Program-made: the position numbers and the translations under genes | Shown here: piece by piece, positions 1-64,000 of the stretch | How positions within the stretch are numbered: position 1 is the first letter of the stretch | How the letters are laid out: each line of letters begins with the position of its first letter | The notes under the pieces: model-generated | What the model saw: the letters and a program-made list of their open reading frames with translations, nothing else | Told to the model about the DNA's origin: nothing | Databases searched by the model: none | From: Escherichia coli | Lineage (GTDB): Bacteria > Pseudomonadota > Gammaproteobacteria > Enterobacterales > Enterobacteriaceae | Assembly: GCF_044324785.1 (NCBI RefSeq) | Contig: NZ_CP172127.1 | Strand: one strand, 5' to 3' | Length of the DNA stretch: 64,000 nucleotides

Positions 1-341
1 TGATGACCATCTTCCAGCTCAGTAGCATTTCGCCAAACGCGACCAAAGAGTTCGGTCTGGTTTCTTCCGTGTCGGTCATCTTTACACTGGTGCCATATCT
101 TTACACCTGTGCGGCGTTACTGCTGCTCGGCCACGGTCACTTTGGTAAAGCACGCCCGGCATATCTGGCAGTTACTACCATTGCCTTCCTCTACTGCATC
201 TGGGCCGTGGTGGGGTCCGGGGCGAAAGAGGTTATGTGGTCATTTGTCACCCTGATGGTCATCACCGCCATGTATGCGCTGAATTACAACCGGCTGCATA
301 AAAACCCGTATCCCTTAGATGCACCAATAAGCAAAGATTAA
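1..341 (+). CDS. adiC: Arginine:agmatine antiporter AdiC, C-terminal fragment (gene starts upstream of window)
   Basis: ORF 3..341 hydrophobic APC-transporter-like C-terminus; position immediately upstream of eptA matches E. coli synteny. Confidence 0.75.
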
Positions 342-365
342 TTCCCCTTAATCCAGCAAACATAA

Positions 366-405
366 AAGCCAACCTTAAGAACTTAAGGTTGGCTTAATTT
401 TGCTT
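366..405 (+). terminator. Hairpin plus T-run downstream of adiC
   Basis: Inverted repeat aagccaacctt...aaggttggctt followed by aattttgcttt. Confidence 0.6.
382..398 (+). promoter_or_regulatory. Putative BasR/PmrA box (CTTAAG-N5-CTTAAT direct repeat) upstream of eptA
   Basis: cttaaggttggcttaat about 45 bp upstream of the eptA ATG; matches the YTTAAK-N5-YTTAAK PmrA half-site arrangement. Confidence 0.55.
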
Positions 406-444
406 TGCGAGCATATGCGCACTTTGTTCGATGGAAACACCGTG

Positions 445-2088
445 ATGTTGAAGCGCCTACTAAAAAGACCCTCTTTGAATTTACTCGCCTGGCTATTGTT
501 GGCCGCTTTTTATATCTCTATCTGCCTGAATATTGCCTTTTTTAAACAGGTGTTGCAGGCGCTGCCGCTGGACTCGCTGCATAACGTACTGGTTTTCTTG
601 TCGATGCCGGTCGTCGCTTTCAGCGTGATTAATATTGTCCTGACACTAAGCTCTTTCTTATGGCTTAATCGACCGCTGGCCTGCCTGTTTATTCTGGTCG
701 GCGCGGCTGCACAATATTTCATAATGACTTACGGCATCGTCATCGACCGCTCGATGATTGCCAATATTATTGATACCACTCCGGCAGAAAGTTATGCGTT
801 GATGACACCGCAAATGTTATTAACGCTGGGATTCAGCGGCGTGCTTGCTGCGCTGATTGCCTGCTGGATTAAAATCAAACCAGCCACCTCGCGCCTGCGC
901 AGTGTTCTTTTCCGTGGAGCCAATATTCTGGTTTCTGTACTGCTGATTTTGCTGGTCGCCGCACTGTTTTATAAAGACTACGCCTCGTTGTTTCGCAATA
1001 ACAAAGAGCTGGTGAAATCCTTAAGCCCCTCTAACAGCATTGTTGCCAGCTGGTCATGGTACTCCCATCAGCGACTGGCAAATCTGCCGCTGGTGCGAAT
1101 TGGTGAAGACGCGCACCGCAACCCATTAATGCAGAAAGAGAAACGTAAAAATTTGACCATCCTGATTGTCGGCGAAACCTCGCGGGCGGAGAACTTCTCC
1201 CTCAATGGCTATCCGCGTGAAACTAACCCGCGGCTGGCAAAAGATAACGTGGTCTATTTCCCTAATACCGCATCTTGCGGCACGGCAACGGCAGTTTCAG
1301 TACCGTGCATGTTCTCGGATATGCCGCGTGAGCACTACAAAGAAGAGCTGGCACAGCACCAGGAAGGCGTGCTGGATATCATTCAGCGAGCGGGCATCAA
1401 CGTGCTGTGGAATGACAACGATGGCGGCTGTAAAGGTGCCTGCGACCGCGTGCCTCACCAGAACGTCACCGCGCTGAATCTGCCTGGTCAGTGCATCAAC
1501 GGCGAATGCTATGACGAAGTGCTGTTCCACGGGCTGGAAGAGTACATCAATAACCTGCAGGGTGATGGCGTGATTGTCTTACACACCATCGGCAGCCACG
1601 GTCCGACCTATTACAACCGCTATCCGCCGCAGTTCAGGAAATTTACCCCAACCTGCGACACTAACGAGATCCAGACCTGTACCAAAGAGCAACTGGTGAA
1701 CACTTACGACAACACGCTGGTTTACGTCGACTATATTGTTGATAAAGCGATTAATCTGCTGAAAGAACATCAGGATAAATTCACCACCAGCCTGGTTTAT
1801 CTTTCTGACCACGGTGAGTCGTTAGGTGAAAATGGCATCTATCTGCACGGTCTGCCTTATGCCATCGCCCCGGATAGCCAAAAACAGGTGCCGATGCTGC
1901 TGTGGCTGTCGGAGGATTATCAAAAACGGTATCAGGTTGACCAGAACTGCCTGCAAAAACAGGCGCAAACGCAACACTATTCACAAGATAATTTATTCTC
2001 CACGCTATTGGGATTAACTGGCGTTGAGACGAAGTATTACCAGGCTGCGGATGATATTCTGCAAACTTGCAGGAGAGTGAGTGAATGA
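445..2088 (+). CDS. eptA: Phosphoethanolamine transferase EptA (PmrC), lipid A modification
   Basis: 547-aa product from ATG 445 ([18 protein letters not shown]...), N-terminal TM helices plus sulfatase-like domain; 4-bp overlap with basR. Confidence 0.92.
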
Positions 2089-2753
2089 AAATTCTGATTG
2101 TTGAAGACGATACGCTGTTATTGCAGGGATTGATTCTGGCGGCGCAAACCGAAGGCTACGCGTGCGATGGCGTGACAACCGCGCGGATGGCGGAACAAAG
2201 CCTTGAGGCCGGTCATTACAGCCTGGTGGTACTGGATTTAGGGTTACCCGACGAAGATGGACTGCATTTTCTCGCCCGTATCCGGCAGAAAAAATACACC
2301 CTGCCGGTACTGATCCTCACCGCTCGCGATACGCTGGCCGACAAAATCGCCGGGCTGGATGTCGGTGCCGATGACTATCTGGTGAAGCCTTTTGCGCTGG
2401 AAGAGTTACACGCCCGTATCCGCGCCCTGCTACGACGCCATAATAATCAGGGCGAAAGTGAGCTGATTGTTGGCAATCTGACGCTGAATATGGGTCGCCG
2501 TCAGGTCTGGATGGGCGGTGAAGAGTTGATTCTGACGCCCAAAGAATATGCTCTGCTGTCACGGTTAATGCTCAAAGCAGGCAGTCCGGTGCATCGGGAA
2601 ATTCTCTACAACGACATCTATAACTGGGACAATGAACCCTCGACTAACACCCTGGAAGTGCATATCCACAATCTACGCGACAAAGTGGGCAAAGCCCGTA
2701 TCCGCACCGTGCGCGGATTTGGCTATATGCTGGTCGCGAATGAGGAAAACTAA
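2085..2753 (+). CDS. basR: Two-component response regulator BasR (PmrA)
   Basis: 222 aa, MKILIVEDD receiver domain plus OmpR-type winged helix C-terminus. Confidence 0.93.
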
Positions 2754-2762
2754 TTGAATTTG

Positions 2763-3854
2763 ATGCGTTTTCTGCGCAGACCAATATCGCTGCGCCAACG
2801 GCTGATATTGACCATCGGGGCCATTTTGTTGGTGTTTGAGCTGATCAGCGTCTTCTGGCTATGGCATGAAAGTACCGAGCAGATTCAGCTGTTTGAGCAG
2901 GCGCTACGCGACAATCGCAACAACGATCGCCACATCATGCGTGAGATCCGCGAGGCGGTCGCCAGCCTGATTGTCCCCGGCGTCTTTATGGTCAGCCTGA
3001 CGCTATTTATCTGCTATCAGGCGGTACGCCGCATCACCCGGCCGCTGGCGGAGCTGCAAAAAGAGCTGGAAGCGCGCACCGCCGACAATTTAACGCCTAT
3101 TGCCATTCACAGTGCCACCCTCGAAATCGAAGCGGTGGTTTCGGCGTTAAACGATCTGGTCAGTCGCCTGACCAGCACGCTGGATAACGAAAGGTTGTTT
3201 ACCGCTGACGTCGCGCACGAACTGCGAACGCCACTGGCGGGGGTGCGTTTGCATCTGGAACTGCTGGCGAAAACGCATCACATTGATGTAGCACCGTTAG
3301 TGGCACGGCTTGATCAGATGATGGAGAGTGTCTCCCAGCTACTGCAACTGGCGCGTGCCGGACAGTCATTTTCTTCCGGGAATTATCAACATGTAAAACT
3401 GCTGGAAGATGTCATTCTCCCCTCGTATGACGAACTCAGTACCATGCTCGACCAGCGCCAGCAAACCCTGCTATTGCCAGAGAGCGCCGCCGACATCACC
3501 GTTCAGGGTGATGCAACCCTGCTGCGGATGTTATTGCGAAACCTGGTAGAAAATGCCCATCGTTACAGCCCGCAAGGCAGCAACATTATGATTAAGCTGC
3601 AAGAAGATGGCGGAGCGGTCATGGCCGTTGAAGATGAAGGACCGGGTATTGATGAGAGTAAATGCGGGGAGTTGAGTAAAGCGTTTGTACGTATGGACAG
3701 CCGTTATGGCGGGATTGGTCTGGGGTTAAGTATTGTCAGCCGCATTACACAGTTGCATCACGGGCAGTTTTTCCTGCAAAACCGGCAAGAAACTTCCGGC
3801 ACGCGGGCCTGGGTACGGCTGAAGAAAGATCAGAACGTGGCAAACCAGATATAA
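2763..3854 (+). CDS. basS: Sensor histidine kinase BasS (PmrB)
   Basis: 363 aa from ATG 2763; TM segments, H-box ADVAHELRTPL, ATPase G-boxes. Confidence 0.9.
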   Translation: MRFLRRPISLRQRLILTIGAILLVFELISVFWLWHESTEQIQLFEQALRDNRNNDRHIMREIREAVASLIVPGVFMVSLTLFICYQAVRRITRPLAELQKELEARTADNLTPIAIHSATLEIEAVVSALNDLVSRLTSTLDNERLFTADVAHELRTPLAGVRLHLELLAKTHHIDVAPLVARLDQMMESVSQLLQLARAGQSFSSGNYQHVKLLEDVILPSYDELSTMLDQRQQTLLLPESAADITVQGDATLLRMLLRNLVENAHRYSPQGSNIMIKLQEDGGAVMAVEDEGPGIDESKCGELSKAFVRMDSRYGGIGLGLSIVSRITQLHHGQFFLQNRQETSGTRAWVRLKKDQNVANQI

Positions 3855-3919
3855 AGAAAGCTGCTGACCACCAGCACGCTGAACACGGTAGTTAAACTTT
3901 CATAAACACGGTTTTTCAT
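3830..3919 (-). CDS. pmrR: Small membrane protein PmrR (29 aa), antisense-overlapping the basS 3' end
   Basis: Reverse strand reads atgaaaaaccgtgtttatgaa... = MKNRVYESLTTVFSVLVVSSFLYIWFATF*; below the 60-aa ORF-track cutoff. Confidence 0.7.
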   Translation of the reverse strand: MKNRVYESLTTVFSVLVVSSFLYIWFATF

Positions 3920-3988
3920 TGCACTCTCCTCCGTTAACCTGGAGGAGAGTATGCGCGTCAGAGATTAAGTGAACCTTAAGAGTTCAAT

Positions 3989-4018
3989 TGGCCTGATAAG
4001 ACAGCGTCACATCAGGCC
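3989..4018. repeat. REP-like palindrome / bidirectional terminator between basS and proP
   Basis: ggcctgataagacagcgtcacatcaggcc inverted repeat. Confidence 0.6.
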
Positions 4019-4030
4019 ATCCGTTTCAGC

Positions 4031-5533
4031 TTATTCATCAATTCGCGGATGTTGCTGCACCAGGCGGGTACGTTTCGCCTGCAAATCGGCAATCTCGTGG
4101 TCAATATCATCGATTTTCTGCTCGATATTATCGTAATGCTCGACGAGAATTTCCTTCGCTTCCTGTATATCTGACGCCGCCGGTGTCGCACCTTTCAACG
4201 GACGATTCGCCGTCTCTTTCATGGTTACGCCGGTGATTAAACCAACCACCGCCACTACCATCAGGTAATAGGCAGGCATCATCAGATTCTGCGAGCTTTC
4301 GACCAGCCAGGCCGCCAGTGTTGGCGTCAGACCGGCAACCAGCACCGAAATATTAAATGCCGCCGCCAGCGCGCTGTAACGGATATGCGTCGGGAACATC
4401 GCTGGCAAGGTAGAAGCCATAACGCCCGTAAAGCAGTTAAGGATCACCGCCAGCATCAGTAACCCGGCAAAAATCAGGCCGATGACGTTACTGTTAATCA
4501 GAATAAACGCCGGGATCGCCAACACAAACAGTGCAACACTACCAAGTAGCACAAACGGACGACGGCCAAAACGGTCACTCAGCAAGCCCATCACCGGCTG
4601 GACAAACAGCATACCGATCATAATGGCGATAATAATCAGCACCCCGTGGTCTTCGGAGTAATGCAGGTTATGCGACAAATAACTCGGCATATAGGTCAGC
4701 AACATGTAGTAAGTCACGTTGGTGGCAATTACCAGACCAATACATGTCAACAGGCTGCGCCAGTGTTTGGTGGCAATCTCTTTAAACGAGACTTTCGGGC
4801 CATCCTGCAAACCTTCGCGGTCGCCCTGCTCCAGTTTATCAACATGCTGCTGGAACGCCGGGGTCTCTTCCAGCGCATGGCGCAGGTAAAGCCCGATAAT
4901 CCCTAACGGCAGAGCAATAAAGAACGGAATACGCCAGCCCCAGTCGAGGAAGTTCGCTTCGCCGACAATGGTCGAAATTAACACCACCACGCCCGCACCC
5001 AGCACAAACCCGGCAATAGAACCGAAGTCCAGCCAGCTGCCCATAAAGCCACGTTTACGGTCAGGGGAGTATTCCGCAACAAATATCGACGCCCCGGTAT
5101 ATTCACCGCCGACCGAGAAACCTTGTGCCATCTTACAGATCAACAGCAGAATCGGTGCCCAAATACCAATCGTGTCGTAGGACGGTATTAAGCCAATACA
5201 GAACGTACTGATCGACATAATCACAATAGTGATAGCGAGGATCTTCTGGCGACCATATTTATCGCCCAACATACCAAAGAAGAGCCCGCCAAGCGGTCGA
5301 ATCAGAAAGGGAACGGAGAAAGTGGCAAGTGCAGCAACCATCTGCACGCTGGGGTCAGCCCCCGGGAAAAAAACTTTACCTAATGCGTAAGCAACAAAAC
5401 CATAAACACCAAAATCGAACCATTCCATTGCATTACCCAGTGATGCTGCGGTAATGGCTTTACGCAGTTTACCGTCATCAATAATGGTGACATCACGAAG
5501 GGTAATCGGTTTTACTTTTTTCCTTTTCAGCAT
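4031..5533 (-). CDS. proP: Proline/glycine betaine:proton symporter ProP (MFS osmosensor)
   Basis: 500 aa from ATG at 5533 (MLKRKKVKPITLRDV...), 12-TM MFS with C-terminal coiled coil (IDDIDHEIADLQAKRTRLVQQHPRIDE). Confidence 0.92.
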   Translation of the reverse strand: MLKRKKVKPITLRDVTIIDDGKLRKAITAASLGNAMEWFDFGVYGFVAYALGKVFFPGADPSVQMVAALATFSVPFLIRPLGGLFFGMLGDKYGRQKILAITIVIMSISTFCIGLIPSYDTIGIWAPILLLICKMAQGFSVGGEYTGASIFVAEYSPDRKRGFMGSWLDFGSIAGFVLGAGVVVLISTIVGEANFLDWGWRIPFFIALPLGIIGLYLRHALEETPAFQQHVDKLEQGDREGLQDGPKVSFKEIATKHWRSLLTCIGLVIATNVTYYMLLTYMPSYLSHNLHYSEDHGVLIIIAIMIGMLFVQPVMGLLSDRFGRRPFVLLGSVALFVLAIPAFILINSNVIGLIFAGLLMLAVILNCFTGVMASTLPAMFPTHIRYSALAAAFNISVLVAGLTPTLAAWLVESSQNLMMPAYYLMVVAVVGLITGVTMKETANRPLKGATPAASDIQEAKEILVEHYDNIEQKIDDIDHEIADLQAKRTRLVQQHPRIDE

Positions 5534-5796
5534 AGCTTTCCTCGCAGAGTTGGCCCATTTCCGCAAACGCCAGAAAAATCAGCGCGACGGCCGCAAAAGG
5601 GGAGCGGGAATTGCAGGATGCAATCTCTGTAACAAGCGTAGCGGGTTTGCTTACACCCTCCGGTTAAGGAATGTACAATCAAACCAGTTGACGCCTGAAT
5701 TGGGCAGTTAATGACCTTTTTACCCTACCAGTGTTTAAATTTGTGATCAACTTCACATATGGATTTCGTTTAGGACTCATTGATGTAACTGATTAT

Positions 5797-6675
5797 TTAC
5801 ACCAAATTTACAGAGAAGATTTCCTCGACCATTGCCCCCGCCAGACGCTGCGCTGAACAGAGTCGTGGCATCCCCAGCGCGACAGTTTGCCAGCGTTGGG
5901 TCACTGACCAGCAAACGGGTTGTTTATCTGCCGTGGTCCACTTTCCCAGCCAACTTAAAAAATCAGCATGATCCCCGCCCGTCGGAACGGTCGAAGAGGC
6001 AAACCACTGATGGTAATAGTGACGCGTGGTCGGGGCCGCATTGATACTCTCTGCCAAATGTTGTGTCGCTTTCTCGCGCAAATCACCCAGCAACAACGCC
6101 ACCGCTTGCGGGCTTCCCAGACGGCAGGCATCGCCAAATGCCCCCCAGCGCAACTCCTCCAGAACGATAAAACAGCGCCCAGGCAACGACCAGGCGTTAT
6201 ACGCCCCAGCACGCCAGCGGGTAAAAATTTGCTCGCTCTGATCACCTGCCTGCACCAGTAGGCCTCGTTGCGTTAACGCCTTTTCCTTCCAGCGACAACG
6301 GGCTGAAAACCACTCATACAAGGCGGCAATTTGCTGGGGGAGCTCCGGGAAAGCAGAGTGCTGGCGGTGATCCATTTTTTGCAGCAGCGCCAGATGCTGC
6401 GCGATCTGCGTCAGTGCCAGATGACCGGGATCCAGCATCGACGCCAGTTTTTCCACCAATGTCAGACGCAGGCTAAGCGGCGCATTTAACATGCCGCCGT
6501 TCGTCCATGTCTGAAGCTGCACGCGCGCAAGAAGTTCCTGCATCAGTCGTTCACGAAACTGCTGCTGATGGGCTTGTGGAAGGCGGGCATCATCGCCCTG
6601 CGCCAAATCCACTAAAAAGCGGGGATAAACCGACTCCAGCACGCGACCGGGGCCGTCAAGTAACGTCTTGGTCAA
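5797..6675 (-). CDS. yjcZ: Uncharacterised protein YjcZ, cotranscribed with crfC
   Basis: 292-aa ORF, 4-bp start/stop overlap with upstream crfC. Confidence 0.8.
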   Translation of the reverse strand: MTKTLLDGPGRVLESVYPRFLVDLAQGDDARLPQAHQQQFRERLMQELLARVQLQTWTNGGMLNAPLSLRLTLVEKLASMLDPGHLALTQIAQHLALLQKMDHRQHSAFPELPQQIAALYEWFSARCRWKEKALTQRGLLVQAGDQSEQIFTRWRAGAYNAWSLPGRCFIVLEELRWGAFGDACRLGSPQAVALLLGDLREKATQHLAESINAAPTTRHYYHQWFASSTVPTGGDHADFLSWLGKWTTADKQPVCWSVTQRWQTVALGMPRLCSAQRLAGAMVEEIFSVNLV

Positions 6676-8900
6676 TATCGTTCTGCCGTGAAAAGTGTTT
6701 GAATATCATCGCGTAACAGCTGGGCGTCGGTGTAAATCCAGCCGTGAGTCATCACAGCCTGCTGCAATTGCTGCTGCATCAGCCTGACCACCGATTCATT
6801 TTGTTGACGCAGAGCCAGGCTTTCGCGTAAACGCGTCTGTAATTCCGTCAAACATGAAGCGAACTCAGCGAAAAAAGTATTCATGCCTGCCGTAACAGAT
6901 TCATCGACCTGCTCTGCCAGAACTTTAGCCATTTGTTGGCAATAAAGATCGACTTCTGCGCTTAATGCTCGTTGCAACACACTGTAATCAACCGTCTCTG
7001 TCGGGGATTTCTCATTTCCCCGTCCCCAGTCGGGCTGATTCAACCAGCGCGAAAAAGTCTCACGCACAACGCCTAAACGCGTGCTCTGCTCGTCCGTTGC
7101 TTCCTGGCGCGAAATGACTTCACTGAACAGCTGGCGAGTGTTGAAGTGGGGAACTACGCCGTGAAAAACAGGAAAATGAAACCCAGGACGAAACCCTGAC
7201 TCGCTCAATTCCATTTTGATTTGTTGCTCAATGGGGCGAATAACATCGGTTAACACCCGGCAAAGGGTGGATTCCAGCTCGGCAAAACGCAGCGTAAAGT
7301 CGCGACTGATGGTGTTCTGCGCCGTCTGTAACAGTGTCTCACAGCGGGTACGAATCTCGCTTAACGGCTCCGAATCATCCTGAAACAAGGCGGCTAACTG
7401 CGCATTCAGCGCATCTTGCTGTTGACGCAGAAAGTGGTTGGCGGAGGTCAGGGCCAGCTCGATTTCATGTTTAATCTCGCCGCTCACCTGCGCCTGATTG
7501 AGTTGCAATAGCTGCAAACTTTCTTCGATCTGATGGATATTTTGCCGCAATTGTTCACAAGCGACGTTTAACCCGTGCGCACGAAAATCCAGGTATTCCC
7601 GCGCCTGCTGCGCGTAATTCAACAGTTTATGCGCGGCAGATCGCAGAGCATACAACGAGGCGTTAGCGTAAGCGGCATGAAGCAACGCCTGAATTGGCTG
7701 GGCGAACAGCGAATCTTCCCACAACTGATCGGCAGCATGACGAATATGTTCGAGGTCCGCCAGATCGGCATGACGCCAGCGCCTGCCGAGCGCGGCATGG
7801 GCAAAATCTTCCACCCAGCGTTGTTGCTCTGGCGGTGGTAACTTACCGTTGTTGGCTAACTCATTGCGCGCCCGATTCGCCAGGTAGCCCCACATCGACG
7901 ACACCGGAAATATCTGCTGTGGCGTAATACAGCCTTTCATCAGCGTCCCGGAAATCAGTGCCCGCACCTGGTCGGCGTCGTCACTGTTACGATCCTGTTG
8001 ATCGAACTTATTGACCAGCACATACAGCGGCACCGATTGCCCCACCGCCAAAATCGCCTCACGGACCTCTTCATCGGAGATCGATTTCAGTTGCGTATAA
8101 TCCAGCACCGCCAGTACCGCCGAGGCGCGTGCCAGCTGCTGGTTAAGCATTTTTTGCAGATGCGGTTGCCCGGCTTCATTTGGCCCAGGGGTATCCAGTA
8201 ACGTCAACTGACCGGGATAACTCTCCAGCCCCGCCAGATGGACAAACTCCACTTCAATCACGGGAATATGCTCAATGGCGGCGTAAGCAGAAAAAGGAAA
8301 ATCGACGTCCAGCGCCTTCGCCAATCGCACCAAATCATTCAAACTTTTCAGACAATGAAAAATAGGCTGGGCACCCAGATAATATTTTTCGAAAGCGACG
8401 CCATTTTCGATCCGCTGCATAAGCGCACGCATATCTTTATCTATTTCCAGCACATCGGTCAGATGCTTAATATCGCAATCACGCAGGCGCTGTTGTAATT
8501 TTTGAATTAAACAATCGATTGGCGCGACATGTGAAAAATGCAGTACCGGTTCCTTTTGCCCGGGCGTATGGCGAATAAGTGTCGGCAGCGCAGTCATTGG
8601 GCGATTACGATTAGGCAAAACCTCCGTACCAACAATGGCATTAATGGTGGTTGATTTCCCTGCTTTCATGGTACCGACAATCGCCAGCACCATTTCCAGT
8701 CGGGAAATTTTACGCAACTCATTATTCAGCATCGCGTGACGTTCGGCGATATTAGGCTGACTCCAGGGTAAAGCCAGTTGTGGCGCATCGTCTCCGGGGA
8801 CAGAGAGAGGCATTTTTTCCAGTAACTGCAACTGTTGGCGAGAAAGCTGTAACAGGCGTTCAGCCTCCTGACTTAACTCATACAGGGTCTGTGTGTACAT
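6672..8900 (-). CDS. crfC: Dynamin-like GTPase CrfC (YjdA)
   Basis: 742 aa; P-loop GTMKAGKST near N-terminus, long coiled-coil C-terminal region. Confidence 0.85.
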   Translation of the reverse strand: MYTQTLYELSQEAERLLQLSRQQLQLLEKMPLSVPGDDAPQLALPWSQPNIAERHAMLNNELRKISRLEMVLAIVGTMKAGKSTTINAIVGTEVLPNRNRPMTALPTLIRHTPGQKEPVLHFSHVAPIDCLIQKLQQRLRDCDIKHLTDVLEIDKDMRALMQRIENGVAFEKYYLGAQPIFHCLKSLNDLVRLAKALDVDFPFSAYAAIEHIPVIEVEFVHLAGLESYPGQLTLLDTPGPNEAGQPHLQKMLNQQLARASAVLAVLDYTQLKSISDEEVREAILAVGQSVPLYVLVNKFDQQDRNSDDADQVRALISGTLMKGCITPQQIFPVSSMWGYLANRARNELANNGKLPPPEQQRWVEDFAHAALGRRWRHADLADLEHIRHAADQLWEDSLFAQPIQALLHAAYANASLYALRSAAHKLLNYAQQAREYLDFRAHGLNVACEQLRQNIHQIEESLQLLQLNQAQVSGEIKHEIELALTSANHFLRQQQDALNAQLAALFQDDSEPLSEIRTRCETLLQTAQNTISRDFTLRFAELESTLCRVLTDVIRPIEQQIKMELSESGFRPGFHFPVFHGVVPHFNTRQLFSEVISRQEATDEQSTRLGVVRETFSRWLNQPDWGRGNEKSPTETVDYSVLQRALSAEVDLYCQQMAKVLAEQVDESVTAGMNTFFAEFASCLTELQTRLRESLALRQQNESVVRLMQQQLQQAVMTHGWIYTDAQLLRDDIQTLFTAERY

Positions 8901-9223
8901 AAAAAATTCTTCCTTAAAGCAAATTTTGTTACTTTTATTTAGCCAGATTGTTTTTGAGTTCTGTTTTCGGCTTTTATAATTACTGCAAGAAATAATTTTA
9001 TATTTAGCGTGTTGTTTTTTATTAGAATAAATAACGTCTTCCGATACGTTTAAAACGTCAGAAAGATAAAAATATCATTTGAATTAAAAAAAGAACAAGT
9101 AGAGCATTAACCTTATCTTAAATAATAAATGGAGGCAAAAAGATTATTTTCTTTTTGCGTTTCCTTTCAAATGAAAACGATCGTCGTCTAAAATCAGCAG
9201 TACCCCCGACAAACTCAGGGATT

Positions 9224-9236
9224 TTGTGTATAATTG
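9224..9236 (+). promoter_or_regulatory. Extended -10 promoter element (TGTGTATAAT) for phnA
   Basis: ttttgtgtataattg about 65 bp upstream of the phnA ATG within an AT-rich divergent intergenic region. Confidence 0.45.
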
Positions 9237-9301
9237 CGGCCTTTTTCGGCAATCTGCCGTTTTTTGGCGCTTTTGCCCTGCTGACTTTTGAGGAAATCCA
9301 C

Positions 9302-9637
9302 ATGTCATTACCACACTGCCCAAAATGCAACTCCGAATACACCTACGAAGATAACGGCATGTACATCTGCCCGGAATGTGCCTACGAATGGAACGACGCA
9401 GAACCTGCACAGGAAAGCGACGAGCTGATCGTTAAAGATGCTAACGGCAATCTGCTGGCTGACGGCGACAGCGTTACCATCATTAAAGATCTGAAGGTGA
9501 AAGGTAGCTCTTCCATGCTGAAAATTGGCACCAAAGTGAAAAACATCCGCCTGGTTGAAGGCGACCATAACATCGATTGCAAAATCGACGGTTTTGGTCC
9601 GATGAAACTGAAATCTGAGTTTGTGAAAAAGAACTGA
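9302..9637 (+). CDS. phnA: Zinc-ribbon protein PhnA (YjdM)
   Basis: 111 aa, [30 protein letters not shown] with CxxC...CxxC; internal Met of the longer ORF 9155..9637. Confidence 0.9.
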
Positions 9638-9653
9638 TTGTATTGTGATCGGT

Positions 9654-9735
9654 AAGCCGGATAAGGCGCTCGCGCCGCATCCGGCAACGATGCCGACAGC
9701 CTGATGCGACGCTGACCGCGTCTTATCAGGCTTCC
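9654..9735. repeat. REP/BIME palindromic repeat cluster
   Basis: gccggataaggcgctcgcgccgcatccggca ... gcgacgctgaccgcgtcttatcaggc. Confidence 0.8.
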
Positions 9736-9796
9736 CTCTCATCTGTATAAATTTCGAACTACACTTAACTGGCTTCTCTTAACTGAGGTCACCATC

Positions 9797-10240
9797 ATGC
9801 CGTTAAGTCCCTACCTCTCTTTTGCCGGTAACTGTGCCGACGCAATTGCTTATTATCAACGTACGTTGGGCGCTGAACTGCTCTATAAAATCAGCTTCGG
9901 CGAAATGCCAAAATCAGCGCAGGACAGCGCCGAGAACTGCCCTTCCGGAATGCAATTTCCCGATACCGCCATCGCCCACGCCAATGTGCGCATTGCCGGA
10001 AGCGATATCATGATGAGCGATGCTATACCGTCAGGAAAAGCCAGCTACTCCGGCTTTACGCTGGTGCTCGATTCGCAACAGGTCGAAGAAGGGAAACGCT
10101 GGTTTGACAATCTTGCCGCCAACGGAAAAATCGAAATGGCCTGGCAGGAAACTTTCTGGGCGCATGGCTTCGGCAAAGTCACCGATAAATTTGGCGTACC
10201 GTGGATGATTAATGTCGTCAAACAACAACCAACGCACTAA
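9797..10240 (+). CDS. phnB: Glyoxalase/bleomycin-resistance-fold protein PhnB (YjdN)
   Basis: 147-aa ORF; position between phnA and phnC. Confidence 0.85.
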   Translation: MPLSPYLSFAGNCADAIAYYQRTLGAELLYKISFGEMPKSAQDSAENCPSGMQFPDTAIAHANVRIAGSDIMMSDAIPSGKASYSGFTLVLDSQQVEEGKRWFDNLAANGKIEMAWQETFWAHGFGKVTDKFGVPWMINVVKQQPTH

Positions 10241-10266
10241 CCCGCCGGGAGGGCCGCCCTCCCGCA
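10241..10266 (+). terminator. GC-rich hairpin after phnB
   Basis: ccgggagggccgccctcccg inverted repeat. Confidence 0.5.
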
Positions 10267-10298
10267 CTGTCATCGAAATCTCGTTAACTCTTCATCCG

Positions 10299-10327
10299 TT
10301 AGTCACTTTTAGTTAACAAAATCGTCA
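10299..10327 (+). promoter_or_regulatory. Pho boxes (PhoB-binding 7-bp direct repeats at 11-bp periodicity) of the phnC promoter
   Basis: TTAGTCA-cttt-TAGTTAA-caaa-ATCGTCA, followed by AT-rich -10-like aataat, about 45 bp upstream of phnC. Confidence 0.6.
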
Positions 10328-10372
10328 CAATAATCCGCCACGATGGAGCCACTTTTTTAGGGAGGCTGCATC

Positions 10373-11161
10373 ATGCAAACGATTATCCGTGTCGAGAAGC
10401 TCGCCAAAACCTTCAATCAGCATCAGGCGCTGCACGCGGTTGATCTGAACATTCATCACGGTGAAATGGTGGCTCTGCTTGGGCCGTCGGGTTCCGGCAA
10501 ATCCACCCTTTTACGTCACTTAAGCGGTTTGATTACCGGCGATAAATCTGCCGGTAGCCATATCGAGCTGCTGGGCCGCACAGTCCAGCGCGAAGGCCGC
10601 CTGGCACGCGATATCCGCAAAAGCCGCGCCAACACCGGCTACATCTTCCAACAATTCAACCTGGTGAATCGCCTGAGCGTACTGGAGAACGTGCTGATTG
10701 GCGCGCTCGGCAGCACGCCATTCTGGCGCACCTGTTTTAGCTACTTCACCCGCGAGCAGAAACAGCGCGCGTTACAGGCGCTGACCCGCGTTGGCATGGT
10801 GCATTTTGCCCATCAGCGCGTTTCCACCCTCTCCGGCGGGCAACAGCAGCGTGTGGCGATTGCCCGCGCGCTGATGCAGCAGGCGAAGGTGATTCTGGCG
10901 GACGAACCCATCGCCTCGCTGGACCCGGAATCAGCGCGCATCGTGATGGACACCCTGCGCGACATCAACCAGAACGACGGCATTACCGTGGTCGTCACGC
11001 TGCATCAGGTGGATTACGCCCTGCGCTACTGCGAACGCATCGTCGCCCTGCGCCAGGGGCACGTCTTCTACGACGGCAGCAGCCAACAGTTTGATAACGA
11101 ACGCTTTGATCATCTCTATCGCAGCATCAACCGCGTCGAAGAGAACGCGAAAGCTGCCTGA
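10373..11161 (+). CDS. phnC: Phosphonate ABC transporter ATP-binding protein PhnC
   Basis: 262 aa; Walker [13 protein letters not shown] signature LSGGQQQR. Confidence 0.93.
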
Positions 11162-11185
11162 CATCCCCATCATTGAGGAAAACGA

Positions 11186-12202
11186 ATGAACGCTAAGATA
11201 ATTGCCTCGCTGGCCTTCACCAGCATGTTCAGCCTCAGCACCCTGTTAAGCCCGGCGCACGCCGAAGAGCAGGAAAAGGCGCTGAATTTCGGCATTATTT
11301 CAACGGAATCACAGCAAAACCTGAAACCGCAATGGACGCCGTTCTTACAGGATATGGAGAAGAAGCTGGGCGTAAAGGTCAACGCCTTCTTTGCCCCGGA
11401 CTACGCGGGCATTATCCAGGGGATGCGCTTCAATAAAGTGGATATCGCCTGGTACGGCAACCTGTCTGCGATGGAAGCGGTGGATCGCGCCAACGGTCAG
11501 GTCTTCGCCCAGACAGTCGCGGCGGATGGATCGCCAGGTTACTGGAGCGTGTTGATCGTCAACAAAGACAGTCCGATCAACAACCTGAACGATCTGCTGG
11601 CGAAGCGTAAAAATCTCACCTTTGGCAATGGCGATCCTAACTCCACCTCTGGCTTCCTCGTCCCCGGCTACTACGTCTTCGCCAAAAACAATATCTCCGC
11701 CAGCGACTTCAAGCGCACCGTCAACGCCGGGCATGAAACCAACGCGCTGGCCGTCGCCAACAAGCAGGTGGATGTGGCGACCAACAACACCGAGAACCTC
11801 GACAAGTTGAAAACCTCCGCACCGGAGAAGCTCAAAGAGCTGAAAGTGATCTGGAAATCGCCGCTGATCCCAGGCGATCCGATCGTCTGGCGCAAAAATC
11901 TGTCCGAAACCACCAAAGACAAGATCTACGACTTCTTTATGAACTACGGCAAAACGCCGGAAGAGAAAGCGGTGCTGGAGCGCCTGGGATGGGCCCCGTT
12001 CCGCGCCTCCAGCGACCTGCAACTGGTGCCGATTCGCCAACTCGCACTGTTTAAAGAGATGCAGGGCGTAAAAGGTAATAAAGGGCTGAATGAGCAGGAC
12101 AAGCTGGCAAAAACCAGCGCCATTCAGGCGCAACTGGATGACCTGGACCGCCTGAACAACGCGTTAAGCGCGATGAGTTCGGTGAGTAAAGCGGTGCAGT
12201 AA
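11186..12202 (+). CDS. phnD: Phosphonate ABC transporter periplasmic binding protein PhnD
   Basis: 338 aa with signal peptide (…LLSPAHAEEQ). Confidence 0.92.
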   Translation: MNAKIIASLAFTSMFSLSTLLSPAHAEEQEKALNFGIISTESQQNLKPQWTPFLQDMEKKLGVKVNAFFAPDYAGIIQGMRFNKVDIAWYGNLSAMEAVDRANGQVFAQTVAADGSPGYWSVLIVNKDSPINNLNDLLAKRKNLTFGNGDPNSTSGFLVPGYYVFAKNNISASDFKRTVNAGHETNALAVANKQVDVATNNTENLDKLKTSAPEKLKELKVIWKSPLIPGDPIVWRKNLSETTKDKIYDFFMNYGKTPEEKAVLERLGWAPFRASSDLQLVPIRQLALFKEMQGVKGNKGLNEQDKLAKTSAIQAQLDDLDRLNNALSAMSSVSKAVQ

Positions 12203-12209
12203 ATCGTAA

Positions 12210-12295
12210 GTCGGATAAGACGCCACGGCGTCGCATCCGACAATGTGCAGACGTTGATGCCGGATGCGGTGCAAGCACCTTATCCGGCCTACAGA
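12210..12295. repeat. REP/BIME palindromic repeats inside the phn operon (phnD-phnE spacer)
   Basis: gtcggataagacgccacggcgtcgcatccgaca ... gccggatgcggtgcaagcaccttatccggcc. Confidence 0.8.
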
Positions 12296-12307
12296 CCGGA
12301 GCCAAAC

Positions 12308-13087
12308 ATGCAAACCATCACCATCGCCCCACCCAAGCGCAGCTGGTTCTCGCTTCTGAGCTGGGCCGTTGTTCTCGCCGTGCTGGTCGTCTCGTGGCAG
12401 GGCGCGGAAATGGCCCCGCTCACGCTTATCAAAGACGGCGGCAACATGGCGACGTTCGCCGCCGACTTCTTCCCGCCCGATTTCAGCCAGTGGCAGGATT
12501 ACCTCACCGAAATGGCCGTCACGCTGCAAATCGCCGTCTGGGGCACCGCGCTGGCGGTGGTTCTCTCCATCCCCTTTGGCCTGATGAGCGCCGAAAACCT
12601 GGTGCCGTGGTGGGTTTACCAGCCCGTACGCCGCCTGATGGACGCCTGCCGCGCCATTAACGAGATGGTCTTCGCCATGCTGTTCGTGGTCGCCGTCGGT
12701 CTCGGTCCGTTCGCTGGCGTACTGGCGCTGTTTATCCACACCACCGGCGTGCTCTCCAAACTGCTTTCCGAAGCGGTAGAAGCAATTGAACCCGGTCCGG
12801 TGGAAGGTATTCGCGCCACCGGTGCCAACAAGCTCGAAGAGATCCTCTACGGCGTGCTGCCGCAGGTGATGCCGCTGCTGATCTCCTACTCCCTCTATCG
12901 CTTCGAATCCAACGTCCGTTCGGCCACCGTTGTTGGCATGGTCGGCGCGGGCGGGATCGGCGTCACCCTGTGGGAAGCGATTCGCGGTTTCCAGTTCCAG
13001 CAAACCTGCGCCCTGATGGTGCTGATTATCGTCACGGTCAGCCTGCTGGATTTCCTCTCTCAACGGTTGCGTAAGCACTTTATCTGA
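12308..13087 (+). CDS. phnE: Phosphonate ABC transporter permease PhnE (intact reading frame)
   Basis: 259 aa from ATG 12308 ([14 protein letters not shown]...), multi-TM permease; the ORF-track 5' extension from 12245 reads through the REP. Confidence 0.88.
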
Positions 13088-13107
13088 TAAGCGAGGCATT
13101 GATATCT

Positions 13108-13833
13108 ATGCACTTGTCTACACATCCGACCAGCTACCCAACACGCTATCAGGAGATAGCCGCAAAACTTGAGCAGGAGCTTCGTCAACACTACCGCTGC
13201 GGCGACTATCTTCCCGCCGAGCAGCAACTGGCGGCGCGCTTTGAGGTGAACCGCCACACCCTGCGCCGCGCCATCGACCAACTGGTGGAAAAAGGCTGGG
13301 TACAGCGCCGTCAGGGCGTCGGCGTGCTGGTGCTGATGCGCCCGTTCGATTACCCGCTCAACGCCCAGGCGCGTTTTAGCCAGAACCTGCTGGATCAGGG
13401 CAGCCATCCCACCAGCGAAAAACTGCTGTCTGTGCTGCGCCCGGCCTCCGGTCACGTCGCTGACGCGCTGGGGATAACCGAGGGCGAGAACGTTATCCAC
13501 CTGCGCACCCTGCGCCGGGTCAACGGCGTCGCGCTCTGTTTAATCGACCACTACTTTGCGGACCTCACCCTCTGGCCGACGCTGCAACGCTTCGACAGCG
13601 GCTCGCTGCACGATTTTCTGCGCGAGCAAACGGGGATTGCGCTGCGCCGCAGCCAGACGCGGATCAGCGCCCGCCGCGCCCAGGCCAAAGAGTGCCAGCG
13701 TCTTGAAATCCCGAATATGTCGCCGTTGCTGTGCGTGCGCACCCTTAACCACCATGACGGTGAAAGCAGCCCGGCGGAGTACTCCGTCAGCCTGACGCGC
13801 GCCGACATGATTGAATTCACTATGGAGCACTGA
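13108..13833 (+). CDS. phnF: GntR-family transcriptional regulator PhnF
   Basis: 241 aa from ATG 13108; N-terminal HTH, UTRA-like C-terminus. Confidence 0.9.
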   Translation: MHLSTHPTSYPTRYQEIAAKLEQELRQHYRCGDYLPAEQQLAARFEVNRHTLRRAIDQLVEKGWVQRRQGVGVLVLMRPFDYPLNAQARFSQNLLDQGSHPTSEKLLSVLRPASGHVADALGITEGENVIHLRTLRRVNGVALCLIDHYFADLTLWPTLQRFDSGSLHDFLREQTGIALRRSQTRISARRAQAKECQRLEIPNMSPLLCVRTLNHHDGESSPAEYSVSLTRADMIEFTMEH

Positions 13834-14286
13834 ATGCACGCAGATACCGCGACCCGCCAGCACTGGATGTCCGTACTGGCACACAGCCAACCGGCTGAAC
13901 TGGCAGCCCGCCTGAAGGCGCTGAACATCACCGCCGACTATGAGGTGATCCGCGCCGCCGAAACTGGCCTGGTGCAGATTCAGGCGCGGATGGGTGGCAC
14001 CGGCGAACGCTTTTTTGCTGGCGACGCCACGCTCACCCGCGCCGCCGTACGCCTGACTGACGGCACGCTCGGCTACAGCTGGGTGCTGGGGCGCGACAAA
14101 CAGCACGCCGAACGCTGCGCGCTGATCGACGCGCTGATGCAGCAAACCCGCCATTTTCAAAACTTATCAGAAACTCTTATTGCCCCGCTGGACGCTGACC
14201 GTATGGCACGCATTGCCGCACGCCAGGCCGAAGTGAACGCCAGCCGGGTCGACTTCTTTACGATGGTTCGCGGAGACAACGCATGA
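13834..14286 (+). CDS. phnG: C-P lyase complex subunit PhnG
   Basis: 150 aa; operon position. Confidence 0.9.
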
Positions 14287-14867
14287 CCCTGGAAACCGCT
14301 TTTATGCTTCCCGTGCAGGATGCCCAGCACAGTTTTCGTCGCCTGTTAAAGGCCATGAGCGAGCCGGGCGTGATTGTCGCCCTGCATCAGCTCAAGCGCG
14401 GCTGGCAGCCGCTGAATATCGCCACCACCAGCGTGCTGCTGACGCTGGCCGATAACGACACGCCGGTGTGGCTTTCTGCGCCATTAAGTAACGATATCGT
14501 CAGCCAGAGCCTGCGTTTTCATACCAACGCGCCGCTGGTCAGCCAGCCGGAACAGGCGACCTTCGCGGTAACGGATGAGGCGATTTCCAGCGAACAGCTC
14601 AACGCCCTTTCCACCGGCACCGCCGTTGCGCCAGAAGCGGGCGCGACGCTGATTTTACAGGTCGCCAGCCTGAGCGGCGGGCGCATGCTGCGCCTTACTG
14701 GCGCGGGCATTGCCGAAGAACGAATGATCGCCCCGCAGCTGCCAGAGTGCATTCTGCACGAACTCACCGAGCGCCCGCACCCGTTCCCGCTCGGCATCGA
14801 CCTGATCCTGACCTGCGGCGAGCGCCTGCTGGCTATCCCACGAACCACTCATGTGGAGGTGTGCTGA
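14283..14867 (+). CDS. phnH: C-P lyase complex subunit PhnH
   Basis: 194 aa; ATGA overlap with phnG and phnI. Confidence 0.9.
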
Positions 14868-15931
14868 TGTACGTTGCCGTGAAAGGGGGCGAGAAGGCGA
14901 TCGACGCCGCCCACGCCCTGCAAGAGAGCCGACGCCGGGGCGATACCGATTTGCCCGAACTGAGCGTCGCCCAGATTGAACAGCAGCTTAACCTCGCGGT
15001 AGATCGCGTGATGACCGAAGGCGGCATTGCCGACCGCGAACTGGCGGCGCTGGCGCTGAAACAGGCCAGCGGCGATAACGTCGAAGCAATTTTCCTGCTG
15101 CGCGCCTACCGCACCACGCTGGCGAAGCTCGCGGTAAGCGAGCCGCTCGACACCACGGAGATGCGTCTCGAACGGCGTATTTCAGCGGTTTATAAAGATA
15201 TTCCCGGCGGCCAGCTGCTTGGCCCAACCTACGACTACACCCATCGCCTGCTCGATTTCACCCTGCTGGCAAACGGCGAAGCGCCGACGCTGACCACAGC
15301 CGACAGCGAACAACAGCCGTCGCCGCACGTTTTCAGCCTGCTGGCGCGTCAGGGGCTGGCGAAGTTTGAAGAAGATAGCGGCGCACAGCCGGACGACATC
15401 ACCCGCACGCCGCCGGTTTACCCCTGCTCACGCTCCTCCCGCCTGCAACAATTAATGCGCGGCGACGAAGGCTATTTGCTGGCACTGGCCTACTCCACCC
15501 AGCGTGGTTACGGACGCAATCATCCGTTCGCAGGCGAAATCCGCAGTGGCTATATCGACGTGTCGATTGTGCCGGAAGAGCTGGGATTTGCGGTGAACGT
15601 CGGCGAACTGCTGATGACCGAATGTGAAATGGTCAACGGTTTTATCGACCCGCCGGATGAGCCGCCGCACTTCACGCGCGGCTACGGGCTGGTGTTCGGC
15701 ATGAGCGAGCGCAAAGCGATGGCGATGGCGCTGGTTGACCGCGCTCTGCAAGCCCCGGAGTACGGCGAGCACGCGACAGGCCCGGCGCAGGATGAAGAGT
15801 TCGTGCTGGCGCATGCCGACAACGTCGAAGCCGCAGGCTTTGTCTCGCACCTTAAACTCCCGCACTACGTCGATTTCCAGGCCGAACTGGAGCTACTCAA
15901 ACGTCTGCAACAGGAGCAGAACCATGGCTAA
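14867..15931 (+). CDS. phnI: C-P lyase complex subunit PhnI
   Basis: 354 aa from ATG 14867 ([12 protein letters not shown]...) overlapping the phnH stop. Confidence 0.9.
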   Translation: MYVAVKGGEKAIDAAHALQESRRRGDTDLPELSVAQIEQQLNLAVDRVMTEGGIADRELAALALKQASGDNVEAIFLLRAYRTTLAKLAVSEPLDTTEMRLERRISAVYKDIPGGQLLGPTYDYTHRLLDFTLLANGEAPTLTTADSEQQPSPHVFSLLARQGLAKFEEDSGAQPDDITRTPPVYPCSRSSRLQQLMRGDEGYLLALAYSTQRGYGRNHPFAGEIRSGYIDVSIVPEELGFAVNVGELLMTECEMVNGFIDPPDEPPHFTRGYGLVFGMSERKAMAMALVDRALQAPEYGEHATGPAQDEEFVLAHADNVEAAGFVSHLKLPHYVDFQAELELLKRLQQEQNHG

Positions 15932-16769
15932 TCTGAGCGGCTACAACTTTGCCTACCTCGACGAGCAGACCAAACGCATGATCCGCCGCGCCATCTTAAA
16001 AGCGGTGGCGATCCCCGGTTATCAGGTGCCGTTTGGCGGGCGCGAGATGCCGATGCCATACGGCTGGGGAACTGGTGGTATCCAGCTTACCGCCAGCGTG
16101 ATTGGCGAAAGCGACGTGTTGAAGGTGATTGACCAGGGCGCGGATGACACCACCAACGCCGTGTCGATTCGCAACTTCTTTAAGCGCGTGACCGGGGTAA
16201 ACACCACTGAACGTACGGACGATGCGACGCTTATCCAGACGCGTCACCGCATCCCCGAAACGCCGCTGACCGAAGATCAGATCATTATCTTCCAGGTGCC
16301 AATCCCGGAACCGCTGCGCTTTATCGAGCCGCGCGAAACGGAAACCCGCACTATGCACGCGCTGGAGGAGTACGGCGTGATGCAGGTGAAACTGTATGAA
16401 GATATCGCCCGCTTCGGTCATATCGCCACCACTTATGCCTATCCGGTGAAGGTGAACGGGCGCTACGTGATGGACCCGTCGCCGATCCCGAAATTCGATA
16501 ACCCCAAAATGGACATGATGCCCGCCCTGCAGCTGTTCGGCGCAGGACGCGAGAAGCGCATCTATGCGGTGCCGCCGTTTACCCGCGTGGAAAGCCTCGA
16601 TTTCGACGATCACCCGTTCACCGTTCAACAGTGGGATGAGCCGTGCGCCATCTGCGGATCGACCCACAGCTATCTCGACGAAGTGGTACTGGATGACGCC
16701 GGAAACCGCATGTTTGTCTGCTCCGATACCGATTATTGCCGCCAACAGAGCGAGGCAAAAAACCAATGA
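15924..16769 (+). CDS. phnJ: C-P lyase core subunit PhnJ
   Basis: 281 aa from ATG 15924 (MANLSGYNFAYLDEQTKRMIRR...), C-terminal Cys cluster CAICGS...C. Confidence 0.9.
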   Translation: MANLSGYNFAYLDEQTKRMIRRAILKAVAIPGYQVPFGGREMPMPYGWGTGGIQLTASVIGESDVLKVIDQGADDTTNAVSIRNFFKRVTGVNTTERTDDATLIQTRHRIPETPLTEDQIIIFQVPIPEPLRFIEPRETETRTMHALEEYGVMQVKLYEDIARFGHIATTYAYPVKVNGRYVMDPSPIPKFDNPKMDMMPALQLFGAGREKRIYAVPPFTRVESLDFDDHPFTVQQWDEPCAICGSTHSYLDEVVLDDAGNRMFVCSDTDYCRQQSEAKNQ

Positions 16770-17524
16770 ATCAACCGTTACTTTCGGTCAATAACCTGAC
16801 CCACCTTTACGCGCCGGGCAAAGGCTTTAGCGATGTCTCTTTTGATTTATGGCCGGGGGAAGTGCTGGGCATCGTCGGGGAGTCCGGCTCCGGGAAGACC
16901 ACGCTGCTGAAATCAATCTCCGCGCGCCTGACGCCGCAGCAGGGGGAGATTCGCTATGAAAACCGCTCCCTCTATGGCATGAGCGAAGCCGACCGCCGCC
17001 GTTTACTGCGCACCGAATGGGGCGTGGTACATCAGCATCCGCTCGACGGCCTGCGCCGCCAGGTGTCGGCAGGCGGCAATATCGGCGAGCGGCTGATGGC
17101 GACCGGGGCGCGTCATTACGGCGACATCCGCGCCACCGCGCAGAAGTGGCTGGAGGAGGTGGAGATTCCCTCCAACCGGATCGACGACCTGCCGACCACC
17201 TTTTCCGGCGGTATGCAGCAACGTTTGCAGATTGCCCGCAACCTGGTGACGCATCCGAAGCTGGTGTTTATGGACGAGCCAACCGGCGGGCTGGATGTAT
17301 CGGTACAGGCGCGCCTGCTCGATCTGCTGCGCGGTCTGGTGGTGGAGCTGAATCTGGCGGTGGTGATTGTCACCCACGATCTGGGCGTCGCCCGCCTGCT
17401 GGCGGACCGTTTGCTGGTGATGAAACAGGGGCAAGTGGTGGAGAGTGGGTTAACCGACCGCGTGCTCGACGACCCGCATCATCCGTATACCCAGCTGCTG
17501 GTGTCATCGGTTTTGCAGAATTGA
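16766..17524 (+). CDS. phnK: C-P lyase system ABC-type ATPase PhnK
   Basis: 252 aa; Walker A GESGSGKTT; ATGA overlap with phnJ. Confidence 0.9.
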   Translation: MNQPLLSVNNLTHLYAPGKGFSDVSFDLWPGEVLGIVGESGSGKTTLLKSISARLTPQQGEIRYENRSLYGMSEADRRRLLRTEWGVVHQHPLDGLRRQVSAGGNIGERLMATGARHYGDIRATAQKWLEEVEIPSNRIDDLPTTFSGGMQQRLQIARNLVTHPKLVFMDEPTGGLDVSVQARLLDLLRGLVVELNLAVVIVTHDLGVARLLADRLLVMKQGQVVESGLTDRVLDDPHHPYTQLLVSSVLQN

Positions 17525-17617
17525 GCCAGTGCCGGATACGGCGTAAACGCCTTATCCGGCCGACAAATGCGCTCCCCGTAGGTCGGATAAGACACGTCAG
17601 CGTCGCATCCGACACCT
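17525..17617. repeat. REP/BIME palindromic repeats in the phnK-phnL spacer
   Basis: gccggatacggcgtaaacgccttatccggcc ... gtcggataagacacgtcagcgtcgcatccgaca. Confidence 0.8.
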
Positions 17618-17634
17618 GAACCACGAGGCGAAAA

Positions 17635-18315
17635 ATGATTAACGTACAAAACGTCAGTAAAACCTTCATCCTGCACCAGCAAAACGGCGTGCGCCTGCCC
17701 GTCTTACAACGTGCCTCGCTCACCGTCAACGCAGGCGAATGCGTGGTGCTTCACGGCCACTCCGGCAGCGGAAAATCAACCCTGCTGCGCTCGCTGTACG
17801 CCAACTATCTGCCCGACGAAGGGCAAATCCAGATCAAACACGGTGACGAATGGGTCGATCTGGTCACCGCGCCAGCGCGCAAAGTGGTGGAGATCCGCAA
17901 AACCACCATCGGCTGGGTGAGCCAGTTTCTGCGCGTCATCCCGCGTATTTCGGCACTGGAAGTGGTGATGCAGCCGCTGCTCGATACCGGCGTACCGCGT
18001 GAAGCCTGCGCCGCTAAAGCCGCCCGATTACTGACGCGCCTGAACGTGCCTGAACGCCTGTGGCACCTGGCACCATCGACCTTCTCCGGCGGCGAACAGC
18101 AGCGCGTCAACATCGCGCGCGGTTTTATCGTCGACTATCCGATTCTGCTGCTGGATGAACCCACCGCCTCGCTGGACGCTAAAAACAGCGCCGCGGTGGT
18201 GGAACTAATTCGCGAAGCCAAAGCCCGTGGCGCGGCCATCGTCGGTATCTTCCATGACGAAGCCGTACGCAATGACGTCGCCGACCGCCTGCACCCAATG
18301 GGAGTCTCTTCATGA
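17635..18315 (+). CDS. phnL: C-P lyase system ABC-type ATPase PhnL
   Basis: 226 aa; Walker [10 protein letters not shown]. Confidence 0.9.
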
Positions 18316-19448
18316 TTATCAATAACGTCAAACTGGTGCTGGAAAACGAAGTGGTGCACGGTTCACTGGAAGTACAGGATGGCGAAATTCGCGCCTTTGC
18401 CGAAAGCCAGAGCCGCCAGCCGGAAGCGATGGACGGCGAAGGTGGCTGGCTACTACCCGGCCTGATTGAGCTGCATACCGACAACCTCGATAAATTCTTC
18501 ACCCCGCGCCCGAAAGTCGACTGGCCCGCCCATTCGGCGATGAGCAGCCACGACGCGCTGATGGTGGCAAGCGGCATCACCACCGTACTGGACGCCGTGG
18601 CGATTGGTGATGTGCGCGACGGCGGCGATCGGCTGGAGAATCTGGAGAAGATGATCAACGCCATCGAAGAGACGCAGAAACGCGGCGTCAACCGCGCCGA
18701 GCACCGCCTGCACCTGCGCTGCGAACTGCCGCACCACACCACGTTGCCGCTGTTTGAAAAACTGGTGCAGCGCGAACCGGTGACGCTGGTATCGCTGATG
18801 GACCACTCGCCAGGCCAGCGCCAGTTCGCCAATCGCGAGAAGTATCGCGAATATTATCAGGGCAAATATTCCCTCACCGATGCGCAGATGCAGCAGTACG
18901 AAGAAGAGCAATTGGCGCTCGCCGCACGCTGGTCACAACCTAATCGCGAAACCATCGCCGCAATGTGCCGCGCGCGACACATTGCCCTCGCCAGCCACGA
19001 TGACGCCACGCACGCCCACGTTGCCGAATCCCACCAGCTTGGCAGCGTGATCGCCGAATTTCCCACTACGTTCGAAGCGGCACAAGCCTCGCGCAAGCAT
19101 GGCATGAACGTGCTGATGGGCGCGCCGAATATCGTGCGCGGCGGTTCGCACTCCGGCAACGTGGCGGCCAGTGAACTGGCGCAGCTTGGCCTGCTGGATA
19201 TCCTCTCTTCCGACTACTACCCCGCCAGCCTGCTCGATGCGGCATTTCGCGTCGCCGATGACGAGAGCAACCGCTTTACGCTGCCGCAGGCGGTGAAGCT
19301 GGTGACTAAAAATCCGGCGCAGGCGCTTAATCTTCAGGATCGCGGGGTGATTGGCGAGGGCAAACGCGCCGACCTGGTGCTGGCGCATCGCAAGGGCAAC
19401 CACATTCATATCGACCACGTCTGGCGTCAGGGTAAAAGGGTGTTCTGA
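18312..19448 (+). CDS. phnM: Amidohydrolase-family enzyme PhnM
   Basis: 378 aa; metal-dependent hydrolase fold, HTD motif. Confidence 0.9.
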
Positions 19449-20005
19449 TGACGGGAAAACTGATTTGGTTAATGGGGGCCTCTGGCTCCGGAAAAGACAG
19501 TCTGTTGACGGAACTCCGCCAGCGGGAACAAACTCAGTTACTGGTGGCGCATCGCTACATCACGCGCGATGCCAGCGCCGGAAGCGAAAATCATATCGCC
19601 CTGAGCGAGCAGGAGTTTTTTACCCGCGCGGGGCAAAATCTGCTGGCCTTAAGCTGGCACGCCAACGGCCTGTATTATGGCATCGGCGTCGAGATTGACC
19701 TCTGGCTGCACGCTGGATTTGACGTGGTGGTCAACGGCTCACGCGCCCATCTGCCGCAGGCGCGGGCGCGCTATCAATCGGCGCTGCTGCCCGTTTGTTT
19801 ACAGGTTTCGCCAGAGATCCTGCGCCAGCGCCTGGAAAACCGTGGTCGTGAAAATGCCAGTGAAATTAACGCCCGACTAGCACGCGCTGCCCGCTATACT
19901 CCTCAGGATTGCCATACGCTCAATAATGACGGCAGCCTGCGCCAGTCGGTCGACACGCTGCTGACGCTGATTCATCAGAAGGAGAAACACCATGCCTGCT
20001 TGTGA
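19448..20005 (+). CDS. phnN: Ribose 1,5-bisphosphate phosphokinase PhnN
   Basis: 185 aa; P-loop GASGSGKDS. Confidence 0.9.
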
Positions 20006-20426
20006 GCTTCGCCCGGCTACGCAGTACGACACCGACGCAGTTTACGCGCTGATTTGTGAGCTAAAACAGGCGGAGTTTGACCACCACGCGTTTCGCGTGG
20101 GCTTTAACGCCAACCTGCGCGACCCAAACATGCGCTACCATCTGGCGCTACTGGATGGCGAAGTTGTCGGCATGATCGGCCTGCATTTGCAGTTTCATCT
20201 GCATCATGTCAACTGGATCGGCGAAATTCAGGAGTTGGTGGTGATGCCGCAGGCGCGCGGCCTGAACGTCGGTAGCAAGTTGCTGGCGTGGGCAGAAGAA
20301 GAAGCCCGCCAGGCCGGGGCCGAAATGACCGAGCTTTCGACCAACGTGAAGCGCCACGACGCGCACCGTTTCTATCTGCGAGAAGGCTACGAGCAGAGTC
20401 ACTTCCGCTTCACCAAGGCGCTGTAA
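19992..20426 (+). CDS. phnO: GNAT acetyltransferase PhnO
   Basis: 144 aa; overlaps phnN 3' end. Confidence 0.9.
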
Positions 20427-20427
20427 C

Positions 20428-21186
20428 ATGAGCCTGACCCTCACACTTACTGGCACTGGCGGCGCACAGGGCGTTCCCGCATGGGGCTGTGAGTGCGTGG
20501 CCTGCGTCAGAGCGCGGCGCTCACCGCAGTATCGCCGCCAGCCATGTAGCGGCGTCGTGAAGTTTAACGACGCGATCACCCTGATCGACGCCGGGCTGCA
20601 CGATCTCGCCGATCGCTGGTCGCCCGGATCGTTCCAGCAGTTTTTGCTGACGCACTACCATATGGATCACGTGCAGGGACTGTTTCCGCTGCGCTGGGGC
20701 GTGGGCGATCAGATCCCGGTCTACGGCCCGCCGGATGAACAGGGCTGCGACGATCTGTTTAAACATTCGGGCCTGCTTGATTTCAGCCACACGGTGGAGC
20801 CATTTGTGATGTTTGATTTGCAGGGATTACAGGTCACGCCGCTGCCGCTCAACCATTCGAAACTCACTTTCGGCTATCTACTGGAAACGGCACATAGCCG
20901 GGTGGCGTGGCTGTCTGACACCGCAGGCCTGCCGGAAAAAACGCTGAAATTTTTACGCAATAATCAGCCACAGGTAATGGTGATTGATTGCAGCCACCCA
21001 CCGCGCGAGGATGCACCGCGTAATCACTGTGATTTAAATACCGTGCTTGCGCTGAATCAGGTTATCCGCTCGCCACGGGTGATTCTGACTCATATCAGCC
21101 ACCAGTTTGATGCGTGGCTGATGGAAAACGCACTGCCGTCGGGGTTTGAGGCGGGGTTTGATGGGATGGAGATTGGGGTGGCGTGA
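20428..21186 (+). CDS. phnP: Metallo-beta-lactamase-fold phosphodiesterase PhnP
   Basis: 252 aa; HxHxDH motif ([10 protein letters not shown]). Confidence 0.9.
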
Positions 21187-21220
21187 TGGGTGAGGGGCGA
21201 TGCCTGCTCTAAACTCAACA

Positions 21221-21550
21221 TCACCGCCCATACTCATCTTCCATTCTCCGCTCTTCATCCTCCAGTTGCCGACGCTCCTGATCAAGCTGGCGCTGGCGAT
21301 CGTCCAGCTGCCTGCGGCGATCTTCAAACTGGCGGCGGCGATCGTCATATTGTCTGCGCCGATCGTCGTTCACTTCACGCTGCCAGCCGTCGTCGCGCGA
21401 ATCTTCATAGTCTCGCCCACGGTCAGGGTTATAAGCATCGTTAATCGCCTGCTGAATATTGCCAATGGTGTCGTCGATAATATCGGCCTGGGCCGGAACG
21501 GTGGACAGCGTGAGCAGGGTGAATAAAAGAAATAGCGGAAAACGTTTCAT
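21221..21550 (-). CDS. yjdP: Secreted low-complexity heptad-repeat protein YjdP
   Basis: 109 aa, signal peptide then six heptads DDRRRQY / DDRRRQF / EDRRRQL ... Confidence 0.85.
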   Translation of the reverse strand: MKRFPLFLLFTLLTLSTVPAQADIIDDTIGNIQQAINDAYNPDRGRDYEDSRDDGWQREVNDDRRRQYDDRRRQFEDRRRQLDDRQRQLDQERRQLEDEERRMEDEYGR

Positions 21551-21599
21551 TAGCCAACCTCAAAAAGAAACTCTATCCACATTAGTCATTACTCATCCA

Positions 21600-21960
21600 T
21601 GCAAGTAGTGGATGAATCTCAATTTCTCCGCTGCTCTATTGCCGTAATCGCCTCCACGCGTTGTTGATGACGACCGCCTTCGTACTGCGCGCCCAGCCAC
21701 GCATCCACAATCATTTTTGCCAGTTCGAGGCCAACCACTCGTGAACCAAAAGCCAGTGCAACTTCACTGGCGTAATGCGGATAATCAGTGCGCTCTGACG
21801 ACCTGGTTCTTTATCAATCCCCTCACTCATTGACCATAAATACAAGGCTGGCACAGCAACGCGGAATCCTGCGGTGCCAGCGACATGACCGCCCATTGCT
21901 CCGGTACTTTTTTTAAAAAGAAACATCGGTTGCATTGATAAATATATAAAACACCTCATA
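21600..21960 (-). pseudogene. Possible gene remnant between yjdP and yjcS
   Basis: 82-aa ORF 21711..21959 (-) with adjacent out-of-frame protein-like segments; no convincing start/RBS. Confidence 0.3.
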
Positions 21961-22147
21961 TTATTTACGGAGATAATAAATTCGCGTGCTTTTCCCTCTT
22001 CAGCACAAATGCCTAATAAAATGGCTCGTTCCGCTCACACTTCCACTTATTAAAGTCGCAATTTCCCAATTATGATAACGCCAGCTTTAAATGACGTATT
22101 TTGCATGGGTTACATATTTACGACACAAATGATAAATGGAGATTTAT

Positions 22148-24133
22148 ATGAATAACTCTCGGTTATTCCGTTTGAGCAGGATTGTTATTGCGTTAACTGC
22201 CGCCAGCGGCATGATGGTAAATACCGCTTACGCAACAGATGAAGCGAAAGCCGCCACTCAATATACCCAACAGATTAATCAGAATTACGCCAAATCATTA
22301 CCGTTTAGCGATCGTCAGGATTTTGACGATGCCCAGCGTGGATTTATCGCCCCGCTGCTGGATGAAGGTATTCTGCGTGATGCGAACGGTAAAGTTTACT
22401 ACCGCGCAGACGACTACAAATTTGATATTAATGCCGCTGCGCCGGAAACCGTAAACCCCAGCCTGTGGCGTCAGTCGCAGATCAACGGCATTTCTGGCCT
22501 GTTCAAAGTCACCGATAAAATGTATCAGGTGCGCGGCCAGGATATCTCTAACATTACATTTGTAGAAGGCGAGAAAGGCATTATTGTTATCGACCCGCTG
22601 GTGACGCCGCCTGCCGCAAAAGCCGCACTTGACCTTTACTTCCAGCATCGTCCGCAAAAACCGATTGTTGCTGTGATTTACACCCACAGCCACGCCGACC
22701 ATTATGGCGGTGTGAAAGGCATTATCTCTGAAGCGGATGTTAAATCCGGCAAAGTGCAGGTGATCGCTCCGGCAGGCTTTATGGACGAAGCCATCAGCGA
22801 AAACGTGCTGGCGGGTAACATCATGAGCCGCCGTGCGCTCTACTCTTACGGTCTGTTACTGCCGCACAACGCGCAAGGCAACGTGGGCAACGGCCTGGGC
22901 GTGACGCTGGCAACCGGCGACCCGAGCATTATTGCACCGACTAAAACTATCGTCAGAACTGGCGAGAAGATGATTATCGACGGCCTGGAATTTGACTTCC
23001 TGATGACTCCGGGTAGCGAAGCGCCAGCCGAAATGCACTTCTACATTCCGGCCCTGAAAGCCCTGTGTACCGCCGAGAACGCCACGCATACCCTGCACAA
23101 CTTCTACACTCTGCGCGGCGCGAAAACCCGCGATACCAGCAAGTGGACCGAGTACCTGAACGAAACGCTGGATATGTGGGGTAACGACGCGGAAGTACTG
23201 TTTATGCCGCACACCTGGCCGGTCTGGGGCAATAAGCATATCAATGATTATATTGGTAAATATCGCGATACTATCAAGTACATTCACGACCAGACCCTGC
23301 ACCTGGCGAACCAGGGCTACACCATGAATGAAATCGGCGACATGATTAAGCTACCGCCTGCGCTTGCCAATAACTGGGCCAGCCGCGGCTATTACGGTTC
23401 TGTCAGCCACAACGCCCGCGCGGTGTATAACTTCTATCTTGGCTATTACGACGGTAACCCGGCTAACCTGCATCCATATGGTCAGGTGGAGATGGGTAAA
23501 CGTTACGTGCAGGCTCTGGGCGGTTCTGCCCGCGTCATCAACCTGGCGAAAGAAGCGAACAAGCAAGGTGATTATCGCTGGTCGGCAGAACTGCTGAAAC
23601 AGGTGATTGCCGCCAACCCTGGTGACCAGGTCGCGAAGAATCTGCAAGCGAATAACTTTGAACAGCTGGGCTATCAGGCCGAGTCCGCCACCTGGCGCGG
23701 TTTCTACCTGACCGGCGCGAAAGAGCTGCGCGAAGGGGTGCATAAATTCAGCCACGGCACCACCGGTTCCCCGGACACCATTCGCGGAATGTCGGTCGAA
23801 ATGCTGTTCGACTTTATGTCCGTTCGCCTCGATAGCGCGAAAGCCGCGGGTAAAAATATCAGCCTGAACTTCAATATGAGCAACGGCGATAACCTCAACC
23901 TGACGCTGAACGATAGCGTGCTTAACTACCGTAAAACGCTGCAACCGCAAGCCGACGCCTCTTTCTACATCAGCCGTGAAGATCTGCACGCCGTGCTGAC
24001 CGGACAAGTCAAAATGGCGGATCTGGTAAAAGCGAAGAAAGCCAAAATTATTGGCAATGGCGCGAAACTGGAAGAAATTATTGCCTGTCTGGATAATTTC
24101 GATTTGTGGGTGAATATCGTAACCCCAAATTAA
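22148..24133 (+). CDS. yjcS: Alkyl/aryl-sulfatase YjcS (metallo-beta-lactamase fold, periplasmic)
   Basis: 661 aa from ATG 22148; signal peptide, HSHADHYGG motif. Confidence 0.88.
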
Positions 24134-24139
24134 TGCCAC

Positions 24140-24180
24140 TCACTTTTGGGGGCGCTTAAGCCCCCAAAAGCATTTATTTT
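24140..24180 (+). terminator. Rho-independent terminator after yjcS
   Basis: cttttgggggcgcttaagcccccaaaag hairpin followed by catttatttt. Confidence 0.75.
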
Positions 24181-24341
24181 AAAAATACATACAACAAATT
24201 AATACATAAAATATATAAGTTATGAATGCGGTGGCTGAATAAAGCTATTTTTATTCATCGAGAAAATAGCCATACTGACGCCTTCAATGGATATTGATAT
24301 TCACTACAGATATTGTTCGCAGCAGACAGGATGTATTTAAT

Positions 24342-24617
24342 ATGCCAACAGTTCTCTCTCGCATGGCGATGCAACTCAAAAAAACAGCCTGGATAATTCC
24401 CGTCTTCATGGTTTCGGGATGCTCATTATCTCCGGCAATCCCGGTGATCGGCGCTTATTATCCCAGCTGGTTTTTCTGCGCCATTGCCAGCCTTATTTTG
24501 ACGCTCATCACGAGGCGAATTATTCAGCGGGCAAATATCAATCTGGCATTTGTCGGAATTATTTATACCGCCCTTTTTGCTCTCTACGCCATGCTGCTCT
24601 GGCTGGCATTTTTCTAA
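24342..24617 (+). CDS. ytcA: Small lipoprotein/membrane protein YtcA preceding mdtNOP
   Basis: 91 aa from ATG 24342 (MPTVLSRMAMQLKKTAWIIPVFMVSGC...), lipobox-like VSGC, second TM. Confidence 0.8.
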   Translation: MPTVLSRMAMQLKKTAWIIPVFMVSGCSLSPAIPVIGAYYPSWFFCAIASLILTLITRRIIQRANINLAFVGIIYTALFALYAMLLWLAFF

Positions 24618-24635
24618 TCTATTTGAGACGCGCTC

Positions 24636-25667
24636 ATGGAAAGTACGCCGAAAAAAGCTCCTCGCAGTAAATTCCCTGCTCTGTTAGTGGTTGCGTTGGC
24701 GCTGGTTGCCCTTGTTTTCGTTATCTGGCGCGTAGACAGTGCGCCATCAACTAATGACGCCTACGCGTCAGCAGATACCATTGATGTGGTGCCGGAAGTC
24801 AGCGGTCGCATTGTAGAACTGGCGGTCACCGACAACCAGGCGGTGAAACAGGGCGATTTGCTGTTCCGCATCGACCCGCGCCCGTACGAAGCCAATCTGG
24901 CGAAAGCCGAAGCCTCCCTCGCGGCGCTGGATAAGCAAATTATGCTCACCCAGCGTAGCGTTGACGCACAACAGTTTGGTGCCGACTCGGTTAATGCCAC
25001 GGTAGAAAAAGCCCGTGCCGCTGCAAAACAGGCCAGCGATACATTACGCCGTACCGAGCCGTTGCTAAAAGAAGGTTTTGTCTCAGCGGAAGACGTTGAC
25101 CGTGCGAGGACCGCGCAGCGCGCCGCAGAAGCAGATCTTAATGCCGTATTGTTACAGGCGCAGTCAGCCGCCAGCGCCGTCAGCGGCGTCGATGCATTAG
25201 TTGCCCAGCGTGCGGCAGTGGAAGCAGATATTGCGTTGACGAAACTGCATCTGGAAATGGCGACCGTTCGCGCGCCGTTTGATGGCCGGGTCATTTCCCT
25301 CAAAACCTCCGTCGGGCAATTTGCTTCTGCCATGCGCCCTATTTTCACCCTAATCGACACTCGTCACTGGTACGTGATCGCCAACTTCCGCGAAACTGAT
25401 CTGAAAAATATTCGCTCAGGTACACCCGCAACCATTCGCCTGATGAGCGACAGCGGCAAAACCTTCGAGGGTAAAGTGGATTCGATTGGCTACGGCGTGC
25501 TACCGGATGACGGCGGCCTGGTGCTGGGCGGCCTGCCGAAAGTGTCTCGTTCTATTAACTGGGTCCGCGTTGCCCAGCGTTTTCCGGTCAAAATCATGGT
25601 TGATAAACCTGACCCGGAAATGTTCCGCATCGGCGCTTCGGCAGTCGCTAATCTTGAGCCGCAATAA
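24636..25667 (+). CDS. mdtN: Efflux pump membrane-fusion protein MdtN (HlyD family)
   Basis: 343 aa; N-terminal TM anchor, coiled-coil and beta-barrel regions. Confidence 0.9.
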   Translation: MESTPKKAPRSKFPALLVVALALVALVFVIWRVDSAPSTNDAYASADTIDVVPEVSGRIVELAVTDNQAVKQGDLLFRIDPRPYEANLAKAEASLAALDKQIMLTQRSVDAQQFGADSVNATVEKARAAAKQASDTLRRTEPLLKEGFVSAEDVDRARTAQRAAEADLNAVLLQAQSAASAVSGVDALVAQRAAVEADIALTKLHLEMATVRAPFDGRVISLKTSVGQFASAMRPIFTLIDTRHWYVIANFRETDLKNIRSGTPATIRLMSDSGKTFEGKVDSIGYGVLPDDGGLVLGGLPKVSRSINWVRVAQRFPVKIMVDKPDPEMFRIGASAVANLEPQ

Positions 25668-27718
25668 TGAGCGCGCTCAACTCCCTGCCATTACCGGTGG
25701 TCAGGCTGCTGGCGTTCTTTCATGAAGAGTTAAGCGAGCGGCGACCAGGTCGCGTGCCGCAGACCGTGCAACTCTGGGTAGGCTGCCTGCTGGTGATTCT
25801 GATCTCGATGACTTTTGAGATCCCTTTTGTGGCGTTATCGCTGGCAGTGCTGTTTTACGGTATTCAGTCGAACGCGTTTTACACCAAATTTGTCGCGATC
25901 TTGTTTGTGGTCGCCACGATGCTGGAGATCGGCAGCCTGTTTTTGATCTACAAATGGTCATATGGCGAACCGTTGATCCGATTGATCATTGCCGGACCGA
26001 TCCTGATGGGCTGTATGTTTTTGATGCGCACCCATCGGTTGGGGCTGGTCTTTTTCGCCGTCGCCATTGTCGCTATTTACGGGCAAACCTTCCCCGCCAT
26101 GCTCGACTATCCGGAAGTGGTCGTGCGCTTAACCCTGTGGTGTATCGTTGTCGGCCTCTACCCGACGTTATTGATGACGTTAATCGGCGTGCTGTGGTTT
26201 CCCAGCCGCGCTATCACGCAGATGCATCAGGCGCTTAATGATCGGCTTGATGATGCCATTAGTCACCTGACGGACAGCCTCGCACCGCTACCCGAAACGC
26301 GGATTGAAAGAGAGGCGCTGGCGCTGCAAAAACTCAATGTCTTTTGCCTCGCGGACGATGCCAACTGGCGAACTCAGAGCGCATGGTGGCAAAGCTGCGT
26401 GGCAACGGTAACCTACATTTACTCGACGCTGAATCGCTACGATCCCACCTCTTTTGCTGATTCTCAGGCAATTATTGAATTTCGGCAAAAATTAGCCTCA
26501 GAAATCAACAAACTGCAGTATGCCATTGCCGAAGGTCAGTGCTGGCAAAGCGACTGGCGGATCACTGAAAGTGAAGCGATGGCGGCACGGGAATGTAACC
26601 TGGAGAATATCTGCCAGACGTTGTTACAACTGGGTCAGATGGACCCGAATACGCCGCCAATGCCCGCCACCAAACCGCCATCAATGGTCGCCGACGCTTT
26701 TACCAATCCAGACTATATGCGCTACGCGGTAAAAACGCTGCTCGCCTGTTTGATCTGTTACACCTTCTACAGCGGCGTGGACTGGGAAGGCATTCACACC
26801 TGTATGCTGACCTGCGTGATCGTCGCTAACCCGAATGTTGGTTCGTCGTATCAGAAAATGGCGCTGCGTTTTGGCGGTGCCTTCTGCGGTGCAATTCTGG
26901 CGCTGTTATTCACGTTACTGGTCATGCCCTGGCTGGACAATATTGTCGAATTGCTGTTTGTGCTGGCACCGATTTTCCTGTTGGGCGCATGGATTGCCAC
27001 CAGCTCTGAACGCTCTTCTTATATCGGCACACAGATGGTGGTCACCTTCGCGCTCGCCACGCTCGAAAACGTTTTTGGCCCGGTGTACGACCTGGTGGAA
27101 ATTCGCGATCGCGCCCTGGGTATCATCATTGGTACCGTGGTGTCCGCGGTGATTTACACCTTTGTCTGGCCTGAAAGTGAAGCGCGCACACTGCCGCAAA
27201 AACTGGCTGGCGCGCTGGGTATGTTGAGTAAAGTAATGCGGATCCCACGCCAGCAGGAAGTCACGGCTCTGCGCACTTATCTGCAAATTCGTATAGGTCT
27301 GCATGCGGCGTTTAATGCCTGTGAAGAGATGTGCCAACGCGTGGCGCTGGAGCGTCAACTGGACAGCGAAGAACGCGCTTTACTGATTGAACGTTCGCAA
27401 ACGGTTATTCGTCAGGGCCGCGATATTCTTCACGCCTGGGATGCAACCTGGAACTCGGCGCAGGCGCTGGATAACGCACTACAGCCGGACAGAGCAGGTC
27501 AGTTTGCCGACGCACTGGAGAAATACGCTGCCGGTCTGGCAACCGCACTCAGCCGTTCTCCTCAAATAACGCTTGAAGAGACACCCGCCTCGCAGGCCAT
27601 CCTGCCCACCTTATTAAAACAGGAACAACACGTCTGCCAGCTTTTCGCCCGCTTGCCAGACTGGACAGCCCCGGCATTAACGCCCGCCAAGGAACAGGTA
27701 CAAGGAGCCACGCAATGA
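25667..27718 (+). CDS. mdtO: Efflux pump inner-membrane component MdtO (AaeB/FUSC-like)
   Basis: 683 aa multi-TM; ATGA-type overlap with mdtN. Confidence 0.9.
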   Translation: MSALNSLPLPVVRLLAFFHEELSERRPGRVPQTVQLWVGCLLVILISMTFEIPFVALSLAVLFYGIQSNAFYTKFVAILFVVATMLEIGSLFLIYKWSYGEPLIRLIIAGPILMGCMFLMRTHRLGLVFFAVAIVAIYGQTFPAMLDYPEVVVRLTLWCIVVGLYPTLLMTLIGVLWFPSRAITQMHQALNDRLDDAISHLTDSLAPLPETRIEREALALQKLNVFCLADDANWRTQSAWWQSCVATVTYIYSTLNRYDPTSFADSQAIIEFRQKLASEINKLQYAIAEGQCWQSDWRITESEAMAARECNLENICQTLLQLGQMDPNTPPMPATKPPSMVADAFTNPDYMRYAVKTLLACLICYTFYSGVDWEGIHTCMLTCVIVANPNVGSSYQKMALRFGGAFCGAILALLFTLLVMPWLDNIVELLFVLAPIFLLGAWIATSSERSSYIGTQMVVTFALATLENVFGPVYDLVEIRDRALGIIIGTVVSAVIYTFVWPESEARTLPQKLAGALGMLSKVMRIPRQQEVTALRTYLQIRIGLHAAFNACEEMCQRVALERQLDSEERALLIERSQTVIRQGRDILHAWDATWNSAQALDNALQPDRAGQFADALEKYAAGLATALSRSPQITLEETPASQAILPTLLKQEQHVCQLFARLPDWTAPALTPAKEQVQGATQ

Positions 27719-29181
27719 TCAATCGTCAACTTTCACGTCTGCTGTTGTGCAGCATTCTCGGCAGCACGACGCTGATTTCCGGCTGTGCCCTGGTACGTAA
27801 GGATTCTGCACCTCATCAACAGCTCAAACCGGAACAAATCAAACTGGCCGATGATATTCATCTTGCCAGCTCCGGCTGGCCGCAGGCGCAGTGGTGGAAA
27901 CAACTCAATGACCCGCAGTTGGATGCGCTGATCCAACGGACGCTAAGTGGTTCACACACCCTCGCCGAAGCGAAACTGCGGGAAGAAAAAGCGCAGTCGC
28001 AGGCCGATTTGTTAGATGCCGGTTCACAATTACAGGTCGCAGCGTTAGGGATGCTCAACCGCCAACGTGTCTCGGCGAACGGCTTTTTAAGCCCTTATGC
28101 GATGGATGCGCCAGCACTGGGTATGGACGGGCCGTACTATACGGAAGCCACAGTCGGTTTGTTTGCCGGACTGGATCTTGATTTGTGGGGTGTGCATCGC
28201 TCAGCGGTTGCCGCCGCCATTGGCGCGCATAATGCCGCGCTGGCAGAAACCGCAGCAGTAGAGCTATCGCTGACCACTGGCGTAGCGCAGCTTTATTACA
28301 GTATGCAGGCCAGCTATCAGATGCTCGATCTGTTAGAACAAACACGCGATGTGATTGATTACGCGGTGAAAGCGCACCAGAGTAAAGTGGCGCACGGTCT
28401 GGAAGCGCAAGTGCCTTTCCACGGCGCGCGGGCACAGATTCTGGCGGTCGATAAACAAATTGCTGCCGTTAAAGGGCAAATCACCGAAACGCGAGAATCT
28501 CTGCGTGCATTGATTGGCGCGGGAGCCAGCGATATGCCGGAGATCAAACCGGTGGCATTACCGCAAGTCCAGACCGGTATTCCGGCGACACTCTCTTATG
28601 AGTTGCTCGCCAGACGCCCGGATCTGCAAGCTATGCGCTGGTATGTTCAGGCGTCATTAGATCAGGTGGATTCCGCGCGGGCGCTGTTCTATCCGAGCTT
28701 TGATATCAAAGCGTTTTTCGGCCTGGATTCTATCCACCTGGATACCTTATTCAAAAAAACCAGTCGCCAGTTCAACTTTATCCCGGGTCTGAAATTGCCG
28801 CTGTTTGACGGTGGACGGTTGAATGCCAATCTCGAAGGCACTCGCGCCGCCAGCAACATGATGATTGAACGTTACAACCAGTCAGTGCTGAATGCGGTGC
28901 GCGACGTTGCCGTCAACGGCACGCGTCTGCAAACGCTCAACGACGAGCGAGAGATGCAGGCTGAACGCGTGGAAGCAACGCGCTTCACCCAGCGCGCTGC
29001 CGAGGCCGCCTATCAACGCGGCTTAACCAGCCGCTTACAGGCCACCGAAGCCCGGTTGCCAGTGCTTGCCGAAGAGATGTCATTACTGATGCTGGACAGC
29101 CGCCGGGTGACCCAAAGCATTCAGTTGATGAAATCGCTGGGTGGCGGGTATCAGGCAAGTCCCGTCGTCGAGAAAAAATAA
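27715..29181 (+). CDS. mdtP: Outer-membrane efflux channel MdtP (TolC/NodT family)
   Basis: 488 aa; lipoprotein signal LISGC. Confidence 0.9.
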   Translation: MINRQLSRLLLCSILGSTTLISGCALVRKDSAPHQQLKPEQIKLADDIHLASSGWPQAQWWKQLNDPQLDALIQRTLSGSHTLAEAKLREEKAQSQADLLDAGSQLQVAALGMLNRQRVSANGFLSPYAMDAPALGMDGPYYTEATVGLFAGLDLDLWGVHRSAVAAAIGAHNAALAETAAVELSLTTGVAQLYYSMQASYQMLDLLEQTRDVIDYAVKAHQSKVAHGLEAQVPFHGARAQILAVDKQIAAVKGQITETRESLRALIGAGASDMPEIKPVALPQVQTGIPATLSYELLARRPDLQAMRWYVQASLDQVDSARALFYPSFDIKAFFGLDSIHLDTLFKKTSRQFNFIPGLKLPLFDGGRLNANLEGTRAASNMMIERYNQSVLNAVRDVAVNGTRLQTLNDEREMQAERVEATRFTQRAAEAAYQRGLTSRLQATEARLPVLAEEMSLLMLDSRRVTQSIQLMKSLGGGYQASPVVEKK

Positions 29182-29204
29182 AATGTCTGCCGCGTGATGG
29201 CTGT

Positions 29205-29270
29205 CACGCGGTATTTCGTTTCGTCACGTCAAAACTGACGACAGCCTGTTTTTCGTCAGAGTTTTGAATA
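29205..29270 (+). promoter_or_regulatory. Putative FhlA upstream activating sequences for fdhF
   Basis: Repeated tcgtcacg / gtcaaaactgacg / ttcgtcag motifs about 100 bp upstream of the sigma54 element. Confidence 0.45.
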
Positions 29271-29311
29271 AATAGTGCCCGTAATATCAGGGAATGCCCC
29301 CAAATAAAATG

Positions 29312-29327
29312 TGGCATAAAAGATGCA
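29312..29327 (+). promoter_or_regulatory. Sigma-54 (-24/-12) promoter of fdhF
   Basis: TGGCATaaaagaTGCAT with GG...GC spacing matching the TGGCAC-N5-TTGC consensus, about 50 bp upstream of the ATG. Confidence 0.7.
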
Positions 29328-29378
29328 TACTGTAGTCGAGAGCGCGTATGCGTGATTTGATTAACTGGAGCGAGACCG

Positions 29379-31526
29379 ATGAAAAAAGTCGTCACGGTTT
29401 GCCCCTATTGCGCATCAGGTTGCAAAATCAACCTGGTCGTCGATAACGGCAAAATCGTCCGGGCGGAGGCAGCGCAGGGGAAAACCAACCAGGGTACCCT
29501 GTGTCTGAAGGGTTATTATGGCTGGGATTTCATTAACGATACCCAGATCCTGACCCCGCGCCTGAAAACCCCCATGATCCGTCGCCAGCGTGGCGGCAAA
29601 CTCGAACCTGTTTCCTGGGATGAGGCACTGAATTACGTTGCCGAGCGCCTGAGCGCCATCAAAGAGAAGTACGGTCCGGATGCCATCCAGACGACCGGCT
29701 CCTCGCGTGGTACGGGTAACGAAACCAACTATGTAATGCAAAAATTTGCGCGCGCCGTTATTGGTACCAATAACGTTGACTGCTGCGCTCGTGTCTGACA
29801 CGGCCCATCGGTTGCAGGTCTGCACCAATCGGTCGGTAATGGCGCAATGAGCAATGCTATTAACGAAATTGATAATACCGATTTAGTGTTCGTTTTCGGG
29901 TACAACCCGGCGGATTCCCACCCAATCGTGGCGAACCACGTAATTAACGCTAAACGTAACGGGGCGAAAATTATCGTCTGCGATCCGCGCAAAATTGAAA
30001 CCGCGCGCATTGCTGACATGCACATTGCACTGAAAAACGGCTCGAACATCGCGCTGTTGAATGCGATGGGTCATGTCATTATTGAAGAAAACCTGTACGA
30101 CAAAGCTTTCGTCGCTTCCCGTACAGAAGGCTTTGAAGAGTATCGTAAAATCGTTGAAGGCTACACGCCGGAGTCGGTTGAAGATATCACCGGCGTCAGC
30201 GCCAGTGAGATTCGTCAGGCGGCGCGGATGTATGCCCAGGCGAAAAGCGCCGCCATCCTGTGGGGCATGGGTGTAACCCAGTTCTACCAGGGCGTGGAAA
30301 CCGTGCGTTCTCTGACCAGCCTCGCGATGCTGACTGGTAACCTCGGTAAGCCGCATGCGGGTGTAAACCCGGTTCGTGGTCAGAACAACGTGCAGGGTGC
30401 CTGCGATATGGGCGCGCTGCCGGATACGTATCCGGGATACCAGTACGTGAAAGATCCGGCTAACCGCGAGAAATTCGCCAAAGCCTGGGGCGTGGAAAAC
30501 CTGCCTGCTCATACCGGCTATCGCATCAGCGAGCTGCCGCACCGCGCAGCGCATGGCGAAGTGCGTGCCGCGTACATTATGGGCGAAGATCCGCTGCAAA
30601 CTGACGCGGAGCTGTCGGCAGTACGTAAAGCCTTTGAAGATCTGGAACTGGTCATCGTTCAGGACATCTTTATGACCAAAACCGCGTCGGCTGCGGATGT
30701 TATTTTACCATCAACGTCGTGGGGCGAGCATGAAGGCGTGTTTACTGCGGCTGACCGTGGCTTCCAGCGTTTCTTCAAGGCGGTTGAACCGAAGTGGGAT
30801 CTGAAAACGGACTGGCAAATCATCAGTGAAATTGCCACTCGTATGGGTTATCCGATGCACTACAACAACACCCAGGAGATCTGGGATGAGTTGCGTCATC
30901 TGTGCCCGGATTTCTACGGTGCGACTTACGAGAAAATGGGCGAACTGGGCTTCATTCAGTGGCCTTGCCGCGATACTTCAGATGCCGATCAGGGGACTTC
31001 TTATCTGTTTAAAGAGAAGTTTGATACCCCGAACGGTCTGGCGCAGTTCTTCACCTGCGACTGGGTAGCGCCAATCGACAAACTCACCGACGAGTACCCG
31101 ATGGTACTGTCAACGGTGCGTGAAGTTGGTCACTACTCTTGCCGTTCGATGACCGGTAACTGTGCGGCACTGGCGGCGCTGGCTGATGAACCTGGCTACG
31201 CACAAATCAATACCGAAGACGCCAAACGTCTGGGTATTGAAGATGAGGCATTGGTTTGGGTGCACTCGCGTAAAGGCAAAATTATCACCCGTGCGCAGGT
31301 CAGCGATCGTCCGAACAAAGGGGCGATTTACATGACCTACCAGTGGTGGATTGGTGCCTGTAACGAGCTGGTTACCGAAAACTTAAGCCCGATTACGAAA
31401 ACGCCGGAATACAAATACTGCGCCGTGCGCGTCGAGCCGATCGCCGATCAGCGCGCCGCCGAGCAGTACGTGATTGACGAGTACAACAAGTTGAAAACTC
31501 GCCTGCGCGAAGCGGCACTGGCGTAA
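29379..31526 (+). CDS. fdhF: Formate dehydrogenase H (selenocysteine-containing molybdoenzyme); in-frame UGA at 29796..29798 encodes Sec
   Basis: ORFs 29379..29798 and 29847..31526 share one frame, separated only by one TGA; N-terminal 4Fe-4S Cys motif CPYCASGC; combined 715 aa. Confidence 0.92.
29796..29845 (+). other. SECIS element (SelB-binding mRNA hairpin) directly 3' of the Sec UGA
   Basis: tgacacggcccatcggttgcaggtctgcaccaatcggtcggtaatggcg, matching my recollection of the E. coli fdhF SECIS. Confidence 0.85.
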
Positions 31527-31534
31527 TACAGTCC

Positions 31535-31565
31535 TTTCTACAGCCTCCTTCCGGAGGCTGTTTTT
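31535..31565 (+). terminator. Rho-independent terminator after fdhF
   Basis: cagcctccttccggaggctg hairpin followed by ttttttt. Confidence 0.85.
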
Positions 31566-31619
31566 TTATCCATTCGAACTCTTTATACTGGTTACTCCCT
31601 ACCCAATCGTATTATCAAA

Positions 31620-32309
31620 ATGAAAAAAATTATCGCATTGATGTTGTTTTTGACATTCTTTGCCCACGCCAACGACTCCGAGCCTGGCAGCCAGTATTTA
31701 AAGGCAGCAGAGGCCGGGGACCGACGCGCACAATATTTTCTTGCCGACAGCTGGTTTAGCTCCGGCGATTTGAGCAAAGCCGAATATTGGGCACAGAAAG
31801 CCGCCGACAGCGGTGATGCTGATGCCTGCGCGCTGTTAGCGCAGATCAAAATCACCAATCCGGTCAGTCTGGACTATCCACAAGCAAAAGTTCTTGCAGA
31901 GAAAGCGGCGCAAGCGGGCAGTAAAGAAGGTGAAGTAACGCTGGCGCATATTCTGGTAAATACGCAAGCGGGTAAACCGGATTATCCAAAGGCGATTTCG
32001 CTGTTAGAAAACGCTTCGGAAGATCTGGAGAACGACTCTGCCGTCGATGCCCAAATGCTGCTTGGTTTGATTTACGCCAACGGCGTGGGCATTAAGGCCG
32101 ACGATGACAAGGCAACCTGGTATTTCAAACGCAGCTCTGCGATTTCCCGAACCGGTTATTCCGAGTACTGGGCGGGAATGATGTTCTTAAACGGTGAAGA
32201 AGGTTTTATCGAGAAGAACAAACAAAAGGCGCTGCACTGGCTGAACCTGAGCTGTATGGAAGGGTTTGATACCGGGTGTGAAGAGTTTGAAAAATTAACT
32301 AACGGTTAA
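31620..32309 (+). CDS. yjcO: Sel1-repeat (TPR-like) periplasmic protein YjcO
   Basis: 229 aa; signal peptide; repeated Sel1-like units. Confidence 0.85.
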   Translation: MKKIIALMLFLTFFAHANDSEPGSQYLKAAEAGDRRAQYFLADSWFSSGDLSKAEYWAQKAADSGDADACALLAQIKITNPVSLDYPQAKVLAEKAAQAGSKEGEVTLAHILVNTQAGKPDYPKAISLLENASEDLENDSAVDAQMLLGLIYANGVGIKADDDKATWYFKRSSAISRTGYSEYWAGMMFLNGEEGFIEKNKQKALHWLNLSCMEGFDTGCEEFEKLTNG

Positions 32310-32310
32310 G

Positions 32311-32383
32311 GTAGGCCTGATAAGACGCGTTAAGCGTCGCATCAGGCATCCACACATTGCCGGGTGGATATCCCCGGCAATCT
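32311..32383. repeat. REP/BIME palindromic repeats between yjcO and gltP
   Basis: aggcctgataagacgcgttaagcgtcgcatcaggc ... gccgggtggatatccccggca. Confidence 0.75.
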
Positions 32384-32387
32384 TCAA

Positions 32388-46579: not shown

Positions 46580-48229
46580 TTACTGATTTTCCTCAATCAA
46601 CAACGCTTCAAGCAAATCGAGATCGTGCAGTAATTTTTGCAGCGTTTCGTTGCTGATCTCCCGCGTGGCGCGCAGGTGGTACAGTTCAGCACGTTCAGAA
46701 CGCAATGCCGCCAGACGGAAGCGACGCTCAAGGTTCTCTTCCTGCACGGAACTTTCAACGTCGTTACGTCCATCGGCGCGACGACGCAGGTTACCAATGA
46801 CGCGAGAACTGACCTCCGTGAGCAGCTGGTTATCGATATTCTCTTCGGTATCCGCCGCCAGACGCTCCTCCATTTTCTGGATCGCCACAATCGCCACTTC
46901 TGCCGTTGCCGCTCGCGCAATACGTTCCTCTTTCAATTGTTGCGAATGGTCCGCGACTTCAATGTGTTGTAGCAGAATAGGCAACATCACCACGCCGACA
47001 AACAGCGAGAAGAGAATGACACCAGCCGCCAGGAATACCAGCTCATAGCGCGCCGGGAAGACGTTACCATCCGGCAAGAGCAGCGGGATAGAGAGCACAC
47101 CGGCCAGTGTGATCGCCCCACGCACCCCGGCGAAAGACGCGATCAGGATTTCTCGTGTGGTCCACGAACCAAACTCCATCGGCTTCTTCTTCAGGAAGCG
47201 GTTGCTGAACTTTTTCATCGTCCACAGCCAGCCGAAACGGACCAGCATCAGCGCCGCATAAATCAGAATGATATCGGTAAACAGCATCCAGATTTCGACG
47301 TTAGGGTCGATTTCTGCCGCCATCAGCGACGTCTCCAGAATACCCGGCAGCTGCAGACCTAACAGCAGGAATACCATGCCGTTAAAGACAAATTCCAGCA
47401 TCGCCCAGGTGCTGTTTGCGCGCAGGCGCATTGCCAGCGGCGCACGGCGCATCACACCGGAGCGGGTGATGGTCATCCCGGCGGCAACCGCAGCGAGGAT
47501 GCCGGAAACGCCAATATGTTCGGCAATCAGATAAGAAGCGAATGGCAGCAAGAACAGTAGAACAATCTGCGTCGCAGGTTCATCACCGCCCCAGCGGCTG
47601 AGGAATCGCAGCGAGCGACCATACAGCCAGCTCACTACAAAACCGGCGAGAATACCGCCAATGGCCACTTTCATAAATTCGACCGTCGCACCGCCGACGG
47701 TGAAGATCATCGTCCCCATCGCCACTGCTACGGCAAACTTCAACGACACCAGGCCGGAGGCGTCATTCATCAACGCTTCACCCTGCAAAATGCCCATGAT
47801 TTTTTTCGGGATGCGCCCTTCGCCAACAATCCCCGAGAGCGCCACAGCATCGGTCGGAGAAAGCACCGCAGCCAGCGCAAAGGCGGGGATCAGCGGAATG
47901 CCCGGCACCACCCAGTAAATAAGGAAGCCAATGCCGACCACGGTGACCACCACCAGCGCCAGCGCAAGGCCGAAAATCTCTCGACCATGTTCGAGAAATT
48001 CACGGGTCGGCGTTTTCCAGCCATCAGCGAACAGCAACGGCGGGATAAACAAGACTAAAAAGAGTTCAGGATCAAACTCCACATGCAAACCAAACGTCGG
48101 CCACGCCAGTAGCGCACCGATGGCGATTTGCATAAGCGGAAGCGGGATCTGAAAGGGCATGACACGAGTGACCACCCCGGACAGCGAGACCACGAGGGTC
48201 ATTATCAGTATGGTGAAGAAGATTTCCAT
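46580..48229 (-). CDS. yjcE: Na+/H+ exchanger-family membrane protein YjcE (CPA1)
   Basis: 549 aa; multi-TM then charged coiled-coil C-terminal tail. Confidence 0.9.
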   Translation of the reverse strand: MEIFFTILIMTLVVSLSGVVTRVMPFQIPLPLMQIAIGALLAWPTFGLHVEFDPELFLVLFIPPLLFADGWKTPTREFLEHGREIFGLALALVVVTVVGIGFLIYWVVPGIPLIPAFALAAVLSPTDAVALSGIVGEGRIPKKIMGILQGEALMNDASGLVSLKFAVAVAMGTMIFTVGGATVEFMKVAIGGILAGFVVSWLYGRSLRFLSRWGGDEPATQIVLLFLLPFASYLIAEHIGVSGILAAVAAGMTITRSGVMRRAPLAMRLRANSTWAMLEFVFNGMVFLLLGLQLPGILETSLMAAEIDPNVEIWMLFTDIILIYAALMLVRFGWLWTMKKFSNRFLKKKPMEFGSWTTREILIASFAGVRGAITLAGVLSIPLLLPDGNVFPARYELVFLAAGVILFSLFVGVVMLPILLQHIEVADHSQQLKEERIARAATAEVAIVAIQKMEERLAADTEENIDNQLLTEVSSRVIGNLRRRADGRNDVESSVQEENLERRFRLAALRSERAELYHLRATREISNETLQKLLHDLDLLEALLIEENQ

Positions 48230-48379
48230 GCGTTCCCTGTTTGCGATGTTTTTTATGATCTGAGAAAGACGTTATGCCTGAATTCTCATTTTTTCAGAAT
48301 ATCGCAAAAGCTCACACAATGTGCGGAGAAAATAAAAACGGGCAGCCATTGCCACCCGTTTTCAGAATCATATGAAAGA

Positions 48380-49729
48380 TTAGATAGCCCAGCCACCCGC
48401 ATAGAAGGTCACCAGCGCCACAGCGATAACGACCGTACCGATGTTCAACTTGCGCCATTCGCCGGAAACCAGACGACCAATCACCAGAGTCGCGAAGCCG
48501 ATCATGATGCCTGTTACGATGTTACAGGTCAGCACGATGAATACCGCCGTAACCAGACCCGCCATCGCATCAACAAAATCAGCAAAGTCGATTTTCGCCA
48601 CGTTGCTCAGCATCAGCAGGCCAACGTACATCAGCGCCGGAGCCGTTGCATACCCCGGAACGAGGTAGGAGAGCGGAGAGAGGAACAGAATCAGCAGGAA
48701 CAGCACGCCAACGGTGATAGCCGTCAAACCGGTTTTACCGCCCGCCGCCGTACCTGCCGCAGACTCGATGTATACCGCTGCCGGAGCCGCACCCACCAGG
48801 CCAGAGAAAACGCTGCTCATGGAGTCAGTGGTCAGTGCCTTCCCGCCGTCGATAATTTGCCCATCTTTATCCAGCAGGTTCGCCTGGCCGGCGACGGCAC
48901 GGATAGTTCCGGTGGCATCAAATACTGCCGTCATCACCAGCGCCAGAACGCTTGGCAGGACTACAGGATTCAGCGCGCCCATAATATCCAGGCTGCCAAT
49001 CAGTGAATTGCCGTTTTCATCGCTCAATGAAGGCATGGCGAAAACACCGGAGAAATGGACGTTAGGATCGAAGATCAAACCGACAATTGAGATACCGATA
49101 ATGGTCAGCAGAATGCCACCAGGGACTTTCAGTTTTTCCAGGCCGATGATCGCCGCCAGACCTACCAGTGACATAATCACCGGGAAGGTCGCGAAATCAC
49201 CCAGCGCAACGGGCAGACCATCAAGCGGGTTTTTAATCACCAGACCGACACCATTCGCAGCAATCAGCAGCAGGAACAGACCGATACCGATCCCCGTGCC
49301 GTGCGCCACACCGTGCGGCAAGTTGCGCAAAATCCAGCTACGGATACCCGTGGCAGAAATGACCGTAAACAGCACACCCATCAGGAACACGGCACCCAGC
49401 GCGACAGGTACGCTAATATGTTGCCCCAGCACCAGACTGAATGCGGTAAACGCCGTCAGGGAGATGGCGCAACCAATCGCCAACGGCAGATTAGCCCACA
49501 GACCCATCACGATAGAACCGAGTCCGGCAACCAGACAGGTCGCAACGAAAACTGCCGCAGGCGGGAAGCCCGCTTTACCCAACATGCCTGGAACGACGAT
49601 AACCGAGTAGACCATCGCCAGAAACGTTGTTAACCCGGCAACCACTTCCTGACGGACAGTGCTTCCACGTTGTGAAATTTTAAACCAGGCGTCGAGTGAA
49701 CCGCCGGTACGCGCTGATGGCGTAGACAT
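48380..49729 (-). CDS. ghxP: Guanine/hypoxanthine permease GhxP (YjcD; NCS2/AzgA family)
   Basis: 449 aa multi-TM. Confidence 0.88.
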
Positions 49730-49789
49730 AAGAAAACATCCCCTGAGAGTTTAATTTTCGTCAAGATGCGTGGCGGACAATCCCCTGCC

Positions 49790-50010
49790 AGCGAAACGTT
49801 ATCTTCCTGCTCCAGGTTTGCGGCAATTTGGTGCGTCGCAAAAAAGCAAACGTTTAGCTCCGCGCATACAAAACGGGTGGTAAAAAAAGCAAACGATTAT
49901 CCGGCGATCATAGCGGCTTTTTCAACCGAAGTTTGCTGCTTTTTTCTCTTTTATTGTCTTGACGATGAAAAACCAGGCAATTGATGCGCAAACGTTATCG
50001 TCGATGCGCA
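49790..50010. promoter_or_regulatory. Cluster of PurR-operator-like motifs (GCAAACGTT) upstream of ghxP
   Basis: gcgaaacgttatc (about 49793), agcaaacgtttagc (about 49846), agcaaacgattatc (about 49889), gcgcaaacgttatcg (about 49989); compare PurR consensus ACGCAAACGTTTGCGT. Confidence 0.5.
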
Positions 50011-50254
50011 AGATTGCAGCGTTATCGAGCCGTATACCGTTCTGGATTGCGATAAAAAATCGTCTGAGATGACAAAAATATTGCGGCTAAAAAGTATACT
50101 TTTACACTGGCGAAGAAACGTCGGTGACATACAATTAAAGCATCAACACCAACCGGAACCTCCACCACGTGCTCGAATGAGGTGTGTTGACGTCGGGGGA
50201 AACCCTCCTGTGTACCAGCGGGATAGAGAGAAAGACAAAGACCGGAAAACAAAC

Positions 50255-50290
50255 TAAAGCGCCCTTGTGGCGCTTTAGTTTTGTGTTTGC
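50255..50290. terminator. Perfect 13-bp-stem hairpin with flanking T/A runs (bidirectional terminator-like)
   Basis: aaactaaagcgcc-cttgt-ggcgctttagttt; a partial second copy of the right arm occurs at 50418..50445. Confidence 0.6.
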
Positions 50291-50299
50291 GGATAATTC

Positions 50300-50445
50300 C
50301 AAAAGAGCTCGATCTGTCCCCTCGCCCCTTCGGGGAGAGGGTTAGGGTGAGGGGAACAGGCAGCACCAGTGCAAACATTTACCCTCACCCCGGCCCCATA
50401 GTTAACGATGAGTCAGCTTGTCCTTGTGGCGCTTTAGTTTTGTTC
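50300..50445 (+). ncRNA. sraL: Candidate small RNA SraL/RyjA in the ghxP-soxR spacer, overlapping the soxR 3' end antisense
   Basis: About 140-nt GC-rich segment with two strong hairpins, ending in ccttgtggcgctttagttttgtt; location matches my recollection of ryjA, whose sequence I cannot verify. Confidence 0.4.
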
Positions 50446-50898
50446 ATCTTCCAGCAAGCGTGCGCCTGTGCCTTCTTCTCCTAAGCGGTCGCCCGGGTTA
50501 CGCAATGGGCAATCACTGCGCGAAAGGCAGCCACAACCAATACATCCGTCCAGTTCGTCACGCAGCGCCACTAAGGTATGAATGCGCCGATCCAACTCTT
50601 CTCGCCATTGGGACGAAAGCTGTTTCCACTCTTTCGCACTTAATGTATGCCCTTCGGGCAACACGCCAAACGCTTCACGAATGGTCGCCAGCGGAATGCC
50701 AATGCGCTGAGCAATTTTGATGATTGCGACATATCGCAACACATCACGTTTATATCGCCGCTGATTGCCACTATTACGGATACTGCTAATCAACCCTTTG
50801 CTTTCATAGAAATGCAGCGCCGATACCGCCACACCGCTGCGTTTCGCCACTTCGCCGGGGGTTAGCAGCGCTTTAATGCGGGGTAATTTCTTTTCCAT
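50434..50898 (-). CDS. soxR: Redox-sensing MerR-family regulator SoxR ([2Fe-2S])
   Basis: 154 aa; MerR HTH and C-terminal Cys cluster [12 protein letters not shown]. Confidence 0.95.
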
Positions 50899-50908
50899 AA
50901 ATCGCTTT

Positions 50909-50936
50909 ACCTCAAGTTAACTTGAGGAATTATACT
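50909..50936 (+). promoter_or_regulatory. SoxR operator (palindrome) within the soxS promoter spacer, with -10 TATACT
   Basis: cctcaagttaacttgagg perfect palindrome between ttacc(-35-like) and tatact, about 50 bp upstream of soxS. Confidence 0.85.
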
Positions 50937-50983
50937 CCCCAACAGATGAATTAACGAACTGAACACTGAAAAGAGGCAGATTT

Positions 50984-51307
50984 ATGTCCCATCAGAAAAT
51001 TATTCAGGATCTTATCGCATGGATTGACGAGCATATTGACCAGCCGCTTAACATTGATGTCGTCGCAAAAAAATCAGGCTATTCAAAGTGGTACTTACAG
51101 CGGATGTTCCGCACGGTGACGCATCAGACACTAGGTGATTACATTCGCCAACGCCGCCTGTTACTGGCCGCCGTTGAGTTGCGCACCACCGAGCGTCCGA
51201 TTTTTGATATCGCAATGGACCTGGGTTATGTCTCGCAGCAGACCTTCTCCCGCGTTTTCCGTCGGCAGTTTGATCGCACACCCAGCGATTATCGCCACCG
51301 CCTGTAG
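50984..51307 (+). CDS. soxS: AraC-family superoxide-response activator SoxS
   Basis: 107 aa, MSHQKIIQDLIAWIDEHIDQPLNIDVVAKKSGYSKWYLQRMF... Confidence 0.95.
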   Translation: MSHQKIIQDLIAWIDEHIDQPLNIDVVAKKSGYSKWYLQRMFRTVTHQTLGDYIRQRRLLLAAVELRTTERPIFDIAMDLGYVSQQTFSRVFRRQFDRTPSDYRHRL

Positions 51308-51312
51308 TTTTA

Positions 51313-52896
51313 TTACCCGCGCGTTAACCCCCGCGCGGGTAATTGCTCCATCCATTGCATAAACACCTGCGGCGGCATCGCCTTCGCAAAGAACCATCCC
51401 TGACAATAGCGCACGCCGCGTTTGCGCAGCCAGTTAACCTGCTCCTCAGTTTCGACGCCTTCAGCGATCGTTTTTAACCCCAGACTGTGCGCCAGCTCGA
51501 TGATGTGTTCCGCAATCAAATGACTGGTTTTGTGGGTGGTCAGCGTCTCAACAAACGATTTATCGATTTTCAAAATATCGACATTCAATGATTTAAGGTT
51601 ATGCAAGTTAGAGTAGCCAATACCAAAATCATCAATTGCCACTTCGTAACCAGCCTGGCGGAAAGCCAGAATAATTGGTGTCATTTTGTCGACATCAAGA
51701 AATGCATGTTCAGTCACTTCAAATTTAATTTGCTGTGGACGCACCGCGTATTGCTCTGTTTTCTGATTGGTTCGCGCTATCAACCGTGACGTATGAAAAT
51801 CGGAGGCCGACAGGTTAATAGAAACATAGCGATCGGCATGTGTTGCCAGGTACGCGCCCAGATCGCGGAAGACATTATCAATAACATAATCAGTTACCTG
51901 TCCGATCATCCCCTCCTTTTCTGCCAGCGGAATAAACTCTGCCGGATTCATTACTTGCCCCTGCTCACCAGGCCAACGTAACAATGCTTCAGCTCCGATA
52001 CATTTTTCTGTTTTGATATCGATTATTGGCTGGTAATAAAGGCAAAGTTGATGTTTTTCGAGGGCGCGTTGCAATTTGCGTTTGGGAGACAAATAGTTTT
52101 GTCGAATACGTAGCCAGAGTAATAACAGAACAAGACTCCCCAAAATACCGGCGGGTAACGCAAAAATAAGATGATTATAAAAATGCGCTATAAGACGTTG
52201 ATATGAAGTCGCAACAATAGCTGCAATCGGGCGTTTTGTCGAATAAACTGTCGCATATAAATAGCCATTTCTTTGTACGATTAAATCATTCAAATGAATC
52301 AGCGGAGAAAACGTTGCTGCCGAGGCCTCGTTGCTTAACGAGAAAAAGGTTTTTGTCACCGTATCATACACACCCCATTGCAATGTCGGATCATCGGACA
52401 TCACTTCACTCCAGAAGAGAGGGTTGATAACCGCCACATAATTTCCCCGCTGCATATAGGTCATTTTATAGCCAGAGAAAAAAGGCGTATCGCGGTAATA
52501 ATAGATAGAAACGTTAGGTTCACGCTTATAATCGGCCGGTGCAATCGTATAGCCGTTTACAGGCGCTATCAGCGATGAGCATAAAAAATGGTTATCACGG
52601 GCATAGATCAATTCATTAATATAAAGATAGCCACGAATAATATTCAACATTCGCTTTTGATGGGCTGGAGTGCAAACTTGCCCCTGATAGCGTTCAGCAG
52701 CATCGCTCACTAAATCTGCCTGGCGAATGACCAGCTCGGATTTATCCAGTGCCAGTTGAGCAAAAGTTTGGAGCTGACTATTCACTTCTGATTTTGCCCA
52801 AAGGAAGGCAATCCATAGCGACAGAATGATGGGAAAGAGAACTAAAAAGATAATGCCCGGCAACGCCAGTAATTGGTGTCGTGCATGATGACTCAT
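51313..52896 (-). CDS. pdeC: Cyclic-di-GMP phosphodiesterase PdeC (YjcC; CSS-motif sensor plus EAL domain)
   Basis: 528 aa from ATG 52896; periplasmic CSS-type domain between two TMs, C-terminal EAL domain. Confidence 0.9.
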
Positions 52897-53324
52897 TGCT
52901 ATCAATTTCCTGCCTGTTTATACCCGGTCATTGCAAGGTGAAAACCCTGGTTACCGACATCTTTAGATAAATCTTACGGTATAAATAGCACTTTTGCCTG
53001 ATTTGAAATTGATACCTTTTTAATGGTCACCTGGATAAAAATAATTCATTGATATTCAAATTAATTTTCTACAGGAATGCAGAGGCGGCGGGAAGATATG
53101 CCCTTAATGCCACTGAAAAACCACATAATCTGTACAGCAATAAAAGTCACGGCCTAATCTGGCTAACAAACAATCAATTGTGATATAGTTCACAAAATTA
53201 ATGAAACAAACAGAGTGTTTCATTTTTGTGTCCTGCAAGCCCCGCGATAGCCAGAGTGTACCACGCCTCCCGTGAACAACGCCGCGCTGTCCAGGGCATC
53301 GGCTCTTTTCAGAGGAATTGTTTG

Positions 53325-53606
53325 ATGGCTACCCTCACCACTGGCGTGGTTCTTCTTCGCTGGCAACTTCTTAGTGCCGTAATGATGTTTCTGGCCAGCA
53401 CGCTCAACATCCGTTTTCGTCGGTCTGATTATGTCGGGCTTGCAGTGATCAGCAGCGGTCTGGGCGTAGTTTCCGCCTGCTGGTTCGCAATGGGGTTGCT
53501 TGGCATCACAATGGCGGATATCACCGCCATCTGGCACAACATCGAGTCGGTGATGATAGAAGAGATGAATCAGACACCGCCACAATGGCCAATGATTTTG
53601 ACTTGA
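53325..53606 (+). CDS. yjcB: Small inner-membrane protein YjcB
   Basis: 93 aa from ATG 53325 (MATLTTGVVLLRWQLLSAVMMFLAS...), two TM helices. Confidence 0.8.
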   Translation: MATLTTGVVLLRWQLLSAVMMFLASTLNIRFRRSDYVGLAVISSGLGVVSACWFAMGLLGITMADITAIWHNIESVMIEEMNQTPPQWPMILT

Positions 53607-53611
53607 TATGT

Positions 53612-53640
53612 AGAAGCCTCCAAAACGGAGGCTTCTTTTT
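53612..53640 (+). terminator. Rho-independent terminator after yjcB
   Basis: gaagcctccaaaacggaggcttc followed by ttttttt. Confidence 0.8.
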
Positions 53641-53703
53641 TACGGCTGGCAGATGTTTTATCATCCACCTTAAAACAATATAACCTATTGTTTTAATGAC
53701 AAA

Positions 53704-54240
53704 TCAGAACGGAATATCGTCATCAAAGTCCATCGGCGGCTCATTAGACGGTGCTGCCGGAGCAGACTGCTGCGGGCGAGACTGCGCGCCGCCGCTGAAC
53801 TGATTGCCGCCCTGCGGCTGCTGAGGCTGACCCCAACCGCCCTGCGGCTGACCACCACCGATATTGCCACCTGCAGGAGCGCCACCACCCTGACGACCAC
53901 CCAACATCTGCATGGTGCCGCCAACGTTCACCACGACTTCTGTGGTGTAGCGATCCTGACCGGATTGATCGGTCCATTTGCGGGTACGCAGCTGACCTTC
54001 GATATAAACCTGAGAACCTTTACGCAGATATTCGCTGGCTACTTCTGCCAGTTTGCCGAACAGCACAACGCGGTGCCATTCAGTCTGCTCTTTCATCTCG
54101 CCGGTCGCTTTATCACGCCAGGATTCGGAAGTAGCCAGCGTAATGTTGGCAACTGCGCCACCATTTGGCATGTAGCGTACTTCCGGGTCCTGACCCAGAT
54201 TACCAACGAGAATAACCTTGTTTACGCCTCTGCTGGCCAT
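53704..54240 (-). CDS. ssb: Single-stranded DNA-binding protein
   Basis: 178 aa, [39 protein letters not shown]..., Gly/Gln-rich linker and acidic tail DFDDDIPF. Confidence 0.97.
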
Positions 54241-54393
54241 GTTCGTGTCTCCTGAAAAAAAATCGTTCTGAATAAGTGTAAACGCGCGATTGTACCATTA
54301 CCAATAGCGCTTTTACTATGTTGTGACCTCGGTTCCGGGAAACAAACCTGGCCAGACATTGTTACACAACACTCCGGGTAATGCATTCCAATA

Positions 54394-54409
54394 CTGTATA
54401 TTCATTCAG
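54394..54409. promoter_or_regulatory. LexA (SOS) box in the divergent ssb/uvrA promoter region
   Basis: CTGTatattcattCAG matching CTGT-N8-ACAG. Confidence 0.8.
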
Positions 54410-54494
54410 GTCAATTTGTGTCATAATTAACCGTTTGTGATCGCCGGTAGCACCATGCCACCGGGCAAAAAAGCGTTTAATCCGGGAAAGGTGA

Positions 54495-57317
54495 ATGGAT
54501 AAGATCGAAGTTCGGGGCGCCCGCACCCATAATCTCAAAAACATCAACCTCGTTATCCCCCGCGACAAGCTCATTGTCGTGACCGGGCTTTCGGGTTCTG
54601 GCAAATCCTCGCTCGCTTTCGACACCTTATATGCCGAAGGGCAGCGCCGTTACGTTGAATCCCTTTCCGCCTACGCGCGGCAGTTTCTGTCACTGATGGA
54701 AAAGCCGGACGTCGATCATATTGAGGGGCTTTCTCCTGCCATCTCAATTGAGCAGAAATCGACGTCTCATAACCCGCGTTCTACGGTGGGGACAATCACC
54801 GAAATCCACGACTATTTGCGTTTGTTGTTCGCCCGCGTCGGCGAGCCGCGCTGCCCGGACCACGATGTACCGCTGGCGGCGCAAACCGTCAGTCAGATGG
54901 TGGATAACGTGTTGTCCCAGCCGGAAGGTAAACGCCTGATGCTGCTCGCGCCAATCATTAAAGAGCGCAAAGGCGAACACACCAAAACGCTGGAAAATCT
55001 GGCAAGCCAGGGTTACATCCGTGCTCGTATTGATGGCGAAGTCTGCGATCTTTCCGATCCGCCGAAACTGGAACTGCAAAAGAAACATACCATTGAAGTG
55101 GTGGTTGATCGCTTCAAGGTGCGTGACGATCTCACCCAACGTCTGGCAGAGTCGTTTGAAACCGCGCTGGAGCTTTCCGGTGGTACCGCGGTAGTTGCCG
55201 ATATGGACGATCCAAAAGCGGAAGAGCTGCTATTTTCCGCCAACTTCGCCTGCCCAATTTGCGGCTACAGTATGCGTGAACTGGAACCACGCCTGTTTTC
55301 GTTTAACAACCCGGCGGGTGCCTGCCCGACCTGTGACGGCCTTGGCGTACAGCAATATTTCGATCCTGACCGCGTGATCCAGAATCCGGAACTGTCGCTG
55401 GCAGGTGGTGCGATCCGAGGCTGGGATCGCCGCAACTTCTATTACTTCCAGATGCTGAAATCGCTGGCAGATCACTATAAGTTCGACGTCGAAGCGCCGT
55501 GGGGCAGCCTGAGCGCGAACGTGCATAAAGTGGTGTTGTACGGTTCTGGCAAAGAAAACATTGAATTCAAATACATGAACGATCGTGGCGATACCTCCAT
55601 TCGTCGTCATCCGTTCGAAGGCGTGCTGCACAATATGGAGCGCCGTTATAAAGAGACGGAATCTAGTGCGGTACGCGAAGAATTAGCCAAGTTTATCAGC
55701 AATCGCCCGTGCGCCAGCTGCGAAGGGACGCGTCTGCGTCGGGAAGCGCGCCATGTGTATGTCGAGAATACGCCGCTGCCTGCTATCTCCGACATGAGCA
55801 TCGGTCATGCGATGGAATTCTTCAACAATCTCAAACTCGCAGGTCAGCGAGCGAAGATTGCGGAAAAAATCCTTAAAGAGATTGGCGATCGCCTGAAATT
55901 CCTCGTTAACGTCGGCCTGAATTACCTGACACTTTCCCGCTCGGCAGAGACACTTTCTGGCGGTGAAGCCCAGCGTATCCGTCTGGCGAGCCAGATTGGT
56001 GCGGGCCTGGTTGGCGTTATGTACGTGCTGGACGAGCCGTCTATCGGCCTGCACCAGCGCGATAACGAGCGCCTGTTGGGTACGCTTATCCATCTGCGCG
56101 ATCTCGGTAATACCGTGATTGTGGTGGAGCACGACGAAGACGCGATTCGCGCCGCCGACCATGTGATCGACATTGGCCCGGGCGCAGGTGTTCACGGCGG
56201 TGAAGTGGTCGCAGAAGGTCCGCTGGAAGCGATTATGGCGGTGCCGGAGTCGTTGACCGGGCAGTACATGAGCGGTAAACGCAAGATTGAAGTGCCGAAG
56301 AAACGCGTTCCGGCGAATCCGGAAAAAGTGCTGAAGCTGACAGGCGCACGCGGCAACAACCTGAAGGACGTGACGCTGACGCTGCCAGTCGGTCTGTTTA
56401 CCTGCATCACAGGGGTTTCAGGTTCCGGTAAATCGACGCTGATTAACGACACACTGTTCCCGATTGCCCAACGCCAGTTGAATGGTGCGACCATTGCCGA
56501 ACCGGCACCGTATCGCGATATTCAGGGACTGGAGCATTTCGATAAAGTGATCGATATCGACCAAAGCCCAATTGGTCGTACTCCGCGTTCTAACCCGGCG
56601 ACCTATACCGGCGTGTTTACGCCTGTGCGCGAACTGTTTGCGGGCGTACCGGAATCCCGTGCGCGCGGTTATACGCCAGGACGTTTCAGCTTTAACGTCC
56701 GTGGCGGGCGCTGCGAAGCCTGTCAGGGCGACGGCGTGATCAAAGTGGAGATGCACTTCCTGCCGGACATTTACGTACCGTGCGACCAGTGCAAAGGTAA
56801 ACGCTATAACCGTGAAACGTTGGAGATTAAGTACAAAGGCAAAACCATCCACGAAGTGCTGGATATGACCATCGAAGAGGCGCGTGAGTTCTTTGATGCC
56901 GTGCCAGCTCTGGCGCGTAAGCTGCAAACGTTGATGGACGTTGGCCTGACGTACATTCGCCTGGGGCAGTCCGCAACCACACTTTCTGGTGGTGAAGCCC
57001 AGCGCGTGAAGCTGGCGCGTGAGCTGTCAAAACGCGGAACCGGGCAGACGCTGTATATTCTTGATGAGCCGACCACCGGTCTGCACTTCGCCGATATTCA
57101 GCAATTGCTCGACGTACTGCATAAACTGCGCGATCAGGGCAACACCATTGTGGTGATTGAACACAATCTCGACGTGATCAAAACCGCTGACTGGATTGTC
57201 GACCTGGGACCGGAAGGCGGCAGTGGCGGCGGCGAGATCCTCGTCTCCGGTACGCCAGAAACCGTCGCGGAGTGCGAAGCTTCGCATACGGCGCGCTTCC
57301 TCAAGCCGATGCTGTAA
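54495..57317 (+). CDS. uvrA: Excinuclease ABC subunit A
   Basis: 940 aa; two ABC modules ([18 protein letters not shown]), zinc-finger Cys clusters. Confidence 0.97.
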
Positions 57318-57321
57318 TCGT

Positions 57322-57345
57322 TAAGGCCGCTTTCTGAGCGGCCTT
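57322..57345. terminator. Bidirectional hairpin between convergent uvrA and yjbR
   Basis: aaggccgctttctgagcggcctt. Confidence 0.7.
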
Positions 57346-57351
57346 TTCCTT

Positions 57352-57708
57352 TCAGAGTTGCACCAGCAATTTACGTTTTTCTTCCGGCAGCAAATTCACC
57401 GCCTGCTGATAAGACGCATCCACCAGATAATAGATTTGCGAATCCGGCAGCGAACCGTCGAGATACACGGTGCTCCAGTGCGCTTTATTCAGATGGCGGC
57501 TTGGACGCACATCGCTGTGCTGCTGACGTAGCAGCTCCGCCAGCTCCGGGCTGGTTTTCAGCGAAACCGCCGGGCGATTTTCTACTTCTTTCACCATCGC
57601 AAACAGTACATCTTCCACTTTGATCTGCGTCGCTTTCCAGTCGTTATGCACGCTCTGTTCTGCGCCTGGTTTTGCCATGCAATATTGTAGCAACTCCGAA
57701 ATGGTCAT
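57352..57708 (-). CDS. yjbR: Uncharacterised protein YjbR
   Basis: 118-aa ORF immediately downstream of yjbQ. Confidence 0.8.
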   Translation of the reverse strand: MTISELLQYCMAKPGAEQSVHNDWKATQIKVEDVLFAMVKEVENRPAVSLKTSPELAELLRQQHSDVRPSRHLNKAHWSTVYLDGSLPDSQIYYLVDASYQQAVNLLPEEKRKLLVQL

Positions 57709-57711
57709 TTT

Positions 57712-58128
57712 TTACTCCCCTTGTAGTGTCGCGATGATGCGACGCGATCCGCCGTGGATGCGATGTTCCCCCAGCCAGATGCCTTGCCAGGTGCCGGTCT
57801 GAATACGCCCTTTATGCACCGGCAATACAAGCGATGTTCCCAGCATTGAGGATTTGATATGAGAAGGCATATCGTCTGCTCCCTCATAGTCATGCTCATA
57901 ATTTCCGTTATCGGGAACGGTGCGGAGGAAAAAACGCTCCATGTCGTGGCGTACGGTGGGATCGCAGTTCTCATTAAGTGTCAGAGAGGCGGAGGTATGT
58001 TGCAGCAACAGATGCAGTAAGCCGATGTTAACGCGCGGCATATCAGCCAGCTGATTCAGAATTTCATCCGTTACCAGATGAAACCCACGAGATTTGGCGC
58101 TAAGCGTGAGCGTCTTTTGATACCACAT
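57712..58128 (-). CDS. yjbQ: UPF0047-family protein YjbQ
   Basis: 138 aa, [23 protein letters not shown]... Confidence 0.85.
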
Positions 58129-58238
58129 GTGCTGCTCCTTGATAAAACTCTCTTAATCAGTTTGCAGCAAGACAGCGAAAGGATAAAGGTGTGATTAAAA
58201 AAACAGCATTCGGGAGAGTGTCACGCTCTCCCGCTCTG

Positions 58239-59231
<993 letters not shown>

Positions 59232-59369
59232 TTAATAAACTTAATGATACAGCAATACAAAAACAATCGAAGTTTATAAAATAACATTTTTATAAAGATG
59301 ATTTCTGATTGACCAGAACCCTACCCTACAATGGTGACTAATTTTATTACTCCCGAAGGAGATGATGAT

Positions 59370-64000: not shown

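Follow-up and report, generated by a model that had tools for sequence, protein, structure and literature searches.

In Escherichia coli, eptA-basRS governs the modification of lipid A with phosphoethanolamine and the chromosomal resistance to polymyxin and colistin. The BasR/PmrA site of Salmonella pmrC was reportedly footprinted by Wosten and Groisman in 1999, and the E. coli BasR box is said to have been defined by Ogasawara et al. in 2012 as a direct repeat of TTAAnnTT. PmrA boxes verified in Salmonella have the form CTTAAG-N5-xTTAAT (PMC3973317), and yjdB/pmrC belongs to the validated targets of PmrA (PMC1525208). The pmrC(eptA)-pmrAB promoter (Salmonella pmrC; E. coli eptA/yjdB), which corresponds to the same locus as the one described here, carries CTTAAG-N5-CTTAAT over the -35 region and depends on PmrA and Fe3+. 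In E. coli, a reporter with the 300 bp upstream of eptA displayed a 7-fold induction by Fe3+ that was lost in a pmrA mutant (PMC2904496), and the motif of the eptA promoter has been used in EMSA (PMC12774351). No eptA/pmrC promoter data were found in the Klein 2021, FRET 2022 and Dam 2013 papers. A different precedent comes from the overlaps between terminators and promoters of co-directional operons, of which tufB-secE and three other ribosomal operon pairs have been tested (Brandis et al., 2019; PMC6735719). In these cases, the hairpin or the tail of the upstream terminator overlaps the downstream promoter, the overlapped elements are the -35 and -10 hexamers of constitutive sigma-70 promoters, and both the coupling and the effects on fitness were measured (PMC6735719).

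The locus analysed here lies at the start of the window, that is, the whole stretch of 64 kb of E. coli DNA that was examined, and corresponds to adiC-eptA-basR-basS (Table 1). The intergenic region between adiC and eptA comprises 103 bp and is identical to that of K-12 MG1655, which makes the results published for K-12 directly applicable; the K-12 RefSeq record contains no annotated feature within this region. The box itself does not differ from that of pmrC(eptA), and the difference is that the Escherichia box doubles as the 3′ arm of a hairpin located after adiC. The existence of the box was already known, and in the literature searched we found neither a description of the Escherichia box as the 3′ arm of a perfect hairpin after adiC nor a paper discussing adiC together with the eptA promoter. 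As in the overlaps of Brandis et al., the upstream hairpin reaches into a downstream co-directional promoter: its right arm and its tail fall within the box and within the spacer between the box and the -10 element, an assignment to that class that presumes that the hairpin is a terminator. In contrast to those cases, the overlapped element is the site of an activator, and the physical overlap is evident from the sequence. It is relaxed in Salmonella and in the Citrobacter freundii group, where the gene order is kept. As a terminator-promoter overlap, the arrangement is tidy but fairly ordinary.

Table 1. Position of the features of the adiC-eptA-basRS region, numbered from the first nucleotide of the window
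Feature	Coordinates	Strand	Remarks
adiC (arginine:agmatine antiporter), 3′ end	3..341	+	TAA stop at 339-341; ORF list and RefSeq annotation
Variable spacer from the adiC stop to the hairpin	342..365	+	Differs between species of Escherichia by substitutions and an indel
Left arm of the palindrome, AAGCCAACCTTAAG	366..379	+	Outside the canonical box; -55..-42 from the predicted eptA start
Right arm of the palindrome, CTTAAGGTTGGCTT	382..395	+	First 14 nt of the BasR box
BasR/PmrA box, CTTAAG-GTTGG-CTTAAT	382..398	+	Half-sites 382-387 and 393-398; -39..-23 from the predicted start
T-rich tail, TTAATTTTGCTTT	394..406	+	Presumed U-tract of the hairpin; also spacer between the box and the -10
Predicted extended -10	406..414	+	TG (406-407), c, GAGCAT (409-414); from column conservation
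Predicted eptA transcription start, A	421	+	7 nt past the -10; inferred
eptA (phosphoethanolamine transferase, 547 aa)	445..2088	+
basR (response regulator binding the box)	2085..2753	+
basS (sensor kinase)	2763..3854	+	Coordinates transferred from the K-12 annotation
Second BasR/PmrA box, CTTAAGGTTCACTTAAT	3964..3980	-	Exact match; 61 nt upstream of pmrR

A first-pass annotation, made from the sequence of the window, had placed a direct repeat CTTAAG-N5-CTTAAT at positions 382..398 and had interpreted it as the BasR/PmrA box of eptA. The repeat was confirmed, and its interpretation is well supported. When the window was scanned for YTTAAK hexamers repeated directly at a period of 11 bp, with 5 bp between the two, the sequence CTTAAGGTTGGCTTAAT was found at exactly these positions with 0 mismatches to YTTAAK-N5-YTTAAK. 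The whole window contained 2 matches to this pattern, compared with 0.14 expected, and at least two matches were obtained in 0 of 100 shuffles. The same positions also fit the definition of the site as a direct repeat of TTAAnnTT, represented here by TTAAGGTT (383-390) and TTAATTTT (394-401). Downstream of the box, at a distance of 10 nt, comes the hexamer GAGCAT with a TG in front of it, and with a transcription start inferred near A421 the box would extend from -39 to -23. The location of a box over the -35 region is the arrangement expected of an activator of the PhoB type that replaces the -35 element. A spacing of 10 nt between the box and a hexamer of the form nAnnnT is also present at pmrR (CATACT), ugd (TATTCT) and arnB (TAAAAT). 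The possibility of a divergent promoter directed from the left arm of the palindrome was considered and rejected, since the second half-site on the minus strand reads CTTTTA and no nAnnnT hexamer is found 10 nt beyond it.

Conservation of these elements was analysed in a set of eptA loci from 57 enterobacterial species, from which 54 distinct sequences were aligned. The distance between the box and the ATG of eptA remained within 61-67 nt in 57/57 loci, whichever gene was located upstream. Escherichia, Citrobacter and Salmonella have adiC at that place, Klebsiella, Kluyvera and Raoultella a gene of the CofD family, and Pantoea and Tatumella still other genes. Twelve of the 17 positions of the box were invariant or nearly so over the 54 sequences, and so was CTTAAGGTTGnCTTAA among these orthologues. 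The columns corresponding to the predicted -10 were also preserved, with T+24 in 39/54 sequences, G+25 in 49/54, A+28 in 54/54, A+31 in 50/54 and T+32 in 54/54. Given this conserved geometry, it appears unlikely that the start of eptA is incompatible with the position of the box. The exact match to the consensus, the behaviour of the box in the 54 sequences, the fixed distance to the ATG, the conserved -10 and the reporter data (PMC2904496) together provide good support for the conclusion that 382-398 is the already known BasR/PmrA site of the eptA promoter. The CofD-family gene upstream of eptA in Kluyvera has its stop codon (TAA) within the CTTAAG of the first half-site (L032, L033, L049 and L057, positions ~2437-2442), which indicates that insulation of eptA by a terminator is not universal. 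In this genus, the preceding coding sequence ends within the eptA promoter.

Direct reading of the sequence upstream of eptA reveals aagccaaccttaag (366-379), the dinucleotide aa (380-381), cttaaggttggctt (382-395) and then aattttgctttg. A repeat search recognised the arms 366-379/382-395, of 14 nt each, as 100% complementary with a gap of 2 nt; the statement of the first-pass annotation that the repeat lies inside the right arm and the tail of a hairpin stem was thus confirmed, in that the right arm is made of the first 14 nt of the box. The RNA corresponding to 362-404 was predicted to fold into a 13-bp stem with a 4-nt loop and an energy of -18.8 kcal/mol (z = -6.2; 0/200 shuffles were as stable), and a consensus scan classed both strands of the hairpin as terminator-like. 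The 64-kb window contains 3 perfect inverted repeats whose arms reach 12 nt or more, of which the palindrome at 366-395 is the longest, and dinucleotide shuffles of the window gave a mean of 0.03 such long inverted repeats. The other two are located at 50251-50281 and 51312-51343. The repeat at 51312-51343 lies between a plus-strand ORF (50984-51307) and a convergent ORF on the minus strand (51313-52905) and has the look of a bidirectional terminator.

The palindrome shares several characteristics with canonical Rho-independent terminators, as it is a stable stem-loop followed by a T-rich tract and its stem starts 24 nt past the stop codon of adiC in the same direction as the gene. The U-tract after the hairpin, UUAAUUUUGCUUU, passes a simple terminator scan. 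In contrast to canonical terminators, the stem is AT-rich (G-C pairs account for 5/13) and the U-tract UUAAUUUU is broken by the AA of the second half-site of the box, an interruption that exists because the second half-site requires AA. A d'Aubenton-Carafa-type score, computed with modern energy parameters and meaningful only in relative terms, was -9.5 for the adiC-eptA hairpin and +31.7 for the terminator of gnd, which places the former well below the canonical terminator. The gnd terminator has a canonical run of eight U, unlike the hairpin upstream of eptA. At the hairpin, Rfam returned no RNA family: the sole match was a chance-level one to Qrr on the minus strand (E = 0.87; 22 bits, compared with a gathering score of 50). 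Neither adiC nor eptA has an entry in the 3′-end supplements of Adams 2021. Taken from sequence and comparison, it is plausible that the hairpin acts as the terminator of adiC. Regarding the proposal of the first-pass annotation that the same 40 bp serve as a terminator and as an activator site, the activator half is therefore well supported, and the terminator half stays at this level of plausibility.

Comparison with other BasR promoters places the eptA arrangement in context. The genes pmrR and ugd resemble eptA in having a co-directional gene upstream, a 3′ hairpin, a PmrA box and a -10 at 10 nt. In both of them the hairpin and the box are separate: a G+C-rich hairpin GGCCTGAT...ATCAGGCC is found after the stop of proP (~3993-4021, minus strand), 12 nt upstream of the box of pmrR, and in K-12 the canonical terminator of gnd lies 37 nt before the box of ugd. 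In contrast, the two elements are fused at eptA. The neighbour of arnB is divergent and no separate upstream hairpin was found there. The promoters of pmrR, ugd and arnB have no palindromic arm, and a general requirement of the palindrome for the binding of BasR was ruled out on this basis. The box of pmrR sits in the convergent gap between basS and proP. The Rfam family STnc630 matches 3823-3988 on the minus strand with 178.5 bits, and because its model begins 8 nt upstream of the box, this 'sRNA' family appears to include the promoter and the coding sequence of pmrR.

The relationship between the hairpin and the 3′ end of adiC was explored in the 27 loci of the set where adiC is adjacent to eptA. 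The more stable a separate hairpin between adiC and the box is, the less stable is the box hairpin (Spearman rho = -0.77; the loci represent ~9 lineages and are phylogenetically non-independent). In Escherichia, C. amalonaticus and C. youngae/werkmanii, no strong alternative hairpin was found and the box hairpin has an energy of -14 to -20 kcal/mol. In Salmonella and the C. freundii group, a REP-like, G+C-rich hairpin is present after adiC and the box hairpin is reduced to -1.6 to -3.6 kcal/mol. These REP-like hairpins, GCCGGATA..TATCCGGC and GCCCGATG..CATCGGGC, are insertions between adiC and the box (~2395-2425 in L006/L007; ~2370-2400 in L010-L014 and L051-L053). Among the 27 loci, the decay of the box hairpin is confined to those with another hairpin after adiC. 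Further, the comparison revealed a compensated change, CATTAAG/CTTAATG, in L011, L014 and L052, and in four Citrobacter loci a C-to-T change in the left arm that results in a G-U pair, by which the structure of the RNA is kept and the symmetry of the DNA is broken. Altogether, the comparative data favour a role of the hairpin, as predicted from these sequences, at the 3′ end of the adiC transcript. They also reveal that the palindrome is not tied to adiC and that its top is a promoter feature in its own right, observations that temper the terminator reading and are detailed below.

The proposal that we regard as reasonably probable is a dual use of the element, in which the box would activate eptA and the arm of the hairpin that contains it would end the adiC mRNA. 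Positions 366-414 would be read twice, once as double-stranded DNA and once as nascent adiC RNA. As DNA, BasR-P bound to 382-398 in place of a -35 element would recruit RNA polymerase to the predicted extended -10 (406-414), and transcription of eptA-basRS would start near position 421. As RNA, 366-395 would form a hairpin of 13/14 bp followed by the U-tract, and this hairpin would constitute the 3′ end of the adiC mRNA, acting as a moderate intrinsic terminator and/or as a 3′ stabiliser, and would shield the eptA promoter from acid-induced transcription of adiC. Because recognition by BasR fixes the right arm, the left arm would be constrained to be its complement, and the AA of the second half-site would represent a cost in the quality of the U-tract.

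A different interpretation, which we consider unlikely, is that the palindrome is a part of the eptA promoter that works at the level of DNA, without being a terminator, and that the adiC transcript ends by other means. The left arm could then contain additional or inverted half-sites for BasR, serve as the operator of a different symmetric regulator or be contacted by alpha-CTD. Its location at -55..-42 would correspond to the zone of upstream promoter contacts. Also in its favour is the conservation of the inner TTAA (375-378; -7..-4 from the box, 8 bp before the first half-site), which is kept in 48-50 of the 54 eptA promoters, including those of genera without adiC and without a T-tail such as Klebsiella, Kluyvera and Raoultella, some of them with an A-rich tail. 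The conservation of the inner part, CCTTAA..TTAAGG, where there is no terminator-like tail indicates that the top of the palindrome is a promoter feature in its own right. The TTAA is not present at the promoters of pmrR, ugd and arnB. It may be a third, eptA-specific contact of BasR, and in E. coli the outer eight pairs alone look like an added terminator arm. In C. amalonaticus (L008, 2420-2435, minus strand), the left arm, read on the opposite strand, amounts to an entire PmrA box, so that two full boxes generate a 16-bp palindrome, and L005 and L016 come close to this situation. Two further loci point in the same direction: in L024, the palindrome comprises 11 bp, fits the GTTGT spacer of that locus and lacks a T-tail, and Intestinirhabdus (L021) retains a 12-bp palindrome behind a yjdF-like gene although a separate hairpin is present. 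Against an interpretation at the DNA level stand the lack of such an arm at pmrR, ugd and arnB and the loss of the outer arm in Salmonella, whose pmrC promoter is reportedly the footprinted reference case (Wosten and Groisman in 1999). In E. coli, the minus-strand reading gives a poor box, CTTAAG-N5-CTTTTA, with no -10 downstream, and the C-to-T changes that become G-U pairs preserve the structure of the RNA and not the symmetry of the DNA. Moreover, direct repeats in head-to-tail orientation are what response regulators of the OmpR/PhoB family bind (PMC3973317).

It seems improbable that the long palindrome is a relic without function, left behind for instance when the box was duplicated in inverted orientation, and that transcription of adiC is terminated by Rho or continues by read-through. 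A relic would account for the sub-canonical U-tract and for the decay of the outer arms in several lineages without obvious harm. In a formal test of covariation of the stem over the 54 sequences, 78% of the cells were paired, the outer pairs were present in about half of the sequences, and 3 pairs had changed on both sides, a number equalled in 241/500 shuffles; this tempers the terminator reading as well. However, the palindrome is preserved in E. coli, where the exact 30-mer 366-395 was found in 5386 of the 5412 complete genomes with the locus (99.5%), compared with 3955 (73%) for the preceding 30-mer 336-365; the exact 30-mer that follows, covering the tail and the -10, was found in 5399. 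The left arm is also identical in the four aligned Escherichia sequences (E. coli K-12-like, B2, E. albertii and E. whittamii), whereas the 24 nt just 5′ of it differ among them by substitutions and an indel, and B2 strains show only ~91% identity over the locus. Decay limited to loci where a replacement hairpin exists, together with the compensated change in L011, L014 and L052 and the matched spacer variant in L024, is likewise difficult to reconcile with a relic. As for a coincidence between a box-like repeat and an inverted repeat, CTTAAG is self-complementary and two nearby copies of it therefore yield the 6-bp top of the stem for free. Such a coincidence is nevertheless exceedingly improbable: a shuffled window should contain only 0.14 boxes and 0.03 long inverted repeats on average, and both features are conserved across species. 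Pure chance was excluded on these grounds.

A physiological consequence of the dual use of the element can also be imagined. The gene adiC is strongly induced by anaerobic acid stress, and PmrB/BasS responds to mild acid and Fe3+. Because both units respond to acid, the fusion of the two elements might constitute a regulatory device through which arginine-dependent acid resistance and lipid A modification/polymyxin resistance are reciprocally tuned by one 40-bp element; we regard this as a speculative idea with a low probability. In one direction, RNA polymerases transcribing adiC would end their run within the eptA promoter, where they would block or displace BasR and RNA polymerase. In the other, BasR-P bound to 382-398 would halt the polymerase before it has copied the 3′ arm, and the resulting adiC mRNA would lack the hairpin and be unstable. 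Whether the eptA promoter is insulated from adiC or coupled to it affects the resistance response under acidic, anaerobic conditions such as those of the gut. The locus would further illustrate how the binding site of a transcription factor can turn into the arm of a terminator, where the factor fixes one arm, the other evolves to complement it, and the AA of the site impairs the U-tract. The practical value is modest and consists of a better annotation of the 3′ end of adiC and of the eptA promoter, and of a compact natural design for a module in which a terminator is combined with an inducible promoter.

Some observations on individual genomes were made during the comparison. In the blood isolate E. 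coli GN04171 (L066), a copy of IS1 lies directly against the left arm of the palindrome, with the junction at the position equivalent to 370 of the window, and eptA-basRS has been deleted together with its flanking genes as far as alsA. The short contigs L059 and L060 (230-250 bp), which bear the labels Comamonadaceae and Methylobacterium, are 100% identical to E. coli eptA and probably represent assembly contamination. The contig of L024 is labelled Chryseobacterium and carries a cofD-eptA locus of the Enterobacteriaceae type.

Follow-up and report, generated by a model that had tools for sequence, protein, structure and literature searches.

The pmrR small-protein gene convergent with basS in Escherichia coli and a conserved hairpin over its ribosome-binding site

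The pmrR locus

The DNA analyzed in the current study, a 64 kb stretch of Escherichia coli (the window), carries the basS/pmrB sensor kinase gene and, directly downstream and convergent with it, a small ORF on the reverse strand (table 1). The ORF starts with an ATG at 3919, stops with a TGA at 3832..3830, and translates to the 29 residues MKNRVYESLTTVFSVLVVSSFLYIWFATF, exactly as written in an earlier note on this DNA, whose approximate location (3820..3925) brackets the true ORF. The earlier note had also recognized the peptide as PmrR, and the database searches agreed. The curated equivalog model NF033224 of NCBIfam ('LpxT activity modulator PmrR', cutoff 30) matched the peptide over its full length (residues 1-29 on profile positions 1-29 of 29) with 72.7 bits (E = 1.5e-20), RefSeq entry WP_000797656.1 (pmrR, E. 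coli) is identical to it, and the counterpart in K-12 MG1655 is b4703 (YP_004831120.1, 'small regulatory membrane protein PmrR'). A Pfam search returned no family for the peptide.

Table 1. Coordinates of features in the window, and of the construct ends of PMC8004244 mapped onto it
Feature	Position	Strand	Remarks
PmrA box CTTAAGGTTGGCTTAAT	382..398	+	second perfect box; promoter of the eptA-basR-basS operon, convergent with pmrR
basS/pmrB, sensor kinase gene	2754..3854	+	ORF scan, annotation
Rfam RF02052 'Enterobacterial sRNA STnc630'	3823..3988	-	full-length match, 178.5 bits
pmrR coding sequence	3830..3919	-	29 codons and TGA; ORF scan, NF033224, RefSeq/K-12 annotation
Weak terminator-like hairpin, TGCTGGTGGTCAGCA then GCTTTCTTTA	3862..3876	-	lies within the pmrR ORF; also paired in the consensus structure of Rfam
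10-bp hairpin, ACTCTCCTCC - AGGTTAAC - GGAGGAGAGT (pmrR sense)	3923..3950	-	sequesters the Shine-Dalgarno sequence
Shine-Dalgarno sequence GGAGGAG	3926..3932	-	within the hairpin's 3' arm; ends 6 nt before the ATG
Predicted -10 hexamer CATACT	3948..3953	-	inferred from conserved spacing
PmrA (BasR) box CTTAAGGTTCACTTAAT of pmrR	3964..3980	-	perfect match; conserved in 55 other species
REP-like palindrome GGCCTGAT...ATCAGGCC	3989..4019		14-nt arms, 86% complementary
proP	4031..5533	-	upstream gene, co-oriented with pmrR
Construct about +86	ends 3941		just inside the predicted start site; no -10, half of the hairpin
Construct about +103	ends 3958		just upstream of the predicted -10; hairpin complete, box missing; colistin MIC 4 µg/mL
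Construct +126	ends 3980		first base of the PmrA box; colistin MIC 16 µg/mL

Among 5426 complete E. coli genomes, 5412 contained a matching 601-bp region, and pmrR was annotated beneath the match in 10/10 records among the matches listed. In the best genome match pmrR is flanked by adiC, eptA, basR and pmrB on one side and by proP, rdcB and crfC on the other. K-12 b4703 shares with the window the position between proP and basS, the 25-nt overlap, the PmrA box and the 5' region, and the two peptides differ only at the C-terminus (...ATY in K-12, ...ATF in the window) by a single SNP at 3834. The ORF is the already known, annotated and characterized E. coli gene pmrR; descriptions exist of the gene itself, of how it is regulated and what it does, and of the overlap with pmrB, and its occurrence in this E. 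coli window adds nothing new to the published biology.

The peptide begins with MKNRVYES, which includes K2 and R4, and residues 9-27 (LTTVFSVLVVSSFLYIWFA), read directly from the sequence, are hydrophobic and free of charge, which is consistent with one transmembrane helix. Its size (~29-30 aa), short basic N-terminus and single hydrophobic segment form a layout common to 55 homologues. The ratio pN/pS was about 0.47-0.54 overall and lowest over the last 9-10 codons, and the five other frames contained stops in 27-41 of the 44 loci having a 30-aa ORF. A chance ORF was ruled out by the NF033224 score, the conserved module of box and ORF, and the frame kept open.

Distribution of pmrR in Enterobacterales

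Eighty pmrB loci from Enterobacterales, one per species, were scanned for a module consisting of a PmrA box (at most one mismatch) on the opposite strand just past pmrB, followed by a start codon and a small ORF. The module seen in the window was found beside pmrB in 55 of these 80 species, with pmrR in the same convergent position. In the 55 loci and the window the start codon lies 40-46 nt past the box and is ATG in all but one locus (L062, GTG). The ORF codes for 28-33 aa, hydrophobic in the core and ending in W-x-x-[ST]-[FY]; examples are MQKINFREYLAVATALVIIVAFFHQWVLTF in Klebsiella and MKQRIYESVTTMFSVLIVSSFLYIWVSTY in Citrobacter amalonaticus. The window and the 55 other species form the 56-locus alignment used below. 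The fetched loci included no Salmonella, for which the comparison was made through the NCBIfam model and the Rfam consensus.

Searching the fetched flanks of the other 25 loci with a profile HMM made from the PmrR peptides gave nothing convincing. Seventeen of these are all the loci whose PmrB is no more than 58% identical to that of E. coli (Pectobacterium, Rahnella, Serratia, Ewingella, Rouxiella and others). The other eight belong to Enterobacteriaceae (L010, L013, L015, L033, L036, L047, L048 and L082, among them Pseudescherichia, Superficieibacter and a Pluralibacter MAG); their PmrB is 61-66% identical to that of E. coli and their flanks hold neither a PmrA box nor a PmrR-like ORF, which could reflect loss or relocation of pmrR.

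Among the pmrR-bearing loci, proP is the upstream neighbor in Escherichia and C. amalonaticus only, and in Klebsiella pneumoniae (L022) this place is taken by uvrB (3820..5844 on the minus strand of that locus), which is likewise co-oriented with pmrR. The differing upstream neighbors suggest that pmrR travels, or has been relocated, as a unit with the pmrCAB module.

Promoter region of pmrR

The PmrA box motif (YTTAAK-N5-YTTAAK) occurs twice in the 64 kb window, compared to 0.14 occurrences expected by chance. One of these perfect matches lies on the minus strand within 3920..3990, where the earlier note had proposed to look for it, and the other precedes eptA. The pmrR box ends 44 nt before the pmrR ATG, and the eptA box 46 nt before the eptA ATG at 445. 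Both the box and its spacing are conserved, and the box places pmrR in the PmrA regulon.

The hexamer CATACT begins 10 nt past the pmrR box. A NANACT motif was found at this fixed spacing in nearly all of the 56 aligned loci, and the eptA promoter has a -10-like GAGCAT at the same 10-nt spacing from its own box. Pho boxes likewise sit 10 bp upstream of the -10. By likeness to promoters with PhoB-type boxes, CATACT is the predicted -10 of pmrR, and transcription is predicted to start at ~3940-3941, at the end of the 5' arm of the hairpin described below, giving a 5' UTR of ~21 nt. A literature search for a mapped pmrR start site found none. A generic sigma-70 scan of 3400..4300 found no promoter, which is expected for an activator-dependent promoter and thus uninformative. 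Further downstream, the GAGG core of the Shine-Dalgarno sequence is invariant or nearly so in the 56 loci.

The palindrome between the proP stop codon and the pmrR PmrA box, which resembles the REP consensus, has no U-tract after it, so that read-through from proP into pmrR is plausible and proP is a possible source of transcripts entering pmrR from upstream. SEnd-seq data cited in PMC10687069 place the ends of proP-derived transcripts inside the pmrR coding sequence, indicating that such read-through does occur. A weak terminator-like hairpin lies within that coding sequence, ~20 nt before the stop codon and adjoining the start of the basS overlap; termination there would leave a pmrR mRNA without a stop codon.

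Overlap of pmrR with basS

The coding sequences of pmrR and basS share 3830..3854, both stop codons included, so the overlap of about 25 nt with the basS stop region given in the earlier note is exactly 25 nt. This overlap has already been stated (PMC8004244) and drawn (Figure 7 of PMC8129183). PmrB contains HAMP, HisKA and HATPase_c domains, the last of which ends at residue 359 of 366, and the shared segment codes for residues past HATPase_c.

Among the loci compared with the window, the overlap of the two coding sequences differed from genus to genus, with extremes of -8 and +57 nt. Conservation of PmrB extends as far as '...RAWV.F' at the end of HATPase_c, and the tail beyond varies in both length and sequence. 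Within the overlap, the W-x-x-[ST]-[FY] of the PmrR C-terminus is conserved and the PmrB tail is not, suggesting that pmrR is the constrained partner and that the overlap arises by drift of the pmrB stop codon. Judged from these alignments, the overlap of the coding sequences looks incidental. The 'compact convergent arrangement' of the earlier note is real insofar as the genes converge and overlap, but with an overlap of variable extent and a variable PmrB tail it is not a conserved design. An overlap with basS that is functionally required was rejected, as its length is not conserved. The transcripts of pmrR and pmrB may nevertheless overlap in every genus.

The pmrB ORF in the window, with a PGAP-style TTG start at 2754, is 366 aa long, whereas K-12 basS is annotated with 363 aa; residue numbers such as Y358N refer to the shorter K-12 annotation.

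The Rfam family STnc630

The same region is filed by Rfam as a small RNA (RF02052, type 'Gene; sRNA'). The match in the window, far above the gathering score of 55, spans the PmrA box, the hairpin and 5' UTR, and the whole pmrR ORF. The consensus structure of the family includes the hairpin over the Shine-Dalgarno sequence as well as the hairpin inside the coding sequence. STnc630 could accordingly be read as a non-coding sRNA in which the ORF is incidental, and the full-length match would fit this. However, the Rfam consensus itself, which derives from Salmonella, contains a PmrA box, a Shine-Dalgarno sequence, an ATG and an intact 29-codon frame coding for MKNRIYESLTTVFSVLIVSSFLYVWVTTY, of which 23/29 residues are identical to PmrR of the window (six substitutions), and the ORF, unlike the other frames, is kept open across the 56 loci. 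Translation and peptide-dependent phenotypes have been published, and the start-codon mutant described below effectively refutes a purely non-coding role (PMC11429745), which we regard as extremely improbable. From its conserved ORF with Shine-Dalgarno sequence and ATG, the STnc630 family appears to be the pmrR gene itself, a small-protein mRNA filed as an sRNA, and is better regarded as the pmrR mRNA. No mention of 'STnc630' was found in the literature searched.

Hairpin over the ribosome-binding site

The arms of the 10-bp hairpin upstream of pmrR (3923-3932 and 3941-3950) are 100% complementary. The predicted fold has -19.9 kcal/mol (z = -5.6) and buries the Shine-Dalgarno sequence of pmrR. 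In the 56-locus alignment 81.6% of the cells pair, compared to no more than 50% when the partner columns were slid. Cells with a change on both sides numbered 58, against 19.4 in shuffles, and the observed value was reached in 0/500 shuffles, although such counts overstate the number of independent events as the aligned sequences are related. Several Watson-Crick types occur at at least three of the pairs; at one pair the counts were CG 18, AU 17, GC 6 and GU 6. On this comparative evidence, the hairpin is conserved with compensatory changes across Enterobacteriaceae.

The 5' arm of the hairpin reaches from within the predicted -10 to the predicted start site. Folding is weak for an RNA that starts at 3940 (-6.8 kcal/mol, z = +0.4), whereas an RNA starting upstream of the hairpin is locked (-22.7 kcal/mol). 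These foldings raise the possibility that the hairpin acts as a promoter-selective gate on pmrR translation. Transcripts initiated under PmrA control would lack the 5' arm and be translatable, while RNA reading through from proP in Escherichia or from uvrB in Klebsiella, the co-oriented genes upstream, would include the closed hairpin (about -20 kcal/mol) and remain silent. If this were true, a peptide that is harmful when over-made would stay strictly under PmrA control. The proposal is a tentative one, which we consider rather unlikely to be correct as it stands.

Alternatively, the hairpin could be a structure at the 3' end of the eptA-basRS mRNA, which converges on pmrR and in whose sense the hairpin is equally stable (-20.3 kcal/mol). 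No U-tract lies beside it on either strand. Wobble cells were counted to tell which strand's RNA the hairpin serves, and gave a mixed picture: in the pmrR sense they were G-U 35 versus A-C 8 at the eight core pairs, and G-U 16 versus A-C 48 at the four outer pairs, with both sets of counts biased by the constraints on the Shine-Dalgarno sequence and the -10. Of the present results, only the Shine-Dalgarno hairpin overlapping the promoter, with its putative mechanism, and the side observations on database entries and published data might be new.

Function of PmrR and its relation to LpxT

In the proposed pathway, phosphorylated PmrA (BasR) would bind the box upstream of pmrR and activate a promoter without a -35 element. 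The short pmrR mRNA would be translated from its strong Shine-Dalgarno sequence, and the product, 29 residues long with one transmembrane helix, would insert in the inner membrane and inhibit LpxT there. LpxT is the enzyme that places a second phosphate on lipid A at position 1. Once the enzyme is inhibited, this position would be free for the addition of phosphoethanolamine by EptA, whose gene belongs to the convergent eptA-basRS operon, itself activated by PmrA. The expected outcome is a less negative cell surface, with polymyxin resistance raised and deoxycholate resistance lowered. PmrR would thereby couple the PmrA/PmrB regulon to the choice between phosphorylation and phosphoethanolamine decoration of lipid A, a choice that entails a trade-off between resistance to polymyxin and to bile salts.

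PmrR of Salmonella enterica is also a PmrA-activated inner-membrane peptide of 29-30 aa that inhibits LpxT, and there it would in addition feed back negatively on the Fe3+ signal of PmrB. Direct binding of PmrR to LpxT and the Fe3+ feedback loop were reportedly demonstrated in Salmonella by Kato et al. 2012 (Mol Cell). Herrera 2010 makes no mention of PmrR.

While binding and feedback come from Salmonella, the evidence for LpxT inhibition in E. coli is genetic, in the form of epistasis. In a PmrA-constitutive strain, deletion of the PmrA box of pmrR gave polymyxin B-sensitive and deoxycholate-resistant cells, and deletion of lpxT on top of the box deletion restored polymyxin resistance (PMC8129183).

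Translation and membrane association of the peptide are likewise taken from published work; the frame kept open and the pN/pS of about 0.5 lend translation indirect support. The earlier note had named ribosome profiling as a check on translation, and evidence of this kind is available: Ribo-RET reads at the PmrR start site increased 5-fold in low Mg2+ (PMC11429745). In the same study PmrR-6xHis was recovered in the membrane fraction, and deletion of pmrR caused a growth defect in low Mg2+ that was complemented by the wild-type gene, whereas an ATG-to-TAA mutant failed to complement. Overexpression of PmrR was harmful. A YFP reporter with the stretch directly upstream of pmrR was not significantly induced in low Mg2+ (PMC11429745).

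Some of the E. coli phenotypes do not depend on lpxT. The growth defects caused by deletion or overexpression of pmrR persist in an lpxT deletion background (PMC11429745), suggesting that PmrR has additional targets. This would also be expected if the main partner of PmrR in E. coli were not LpxT but another membrane protein, e.g. EptA, ArnT or PmrB itself. However, the promoter mutant of pmrR shows polymyxin and deoxycholate phenotypes that depend fully on lpxT (PMC8129183), and any further partners would act in addition to LpxT inhibition, not in its place; a different main partner is improbable. Considered as a whole, the observations are best explained by pmrR being a real gene for a PmrA-activated membrane peptide that inhibits LpxT, a reading we hold to be almost certainly correct; no observation speaks against the identity as PmrR.

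PmrR resembles MgrB and MgtS, two further small inner-membrane regulators from the PhoQP/PmrAB stress network, which are likewise shorter than 50 aa, have one transmembrane helix, are induced by envelope or Mg2+ stress and modulate a larger membrane protein (PMC11429745). The targets are PhoQ in the case of MgrB, and MgtA and PitA in the case of MgtS, and neither peptide shows any sequence relationship to PmrR.

Re-reading of published pmrB constructs

Both pmrB mRNA and colistin resistance have been reported to rise in the presence of the region that contains pmrR, and the authors pointed out that this rise does not fit the feedback model from Salmonella (PMC8004244). Shortening the downstream sequence from +126 to +86 bp lowered the pmrB mRNA about 315-fold, and pmrR was raised by the authors as a possibility only. 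Mapping of the construct ends onto the window by the 5' ends of the primers showed that they coincide with parts of the pmrR promoter (table 1). The colistin MIC of the about +86 construct is 0.5 µg/mL, the value given for susceptible constructs (PMC8004244). We infer that the colistin series, with absent, partial and full resistance at +86, +103 and +126, tracks the stepwise restoration of the pmrR promoter, which offers a simple alternative explanation for the resistance; it does not by itself explain the differences in pmrB mRNA.

The mRNA difference would be accounted for if the transcript acted mainly as RNA, either as an antisense excludon or as an element of the basS 3' UTR that sets the level of basS mRNA, with the peptide secondary. 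From RNA-seq coverage, ExcludonFinder counts pmrR-basS as one of the convergent excludons in E. coli (PMC12288877), and the sRNA entry of the region in Rfam points the same way. On the other hand, the failure of the ATG-to-TAA mutant to complement indicates that the peptide is needed (PMC11429745), the lpxT deletion is epistatic to the box deletion (PMC8129183), and it is the peptide sequence that is conserved and not the overlap of the coding sequences. Lost pmrR expression would, moreover, explain the loss of resistance equally well. A mainly RNA-based role is improbable.

A shared polymorphism of PmrR and PmrB

The SNP that distinguishes PmrR of the window from that of K-12 lies within the overlap. 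Position 3834 is A on the plus strand and T on the minus strand, so that a single base accounts for both Y29F in PmrR and Y358N in PmrB (K-12 numbering). PmrB Y358N is often reported in colistin studies. It is known to mark phylogroups B1, C and E and shows no relation to the colistin MIC (PMC11451601); PmrR is not mentioned in that phylogeny study. Wherever the 'colistin' polymorphism Y358N of PmrB is reported, PmrR carries the Y29F change as well, which is a confound. The 61-mer around the SNP (3804..3864) of the window occurs in identical form in 1861 of 5408 E. coli records.

Follow-up and report, generated by a model that had tools for sequence, protein, structure and literature searches.

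In E. coli K-12, YjdA and YjcZ were identified by Pfiffer, Sarenko, Possling and Hengge (2019) as RdcA and RdcB, respectively (PMC6510439), and the crfC-rdcB pair and its DgcE role are therefore already known. RdcA is bound by RdcB, as shown by two-hybrid data, and RdcA in turn binds the membrane-embedded MASE1 domain of DgcE, the activation of which needs both RdcA and RdcB (PMC6510439). Mutants deleted for rdcA, rdcB or dgcE lost CsgD, curli, cellulose and c-di-GMP to the same extent, and the effects were not additive. The GTP-binding-deficient variant RdcA K82A was active, whereas the hydrolysis-deficient, GTP-locked variant RdcA T103D was inactive and no longer bound DgcE. Because of these two phenotypes, the authors regard RdcA without bound nucleotide as the form that activates and consider GTP inhibitory; the signal sensed could then be the drop in cellular GTP as cells enter stationary phase (PMC6510439). 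Genetics and two-hybrid assays are the basis of this GTP-sensing model. RdcB has been suggested in print to act on RdcA as either a GTPase-activating factor or a nucleotide-release factor. Independent confirmation came in 2026 from a genome-wide transposon screen with FRET-based sorting, in which mutants of dgcE, rdcA and rdcB emerged with low c-di-GMP (PMC13031359). A related cassette encoding a dynamin, an RdcB-like protein and a patatin was noted in 2026 in E. coli MP1 as a putative defence system (PMC12922286).

The crfC-rdcB locus and its proteins

The window, i.e. the whole 64-kb stretch of E. coli DNA that was analysed, contains a crfC-yjcZ pair (Table 1); the two gene identities had been proposed in the original prediction and were correct, with open reading frames exactly as given there. 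The RefSeq annotation of a 99.3%-identical genome has identical coordinates and an identical 4-nt overlap between the genes. Compared with annotated E. coli genomes the identity is 99%, and only a few residues distinguish this copy from other E. coli alleles. The order yjdM-crfC-rdcB...proP is syntenic throughout the Enterobacteriaceae, and in the window a 230-nt spacer separates rdcB from proP. The identity of the locus follows from its presence in 5416 of 5426 complete E. coli genomes, its RefSeq annotation (crfC and rdcB, the product of the latter being named 'diguanylate cyclase regulator RdcB family'), a CrfC match of 1595 bits to the NCBIfam equivalog NF007368 (cutoff 1146; residues 1–742 of 742 covered) and an RdcB match of 480 bits to Pfam YjcZ (PF13990; 2.5e-144; cutoff 27; residues 21–287). 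We conclude, with a probability of roughly 85%, that the window carries the core rdcA(crfC/yjdA)-rdcB(yjcZ) operon of E. coli, whose two products together form a GTP-state switch acting on the diguanylate cyclase DgcE. Here rdcB lies directly 3′ of, and overlaps, a CrfC-type GTPase gene, the arrangement expected of the RdcA/RdcB-DgcE system. The gene for the target of this system, the MASE1-PAS-GGDEF-EAL cyclase DgcE, is absent from the 64-kb window; in E. coli it is located far from the crfC-rdcB region. In Salmonella, DgcE may occur without rdcAB. The contribution of YjcZ had been called unclear, a statement that is outdated, as YjcZ is RdcB, the co-activator of DgcE together with RdcA (PMC6510439).

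Table 1. Features of the crfC-rdcB locus, in positions of the window.
Feature	Position	Strand	Basis or remark
yjcZ / rdcB, 292-aa all-helical partner protein	5797..6675	-	ORF, TTG start; Pfam YjcZ PF13990
crfC / yjdA / rdcA, 742-aa dynamin-like GTPase	6672..8900	-	ORF, ATG start
Overlap TTGA (crfC TGA stop + rdcB TTG start)	6672..6675	-	Sequence
Intragenic FliA (sigma-28) promoter inside crfC, drives rdcB	6900..6927	-	Exact match to published ChIP-seq motif TAAAGTTCTGGCAGAGCAGGTCGATGAA (PMC4183435)
C-terminal helical stalk, residues 414–741	6678..7661	-	AlphaFold2 secondary structure and pLDDT
Stalk tip, Trp-rich, low-confidence, residues 581–635	6996–7160	-	AlphaFold2 pLDDT
G domain, residues 69–350	7851..8696	-	Motif search
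G4 NKFD, residues 297–300	8001–8012	-	Motif search
G3 DTPG, residues 236–239	8184–8195	-	Motif search
G2 T103	8592–8594	-	Motif search
P-loop (G1) GTMKAGKST, residues 76–84	8649–8675	-	Motif search
41-QLALP, published beta-clamp-binding motif of CrfC (PMC6374313)	8766..8780	-	Present at residues 41–45
crfC SD AAGGAAG	8909–8915		Sequence and SD energy
crfC / yjdM divergent intergenic region, AT-rich	8901..9301	.	32% GC overall, 25% in 8901–9140

The earlier description of CrfC as a 742-aa dynamin-like protein with the P-loop GTMKAGKST was borne out. The large G domain with motifs G1–G4 places CrfC in the dynamin superfamily; Pfam Dynamin_N matched it at 2.7e-18, and an AlphaFold2 model (pLDDT 80) adopts a dynamin-superfamily fold. 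In this model the G domain is followed by a helical bundle (BSE/neck) and a long helical stalk. Extensive coiled coils had been described for the protein, and the model has five helices of 30–60 residues within residues 414–741. K82, T103 and G1–G3 are invariant in 30 homologues drawn from both the Enterobacteriaceae-type and the patatin-type loci described below, and G4 is nearly invariant (single conservative substitutions in 3 of the 30). The stalk tip contains a conserved WLNxPxWG motif, and from the model we infer that it takes the position of the membrane paddle of BDLPs; this Trp-rich tip would be a candidate contact for MASE1 and for the membrane. A paddle or TM segment at this site is typical of BDLPs but is no requirement for the dynamin superfamily. 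No hydrophobic segment was detected in either CrfC or YjcZ (Kyte-Doolittle 19-mer maximum 1.2), and for this reason both fit soluble proteins. RdcA has been reported to be soluble and was seen to interact with itself by two-hybrid analysis (PMC6510439), and GTPase activity and oligomers of CrfC were reported by Ozaki (2013), as relayed in PMC6510439 and PMC6374313. RdcB contains the core motif LEELRWGxFGD, in which L175, W177, G178 and G181 are invariant, and its AlphaFold2 model (pLDDT 75, pTM 0.79) is all alpha-helical, with no specific match among PDB folds. A YjcZ-like gene was not found in 50,697 phage records.

The stop/start overlap and the internal FliA promoter

On the coding strand, crfC ends with ...CGA TAT TGA and rdcB opens with TTG-ACC-AAG, four bases being shared; the 4-bp start/stop overlap described previously was thus confirmed as TTGA on the minus strand. 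Among the matches listed, junctions at 59 Enterobacteriaceae-type loci comprised 48 ATGA overlaps, four 1-nt overlaps and seven 2-nt gaps. At 20 patatin-type genome loci, likewise among the matches listed, there were 13 ATGA overlaps and five 1-nt overlaps; the remaining two junctions were a 1-nt gap and one that the junction script did not resolve. Judged by sequence comparison, the crfC-rdcB overlap exceeds chance. The rdcB start showed no SD pairing: its -2.8 kcal/mol is what random 22-mers give on average, compared with -6.1 kcal/mol for crfC. An overlapping stop/start combined with an absent SD for the downstream gene is the configuration expected of a coupled pair. Because rdcB has a TTG start and no SD, RdcB would be made from the bicistronic mRNA through termination-reinitiation at the TTGA overlap.

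A published FliA promoter within crfC transcribes rdcB by itself (PMC4183435). Most Enterobacteriaceae genera retain the FliA pattern TAAAGCTT-N11-GTCGATGT at synonymous sites, and crfC of Cedecea and Mangrovibacter lacks it. Extra rdcB mRNA from this sigma-28 promoter would tie the supply of RdcB to the flagellar regulon. A different FliA promoter, once predicted in the crfC / yjdM intergenic region, was rejected by ChIP-seq (PMC4183435). Overexpression of SlyA raises crfC-yjcZ expression 2.6-fold (PMC5797941).

The internal promoter also suggests an alternative, in which the overlap is mere compact gene packing and translation of RdcB is independent, with the monocistronic FliA-driven mRNA as its main template. 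Such a model would account for yjcZ expression of 52 in the motile wild type versus 1 in a fliA deletion (PMC4183435), and the promoter inside crfC has been confirmed by a lacZ fusion and is conserved across genera. However, a TTG start without an SD is ill suited to de novo initiation, the overlap persists where the FliA motif is absent (Cedecea and all patatin-type cassettes), and the whole rdcA-rdcB operon on a plasmid under the tac promoter complements the deletion (PMC6510439); we consider independent translation doubtful. The translational coupling put forward in the original prediction is reasonable in that the overlap is kept in distant genera and the TTG start lacks an SD, but it is incomplete because the FliA promoter gives a separate rdcB transcript. 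On this rdcB-only transcript coupling to translation of full-length crfC is impossible, and a simple coupling model is therefore incomplete. The FliA transcript is predicted to start around 6892–6895, which would place its 5′ end ~10 nt ahead of an in-frame crfC codon, Met673. A 70-aa C-terminal CrfC peptide beginning at Met673 could keep the stop/start coupling to rdcB on the FliA transcript.

The locus is the signal-input module of the master diguanylate cyclase of E. coli, through which the GTP level and the flagellar regulon feed into the switch from motility to biofilm matrix. Its link to the motility/biofilm switch is established and needs no rediscovery.

Co-occurrence of YjcZ with CrfC and the clamp-binding motif

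Co-occurrence of YjcZ with CrfC beyond close relatives had been set out as a test of the original prediction, and it was found throughout: among the matches listed, at 80 genome and 5 metagenome loci, a full-length CrfC-like gene ends at the YjcZ start wherever the upstream DNA suffices. The genome loci represent 80 of 119 confirmed matches from a scan built on 31 YjcZ sequences that keep EELRWG, taken from a 79-sequence alignment, and are biased towards this motif. From these gene arrangements, the CrfC-YjcZ partnership appears to be obligate.

A role for CrfC at the replication fork, which had also been put forward for this protein, does exist in the literature, but it rests on the 41-QLALP clamp motif, which is not conserved outside E. 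coli. The present copy carries the motif; the nearest other Escherichia orthologue has PLTLP at this site, Q41 and QLALP are absent from that orthologue and from all other genera examined, and the motif does not define the wider family. It could be proposed that the main job of the protein lies in chromosome biology, with CrfC oligomers binding the beta-clamp via 41-QLALP to hold sister replication forks together and YjcZ being incidental. Studies of CrfC summarised in PMC6374313 found anucleate cells both on deletion of crfC and in Q41A mutants, in line with a function in nucleoid partition, and the NCBI name for the NF007368 family is 'clamp-binding protein CrfC'. Against this proposal, the G domain and the partnership with YjcZ are invariant but the motif is not conserved, and neither the constant co-encoding of YjcZ nor the place of the pair in the flagellar regulon is explained. 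Pfiffer et al. further point out that the replication experiments relied on plasmid-expressed proteins, that clamp binding is GTP-independent and that growth is unaffected (PMC6510439). We regard clamp binding as unlikely to be the main function. The clamp and DgcE roles are not mutually exclusive, and moonlighting has been proposed (PMC6510439).

Patatin cassettes and comparison with known systems

Outside the Enterobacteriaceae core locus, the CrfC-YjcZ pair was always accompanied, among the matches listed, by a third, overlapping gene for a patatin phospholipase. This cassette is present in 2606 of 5426 E. coli genomes (~48%), on islands and IncF plasmids, and it occurs in Pseudomonas, Allochromatium, Pantoea, Erwinia and Budvicia, being widespread in Gamma- and Betaproteobacteria. 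Its neighbours in Pseudomonas, Allochromatium and Pantoea vary (an AraC regulator, an ABC exporter, Uma2, Fic, HD-GYP, a YfjJ-like protein and DUF6079), which fits a mobile cassette and is not decisive for defence. A literature search for defence systems combining dynamin and patatin found nothing beyond PMC12922286. The locus in the window does not belong to this three-gene class, as no patatin homologue is present anywhere in the window. A degraded third gene was also sought between rdcB and proP. This gap is 230 nt in E. coli; in Enterobacter it is 1.7 kb and contains a convergent gene for a 331-aa membrane protein, presumably resembling a KdgT-type permease, and no patatin remnant.

Membrane remodelling or a phage response had been hinted at for the core pair, which would make it comparable to LeoABC/Eleos or to DynA of Bacillus, and the suggestion received no support. 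CrfC does have a dynamin-superfamily fold and weak PADLOC matches (LeoBC, 6.3e-06; LeoA, 1.7e-05), and the paralogous dynamin-YjcZ-patatin cassette on genomic islands and plasmids has been called a putative defence system (PMC12922286). However, the Leo matches are partial and reach 22–24 bits, YjcZ matches no defence model, and the locus is thus not a member of Eleos/LeoABC. Moreover, the core pair lies in a conserved gene order on the chromosome of nearly every E. coli rather than on an island, no effector gene was found 3′ of it in the neighbourhoods compared, and neither a TM segment nor a hydrophobic paddle was detected, RdcA being reported as soluble; the knock-out phenotypes are fully explained through DgcE (PMC6510439). 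A membrane-remodelling or anti-phage function of the core pair is highly improbable, and the idea may better fit the mobile paralogous cassette. With PADLOC, the GTPases gave weak Leo matches, the patatin gave weak matches to CBASS-type phospholipases and YjcZ gave none.

One tentative scenario is that the GTPase and YjcZ form a portable nucleotide-state switch whose ancestral client was the patatin phospholipase. The cassette might then be a GTP- or infection-triggered membrane attack system of the abortive-infection type. Core rdcAB of the Enterobacteriaceae would be a domesticated offshoot in which the lipase was lost, the MASE1 domain of DgcE became the new client and expression came under sigma-28. 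That the same two-protein module is wired to a phospholipase in a mobile cassette of about half of E. coli strains suggests a general design of a dynamin-like switch plus a client enzyme.

In comparison with known systems, the patatin cassette resembles the core operon in its full-length CrfC-like GTPase with G1–G4 kept (30–43% identity; alignment A5), its YjcZ-family protein (25–33% identity) and the same ATGA overlap, and differs in the third overlapping gene (patatin PF01734, 351–423 aa) and in being accessory and mobile. Eleos/LeoABC (Millman et al, 2022, as cited in PMC12922286) likewise encodes a dynamin-family GTPase with a partner; unlike that defence island, crfC-rdcB is a core gene pair, and no PADLOC model, Leo or otherwise, matches YjcZ. 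Identity of CrfC to Nostoc BDLP (2j68), SynDLP (7zw6), IniA (6j72), Campylobacter DLP1/DLP2 (5owv) and LeoA (4aur) is 13–18%. In contrast to these characterised bacterial dynamin-like proteins, neither a TM segment nor a hydrophobic paddle was detected in CrfC; according to the literature RdcA is soluble and targets a protein (MASE1 of DgcE) rather than remodelling a bilayer, and its partner is a non-dynamin helical protein, whereas in DLP1/2 or LeoBC the partner is a second dynamin-like protein. The sister-fork colocalisation factor CrfC, as described by Ozaki et al (2013) and summarised in PMC6374313, is the same protein under another name, with 41-QLALP present here; the function proposed for it is different, and the motif is confined to E. 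coli, in contrast to the much wider conservation of the remaining sequence and of YjcZ. From the RdcA/RdcB system of E. coli K-12 this copy has no substantive difference: the genes are the same (742 and 292 aa), K82 and T103 are present, and the operon order and the flanking genes proP and yjdM are shared.

The crfC-rdcB pair and its published function

Two minus-strand ORFs fill the interval 5797-8900 exactly, confirming the predicted pair of adjoining genes with a 4-bp start/stop overlap. On the coding strand the junction reads CGA TAT TGA, and the rdcB TTG start takes its first T from the end of the crfC Tyr codon and its TG from the crfC stop codon; the four shared bases are therefore TTGA rather than the more usual ATGA. 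The predicted dynamin-like identity of the larger product was borne out by Pfam (Dynamin_N, 2.7e-18) and NCBIfam (CrfC equivalog, 1595 bits against a cutoff of 1146), and the P-loop GTMKAGKST (residues 76-84) together with T103, DTPG236 and NKFD297 completes the G1-G4 set. The smaller product matches YjcZ (PF13990; 2.5e-144, 480 bits). By megablast, 5416 of the 5426 complete E. coli genomes carry this 3.1-kb stretch (95-99% identity), annotated as crfC and rdcB with the same 4-nt overlap and flanked by proP and yjdM; the window derives from an E. coli chromosome. Among database entries for E. coli, rare ones (P0001, P0020-P0022 and P0140) are fused or truncated CrfC-YjcZ products of 438-672 aa that carry both PF00350 and PF13990, presumably deletion or frameshift alleles joining both reading frames.

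Features of the crfC-rdcB region
Feature	Coordinates	Strand	Description
crfC ORF	6672-8900	minus	742 aa, ATG start
41-QLALP motif	8766-8780	minus	clamp-binding motif, basis of the name CrfC; present in the window copy
FliA (sigma-28) promoter in crfC	6900-6927	minus	exact match to the published 28-mer, 224 nt upstream of the rdcB start
In-frame Met673 codon of crfC	6882-6884		
rdcB ORF	5797-6675	minus	292 aa, TTG start
rdcB start codon	6673-6675	minus	
crfC/yjdM intergenic region	8901-9301		very AT-rich, 25-32% GC; 25% GC in 8901-9140
rdcB-proP spacer	5567-5796		230 nt

The original prediction regarded the contribution of YjcZ as unclear, but the role is published. [quoted passage not shown] According to that study, strains lacking rdcA or rdcB show the same phenotype as a dgcE deletion in macrocolony matrix, CsgD, csgB::lacZ and c-di-GMP, and the effects are non-additive. 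By two-hybrid assay, RdcA binds itself, RdcB and the DgcE MASE1 domain; RdcB interacts with neither DgcE nor another RdcB. The K82A variant of RdcA, which does not bind GTP, is functional, whereas T103D, which does not hydrolyse it, is inactive and has lost DgcE binding. The authors concluded that RdcA activates in its nucleotide-free form and is inhibited by GTP, with the fall in GTP in stationary phase as the likely signal, and they suggested that RdcB may act as a GTPase-activating or nucleotide-release factor (PMC6510439). A 2026 genome-wide FRET-sorting screen again recovered dgcE, rdcA and rdcB as low-c-di-GMP mutants (PMC13031359). In the same screen ynjH, another FliA target, which lies outside the window, was strongly associated with the RdcA/RdcB system. 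The gene identities in the original prediction are right, and its central 'unknown' is answered in print.

Co-occurrence of YjcZ and CrfC-like genes

A word-indexed search returned only 230 YjcZ clusters, the top matches all being Enterobacteriaceae, whereas 261, many of them full-length and distant, came from a profile search run exhaustively over 1.84 billion representatives. Gene neighbourhoods were surveyed by tblastn and ORF logic in 80 genome loci, out of 119 confirmed hits, found with YjcZ sequences keeping EELRWG and biased towards that motif, plus several metagenome contigs. Wherever enough upstream DNA was available, a full-length CrfC-like gene ended at the YjcZ start. Among the 59 loci of the Enterobacteriaceae type with a resolvable upstream gene, the junction was ATGA in 48, a 1-nt overlap in four and a 2-nt gap in seven; for the 20 such genome loci of the patatin type the counts were 13 ATGA, five 1-nt overlaps and two others (a 1-nt gap and one unresolved junction). 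The prospect that YjcZ would be found without CrfC outside close relatives was therefore not realized, and the partnership is obligate and old. This co-occurrence strengthens the published RdcA/RdcB model. There was one exception (L089, 5001-7630), in which a 532-aa DUF3944-YjcZ fusion is followed by an overlapping patatin gene and no dynamin gene lies upstream. Here parE/parC occupy the expected dynamin position, and this is the only YjcZ homologue observed lacking a CrfC-like neighbour.

The survey contained two locus types. Type I is the syntenic yjdM-crfC-rdcB...proP arrangement of Enterobacteriaceae, without a third gene. In type II the YjcZ stop is always overlapped or abutted by a gene for a patatin-like phospholipase (PF01734, 351-423 aa); this type has representatives in Pseudomonas, Allochromatium, Thiodictyon, Burkholderiales, Pantoea, Erwinia, Budvicia, Pontibacterium, Methyloprofundus and E. 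albertii. Loci L007-L026 and L080 are of this type, with three genes overlapping stop to start. The type II cassette is mobile: 2606 of the 5426 complete E. coli genomes contain it, it lies in a tRNA-Ile-proximal island of E. coli O103:H2 (L087, 9004-13369) between a YeeP-like GTPase gene and DUF932, antirestriction, RadC and CbtA genes, and IncF plasmids of E. coli, Klebsiella and Enterobacter carry it flanked by IS elements (e.g. an IncFIB plasmid, L088, 3697-8068). It was absent from the window and from PADLOC v2, and was not found in phage genomes. In a midpoint-rooted neighbour-joining GTPase tree, built without bootstrap or outgroup, type I forms a single clade nested within the diversity of type II, with the Budvicia type II protein as its sister; this nesting suggests that type I may have arisen by lipase loss.

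In E. coli proP directly follows rdcB, whereas Enterobacter and most other genera have ~1.7 kb between the two, with a convergent gene for a 331-aa membrane protein (L043, 8880-9875) that is absent from E. coli and may encode a KdgT-type permease.

The literature contains one mention of the type II cassette, from 2026: in a Kapi1 lysogen no genes were induced more strongly than the 'dynamin, RdcB-family, phospholipase' operons of E. coli MP1, and the authors consider them a putative defence system (PMC12922286).

Expression of rdcB

The rdcB start is TTG in E. coli and ATG in every other genus examined. Pairing of the upstream 22 nt with the anti-Shine-Dalgarno sequence (-2.8 kcal/mol) was no better than for random sequence, compared with -6.1 for crfC. 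The TTG start, the lack of Shine-Dalgarno pairing and the conserved overlap support production of RdcB by termination-reinitiation coupling.

Coupling is only part of the picture, because a FliA site inside yjdA drives yjcZ. This site was mapped by Fitzgerald et al (2014; PMC4183435), who rejected an older predicted FliA promoter upstream of yjdA, and its promoter activity was confirmed in a follow-up study. Most Enterobacteriaceae genera, among them Enterobacter, Kosakonia, Citrobacter, Leclercia, Lelliottia and Phytobacter, retain the element TAAAGCTT-N11-GTCGATGT at synonymous positions of the codons; within loci L034-L086 it was missing from those of Cedecea and Mangrovibacter and from Siccibacter-like loci. 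DNA-level conservation is also unusually high over the next 30 nt downstream, which include the in-frame Met673 codon. The predicted transcript start lies ~10 nt upstream of Met673 and, speculatively, a short C-terminal CrfC peptide initiated there may preserve coupling to rdcB.

The crfC/yjdM intergenic region, where the crfC promoter would lie, contains several sigma-70-like matches. Strain MEW carries an IS1 in this spacer (L001, 9258-9955) that is absent from the window. The operon is up 2.6-fold on SlyA overexpression (PMC5797941).

Clamp-binding motif and predicted structure

The replication-fork role mentioned in the original prediction is likewise published, and depends on the clamp-binding motif 41-QLALP (PMC6374313). 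Among aligned orthologues only those of E. coli have QLALP: the nearest orthologue from another Escherichia species reads PLTLP, without Q41, and all other genera have V(L/H)PLH at this position, likewise lacking Q41 and the motif. The G domain is invariant in the same alignments. This pattern fits the 'moonlighting' view of Pfiffer et al. As context for the RdcB mechanism, several features may prove useful: the mobile paralogue with its lipase gene, the sigma-28 promoter conserved inside crfC and, specific to E. coli, the TTG start and the clamp motif.

An AlphaFold2 model of RdcA, built on a 30-sequence alignment (pLDDT 80, pTM 0.71), comprises the G domain, then five long helices spanning residues 414-741, with a low-confidence tip at residues 581-635. 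The orthologues of other Enterobacteriaceae (779-785 aa) have three segments (8, 32 and 2 aa) that Escherichia CrfC lacks, at residues ~34, ~519 and ~629; the 32-aa gap is in the stalk helices. No hydrophobic 19-mer was found in RdcA or RdcB (Kyte-Doolittle maximum 1.2), in agreement with the reported solubility. The best PDB matches by Foldseek were all dynamin-superfamily proteins aligned over roughly full length, led by IniA (E 2e-12) and Nostoc BDLP (E 7e-12), with Campylobacter DLP1/2 and LeoA ranking lower. The CrfC stalk tip bears a conserved Trp-rich motif, WLNxPxWG, at what would be the place of the membrane paddle in BDLPs, suggesting that this tip could be the MASE1- and membrane-facing surface.

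Follow-up and report, generated by a model that had tools for sequence, protein, structure and literature searches.

Two repeat units keep phnE in frame in an Escherichia coli phn operon

Introduction

In Escherichia coli, the PhnCDE ABC importer has PhnE as its membrane permease subunit, and in strain K-12 the phnE gene is cryptic because an 8-bp tandem repeat is present there three times instead of twice (PMC7566553). When K-12 loses one of these units, growth on phosphonates is restored (PMC6469041, PMC4759930, PMC3463581); in particular, deletion of 5'-GCTGGCGT at ORF positions 407-414 returns both the reading frame and transport (PMC6469041). An uninterrupted phnE raises the question of whether it is the standard functional allele of its lineage, a K-12-like allele that has reverted, or an open frame in an operon that is defective elsewhere. 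We addressed this question in a stretch of 64,000 nucleotides of E. coli DNA (hereafter, the window; contig NZ_CP172127.1 of assembly GCF_044324785.1), where an original prediction had called phnE intact and had described K-12 as the carrier of a cryptic allele with an 8-bp expansion. This description of K-12 was right, as both the alignment with W3110 described below and the literature (PMC6469041, PMC7566553, PMC3463581) agree with it.

The phnE reading frame and its product

The phnE gene occupies positions 12308-13087 of the plus strand. Its frame opens with an ATG at 12308 and closes with a TGA at 13085-13087, and the 780 nt correspond to 259 codons plus the stop with no internal stop codon. 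A Shine-Dalgarno GGAG (12298-12301, +) lies 6 nt 5' of the ATG. In a profile search, the translation matched TIGR01097, the NCBIfam equivalog for PhnE, scoring 311.5 bits where the cut-off is 216.7 (E = 4e-93), and profile positions 8-251 of 252 aligned to residues 16-258 of the protein. Such a frame is far beyond chance, and the coordinates, the 259 codons and the gene name initially proposed all hold. An antisense ORF of 311 aa (12164-13099, -) spans the whole of phnE, and was set aside as probably a by-product of the G+C-rich coding sequence.

The EAA-type loop, with the consensus EAA-x3-G-x9-I-x-LP, is a cytoplasmic element that couples the permease to the ATPase. It is recognizable in the PhnE translation as E166-G-I-R-A-T-G172 ... 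L184-P185, which agrees with the consensus at E, G, L and P. Over its full length, the protein is 100% identical to WP_001193500.1, which is carried by TUM1886, GF60 and several unrelated strains; with respect to TUM1886, 7 of 780 nt differ and the protein is identical. Experimental demonstration of phosphonate or phosphate transport is confined to the PhnE of a K-12 revertant, whose protein sequence is the same as that of the window (PMC6469041). From the intactness of the gene and the identity to a tested protein we infer that the strain is Phn-proficient, and the source strain is predicted from its sequence to use phosphonates, unlike K-12.

The region upstream of phnE is variable. A spacer with REP/BIME elements separates phnD from phnE in both the window (12203-12307, 105 nt) and K-12, and is 89 nt long in one related locus. 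Other strains (L007, L008, L016 and L017) have a spacer of 60-256 nt with a distinct CCCTCTCCC/GGGAGAGGG palindrome family, and the Shine-Dalgarno block ACGGAGCCAAACATG is the sole part common to these otherwise differing spacers. In three of the four alternative-spacer strains (L007, L008 and L017), a stop codon lies in frame 15 nt 5' of the phnE ATG; two of their proteins are the identical 259 aa and the third is one residue off. Two candidate starts further upstream were rejected: the ORF list proposes a GTG at 12245, and the MG1655 record takes the ATG at 12257, which is 51 nt upstream of the phnE ATG. Both fall within the REP-bearing spacer, and the stop in these three strains argues against either. 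The position of that stop thus supports the ATG at 12308 over the MG1655 start.

The 8-bp repeat in the window and in K-12

Alignment with phnE of K-12 W3110 gives a sole length difference, namely one 8-nt gap at ORF position 406. The 8-bp tract of the window (12713-12728, +; codons 136-141) is composed of two units, GCTGGCGT followed by ACTGGCGC, and the W3110 tract of three, GCTGGCGT GCTGGCGT GCTGGCGC. RefSeq marks the K-12 gene as frameshifted, whereas the window gene is without a frameshift. In particular, the K-12 product loses the reading frame past about residue 138 and terminates near residue 190, and is therefore without the EAA-type loop (E166-P185); the two-unit frame reads through this loop and the C-terminal membrane segments, which are lost from the K-12 product. 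The window phnE is open because it carries two GCTGGCGT-repeat units and not three, and the features of the K-12-type cryptic allele (three GCTGGCGT copies, the frameshift and the premature stop) are absent from it. The description of phnE as uninterrupted is borne out by the alignment and the unit count, two against three.

The same relationship emerges when one unit is removed from the K-12 gene in silico, which yields a 259-aa protein identical to the PhnE of the window. At the DNA level, this in-silico revertant and the window gene differ at 25 positions, of which 25 are synonymous and 0 non-synonymous. A dN of 0 versus 25 synonymous changes indicates purifying selection on phnE.

The phn operon and the region upstream of phnC

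PhnCDE and the C-P lyase work together in a mechanism that is well established for these protein families. PhnD is the periplasmic receptor for phosphonate (or phosphate), the membrane channel is provided by PhnE and PhnC hydrolyses ATP for energy; PhnG to PhnM, together with PhnN and PhnP, then run and complete the C-P lyase pathway, freeing phosphate. In the window, phnE adjoins phnC and phnD beside the C-P lyase genes, and phnCDEFGHIJKLMNOP is collinear with both K-12 and GF60. Indeed, the first 21 kb of the window are gaplessly collinear with E. coli GF60 at 98.6% identity, and the GF60 annotation agrees. All 14 genes from phnC to phnP have the order and the lengths of K-12, with normal start and stop codons and no internal stop, and their proteins are 96-100% identical to those of K-12 at the amino acid level. 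These include the ATPase gene phnC (10373-11161, +; 258/262 aa identical), the periplasmic binding protein gene phnD (11186-12202, +; 334/338 aa identical) and, in the segment 13108-21186 (+), the regulator gene phnF, the C-P lyase pathway genes phnGHIJKLM and phnNOP, all intact and of K-12 length.

The junctions between these genes are compact, and the ATGA-type overlap that the original prediction had assigned to most of them is found at 3 of 13 (G-H, J-K and L-M), so that 'most' is an overstatement. A one-base TGATG overlap joins two further pairs (H-I and M-N), and longer overlaps are present at I-J (8 nt) and N-O (14 nt), which brings overlaps of any kind to 7 of 13. The F-G junction abuts, and the remaining five gaps measure 1, 20, 24, 105 and 110 nt.

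An intact phnE may still reside in a phosphonate-negative strain if the defect lies elsewhere, for instance in a weakened PhoB activation at a variant pho box, an explanation that we regard as very unlikely for the window. The equivalent of the K-12 pho box and promoter (10296-10327, +), 5' of phnC, differs from K-12 by three substitutions, at 10297, 10312 and 10318; the T>C at 10297 presumably falls inside the first CTGT half-site, the position of the pho box being assumed here. Phosphate starvation leads PhoB to activate the phnC promoter (PMC4447250, PMC6469041), and in the work in which the pho-box consensus is given this promoter was the lowest-affinity PhoB target among those tested (PMC4447250). 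Thus, the T>C change could lower or delay induction from an already low-affinity pho box. Single-gene phn lesions also exist in other E. coli, as phnD has an internal stop in BY68 and phnF has one in ecoli019, with phnE intact in both; an open phnE alone is therefore no guarantee of a working operon. Against a defect of this kind, the 14 of 14 phn frames of the window are intact, with K-12 lengths and conserved proteins, and the upstream haplotype is retained with intact genes in TUM1886 and others, for a total of 418 of 5,426 complete E. coli genomes (the K-12 form is found in 4,930). The absence of non-synonymous change in phnE next to 25 synonymous substitutions further argues for ongoing selection on function.

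Repeat alleles among complete E. coli genomes

The distribution of the repeat alleles was obtained by allele-specific megablast in 5,426 complete E. coli genomes, with queries designed so that non-target alleles give no 28-base seed. Two units with GTG at the unit boundary followed by CTG were present in 2,223 genomes, and two units with GTG followed by CTA in 1,200. The allele of the window, two units with GTA, was found in 408 genomes. Two-unit alleles thus total at least 3,831 of the 5,426 genomes. Three units were present in about 1,000 genomes and four or more in 14, with alleles of 4, 7 and 10 units confirmed among them. A phnE match was obtained in 5,395 genomes, of which about 550 fell outside all the allele-specific queries; three genomes sampled from this unclassified group had two units and a SNP in the flank (CCATTC or GCTGGTGT). 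The 408 genomes with the GTA allele of phnE are close in number to the 418 with the promoter haplotype described above.

The expanded alleles are found on at least three phnE haplotype backgrounds, as judged from nine related loci. The first is K-12-like and includes three and four units, the second is that of a bovine strain 17 nt from K-12, with three units, and the third carries seven and ten units. None of the expanded alleles inspected is in frame. In a spread sample of 39 three-unit genomes, about two thirds came from people, livestock or sewage, and the phnE of a pig isolate, annotated as frameshifted, is 1 nt from that of K-12. The cryptic allele of K-12 is, then, no laboratory oddity, being present in about one fifth of complete E. 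coli genomes. A functional phnE in the vast majority of isolates has been reported (PMC6469041), a statement to which our tally of unit numbers adds detail.

Origin of the allele in the window

The original prediction had left two possibilities for an intact gene, a Phn-proficient lineage or a revertant, of which the former stands and the latter does not. At position 12721 (+), where the second unit begins, alignment and unit counts reveal a synonymous G>A that converts Val138 from GTG to GTA; GTG is the codon in K-12 and in most E. coli. A revertant would derive from a K-12-like three-unit cryptic allele by loss of one unit through replication slippage, and such three-to-two slippage is frequent and easily selected in K-12 (PMC6469041, PMC4759930), with three-unit alleles being common, in about 1,000 of 5,426 genomes. 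The contraction of three GCTGGCGT copies, however, gives GCTGGCGTGCTGGCGC, and the window has instead GTA at the boundary, together with the 25 synonymous differences from K-12 in phnE, an operon that is 93-97% identical to K-12 in its DNA and a two-unit GTA haplotype shared by 408 of 5,426 complete genomes, among which a three-unit GTA allele had zero matches. An ancient cycle of expansion and contraction might have predated the G>A, but would leave no trace; all in all, reversion appears hardly credible as the origin of the open frame.

These data support inheritance of the window's phnE allele as a lineage haplotype and speak against a recent reversion. Judging from the sequence comparisons, it is very probably the standard functional, lineage-inherited, two-unit allele, which is the commonest state in E. 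coli. The observation on phnE is real but ordinary, as the phenomenon has been described before and is already known. For annotators, the consequence is that phnE should be labelled here as a normal gene and not as a pseudogene.

Slippage switching and the interrupted repeat

Reversible phase variation has been attributed to K-12 by Iqbal et al. 2004, in the form in which that work is cited in PMC6469041, and the expanded out-of-frame alleles are in keeping with the published picture, in which the tract is a switch prone to slippage. The question then arises of whether the tract of the window can still switch. With the G>A at 12721, exact repetition at period 8 shrinks from GCTGGCG to CTGGCG and amounts to 6 + 6 bases (CTGGCG..CTGGCG) in the window; the common two-unit alleles have 7 + 7 such bases, and the K-12 tract has 23 nt. 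Copy-number polymorphism is present for the GTG haplotypes, with the expanded OFF states (3, 4, 7 and 10 units) of perfect-repeat GTG alleles accounting for about 19% of complete genomes, whereas the GTA haplotype is represented by 408 two-unit and 0 three-unit genomes. A tentative reading, which we consider possible but rather doubtful, is that the synonymous substitution interrupts the repeat and leaves the phnE of this lineage effectively 'locked ON'. The contrast between GTG and GTA in expansion is suggestive only, because expansions of the CTA-flanked perfect-repeat haplotype are also rare (about 3 in 1,200) and because three-unit genomes may share a K-12-like ancestry. Indeed, common ancestry of most three-unit genomes with K-12-like strains could explain most of the contrast.

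REP/BIME elements in the phn spacers

The two longest gaps of the operon contain repetitive extragenic elements, as had been proposed from the sequence, and the presence of REP/BIME in both the phnD-phnE and the phnK-phnL spacers is confirmed by a Y and Z2-like pair in each, with an Rfam match in the former. In the phnD-phnE spacer (105 nt), the BIME (12206-12292) pairs a minus-strand Z2-like REP (12206-12241) with a plus-strand Y REP (12259-12292); in the phnK-phnL spacer (110 nt), it spans 17531-17613 and pairs a plus-strand Y REP (17531-17564) with a minus-strand Z2-like REP (17578-17613). In both cases the pairs are inverted repeats with oppositely oriented members, and lie outside the coding sequence.

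A REP pattern with a fixed loop missed these elements, as loop lengths vary, and was replaced by alignment to the Y and Z consensus and by looser motifs. Local alignment to the Y and Z REP consensus sequences gave identities in the two spacers of 29/34 and 31/34 for Y and of 26/32 and 28/32 for Z2. In the whole window, a two-part REP motif occurred only at the two minus-strand elements of the phn spacers, with 0 in shuffles, and a REP tail motif occurred 9 times versus 0.52 expected. Rfam naRNA4 (RF02564), a family derived from REP pairs, matches 12209-12289 with 64.6 bits, above its gathering score, and RNA folding against shuffles gave z = -4.0 for the phnD-phnE spacer and z = -3.7 for the phnK-phnL spacer. 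Both intra-operon REP pairs are ordinary BIMEs. The RefSeq records of MG1655 and W3110 list no REP features, and searching the literature for phn-operon REP elements returned nothing relevant. By analogy with malE-malF, the REP pairs most likely act as mRNA hairpins that would shield the upstream message. Another BIME is present in the yjdM-yjdN spacer (9655-9732, +), where RF02564 scores 85.5 bits, more than in the phnD-phnE spacer.

The surrounding window and its relatives

Downstream of the phn operon, between 21188 and 22135, the window lacks both the als operon (alsRBACEK) and the 5' part of rpiB, which are neighbours of phnP in K-12. What remains of rpiB is its last ~138 nt (about 21619-21756, -), adjoining yjdP (21221-21550, -), with yjcS beginning at 22136; the layout of the phnP-yjcS region in GF60 is similar. 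Elsewhere in the window, Rfam matches at gathering level were obtained for the sRNA STnc630 (3823-3988, -), for a SECIS element (29791-29845, +), which a comparison with GF60 places at the start of fdhF, and for the sRNA SraL (50142-50282, +).

Among the complete E. coli genomes of the collection, none exceeded about 98.7% identity to the window in the long stretches that were compared. The best identities were 98.1% over 9000-22000 and 98.4-98.7% over 30000-54000, yet the gene order is standard for E. coli. The source appears to be an under-sampled lineage of this species.

Comparison with known systems

The closest counterpart of the window gene is phn(EcoK+), that is, the allele of E. coli B and of K-12 derivatives that encodes WP_001193500.1. 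The two have in common the 259-aa protein, the two units and the operon context, and phn(EcoK+) differs from the window by synonymous DNA changes only, one of which is the G>A at 12721 inside the repeat, absent from the common GTG alleles. The cryptic allele of K-12, phn(EcoK0), recorded as pseudogene b4583, is like the window in its locus, in the motif and position of the repeat and in the REP/BIME spacer upstream; it differs in having three units and a frameshift, the window having one unit fewer and being in frame.

When the REP pairs are considered, the intercistronic REP/BIME elements of malE-malF and hisJ-hisQ offer a parallel, as in phn, too, a pair with stable hairpins is located between the genes for a binding protein (phnD) and a permease (phnE). 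The phnD-phnE spacer differs from them in that, in other E. coli, it carries another palindrome family.

Finally, the phnE tract can be compared with slipped-strand phase-variable (contingency) loci. Across the species it is similar to them, with 2, 3, 4, 7 and 10 units on at least three backgrounds. The tract of the window differs from such loci in being of minimum length and interrupted, with no copy-number variant of the GTA haplotype seen among the complete genomes.

Follow-up and report, generated by a model that had tools for sequence, protein, structure and literature searches.

The Escherichia coli gene yjdP encodes six strongly conserved charged heptads, near-fixed in number, with a 21-nt DNA periodicity that follows from the protein repeat

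The feature examined here is a 330-nt ORF on the minus strand (21221..21550; 109 codons and a stop codon) of a 64,000-nt stretch of Escherichia coli DNA, hereafter the window. An earlier note, made from the sequence alone, had named its product YjdP, and this identification was borne out by the RefSeq name and by a match to the NCBIfam model NF041443, 'DDRRRQL repeat protein YjdP' (147.4 bits, E = 1.2e-43, profile positions 1-101 of 101; the curated cut-off of this equivalog model, DDRRRQL_YjdP, is 90 bits). The sequence and an alignment of homologues show the architecture of the NF041443 family: a signal peptide, an ADIIDD..IGNIQQAINDAY segment, then DDRRRQL-type heptads. Homologues carry the Pfam assignment PF28054 (YjdP) in precomputed annotations; our Pfam profile search with YjdP, run on a copy of Pfam that predates PF28054, gave sub-threshold noise only, and in the family-model search of YjdP no model besides its own rose above threshold. 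RefSeq names yjdP in 5,404 of 5,426 complete E. coli genomes. The window feature is an already-catalogued gene, and its repeat is already recognized in public annotation. In the literature, we found yjdP mentioned in lists and maps, with no experiment on its localization, structure or function, and a search under b4487 returned nothing relevant.

The K-12 gene (b4487) is the same gene and occupies the same position, convergent with phnP, as in the window. The yjdP of K-12 strain J53 is 6 nt and 1 aa apart from the window gene, and the window allele has N61 where K-12 has S61. The surroundings differ at two points: the K-12 yjdP-phnP interval holds a 112-nt repeat element that is missing from the window, and K-12 has an intact rpiB-als locus, whereas the window yjdP adjoins a decayed rpiB remnant. 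The convergence of yjdP with phnP (20428-21186 in the window) also was seen in E. coli, Citrobacter, and Buttiauxella, and where the phn operon is absent or reduced, yjdP adjoins a phnH-family gene, yjdM or yjdN; the window gene lies at this conserved chromosomal position by the phn/yjdM region. On the upstream side, the window carries yjcS (22136-24133) and then the rpiB remnant. This side of yjdP is a known variable locus; in EHEC, the allose genes between yjcS and yjdP have given way to the OI167 island (PMC10128022).

The 109-aa product reads MKRFPLFLLFTLLTLSTVPAQA-DIIDDTIGNIQQAINDAYNPDRGRDYEDSRDDGWQREVN-DDRRRQY DDRRRQF EDRRRQL DDRQRQL DQERRQL EDEERRM-EDEYGR. Residues 1-22 (21485..21550, minus) have the n/h/c layout of a Sec signal peptide, MKR / FPLFLLFTLLTLSTV / PAQA, with a positive n-region (MKR), a hydrophobic core of 15 residues, an A-x-A site, and no lipobox cysteine. 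Sequence rules predict cleavage before D23 (AQA|D). In the alignment, the mature start ADIID is kept across genera while the signal peptide itself diverges. As the earlier note had proposed in calling the protein secreted, YjdP is apparently exported by the Sec route and presumably is periplasmic. The mature form would have 87 residues, of which 28 are acidic and 20 basic, with a net charge of about -8. Its first segment, residues 23-43 (DIIDDTIGNIQQAINDAYNPD; 21422..21484, minus), is conserved in all homologues and is predicted to form an amphipathic helix, with a hydrophobic moment of 1.8 versus 0.8 for the repeat. An acidic and Arg-containing linker follows at residues 44-61 (RGRDYEDSRDDGWQREVN; 21368..21421, minus) and differs in length among genera. 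The six heptads, residues 62-103 (21242..21367, minus), read exactly as they had been listed in the earlier note and form the core of a predicted charged alpha-helix of 54 residues.

Given the earlier observation that the heptads are mirrored by a 21-nt recurrence in the DNA, we compared the periodicity with two kinds of expectation. Tandem Repeats Finder detected it over units 1-4 (21295..21367, plus), with a period of 21 in 3.5 copies (78% matches) and also a period of 42 in 2 copies, and GGCGATCGTC (at most one mismatch) was found on the plus strand at 21295, 21316, 21337, and 21358, a spacing of exactly 21 nt. Across all six units, the nucleotide identity at a lag of 21 was 0.648, compared with 0.347 ± 0.049 for codon shuffles, none of which reached the observed value in 20,000 trials. 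The recurrence noted earlier is real, and far above chance. When the 42 heptad residues were re-encoded with synonymous codons sampled according to codon usage in the window, the lag-21 identity was 0.643 ± 0.031, placing the observed 0.648 at the median. Since recoding gives an equal identity, the periodicity follows passively from the repeated protein sequence and has no independent role, and the DNA shows no homogeneity beyond what the peptide predicts.

Comparison of the units with one another gave 13-18 identical bases out of 21 within units 1-4, the only ones clearly alike as DNA, and 7-12 where unit 5 or 6 was one of the pair. Adjacent units are alike at 10-16 of 21 bases, the best pair is units 2 and 4 (18/21), and the longest exact word common to two units is 10 nt (GACGATCGCC). 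This unit-to-unit comparison gave no sign of recent duplication or homogenization of the heptad units, and the array does not contain the near-identical tandem DNA units that characterize a VNTR.

We next considered conservation at the protein level. The window and Citrobacter genes differ at 75 of 330 nt, and the codon differences are 19 synonymous and 1 non-synonymous in the heptad repeat, 8 and 8 in the signal peptide, and 12 and 9 in the N-terminal part. By this measure, the heptads are the most constrained part of YjdP and appear to be under strong purifying selection. Each unit keeps its own identity at the seventh residue (Y, F, L, L, L, and M in order). In an alignment of homologues from Escherichia (including E. 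fergusonii), Citrobacter, Buttiauxella, Cronobacter, Entomohabitans, and metagenome contigs, these six hydrophobic positions are kept in 13 of 13 standard-length sequences, down to 38% identity; two length variants chosen for the alignment carry 5 and 8 such positions. All five named genera keep six heptads, and Y68, Q81, Q86, L89, D90, L96, and R102 are invariant. One of the metagenome homologues clusters with a protein from a Klebsiella MAG. A search of 1.84 billion representative proteins returned only 51 clusters, made up of the enterobacterial family and compositional matches to long repeat proteins, and none of these representatives was an informative distant relative. Because this exhaustive search gave so few clusters, the family is small and essentially confined to Enterobacteriaceae.

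The earlier note had counted the lack of a predicted helix among the outcomes against its reading; an AlphaFold2 (AF2) model of YjdP, run with an alignment of 15 sequences, does predict the heptads to be helical, with high confidence. Residues 55-108 are predicted as one continuous helix, with block-mean pLDDT of 83-97 over residues 61-109 (10-residue blocks). Confidence is low elsewhere: residues 4-16 are modeled as a signal-peptide helix (block-mean pLDDT 52-55), residues 18-40 as a helix (pLDDT 52-66), and residues 41-54 as coil (block-mean pLDDT 52-66). The long helix is to be read with the caveats that AF2 tends to render charged repeats helical and that aspartate is a weaker helix former than glutamate. 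Within residues 55-108, 63% of residues are charged, and their order is strongly patterned: 35 opposite-charge pairs were counted at i+3/i+4, compared with 20.3 ± 3.4 in shuffled sequences (P about 1e-4), and 4 like-charge pairs, compared with 19.3 ± 3.4 (P about 1e-4 or below).

Charged single alpha-helix (SAH, ER/K motif) domains are found, for example, in myosin VI/X and caldesmon. YjdP resembles them in having a long charged helix in which opposite charges are enriched and like charges depleted at i/i+3 and i/i+4. It differs in using Asp, Arg, and Gln where SAH domains use Glu, Lys, and Arg; in being bacterial, predicted to be exported, and only 54 residues long in its helix; and in having no sequence homology to them. 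The YjdP helix also keeps one conserved hydrophobic residue per heptad, which is atypical of pure single alpha-helices. This Y F L L L M stripe is conserved, although its hydrophobic moment is low (0.8). YjdP also has in common with long charged helices of the periplasm, such as TolA domain II, a highly charged helical segment in an envelope protein, but this resemblance is compositional only, and YjdP has neither a membrane anchor nor a C-terminal globular domain. The resemblance is reflected in automatic JGI names on homologues, 'membrane protein involved in colicin uptake' and 'Skp family chaperone'.

A regular heptad spacing could also indicate a canonical coiled coil: YjdP would then be an oligomeric periplasmic rod, a homodimer or trimer resembling a leucine zipper, with the Y/F/L/L/L/M column at a core position. 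The hydrophobic spacing is a strict 7 residues across six in-register heptads, as in a leucine zipper, and if Leu is placed at d, the g (R64, R71, R78, R85) and e' (D69, E76, D83, D90) positions would be charge-complementary in a parallel dimer. A leucine zipper needs hydrophobic residues at both a and d, however, and YjdP has a single hydrophobic position per heptad, the second core position (a or d) being Arg, Gln or Glu in every heptad, which is strongly unfavorable; the charge pattern, moreover, is of the intrahelical type. A profile search of solved structures did not find a solved relative, giving only weak compositional matches with E ≥ 0.026, all of them to coiled coils (M protein, GCN4 fusions; E = 0.03-0.8). 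Foldseek comparison of the monomer model with the PDB returned one meaningless match (E = 4.5), a single helix being no searchable fold. We also used a concatenated alignment to model two mature copies in tandem, mature-(GGGGS)6-mature. The two helices were kept at pLDDT of about 90 with a pTM of 0.45, but the geometry was not readable and Foldseek returned nothing for the linked model, so that it is not evidence of pairing. As the would-be core partner positions are Arg, Gln or Glu, we favor for the predicted helix a salt-bridge-stabilized single helix with a thin hydrophobic stripe rather than a canonical coiled coil, which we regard as doubtful.

The composition of mature YjdP, with 55% of residues charged and a linker rich in Asp, Gly, and Asn, also would suit an intrinsically disordered, hydrophilin-like polyampholyte in which the heptads are a by-product of compositional selection, as would the co-induction of yjdP with the osmotic and desiccation genes osmB, osmY, otsAB, yjbJ, and wca (PMC5105897). 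Such a protein would not be expected to show a charge order this far from random on both measures (P about 1e-4 or below), the residues invariant across genera listed above, or a predicted helix with AF2 confidence above 90, and we consider the disordered reading improbable.

The earlier note also had raised the possibility that the DNA repeats allow heptad number to vary by slippage or recombination. Length variants do exist. Among 120 protein clusters, the mature length is 87 residues in 58 and 80 in 33, while 73 and 101 residues were found once each, and the natural alleles of 95, 102, and 123 aa differ by exactly 7 or 14 residues. The 80-residue forms are six distinct one-heptad deletions, with junctions DDRRKQY-NDRRRQL, ..QF-EDRQRQL, S-DDRRRQF.., ..QY-EDRRRQL, and ..QY-DDRRRQL, or with loss of EDEERRM. 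Together with one two-unit deletion (P0112, 95 aa) and one 42-nt tandem duplication in an E. albertii strain (P0037, 123 aa), there are at least eight independent alleles with gain or loss of heptads, all in frame and of one or two units. In DNA alignments, the junctions in P0040, P0025, and P0037 sit in direct repeats of 8-9 nt such as GATCGCCGC, and these junctions are as expected for slipped-strand or microhomology events, judging from the aligned sequences.

These alleles are rare among complete genomes. The commonest, of 102 aa, accounts for 16 of 5,405 records at ≥99% identity and 2 at 95-99%, or ~18 of 5,404 complete E. coli genomes, and in three evenly spaced samples of 60 genomes the repeat region had the standard length in every row except that of the 102-aa allele itself. 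The same allele occurs in 2,561 index blocks of a wider assembly collection, and its being common there indicates that five units are tolerated. The frequent strain-to-strain differences in copy number that mark a VNTR were not seen in complete genomes. Heptad number is almost fixed, six units are the selected state, and the locus is not a slippage-prone variable repeat. What stood of the earlier proposal are the in-frame variants with microhomology at their junctions; what did not is a special role for the DNA repeats, as the periodicity is passive and six units are near-fixed. An invariant repeat number, which had been named as the outcome that would speak against variation, is nearly but not strictly what the strains show.

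The pattern bears on the idea that the array is a contingency-type variable repeat, subject to frequent slippage and to adaptive variation in the size of a secreted protein. Like the VNTRs of bacterial surface and secreted proteins, yjdP has in-frame tandem coding repeats, rare whole-unit alleles of several independent origins, and microhomology at junctions, and one allele, that of 102 aa, is widespread in public assemblies. Unlike those VNTRs, its units are degenerate in DNA and nearly fixed in number: they are only 62-86% identical with no common word longer than 10 nt, their DNA similarity is that expected from the protein alone, six units are kept across genera and, with few exceptions, in the complete E. 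coli genomes sampled, and constraint within the protein is strongest on the heptads (19 synonymous to 1 non-synonymous). On/off switching by heptad number is impossible as the unit length is divisible by three. The contingency reading is largely refuted, and we hold it to be very improbable. That the real gene is instead the 108-codon ORF open on the opposite strand (21200..21526, plus), or that the repeat is non-coding DNA, can be dismissed, since Citrobacter differences at yjdP codon positions 1, 2, and 3 number 15, 8, and 52, the antisense frame gives 10 synonymous and 53 non-synonymous differences versus 42 and 21 in the yjdP frame, only the yjdP frame matches a curated family, and an open antisense frame is expected from GAN/CGN-rich codons.

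True VNTR behavior within yjdP was found only in the signal peptide. Here, the window has three imperfect 9-nt units, TTCACCCTG CTCACGCTG TCCACCGTT, encoding FTL LTL STV (21497..21523, minus; from the alignment). ST131-like strains have at the signal-peptide core a perfect (TTCACGCTG)n encoding (FTL)n, and their yjdP alleles of 339, 348, 357, and 366 nt differ only in n, with 3, 4, 5, and 6 TTCACGCTG units, respectively; the window carries an imperfect, stable version of this repeat. Where the DNA units are identical, their number changes readily, and where they are degenerate, it holds steady; this contrast fits the mechanistic reading of the heptads given above.

We also examined the region upstream of yjdP by aligning seven lineages (E. 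coli, O157, E. albertii, Citrobacter, Cronobacter, Buttiauxella, and Entomohabitans), which have different upstream genes and are otherwise unalignable outside a single conserved block. In the window, this block is TTGAGATTCATCCACTAC (21605..21622, minus); its consensus across the lineages is TTGAGAATCCTCCGCTAC, with 11 of 16 positions invariant. A conserved TAnnnT lies 23 nt downstream of the block, which in the window corresponds to a candidate -10 hexamer, TAATGT (21579..21584, minus), whose T, A, and T columns are invariant in the seven lineages, and then comes GAGG (21558..21561, minus), a Shine-Dalgarno-like sequence 7 nt upstream of the ATG that is partly conserved in the alignment. The block abuts a poor -35 sequence, TACTTG, the position expected for an activator-dependent promoter. 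A simple sigma-70 scan upstream of yjdP called no promoter, candidate -10 included, consistent with a promoter of this kind.

Within the block, TGAGATTCATCCAC at 21608-21621 fits the RcsB box TN(G/A)GAN4TC(T/C)NA, which was defined structurally and by EMSA in Salmonella (PMC7913699), at all but the last base. RcsB-like patterns as such are not enriched in the window (7 found versus 8.9 expected), so that conservation and position are what give this box its weight. LmvR, a response regulator encoded on the O157 island beside yjdP, was considered as the factor acting at the box and rejected, as its published site is the AT-rich ATTTTA-N3-ATTAGA, unlike the box. In E. coli RNA-seq, yjdP was induced 9.5- and 10.6-fold by a LolCDE inhibitor, along with rcsA, wca, osmB, bdm, ivy, spy, and cpxP (PMC5105897). 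The conserved box and this induction suggest that yjdP is a gene of the Rcs envelope-stress response; as the response to the inhibitor takes in Rcs, Cpx, and RpoS genes alike, we infer Rcs dependence of yjdP rather than read it directly from the induction, and we give direct activation by RcsB about an even chance. In a ChIP-seq/RNA-seq study, yjdP is also named in a list of repressed genes that have a genic peak (PMC5217608); the list appears to be the CsiR set, since csiD is included.

Collectively, these data are probably best explained by an exported charged-helix protein with passive DNA periodicity, six selected units, and probable RcsB-type activation. In this explanation, YjdP would be a small, Sec-exported and presumably periplasmic protein, with its signal peptide cleaved to leave the 87-residue mature form, which would comprise the conserved amphipathic helix at the N terminus, a short acidic linker, and a helix of ~54 residues (roughly 8 nm). 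Acidic and Arg residues at i/i+3 and i/i+4 would set up an intrahelical salt-bridge network of the ER/K type, and the seventh residues of the heptads (Y, F, L, L, L, and M) would form a thin hydrophobic stripe through which YjdP could associate weakly with itself or bind a partner. The 21-nt periodicity would appear in whatever DNA encoded this protein. The heptad units would be old, individually conserved, and held by purifying selection, with slippage or recombination between microhomologies of 8-10 nt sometimes adding or removing one or two units in frame to give alleles that stay rare. Expression most likely would depend on an activator-dependent promoter with the RcsB-type box by the -35, placing yjdP in the Rcs envelope-stress response. 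What the analysis shows is the sequence anatomy, its conservation, the spectrum of alleles, the predicted helix and its charge patterning; export, the choice between a single helix and an oligomer, control by RcsB, and any envelope-protective role of YjdP are inferred.

A bolder version of this explanation, which we offer as speculative and rather unlikely, is that YjdP is a directly RcsB-activated periplasmic protein consisting essentially of one rigid, salt-bridge-stabilized SAH-type helix whose length (six heptads, about 6-8 nm) is selected, and which might serve as a spacer or bind envelope polymers electrostatically under outer-membrane or lipoprotein stress, with the signal-peptide repeat of ST131 tuning export. 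If this is true, YjdP would provide an SAH-type domain that is both bacterial and exported, a rare case.

For genome biology, the findings carry little weight, as public annotation already covers the gene, its repeat, and the family name, and the repeat is no variable locus: yjdP is an ordinary, strongly conserved, already-named gene. Its best mechanistic reading is that of an Rcs-induced periplasmic charged-helix protein. The modest value of the analysis lies in the internal contrast between stable, degenerate heptads and the variable, perfect 9-nt repeat of ST131-like strains; in a conserved RcsB-type box that could place yjdP in the Rcs regulon; and in a charged helix that is strongly constrained, fixed in length, and probably rigid, within an envelope-stress-responsive protein.

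In ST131-like E. coli, the core of the YjdP signal peptide is encoded by perfect tandem copies of a 9-nt unit, (TTCACGCTG)n, specifying (FTL)n, where n is 3, 4, 5 or 6 depending on the genome, with yjdP coding sequences of 339, 348, 357 or 366 nt (comparison loci L002:547-903, L017:61-426, L018:61-408 and L019:61-399). The window carries an imperfect counterpart in its own yjdP signal-peptide core (21497-21523, minus strand). The repeat of the ST131-like genes is a genuine copy-number polymorphism, and extra units give YjdP a longer hydrophobic core in its signal peptide.

We also noted broken alleles. In O157:H7 strain LSU61 (L001:585-914), a stop codon replaces Q21, within the signal peptide, and the RefSeq product is a shortened protein of 86 aa without a signal peptide. 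In contrast, O157:H7 strain ECP17-1298 (L016:124-453) retains an intact gene of 109 aa, indicating that yjdP has been inactivated in at least one O157:H7 sublineage. The yjdP of strain FLI21 (NZ_CP139808.1) is in two pieces, 2127266-2127444 and 2128212-2128471, separated by ~767 nt (matches H40, H100 and H160). The pieces share 9 nt of the query (positions 152-160), as would fit a putative insertion of IS1 type that duplicated a 9-bp target.

An ORF of 108 codons lies antisense to yjdP (21200-21526, plus strand). It was rejected as coding because of its substitution pattern relative to Citrobacter, with 10 synonymous and 53 non-synonymous changes in its own frame. In the window, yjdP and phnP converge across a gap of 34 nt (21187-21220, compared with L004 ~931-1076). 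In this gap, K-12 strains have an additional GC-rich, REP-like element of ~112 nt, listed in one paper as a G-quadruplex-hairpin element (PMC5100583), which is missing from the window, from ST131 and from the strain with the 102-aa allele.

On the upstream side, between yjdP and yjcS (22136-24133), the window contains an rpiB remnant (21619-21959, minus strand) corresponding to only the 3´ third of the gene, with homology to K-12 rpiB starting near 21770; the als and rpiR genes are absent from this interval. The annotation of strain 118UI treats this remnant as an ORF of 105 aa ('RpiB/LacA/LacB family'); in the window, stop codons and a shift of frame disrupt that ORF. The conserved RcsB-box-like motif (21608-21621, minus strand) has as its first three bases the TGA stop of the upstream gene remnant (21619-21621). 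Since the motif likewise starts with TGA in O157 and Citrobacter, directly after an upstream kinase gene, the replaceable upstream locus appears to end exactly at this motif. A perfect 7-bp inverted repeat, TCATCCA-N9-TGGATGA (21593-21615, minus strand), overlaps the RcsB-like box and the -35 position. E. coli alleles that have rpiB on their upstream side carry this repeat, but it is not conserved in other genera in alignment A4, which covers yjdP upstream regions from seven lineages.

In O157:H7, Citrobacter europaeus and Entomohabitans (L001:1-516, L012:667-2931 and L015:1085-2917), a gene for a hybrid sensor histidine kinase/response regulator directly precedes yjdP in the same orientation, 70-84 nt away; in O157:H7 this gene is LmvK, of island OI167. 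The kinase-yjdP arrangement may be the older one, with rpiB-als having replaced the kinase later in K-12-like E. coli.

Follow-up and report, generated by a model that had tools for sequence, protein, structure and literature searches.

An in-frame UGA codon and its SECIS element in fdhF from a strain of Escherichia coli

Mechanical calling of open reading frames across a 64-kb stretch of Escherichia coli DNA (64,000 nucleotides, hereafter the window) places two neighboring ORFs on the + strand, 29379..29798 (139 amino acids followed by TGA) and 29847..31526 (559 amino acids), raising the question of whether they are two genes, the remains of one gene, or a single gene whose internal UGA is translated. 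The two ORFs share a frame, since their starts lie 468 nucleotides apart (29847-29379 = 468 = 156x3). Translation of 29379..31526 gives 716 codons that include the terminal TAA and exactly one internal stop, the TGA at 29796..29798, which is codon 140. A first-pass annotation of this DNA had described two ORFs in one frame split by this single TGA and a joined product of 715 residues with selenocysteine (U) at residue 140, and translation bears out both statements. We conclude that the locus is almost certainly the intact fdhF gene of an E. coli strain, with UGA 140 read as selenocysteine by means of a downstream SECIS and with expression under sigma54/FhlA control. No observation spoke against this reading, and those checks suggested by the first-pass annotation that could be made all favored it. 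FdhF is a molybdopterin- and selenocysteine-containing enzyme, the formate-oxidizing subunit of the formate hydrogenlyase complex, and its gene is the example on which the study of selenocysteine recoding in bacteria was founded. The recoding of UGA 140 is textbook biology that is already known, and nothing about it here is new. The coding features are:

29379..31526, + strand: coding sequence of fdhF for the 715-residue formate dehydrogenase H, ending in the TAA stop at 31524..31526 (translation, PDB and TIGR01591 matches)
29796..29798, + strand: UGA codon 140 recoded as selenocysteine (sole internal stop; aligned with X140 (Sec) of PDB 1AA6)

The identity of the gene follows from the joined translation. 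The first-pass annotation had expected this product to align to FdhF, and it does so end to end across the TGA: residues 1-715 align to residues 1-715 of the E. coli formate dehydrogenase H structures (PDB 1AA6/1FDO/2IV2) with a score of 1668 bits. The product is identical to 1AA6 at 714/715 residues, the sole difference being S374N, and the internal TGA falls opposite the X (Sec140) in the crystallized chain. The joined protein also matches the NCBIfam model TIGR01591 with 1089 bits, where the cut-off is 666.25. All of the [4Fe-4S] cysteines (C8, C11, C15 and C42) as well as H141 and R333 were found at the positions expected for FdhF; we take the roles of Sec140/His141/Arg333 in the active site and of Cys8/Cys11/Cys15/Cys42 as [4Fe-4S] ligands to be those known from the 1FDO structure. 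The gene order mdtP-fdhF-yjcO agrees with E. coli, with mdtNOP upstream and yjcO and gltP downstream, and across 42 kb the window shares its gene order with strain KE55 (97.7-98.7% identity, colinear). RefSeq annotation already names this gene fdhF in those E. coli records that we inspected.

Translation of the UGA as selenocysteine calls attention to the RNA structure around the codon, in which we distinguish two nested features:

29791..29845, + strand: bacterial SECIS, fdhF type, UGA included (RF01988 match, fold, no difference from K-12)
29810..29826, + strand: apical 17-nucleotide stem-loop GGUUGCAGGUCUGCACC, the minimal SelB-binding element (computed position and sequence, with the literature definition)

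The Rfam covariance model SECIS_2 (RF01988, fdhF type) aligns along its whole length (model positions 1-55 of 55) to 29791..29845 with 87.1 bits (E = 1.4e-18), above the curated Rfam gathering score of 70 that we used as the threshold for membership. The minimum-energy fold of this 55-mer (-19.7 kcal/mol) is exactly the Rfam consensus structure. Its main hairpin spans the 40 nucleotides 29798..29837, beginning with the A of the UGA, and is enclosed by an outer 5-bp helix in which 29791..29795, upstream of the UGA, pairs with 29841..29845. The first-pass annotation had recognized an fdhF stem-loop in the 48 nucleotides directly downstream of the TGA; the element is real, with the extent given there being approximate, as the hairpin ends at 29837 and the outer helix begins at 29791. 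The reading frame stays open through the hairpin, which is translated as residues 141-156.

With the U of the UGA as position +1, the apical stem-loop GGUUGCAGGUCUGCACC covers positions +15..+31 and folds as (((.(((....)))))). Its loop is GGUC, including G23 and U24, and the fold is equally consistent with U17 or U18 as the bulged U. The SelB-binding element has been defined as 17 nucleotides at positions 15-31, located 11 nucleotides from the UGA, with U17, G23 and U24 critical (PMC8659212). The apical stem-loop fits this definition in position and sequence. SelB binding and selenocysteine insertion are known for the identical K-12 sequence (PMC8659212).

The stability of the structure is uninformative. 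Against dinucleotide shuffles, the folding energy of the 50-mer is no better than chance (z = -0.08), and the SECIS 55-mer is equaled or exceeded in stability by 7.9% of the 55-mers in the gene. Because folding energy fails to separate the SECIS from chance, the weight is carried by the covariance-model match and by conservation, and not by RNAfold. The earlier proposal that the downstream segment resembles the bacterial SECIS model holds through the score and the consensus fold. The fdhF case illustrates that RNA folding energy alone would miss a SECIS that a covariance model and conservation at synonymous sites can find.

Conservation was examined within the species and beyond it. Among the 5420 E. 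coli records holding fdhF, 5403 are identical over the 81 nucleotides around the UGA, and the whole 2.6-kb locus is at least 99% identical in only 728 records; we prefer such whole-locus identity bands as the fairer comparison, since our control segment (30060..30140) sat at a known variable spot and overstates the contrast with the SECIS segment. Among the remaining Enterobacterales copies, all 28 with a start codon inside the locus carry TGA at codon 140. About 30 fdhF genes from other Enterobacterales, with protein identities of 69-99.9%, retain both Sec140 and the apical hairpin; the search pattern that retrieved these orthologs fixed 8/17 apical positions, so that divergent hairpins could not be found. 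The apical element is unchanged among the 19 distinct ortholog sequences, including at three synonymous third-codon positions that the pattern left free. Base pairing across these 19 sequences is retained in 93.7% of cells, compared with 22-51% after sliding of the 3' partners. Four SECIS pairs change only from C-G to U-G, and the lower-stem pair A12-U34 is broken in 14/19 sequences. We found no compensatory double changes among the 19 SECIS sequences, in which the apical helix is invariant (with 8/17 apical positions fixed by the search), so the comparative support consists of conservation and single changes compatible with G-U pairing, and not of covariation, which here counts neither for nor against the structure.

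These observations bear directly on the ways in which the locus could be read without selenocysteine. An ORF caller yields two ORFs here and UGA is normally a stop, as would be expected if the TGA were a nonsense mutation that truncated the protein to 139 residues and left the 559-codon ORF as a decaying remnant. However, the TGA and its surroundings are identical in 5403/5420 E. coli records, codon 140 is TGA in 28/28 other Enterobacterales copies, the TGA aligns with Sec140 of a solved enzyme, and a full SECIS lies right after it. In comparison to the K-12 coding sequence there are 22 substitutions, occurring on both sides of the TGA, of which 21 are synonymous and one is nonsynonymous (S374N). 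Downstream of the TGA, 20/21 differences are synonymous, pointing to purifying selection on the whole frame. The pseudogene reading is refuted by this conservation, and we give it practically no credence; the first-pass annotation's preference for programmed recoding over a pseudogene agrees with the excess of synonymous changes and with the retention of the TGA in E. coli and Enterobacterales. No more plausible is a division into two separate genes, one for a 139-residue Fe-S protein (29379..29798) and another for a 559-residue molybdopterin protein, even though the second listed ORF opens with an ATG at 29847. The 16 codons from the TGA to that ATG are in frame and free of stops and match residues 141-156 of the crystallized single chain, the segment before 29847 encodes HGPSVAGLHQSVGNGA, which is conserved in all orthologs, and the homologs, whether solved or annotated, are all one polypeptide.

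The remaining alternative concerns how the UGA is decoded: without the selenocysteine machinery, by a near-cognate tryptophan or cysteine tRNA or by a mis-acylated tRNASec that places cysteine or tryptophan at residue 140, or else mostly as a site of termination. Selenocysteine decoding of UGA is inefficient, with release factor 2 competing and low read-through reported (PMC8659212), so a truncated by-product is expected. Against this stand the conservation of the SelB-binding hairpin down to synonymous sites and the selenocysteine at position 140 of the crystallized enzyme, for which we rely on the PDB naming and established knowledge. The genes selAB and selC are furthermore core genes of the species: taking complete E. 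coli genomes as a species-level proxy, selB and selA are present in 5425/5426 and selC in 5424/5426. Within the 64-kb window, a scan for tRNA genes found none, and hence no selC, and selA and selB likewise lie outside the window. Such decoding is a side reaction within the same system and no true alternative, and as an explanation of the locus we consider it very improbable. The reading that we retain is an intact fdhF whose UGA 140 specifies selenocysteine, and for annotation this means that the two ORFs, which mechanical ORF calling cuts at the UGA, should be joined with no pseudogene flag.

For the expression of the gene, the flanking sequence offers a promoter, a ribosome-binding site and the two transcript boundaries:

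29188..29213, + strand: terminator-like hairpin of mdtP, bounding the fdhF control region on its 5' side (terminator scan: 11-bp stem, T-rich tail)
29311..29327, + strand: sigma54 -24/-12 promoter GTGGCATAAAAGATGCA (identity with the K-12 ChIP-seq motif)
29366..29370, + strand: Shine-Dalgarno sequence TGGAG, 8 nucleotides before the ATG (direct reading)
31540..31568, + strand: fdhF intrinsic terminator, a 9-bp stem ACAGCCTCC/GGAGGCTGT followed by a T run (terminator scan; 14 nucleotides past the TAA)

In K-12, the sigma54 ChIP-seq peak that lies upstream of fdhF (OS41, PMC4591121) covers the motif GTGGCATAAAAGATGCA, which agrees in all 17 letters with the sequence here, and this exact identity with a sigma54-bound site upholds the -24/-12 element of the first-pass annotation. 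Within it, TGGCATAAAAGATGCA at 29312..29327 fits TGGCAC-N5-TTGCA with two mismatches, with the GG and GC doublets at canonical spacing. The bare sigma54 pattern occurs in the window no more often than chance predicts (18 occurrences found, 26.7 expected), so the promoter call rests instead on the identity with the ChIP-seq motif. The core TGGCA-N7-TGCA is kept in 22/29 orthologous upstream regions. In an ortholog from another genus, fdhF of Salmonella Typhimurium (STM4285), the -24/-12 sequence is TGGCATAAAACATGCATA, compared with TGGCATAAAAGATGCATA here, differing at one spacer base; the Salmonella promoter TGGCATAAAACATGCATA is bound by sigma54 and 29-fold sigma54-dependent (PMC3844500). A promoter scan of the + strand upstream of fdhF found no sigma70-like site. 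We infer that transcription starts near 29338, leaving a 5' UTR of about 41 nucleotides. At the Shine-Dalgarno site, AACTGGAGC is conserved across genera.

Between the end of mdtP (29181) with its terminator-like hairpin and the promoter lie two conserved blocks, neither of which is assigned a strand:

29220..29241: conserved block 1, putative FhlA enhancer (UAS) site (K-12 identity and phylogenetic footprint)
29245..29266: conserved block 2, CCTGTTTTTCGTCAGAGTTTTG, putative second FhlA site (K-12 identity and phylogenetic footprint)

Block 1 contains the palindrome CGTCA-AAAC-TGACG at 29227..29240, approximately -111..-98 from the predicted transcription start, and TTCGTCA occurs twice upstream of the gene, at 29220 and 29252. 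The pattern GTCA-N4-TG[AT]C is kept in 21/29 fdhF upstream regions and, in most of the sampled genera, at a fixed 84 nucleotides upstream of the sigma54 motif TGGCA, unlike the distance from promoter to ATG, which varies from 51 to 86 nucleotides across genera. TCGTCA[GT] is kept in 22/29 upstream regions at a constant distance from block 1. FhlA is reported to bind upstream of fdhF (PMC11291172), and its consensus is TG(A/T)C-(A/G)A(A/T)(A/G)AT-G(A/T)CA (PMC7658346). Block 1 matches this consensus at 11/14 positions (29227..29240) and the minus strand of 29245..29258 at 10/14, scores shared by 113 and 540 sites in the window, respectively. These scores are weak and common, so the site call draws on the phylogenetic footprint instead. 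The two blocks at 29220..29266 are described as putative FhlA enhancer sites some 100 bp upstream of the promoter, a placement that suits the enhancer of FhlA. The FhlA-like repeats named in the first-pass annotation are present, as the palindrome and the TTCGTCA pair, and their identity with K-12 and fixed-spacing footprint support them as candidate FhlA-binding sites.

Midway between these blocks and the sigma54 promoter is another block, CCCGTAATATC (29279..29289), conserved in most Enterobacteriaceae fdhF upstream regions. By eye it is a poor match to the IHF consensus. It could be a previously undescribed site where a protein binds or the DNA bends, assisting the FhlA-bound enhancer in looping onto the promoter, a suggestion that we regard as speculative and rather unlikely.

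Together with the literature, these features suggest how the gene would be expressed. Transcription would begin from the sigma54 promoter at 29311..29327, activated by FhlA, an enhancer-binding protein that responds to formate, on the blocks at 29220..29266, a role for FhlA suggested by the identity of the region to K-12 and by its conservation, and would stop at the hairpin and T run of 31540..31568. As a ribosome nears the UGA, the apical hairpin 11 nucleotides downstream would bind the C-terminal domain of SelB (Bock and co-workers; PMC8659212), the specialized elongation factor that would bring GTP and Sec-tRNASec, the latter being the selC product charged through SerS, SelA and SelD. The SelB ternary complex would be tethered at the A site and would therefore outcompete release factor 2, so that selenocysteine is inserted. 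The ribosome would next melt the hairpin and read it as residues 141-156. These insertion steps follow what is already established for the selenocysteine system of E. coli, and the analysis of the locus itself contributes the frame, the alignment with Sec140 and the SECIS match.

Compared with K-12 fdhF (b4079), the differences are at the level of strain polymorphism only. There is no difference in the 55-nucleotide SECIS, in the sigma54 motif or in either upstream block, and the length of the coding sequence and the neighbors mdtP and yjcO are also the same. No substitution in the coding sequence falls between 29529 and 29935, and outside of it there are two upstream (29297 and 29303) and two downstream.

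The SECIS of fdnG/fdoG (RF01989, SECIS_3), which encode the periplasmic formate dehydrogenases N and O, shares the mechanism and a homologous codon context, V-U-H-G-P. As in the fdhF SECIS, the hairpin carries a loop of the GGUC/AGUC type, and its bulged U is equally distant from the UGA; unlike there, the stem reads GGUGGCA...UUGCCCC and the 3' arm is offset by one nucleotide. The protein encoded by the host gene has about 1000 amino acids and is only about 25% identical. Membership in SECIS_3 was considered for the window element and rejected, since its score of 35.8 bits is below the gathering score of 63, and the element is classed as SECIS_2. The same DNA pattern that we used to find fdhF orthologs also recovered about 85 sites of the fdnG/fdoG type, in Burkholderiales, Pseudomonadales and other orders.

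The formate dehydrogenase H gene, fdhF, appears in the list of plus-strand open reading frames as two pieces in the same frame, 29379..29798 (139 aa, ending in TGA) and 29847..31526 (559 aa). Translation of 29379..31526 gives 716 codons ending in TAA, with codon 140 (TGA, 29796..29798) as the sole internal stop, confirming the coordinates, the length of 715 aa and the U at residue 140 proposed in the first-pass annotation. The joined protein, with X at residue 140, aligns across the TGA to E. coli formate dehydrogenase H: residues 1-715 match residues 1-715 (1668 bits), and X140 lies opposite X140 in the PDB chains (1AA6, 1FDI, 1FDO, 2IV2 and 7Z0T). It scores 1089 bits against the NCBIfam equivalog TIGR01591 (formate dehydrogenase subunit alpha; cut-off 666) and has all of the [4Fe-4S] cysteines (8, 11, 15 and 42), His141 and Arg333, whose roles we take to be those established for the FDH-H structure.

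Of 5426 complete E. coli genomes, 5419 contain the 2.6-kb locus, annotated as fdhF between mdtP and yjcO, and a 42-kb stretch of the window is colinear with strain KE55 (97.7-98.7% identity). We therefore identify the window by homology as an E. coli chromosome segment extending from eptA/basRS, through the phn operon, mdtNOP, fdhF, nrf, acs and soxRS, to uvrA. The window contains no tRNA gene; selC therefore lies elsewhere, as the K-12 map leads one to expect. Among the complete genomes, selC was found in 5424 of 5426 and K-12 selB with part of selA in 5425 of 5426.

The Rfam model SECIS_2 (RF01988), over its full length, matches an element at the UGA, 29791..29845 (87.1 bits, gathering score 70, E = 1.4e-18), which comprises the following parts:

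29791..29795 paired with 29841..29845, outer helix of 5 bp
29798 to 29837, main interrupted stem
29810..29826 (+15 to +31 from the U of UGA), apical 17-nt stem-loop GGUUGCAGGUCUGCACC

The apical stem-loop has a single bulged U and the loop GGUC. The minimal SelB-binding element is 17 nt long, spans positions 15-31 and lies 11 nt from the UGA, with U17, G23 and U24 critical (PMC8659212); by position and sequence, 29810..29826 is predicted to be this element. The minimum-energy fold of the 55-mer (-19.7 kcal/mol) is exactly equal to the Rfam consensus structure, bearing out the first-pass recognition of an fdhF SelB-binding stem-loop. The folding check suggested there succeeded in structure and was not decisive in stability: the 50-mer proposed for it is ordinary relative to shuffled sequences (z = -0.08). 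Thermodynamic stability does not separate the element from background, 7.9% of 55-mers inside fdhF being at least as stable. Model match and fold together show a canonical SECIS, with the predicted SelB-binding hairpin at the canonical distance.

At a threshold of at least 99% identity, which at this length means identity, 5403 of 5420 E. coli records carry the same 81 nt around the UGA (29778..29858), and the whole locus reaches this threshold in only 728. Only 75 records match a control 81-mer (30060..30140) exactly, a contrast exaggerated by its having been picked at a variable spot. Across species, a degenerate DNA pattern scanned against one genome per species returned 120 loci, 30 of them fdhF orthologues or paralogues from Enterobacterales (69-99.9% protein identity; genera include Citrobacter, Enterobacter, Kluyvera, Leclercia, Pluralibacter, Serratia, Budvicia and Arsenophonus). 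TGA is codon 140 in all 28 of the Enterobacterales fdhF loci with a start codon inside the locus. Their 55-nt elements comprise 19 distinct sequences, and the variation among them lies exclusively in the lower stem and, outside the apical hairpin, at third-codon positions. The apical 17-mer is the same in all of them, even at +18, +21 and +27, fourfold-degenerate third positions where the pattern imposed no constraint. On the Rfam structure 93.7% of cells are paired, versus 22-51% with the 3' partners slid; the pair changes are four C-G to U-G, and one lower-stem pair is broken in 14 of 19. Because the 17-mer is invariant and no compensatory double change occurs among the 19 sequences, the comparative support for the SECIS is synonymous-site conservation rather than covariation, and it is biased by the search pattern, which preset 8 of the 17 apical positions.

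A frame interrupted by TGA could be read as a pseudogene, as two separate genes in place of a single fdhF, or as a gene whose UGA is read through independently of selenocysteine. The conservation and alignment data count against all three, either ruling them out or leaving them as side reactions, and they support the first-pass reading of programmed recoding. They show an intact fdhF frame, maintained by selection, with UGA at the Sec140 position. By analogy with the established E. coli system, SelB with GTP and Sec-tRNASec would attach to the apical hairpin and bring the tRNA to the UGA, competing there with RF2, after which the hairpin would be unwound and read as residues 141-156. The strain is an ordinary E. 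coli, and its fdhF carries the already known, textbook site of selenocysteine recoding; the sole practical consequence is for annotation, where both ORFs should be joined and fdhF not labelled a pseudogene.

The same pattern also picked up Sec sites, about 85 of them, in formate dehydrogenases of the FdnG/FdoG type (within loci L003-L122 of the scan; for example L003 11072..11105, L016 1007..1040 and L090 11385), proteins of about 1000 aa with about 25% identity to FdhF, from Burkholderiales, Pseudomonadales, Xanthomonadales, Halomonadaceae and Anaeromyxobacter. Their hairpin, GGUGGCAGGUCUUGCCCC, resembles that of fdhF in its GGUC loop and bulged U, but its 3' arm is shifted by one nucleotide. 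The fdnG-type Rfam model, SECIS_3, scored only 35.8 bits on the window element, below its gathering score of 63.

Compared with K-12 MG1655 fdhF (b4079), the fdhF of the window has 22 coding-sequence substitutions, 21 synonymous and none within 29529-29935; the other, S374N (window 30499, codon 374), is the sole amino-acid difference from K-12 and PDB FDH-H. The 197-nt intergenic region differs from K-12 at only two positions, 29297 and 29303. The top match of the 2.6-kb locus among the 5426 genomes is 99.3% identical; the exact allele is therefore absent from that collection.

Transcription of fdhF would be sigma54- and FhlA-dependent and formate-induced, and would end at an intrinsic terminator at 31540..31568. 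The -24/-12 element noted in the first pass is GTGGCATAAAAGATGCA (29311..29327), identical in every base to the motif beneath the ChIP-seq peak of sigma54 ahead of fdhF in K-12 (OS41, tabulated distance 41; PMC4591121). We infer a transcription start near 29338, in agreement with that distance. The counterpart of the element in Salmonella is the sigma54-bound TGGCATAAAACATGCATA; fdhF in that organism is 29-fold sigma54-dependent and is assigned to FhlA (PMC3844500). Scanned as a bare pattern, the sigma54 motif shows no enrichment across the window, and no sigma70-like site was found upstream of fdhF on the plus strand. Alignment of 28 orthologous upstream regions revealed four conserved islands amid diverged sequence:

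29220..29241, TTCG(T/A)CACGTCA-N4-TGACGA
29245..29266, CCTGTTTTTCGTCAG(A/G)GTTTTG
29279..29289, CCCGTAATATC
the -24/-12 element

All three motifs occur together in 20 of 29 upstream sequences. The distance from palindrome start to TGGCA is 84 nt in most sampled genera, and that from promoter to ATG ranges from 51 to 86 nt; the fixed palindrome-promoter spacing fits a face-of-the-helix enhancer. The FhlA-like repeats of the first-pass annotation thus do exist as conserved elements, located where they were expected, and their assignment to FhlA is presumptive: they match 11/14 and 10/14 positions of the FhlA consensus (PMC7658346), scores that are common in the window. According to PMC11291172, FhlA binds upstream of fdhF. 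The CCCGTAATATC block, downstream of the putative FhlA sites and ahead of the sigma54 promoter, is shared by most of the regions upstream of fdhF in Enterobacteriaceae.

Second or divergent fdhF copies in Pluralibacter (L061), Serratia silvae (L074), Enterobacter sp. BIGb0383 (L027) and Budvicia (L050/L104) retain Sec140 and the apical hairpin. Neither the sigma54 motif nor the GTCA-N4-TGAC palindrome occurs upstream of them, which suggests that these copies may be regulated differently.

Rfam also matched other elements in the window:

3823..3988 (-), sRNA STnc630, between basS and proP
9655..9732 (+), REP-derived naRNA4, phn region
12209..12289 (-), REP-derived naRNA4, phn region
32314..32379, REP-like, sub-threshold (44.8 bits vs 59.5), between yjcO and gltP
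50142..50282 (+), sRNA sraL (ryjA), adjoining soxR

Directly past the sraL terminator is inserted a GC-rich repeat element of 137 nt (50285..50421), flanked by a duplicated 22-nt CCTTGTGGCGCTTTAGTTTTGT (50263..50284 and 50422..50443) and absent from strain KE55. It contains ccctcgccccttcggggagagggttagggtgagggg, which resembles the E. coli BoxC repeat. Just 157 of the 5426 E. coli genomes have a match to at least 80% of a 201-nt query spanning the insertion, although parts of the query match at several places, the median being 5 in each genome.

Follow-up and report, generated by a model that had tools for sequence, protein, structure and literature searches.

The window analyzed here, a single 64,000-nucleotide stretch of Escherichia coli DNA, contains the pdeC-soxS-soxR-sraL-ghxP-yjcE region. 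The features of the interval between soxR and ghxP are collected in Table 1. Five positions in the 411 bp upstream of the ghxP ATG distinguish the window from K-12; none of them falls within the four 16-bp motifs considered below and two (49823, 49831) fall in the interval of the leader hairpin P2. A dispersed intergenic repeat of about 150 bp (50283-50433), with a median of five copies per E. coli genome, separates the sraL terminator from the soxR stop codon; in K-12, sraL and soxR overlap by 8 bp. A 751-bp query spanning this insert (window 49700-50450) was covered to at least 80% in 157 of 5,426 genomes, and the full insert was present in two. A second, sub-threshold Rfam match to sraL on the opposite strand (50250-50356, minus; 26 bits against a gathering score of 39) is probably just the palindromic sraL terminator hairpin with the adjacent repeat. 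Small open reading frames overlapping the motif region were rejected as not conserved, given the indels found in other genera.

Table 1. Features of the ghxP upstream region, in window coordinates. Motif numbers are those of the original prediction.
Feature	Position	Strand	Sequence, score or basis
ghxP (yjcD), guanine/hypoxanthine permease, coding sequence	48380..49729	minus	
ghxP Shine-Dalgarno sequence	49739..49744	minus	AGGGGA; read off the sequence; nearly invariant in the alignment
Fourth motif (motif 1) as a 16-bp box	49790..49805	minus	AAGATAACGTTTCGCT; 8.3 bits, rank 20
Predicted helix P1, 3' strand	49790..49799	minus	ACGUUUCGCU; inside motif 1
Predicted leader hairpin P2	49819..49840	minus	Directly after the downstream operator; covariation
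Predicted downstream PurR operator (motif 2)	49844..49859	minus	AGCTAAACGTTTGCTT; 19.2 bits, rank 1 in 64 kb
Predicted helix P1, 5' strand	49850..49859	minus	RNA copy of the downstream operator's left half; folding and covariation
Predicted core PurR operator (motif 3)	49887..49902	minus	GGATAATCGTTTGCTT; 11.8 bits, rank 7
Predicted -10 hexamer	49896..49901	minus	GATAAT; consensus scan and conservation
Predicted -35 hexamer, ghxP promoter	49920..49925	minus	TTGAAA; sole sigma-70-like site in 49650-50450
Phased A-tracts	49926..49955	minus	Between the upstream operator and the -35 hexamer
Predicted upstream PurR operator (motif 4)	49986..50001	minus	ACGATAACGTTTGCGC; 18.4 bits, rank 2 in 64 kb
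Conserved flank	50004..50011	minus	TTGCGCAT; just 5' of the upstream operator; high information content, 77 stacked sequences
sraL/ryjA sRNA	50142-50282	plus	
soxR	50434-50898	minus	

The original prediction placed four copies of GCAAACGTT upstream of ghxP. Its positions were right and its copy number was not: local copies of the exact 9-mer are limited to 49846-49854 and 49988-49996, the sequence at 49889-49897 (GCAAACGAT) differs by one mismatch, and that at 49791-49800 (GCGAAACGTT) gives no match even when one mismatch is allowed. Four exact copies per 64 kb would in any case be unremarkable, as at least four were found in three of 100 shuffles. The local density of the shorter hexamer GCAAAC/GTTTGC is far more unusual, with five occurrences in 49780-50010 versus 0.25 expected (Poisson P = 7e-6); no other 231-bp stretch in the window holds more than three. 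Two of these hexamers, at 49816 and 49931, are GCAAAC on the opposite strand, one within the 3' arm of P2 and one among the A-tracts upstream of the -35 hexamer. Neither has a central CG, and both were rejected as PurR boxes for that reason.

A PurR operator takes the form of a 16-bp imperfect palindrome, ACGnAAACGTTTGCnT, with a central CpG. Scores were obtained with a weight matrix built from the 27 other motifs of the ChIP-chip Table 1 (PMC3159470), the ghxP motif being left out; in leave-one-out scoring, these 27 motifs range from 8.8 to 24.5 bits (median 18.7), with the weakest ones at 8.8-12.8 bits. All four candidates are full 16-bp boxes with a central CG, rather than the half-site-like repeats first described, and all share one orientation with the better half (CGTTTGC) proximal to ghxP. 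Two of them, at 49844-49859 and 49986-50001, reach the level of the best known operators (p about 3e-7 per position, or 4e-7 for the latter). The score of the box at 49887-49902 lies in the low part of the range of the ChIP motifs, with 0.05 such matches expected per 704-bp intergenic region, while the box at 49790-49805 scores just below this range and would be met by chance 0.12-0.23 times per intergenic region. There is thus more than one credible palindrome, and the alternative that only one motif is genuine and the rest are chance matches fails.

A consensus scan found a single sigma-70-like site in the intergenic region, TTGAAA-N18-GATAAT, from which transcription of ghxP is predicted to start near 49890. 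Relative to this predicted start, the box centers lie at about -104 (upstream), -5 (core), and +38 (downstream), with the fourth motif at +92. In 77 sequences, GTTGAAAA and GATAAT are invariant and the sequence of the 18-bp spacer is not conserved, which is the signature of a real promoter. The promoter is also kept in Erwinia, Serratia, a Yersinia-like contig, Hafnia, Rahnella, Dickeya, Pectobacterium, and Edwardsiella, with a -35 hexamer of TTGAAA or TTGATT. The same scan revealed no second promoter at the upstream or downstream box, and inspection by eye of the sequence around TTGCGCAT and TGTTGC gave only unconvincing sigma-70 or sigma-54 elements and no evident promoter. Upstream of the -35 hexamer, runs of A are conserved at stack positions 48-51, 57-61, 67-69, and 79-82 (counted from 0 at window 50001, where the upstream operator begins). 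Their periodogram peaks near 11 bp, and four to five A-tracts run into the -35 hexamer in an alignment of 76 unique sequences; they likely confer intrinsic curvature or a UP-like function.

The core box overlaps both the -10 hexamer and position +1 of this predicted promoter. Its left half is the -10 hexamer itself, which accounts for the A that replaces the conserved G at box position 3. The remainder, CGTTTGC, comprises the center and right half of the box and is invariant in 78 of 80 Enterobacteriaceae species. CGTTTGC is lost only in Dickeya and Pectobacterium, both of which keep GATAAT; the promoter hence does not require the half-site, for which an operator is the best reading. With a score of just 11-14 bits and no conserved G at position 3, the site may owe part of its conservation to constraints on the promoter or the initial transcript.

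To assess conservation more widely, ghxP loci were collected from the genomes of 80 Enterobacteriaceae species at a protein identity of at least 90%. The upstream box is present in 79 of these species, the core box in 78, and the downstream box in all 80, so that the three conserved sites span about 30 genera. The core site has the consensus (G/A)GATAATCGTTTGCyT in 78 of the species and reaches 14.1 bits where its first base is A. At the 49790 position, on the other hand, a PurR-like score is confined to Escherichia (8.4-9.7 bits) and a few Citrobacter (about 7 bits); the homologous sequence in most genera, GAGATGACGTTTAGCT, scores about 0 bits. An array of PurR operators upstream of ghxP is therefore upheld, given two sites that score like the best known ones and a third conserved in 78 of 80 species, and the predicted array of four is reduced to three. 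Every lineage examined pairs the promoter-overlapping position with one or more strong boxes, but not always the same ones. For example, the core box is joined by the downstream one in Erwinia and Hafnia and by the upstream one, 99 bp away, in a bee-gut-like Enterobacteriaceae genome, and additional downstream boxes occur in Serratia, the Yersinia-like contig, and Edwardsiella. This pattern fits an auxiliary-operator role. In a metagenome scan for GATAATCGTTTGCC, seven of 120 loci were ghxP loci, including one new lineage, and the remainder were mostly chance matches.

Directly upstream of the distal box, a conserved block TGTTGC-N4-TTGCGCAT occupies 50004-50021. The GCGCAT of this flank recurs 20 bp away at the 3' end of the upstream operator, and ATGCGC is found just upstream of the +38 box. 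As a PurR box in its own right, the block was rejected because it has no central CG. A role of the upstream box in regulating sraL was likewise set aside: some 148 bp separate the box from the sraL start downstream of it, and the box is conserved in genera that have a GST-like gene instead of sraL as the upstream neighbor.

The fourth motif is better explained as the 3' strand of a leader RNA helix than as a conserved operator. Folding of the predicted leader pairs the transcript of the +38 box with this motif in a long-range, 10-bp helix, P1 (49859-49850 with 49799-49790), which is formed in 90% of alignment cells. At least nine of the ten pairs can form in 66 of 79 unique sequences, versus 2.8% of shuffled controls. 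Pair 3 covaries, being U-A in 30, C-G in 28, and U-G in 13 of the 79 unique sequences, and U-A in 13, C-G in 11, and U-G in seven of a set of 35; the covariation of P1 rests mainly on this one pair, and the sequences are related. The likeness of the motif to a PurR box arises from this pairing: a sequence complementary to one half of a near-palindrome looks like the palindrome itself. As an operator, 49790-49805 would be at best a weak, Escherichia-specific site. The adjacent hairpin P2 (49840-49834 with 49825-49819) has a CCCCU-like loop and shows changes on both sides in all seven of its pairs, a level of covariation reached in none of 500 shuffles. Taken together, the covariation in P1 and P2 indicates a transcribed, structured region downstream of 49859, and hence a start upstream of that position.

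P1 and P2 were tested as named helices, separately from searches of the leader as a whole. The whole-leader fold is no more stable than shuffled sequences (z = 0.83), and RNAalifold recovered from the leader only an invariant pairing of anti-Shine-Dalgarno and Shine-Dalgarno sequences, with no covariation. A search of Rfam over 48000-52000 with E values up to 1 returned only sraL and two sub-threshold matches elsewhere, leaving 49730-49890 empty. Within 49739-49859 there is a second conserved hairpin (the GUGGA/UCCAC region), whose UCCACC could pair with the Shine-Dalgarno sequence AGGGGA. The structured ghxP leader may serve as a translational or stability element.

The distances between the boxes are more constrained than the sequence that separates them. 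A distance of 99 bp separates the upstream from the core box in 78 of 80 loci, with 100 bp in the other two, and the intervening sequence, apart from the A-tracts with their phase of about 11 bp, is only moderately conserved. The distance from the core to the downstream box falls into classes of 44, 55, 89-90, 98-101, 114, 137, 145, 156, 167, and 205 bp, varying because different genera carry different inserts. These inserts, observed in several genera, are 45-160 bp long, differ in sequence, and occupy the first part of the ghxP leader between the two boxes. Many contain GC-rich palindromes, such as GCTCCCCC...GGGGGAGC in Klebsiella.

We examined whether the downstream spacings correspond to integral helical turns. 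Nothing was found at a period of 10.5 bp, and fits were obtained at 11.1 bp (p = 0.0014) and 11.2 bp (p = 0.0002). When periods from 9.5 to 12.5 bp were scanned against a jitter null, the corrected P was 0.003 for 14 spacing classes and 0.002 for eight conservative classes. The distances from operator to ATG, used as a control, showed no periodicity. Pairs of boxes in E. coli (88, 98, 32, 99, 43, and 99 bp) peak at 11.0 bp, with scan-corrected P values of 0.001-0.06 depending on the set. All of these spacing tests are post hoc, with small n and with some insert classes related to one another. For comparison, the in vivo helical repeat apparent from lac looping experiments is about 11 bp (PMC3001091).

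The view that one PurR site is usual and the array at ghxP unusual is borne out by both a scan of K-12 and the literature. In K-12, a second match of 8 bits or more within 300 bp is lacking from 18 of the 22 other ChIP-supported PurR regions; it is present at purR (+88 bp, 10.9 bits), xanP (+98 bp, 12.5 bits), adeP (+32 bp, 12.2 bits), and fabB, where it is probably due to chance. In addition, purA, for which Cho's table gives no motif, has boxes of 16.6 and 8.4 bits placed 99 bp apart in K-12. Among the 23 K-12 ChIP regions, ghxP alone has two boxes of about 18 bits or better together with a third (18.3, 11.1, and 18.7 bits). Annotated sites agree, with one for most PurR targets and two for purR and purA (PMC3505978). 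The secondary boxes of purA, xanP, purR, and adeP, at 99, 98, 88, and 32 bp from the primary ones, all lie near multiples of 11 bp, and three of the four encode either PurR or a purine transporter.

That PurR regulates ghxP has been published before (PMC3159470, PMC6892915), and both PurR occupancy of the region and purine-dependent repression of ghxP are taken here from the literature. By ChIP-chip, the ryjA/yjcD region (4275855-4276485) was enriched with a log2 value of 2.08 in the presence of adenine and was not enriched in its absence (PMC3159470). This region covers all the sites at a resolution of roughly 600 bp, which does not tell the boxes apart; the motif reported within it is ACGATAACGTTTGCGC, at 49986-50001 (PMC3159470 Table 1), and Sastry 2019 found the same motif at ghxP. 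Adenine represses the gene, a member of the PurR-1 iModulon (PMC6892915, PMC8376909), and PurR-dependent repression of yjcD is cited in PMC3809563. The supplement of PMC4576408 gives AGCTAAACGTTTGCTT at -130 for yjcD, matching RegPrecise, and AAGATAACGTTTCGCT at -76 as a 'novel' predicted site. Cho 2011, Sastry 2019, and RegPrecise/Elmas 2015 each give one or two boxes of ghxP, and their listed positions of -272, -130, and -76 correspond exactly to 49986-50001, 49844-49859, and 49790-49805. The -10-overlapping box, the joint architecture, the spacing, and the RNA helix appear in none of the sources found in a limited literature search. The promoter-overlapping operator, the three-operator layout, the dual use of the +38 box as DNA and RNA, and the spacing quantization of about 11 bp proposed here are therefore new, as incremental but testable additions.

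On the basis of these data, we consider it probable that ghxP is controlled by three real PurR operators arranged around one conserved sigma-70 promoter, the fourth motif being a strand of an RNA helix. The start site, the occupancy of each individual box, and any cooperation between sites are what we infer beyond the published binding and repression. In the proposed mechanism, the PurR-hypoxanthine complex would occupy the two strong flanking boxes (49986-50001, 49844-49859), which may recruit PurR so that the weak core box is kept occupied. As the core box shares its left half with the -10 hexamer, PurR-hypoxanthine bound there would exclude RNA polymerase. The +38 box may add a roadblock to transcription, and the -104 box may also stop read-through from the co-oriented upstream gene. 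The combined outcome would be a tight, purine-dependent shut-off of guanine and hypoxanthine uptake.

An alternative account would retain as operators only the two strong boxes, or only the one reported by ChIP, and attribute the conservation of 49887-49902 to its content of a -10 hexamer and initially transcribed sequence. The modest score of the core box, its absence from the sources found, and the fact that the promoter accounts for its GATAAT all lend this some weight. We nonetheless judge it unlikely: the CGTTTGC that follows the -10 hexamer is an exact match to the PurR center and right half, is as invariant as described above, and is dispensable for the promoter in Dickeya and Pectobacterium, and the score of the box lies inside the range of weak ChIP-supported motifs. 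Far more improbable still is that the boxes are bound by another LacI-family regulator, such as RbsR, or that they are a chance cluster or a duplication relic without function. Motifs 2 and 3 do share a 17-nt repeat with 94% identity, and motif 1 resembles the RbsR operator, GCGAAACGTTTCGC, beginning with AGCGAAACGTT, a perfect half of that box. This RbsR-like half is specific to Escherichia, however, and motif 1 was for this reason set aside as an RbsR half-site. The matrix is PurR-specific, the region is bound by PurR in vivo (PMC3159470), three sites are conserved over about 30 genera, and their clustering is far beyond chance.

The three operators may well be independent and additive, with the upstream box blocking read-through, the core box occluding the promoter, and the downstream box forming a roadblock, in which case PurR dimers would make no contact with one another and the spacing would be accidental; we give this slightly less than an even chance. 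PurR is a dimer without the tetramerization helix of LacI, and we know of no PurR dimer-dimer contact. Downstream PurR roadblocks are described for purB and purR and also count for independent action, as does the small, post hoc nature of the phasing tests. Furthermore, a chimera carrying the PurR regulatory domain showed no dependence on operator spacing in a looping assay (PMC3505978), which argues against dimer-dimer association. Against accidental spacing stand an upstream distance held at 99 bp across nearly all loci despite diverged sequence between the boxes, downstream classes that fit multiples of 11.2 bp (scan-corrected P about 0.003) while 10.5 bp and the ATG control are negative, and the E. 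coli pairs at purR, purA, xanP, and adeP (88, 99, 98, and 32 bp). These spacings make it conceivable, as a tentative proposal, that PurR acts at ghxP through cooperating, helically phased operators, in a GalR-like repressosome or loop that would bring the -104 and +38 boxes to the -10 box.

The predicted architecture shares elements with several known systems. Like ghxP, the purR and purA genes have more than one PurR box, combining a strong site with a weaker one; ghxP differs in having three conserved boxes, two of them strong, with one placed on the -10 hexamer and the strong ones standing on either side of the promoter. Elongation is blocked by PurR bound inside purB and purR (Cho 2011), and the +38 box of ghxP would similarly be an operator in a transcribed region, as it lies in the leader with RNA covariation downstream. 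Unlike the purB site, it accompanies a promoter-overlapping box, and its distance to the promoter looks helically phased. At ghxP, as in the GalR repressosome and lac O1/O2/O3, a weak or core operator at the promoter is accompanied by auxiliary ones both upstream and downstream. Spacings near multiples of about 11 bp between the operators are a further likeness to lac loops, and the upstream arm at ghxP has phased A-tracts. In contrast to gal and lac, no architectural-protein site was identified at ghxP, where looping is suggested by the spacing only.

PurR is the textbook example of a repressor that acts as one dimer on one operator, and its regulon serves as a benchmark for motif finders and network models. 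As the published boxes of ghxP show, pipelines that report one motif per peak under-describe regulatory architecture. The fourth motif illustrates that palindromic look-alikes in leaders can be RNA features, and an operator whose transcript forms one strand of a conserved leader helix would be a case of dual coding. If looping is true, the rule would extend to every target at which PurR has two sites (purR 88, purA 99, xanP 98, and ghxP 99 bp), and the natural inserts of the different genera would amount to an evolutionary spacing experiment in which phase has been preserved. The ghxP loci thereby offer a natural series of spacing variants for testing cooperation. Should the 11-bp quantization reflect real cooperation, looping-type control would reach a member of the LacI family that is thought not to oligomerize. 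For the organism, a weak operator fused to the -10 hexamer and supported by strong auxiliary operators would explain how a purine salvage transporter is tightly shut off when purines are plentiful.

Follow-up and report, generated by a model that had tools for sequence, protein, structure and literature searches.

According to the account given in PMC4666352, the BoxC repeat was first noted by Bergler et al. (1992) and was rediscovered by Hoyne and Maher (2000, 2002) as a 'potential intrastrand triplex' (PIT) element, for which the same account cites an absence of promoter and terminator activity (Hoyne and Maher 2002). Holder et al. (NAR 2015; PMC4666352) named the motif TM_ECO and reported that it occurs in 'more than 260 genomes', that it is always intergenic and not found on mobile elements, and that it forms a triplex in vitro, though not detectably in vivo; they saw no link between the motif and mobile elements, and the mechanism by which it is associated with variable loci was called 'unclear'. 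Kaplan et al. (NAR 2016; PMC5100583) described the motif as a G-quadruplex/hairpin group (HPG1) that is intergenic only and lies near 3′ ends. Both the triplex and the G-quadruplex have been shown biophysically on oligonucleotides near-identical to the copy described below (PMC4666352, PMC5100583). Beside soxR, the small RNA SraL and its terminator are conserved in Salmonella, Shigella, Citrobacter and E. coli (Silva et al. 2013, PMC3753932).

The window analysed, meaning the whole stretch of 64,000 nt of E. coli DNA, carried the gene order ghxP - sraL - soxR - soxS, and the same order was annotated in the RefSeq genomes matching it at 99%. In the list of open reading frames, ghxP was located at nt 48380-49729 (minus strand) and soxS at nt 50984-51307 (plus strand), while soxR, at nt 50434-50898 (minus strand), was an intact coding sequence of 154 aa, as it is in the RefSeq annotation of the same allele in USMARC-49610. 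A covariance-model scan of nt 48000-53000 identified a full-length sraL (ryjA) sRNA gene on the plus strand at nt 50142-50282, matching Rfam RF01408 over model positions 1-142 with 153.3 bits (gathering threshold 39; E = 8.9e-36). The last 31 nt of this match were a Rho-independent terminator hairpin, nt 50251-50281 on the plus strand, with a 13-bp stem, a CTTGT loop and a following UUUUGU; by the repeat finder, its arms (nt 50251-50263 and 50269-50281) were 13 nt each and 100% complementary across the 5-nt loop. It was the sole terminator-like site within nt 49900-50700, and was called on the plus strand only by a simple terminator scan. Since the RF01408 match ends at nt 50282, the first hairpin belongs to SraL as its terminator, and the sRNA ends before the GC-rich segment, which lies downstream of it.

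A previous interpretation made from the letters alone, here called the sequence-only reading, had recognised the perfect 13-bp-stem hairpin, which is indeed present, but had placed it at nt 50255-50290; its description of a GC-rich stretch with two internal hairpins agreed with direct reading of the sequence and with the repeat finder. Its proposal that the GC-rich segment is a candidate SraL/RyjA did not hold, as the Rfam SraL occupies nt 50142-50282 and ends at the first hairpin. Comparison of the insert with the SraL model gave no match of at least 39 bits, the only overlap being one of 26.2 bits on the minus strand (nt 50250-50356) that fell on the palindromic terminator. In K-12 MG1655, the counterparts are annotated as ryjA at 4277926-4278066 and soxR at 4277469-4277933, so that the 3′ ends overlap by 8 nt with no spacer between them, and in strains with an empty site the terminator palindrome also overlaps the soxR stop. 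The conservation of SraL and its terminator beside soxR across enteric bacteria (PMC3753932) marks the compact state as ancestral.

Between the SraL terminator and soxR, nt 50285-50419 were occupied by an inserted BoxC-type repeat unit in a decayed form of 135 nt, absent from the empty allele of 342 bp and homologous, by alignment, to the BoxC units at yijF-gldA and fepB-entC. The insert comprised a left flank of 32-34 nt, motif A, a spacer, a remnant of an inverted motif B, and a right flank. Membership of the family was judged by a 34-37-nt motif of three blocks, CCCTC(G/T)CCC(C), a loop and GGG(G)AGAGGG, then TTA or CCG, then GGGTGAGGG(G), and this arrangement was found at nt 50319-50354 on the plus strand (CCCTCGCCCCTTCGGGGAGAGGGTTAGGGTGAGGGG); it belongs to type 'A mm' and, apart from one loop base, agrees with K-12 TM_ECO no. 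7 (PMC4666352, Table 1). The 22-mer core of motif A (nt 50333-50354) lies inside this 36-mer, and 0 chance matches to it are expected in the window. On the minus strand, nt 50379-50391 (TTACCCTCACCCC) were recognised as the remnant of the inverted partner from the inverted repeat and from comparison with the yijF-gldA unit and the 154-160-nt alleles at soxR; the rest of motif B is deleted in the window allele, which retains CCCTCACCCC alone, while the longer soxR alleles also keep AAGGGCGAGGG. The repeat finder and folding both gave two internal hairpins, one formed by CCCCTCGCCCC and GGGGAGAGGG (approximately nt 50318-50341) and the other by GGGTGAGGGGAA and TTACCCTCACCC (nt 50345-50356 and 50379-50390).

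Alignment of the soxR copies with those at yijF-gldA and fepB-entC allowed the full unit to be described. At its left end is a flank of approximately 32 nt ending in AAAAGNGCTCGAWCAG, followed by motif A (TCCCCTCKCCCC-loop-GGGGAGAGGG-TTA-GGGTGAGGGG), a spacer of approximately 28 nt, the inverted motif B (CCCTCACCCC-ga-CCCTCTCCCT-gaaa-AGGGCGAGGGG), and a right flank ending in TTGCC. The full pair is present at yijF-gldA and fepB-entC, whereas motif B is partly deleted in the soxR copies. The insert folds as predicted, and GC-rich shuffles fold nearly as well, the folding signal being modest on the plus strand (z = -1.7) as well as on the minus strand with the terminator included (z = -2.5). Two open reading frames called mechanically span the repeat, one of 67 aa at nt 50281-50484 (plus strand) and one of 118 aa at nt 50022-50378 (minus strand); they encode repeat-derived peptides such as GERVRVRG and are likely sources of spurious gene calls.

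The insert is bracketed by a direct repeat. The repeat finder returned a perfect 22-nt repeat, CCTTGTGGCGCTTTAGTTTTGT, at nt 50263-50284 and 50422-50443 with a spacing of 159, the chance of a perfect 22-mer repeat within 500 nt being of the order of 1e-8 by our own estimate. The duplicated target as a whole is 24 nt long (GCCCTTGTGGCGCTTTAGTTTTGT): the left copy is located at nt 50261-50284, its last 22 nt being those of the right copy in the window, and the right copy, at nt 50420-50443, differs by one mismatch at nt 50421 (T for C) and includes the end of soxR, its last codons with the TAA stop. The two copies agree at 24 of 24 nt in the commoner filled allele, as in FCI48 (segment positions 577-600 and 756-779). 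The second copy of the terminator arm, which the sequence-only reading had set at nt 50418-50445, is thus real with its limits corrected to nt 50422-50443, and the overlap with the soxR stop on the opposite strand was as described (TAA at nt 50434-50436, minus strand). The duplicated 24 bp take in only the final 3 nt of the left arm but all of the loop and right arm, together with the TTTTGT tail. The left copy keeps the full SraL hairpin with its UUUUGU tail, the right copy keeps the soxR codons for ...EDEQN and the TAA stop, and by duplication of the terminator target both the SraL terminator and the last soxR codons are intact; had the unit inserted here without duplication, the terminator or else the soxR C-terminus would have been lost. 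To our knowledge, 24 bp is longer than any transposase-made duplication in bacteria, where such target duplications typically measure 2-14 bp.

Presence or absence of the insert was examined with a 501-bp query spanning the site against 5,426 complete E. coli genomes. The locus was matched in 5,421 of them, and only 157 gave full-length coverage. In the remaining genomes the match was split into two pieces that together spanned 342 bp, shorter by exactly 159 bp, the spacing of the direct repeat; K-12 derivatives, O157:H7 and the most divergent of the lineages listed are among these empty genomes (approximately 97%). When the window, two further filled alleles and an empty allele of the K-12 type were aligned, the empty allele had one copy of the 22-24-nt sequence and the filled alleles had two, bracketing the extra DNA. 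The parts of the soxR unit outside the BoxC core, GTTTGCGAATAATTCCAAAAGAGCTCGATCAG and AAAATCGCCCCCATATTAACGATGAGTCAGCTT, are unique: a query with these flanks alone recovered the same 157 genomes, with one place in each and always at the soxR locus, indicating one insertion point and a single origin. These findings bear out the second possibility that the sequence-only reading had raised, a repeat element that inserted and duplicated its target, in that the segment is missing from approximately 97% of genomes, the site is there 159 bp shorter, and the core belongs to the dispersed BoxC/PIT/TM_ECO family; comparison of the spacer across E. coli genomes revealed a presence/absence polymorphism (157 of the 5,421 complete genomes with the locus).

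Insertion was at the same point in all filled alleles; small indels inside the unit set them apart, giving inserts of approximately 135, 154, 155 and 160 nt. Most filled genomes have the 154-nt allele, FCI48 has 155 nt, and the 135-nt allele was found in the window, USDA-ARS-USMARC-49610 and Z142-6. The 160-nt allele, present in two genomes, contains a slippage duplication of GGGTTA inside the motif; in E. coli WP8-S18-ESBL-07, it reads GGGTTAGGGTTAGGG, with the 6-nt duplication located between motif blocks two and three, which means that this allele is not the less decayed ancestor it might have been taken for. A 20-nt deletion plus one substitution would turn the common form into the 135-nt form, and a single 33-nt deletion in a longer ancestor, not itself observed, would account for it equally well. 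As these lengths result from indels within the unit, the unit was judged not to be under constraint. Among the complete genomes none was identical to the window at the site, the best being 99.0%, and three human-gut metagenome contigs carried the filled allele found in genomes. When the query was built on the 160-nt FCI48 segment, 219 genomes rather than 157 had a place covering at least 80% of it; the extra 62 are assumed to represent full BoxC pairs at other loci.

The insert also behaves as a member of a dispersed, multi-copy, intergenic family, with matches at a median of 15 places in each E. coli genome; the dispersed copies away from soxR share only its positions from approximately 11 to 125. 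All 11 BoxC loci inspected were intergenic, and the soxR copy lies between sraL and soxR. Among 11 E. coli BoxC loci compared for flanking repeats, soxR was the only locus with a direct repeat of at least 11 nt, none being present at the 10 others. Likewise, in 17 units of Pseudomonas (described below), matched flank pairs shared 6.2 nt on average versus 5.5 nt in mismatched controls, which is no excess. The duplication is therefore specific to the soxR event, and a long target duplication as a hallmark of the BoxC family is not supported by these 10 E. coli loci and 17 Pseudomonas units.

Clean empty sites were sought at other BoxC loci and were ruled out at yijF-gldA, tauD/hemB and zntA/tusA. 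The yijF-gldA spacer has a full BoxC pair unit beside the gldA terminator hairpin in approximately 640 E. coli genomes, and in the other genomes examined (K-12 TG1 and GPEC464) the position holds REP/BIME, so that two repeat families appear as alternatives at one site. In the case of tauD/hemB, the K-12 spacer is 107 nt long and contains BoxC, and in approximately 1,800 genomes the spacer measures 39 nt, is unrelated in sequence and holds a plain bidirectional terminator hairpin (ATGCCGGGTT...AACCCGGCAT); because the spacer is exchanged as a whole, this is not a clean insertion. For zntA/tusA, a search for an empty allele found none; in LF82 the BoxC at this site has decayed and a BIME has been added. 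Eight K-12 loci with a solo BoxC were fetched, five of which lie between convergent gene ends (tauD/hemB, frlR/yhfS, zntA/tusA, yjdP/phnP and fimH/gntP), a setting shared by sraL/soxR; REP was directly adjacent in three of the eight (frlR/yhfS, pstB/pstA and fimH/gntP).

Beyond E. coli, the exact 22-mer core GGGAGAGGGTTAGGGTGAGGGG was found in at least 120 stretches of a collection of species-representative genomes, in line with the 'more than 260 genomes' of PMC4666352. The taxa among the matches listed include Alpha-, Beta-, Gamma- and Deltaproteobacteria, Chloroflexi, Elusimicrobia, Desulfotomaculum and others; those in Chloroflexi, Elusimicrobia and Desulfotomaculum were in distant MAGs, and one contig with the 22-mer had been assigned to a Methanomicrobiaceae archaeon, possibly through a binning error. 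Pseudomonas sp. dw_612 accounted for approximately 30 stretches among the matches listed, and the 17 complete units examined in it each had the motif at both ends of a repeat of approximately 160-205 bp, facing outward. In these units the inverted ends run 10-20 nt past the motif, and some loci have tandem modules. The E. coli BoxC pair faces inward, whereas that of Pseudomonas sp. dw_612 faces outward; thus, the motif is a module used in different mosaic repeats. An unexpected observation was a 56-nt match of 89% to the BoxC core, at two places each, in the Campylobacter phages A18a and A11a (MG065686.1 and MG065691.1).

No donor of the 135-155-nt unit was detected in E. coli genomes, plasmids, phages or JGI/ENA metagenome contigs, and a BLAST search with the flanks only, for a second insertion site, returned the soxR locus alone. 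Plasmid matches covering more than about half of the query came from records labelled E. coli that ranged in size from 113 kb to 4.9 Mb, several of them apparently chromosomes; Sinorhizobium, Azospirillum and Rhizobium were also counted in that search, and none of them was among the matches listed. The phage search for the unit gave three partial matches, and the metagenome scan gave the same soxR locus and one probable chimeric contig only. The latter, a human-gut contig of 1236 nt with a coverage of approximately 1.1, carries the filled soxR allele through motif A to GGGGAACAGG and continues into unrelated sequence, and is probably an assembly chimera across the repeat.

Other short repeat families were considered for the insert. 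Using the REP consensus GCCGGATGCGGCGTGAACGCCTTATCCGGCCTAC with up to 3 mismatches across the window, no match was found in nt 50285-50421, and a REP/BIME identity was thereby ruled out; REP-like sequences with 3 mismatches each were observed at nt 9652-9685, 17531-17564 and 61480-61513, and are unrelated to the soxR insert. The ERIC2 primer sequence, standing for the conserved central inverted repeat of ERIC/IRU, was unmatched at 3 mismatches or fewer in the window, which speaks against an ERIC/IRU identity, although a single 22-mer makes a weak test. Thus, of the intergenic repeat families that the sequence-only reading had suggested for comparison, Box C was matched by a 36-mer one loop base from a K-12 copy, and ERIC was not matched. 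A MITE mobilised by a transposase should have constant-length duplications at most copies, and among the copies compared the 24-bp repeat was present at the soxR copy only; we know of no transposase partner for BoxC.

Taken together, the insert at soxR adds a further copy, strain-specific and decaying, to a known repeat family and is not a new RNA gene. We hold it as highly probable that it is a non-coding, decaying BoxC / PIT / TM_ECO copy that entered once, in one E. coli lineage, at the SraL/soxR terminator with duplication of 24 bp, and that it has since been a likely functionless passenger. The segment might instead be, or extend, a functional structured RNA, either a long SraL isoform made by read-through of the terminator or an antisense RNA to the soxR 3′ end, in accord with the reality of the two internal hairpins and the position of the insert directly downstream of an expressed sRNA gene. 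Such a role is exceedingly improbable, however: the insert matches no Rfam family, apart from the sub-threshold 26-bit match on the palindromic terminator, the SraL terminator upstream of it is intact, its folding z-score is only -1.7, it is present in only 157 of 5,421 genomes and carries indels inside the structure, and the motif is cited in PMC4666352 as having neither promoter nor terminator activity (Hoyne and Maher 2002). The structured antisense RNA to soxR put forward in the sequence-only reading is likewise not supported for the insert, which has no Rfam match and varies by indels among the carrier strains. Recruitment of the BoxC unit as a spacer between convergent genes, as a structured 3′ UTR or a roadblock insulating soxR and sraL transcription from each other, would be in keeping with the removal of the SraL/soxR overlap by the insertion, and it accords with the convergent setting of five of the eight K-12 solo BoxC loci examined and with the restriction of the motif to intergenic sites near 3′ ends (Kaplan et al., PMC5100583). 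We regard it as quite improbable, for the unit decays by indels at the soxR locus, the earlier tests summarised in PMC4666352 gave the motif no terminator or promoter activity, and a BIME or a plain terminator interchangeably takes the same position at other sites, which fits permissive insertion sites better than a required function. A lack of function of the BoxC unit at soxR is most likely.

The polarity of the event, which would be insertion and not deletion, rests on the distribution of the alleles and on the conserved terminator. Structured DNA between direct repeats is readily lost by precise deletion. Holder et al. read the presence or absence of BoxC as instability or deletion (PMC4666352). 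The filled allele might accordingly be ancestral, replication slippage from one 24-bp repeat to the other, across the hairpin-rich segment, having deleted that segment precisely and left the empty allele. This order of events is very improbable given that approximately 97% of genomes, in all identity bands, are empty, that the SraL terminator beside soxR is conserved in Salmonella, Shigella and Citrobacter (PMC3753932), and that all filled alleles share unique flanks and closely related sequences. Moreover, a 24-bp duplication needs an insertion or duplication event anyway, so that deletion would change only the timing.

Returning to insertion as the preferred reading, the absence of a clean empty site at the other BoxC loci compared means that the mechanism has to be inferred. 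The entry point would be the palindromic terminator common to SraL (plus strand) and soxR (minus strand) at their overlapping 3′ ends, where a one-off replication or repair event at the hairpin, such as a template switch or a staggered break followed by fill-in, may have introduced the unit; the event would be visible to selection only since the duplication preserved both genes. An event of this kind is favoured over a transposase routinely making 24-bp duplications, because 24 bp exceeds transposase values, the duplication is absent at other copies, and no donor was found. A broader possibility is that the soxR allele is a snapshot of how BoxC/TM spreads, by structure-directed insertion 3′ of terminator hairpins with a duplication of approximately 24 bp, a footprint that would normally decay and would have been kept here by selection on both copies, the one as SraL terminator and the other as soxR stop. 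This is unlikely; if true, it would show directly, and for the first time, that a motif conserved across bacterial phyla is mobile, and the 'genomic instability' reported near such motifs would be insertion activity.

As read from the alleles, SraL would be unchanged by the insertion, the 8-nt antisense overlap between SraL and soxR would be abolished, and the two genes would no longer overlap. The soxR transcript would be left without an adjacent complete hairpin and would have to cross the repeat, approximately 150 nt more, before reaching the distal hairpin, which the minus-strand fold retains. For annotation, SraL should not be extended into the repeat, open reading frames called across it are to be regarded as spurious, and the sraL/soxR 3′ overlap is split by the repeat in approximately 3% of E. 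coli genomes. The carriers and non-carriers are natural isogenic-like variants in which it can be tested if separating convergent genes with a common terminator alters soxR or SraL expression. The three other sites compared (yijF-gldA, tauD/hemB and zntA/tusA) show wholesale spacer replacement or an added BIME; for the BoxC/PIT/TM family, the soxR locus provides a filled and an empty site that pair cleanly and have exact junctions, along with decay alleles that form a datable series.

Among the known systems, SraL/RyjA (RF01408; PMC3753932) is the adjoining gene and contributes the first hairpin of the studied feature as its terminator, but the insert lies outside the RF01408 model match and outside the annotated K-12 ryjA. 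REP/BIME elements are, like the BoxC unit, short palindromic intergenic repeats located 3′ of genes and polymorphic among strains, and a BIME and a BoxC unit take the same yijF-gldA position in different strains, although the insert has no REP consensus. MITEs such as ERIC/IRU resemble it in being small and non-coding, with an inverted-repeat architecture, a filled/empty polymorphism and a flanking direct repeat; they differ in that the duplication at soxR, at 24 bp, lies beyond the 2-10 bp usual for transposases and that the other BoxC copies compared are without flanking duplications. With HPG1 (Kaplan et al., PMC5100583), the core GGGAGAGGGTTAGGGTGAGGG is identical and the intergenic location near 3′ ends is the same; that study proposed a structural switch with a regulatory role, whereas the soxR locus shows no support for regulation because the copy is strain-specific and decaying. 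The closest relative is BoxC / PIT / TM_ECO itself. Table 1 of PMC4666352 lists 23 K-12 copies, none of them at the soxR locus, in agreement with the empty K-12 site, and neither a soxR/yjcD term nor a target duplication occurs in the text or supplementary material of Holder et al. (PMC4666352). Motifs of type A are frequently paired with an inverted partner, and the soxR copy further differs in that this partner is mostly deleted and in that the unit is bracketed by a 22-24-bp duplication, undescribed in PMC4666352 and absent at other loci. In common with the published copies, the 36-mer at nt 50319-50354 has the three blocks CCCTCGCCCC - GGGGAGAGGG - TTA - GGGTGAGGGG, and the soxR copy, which retains a remnant of the inverted partner, is intergenic and belongs to a multi-copy family.
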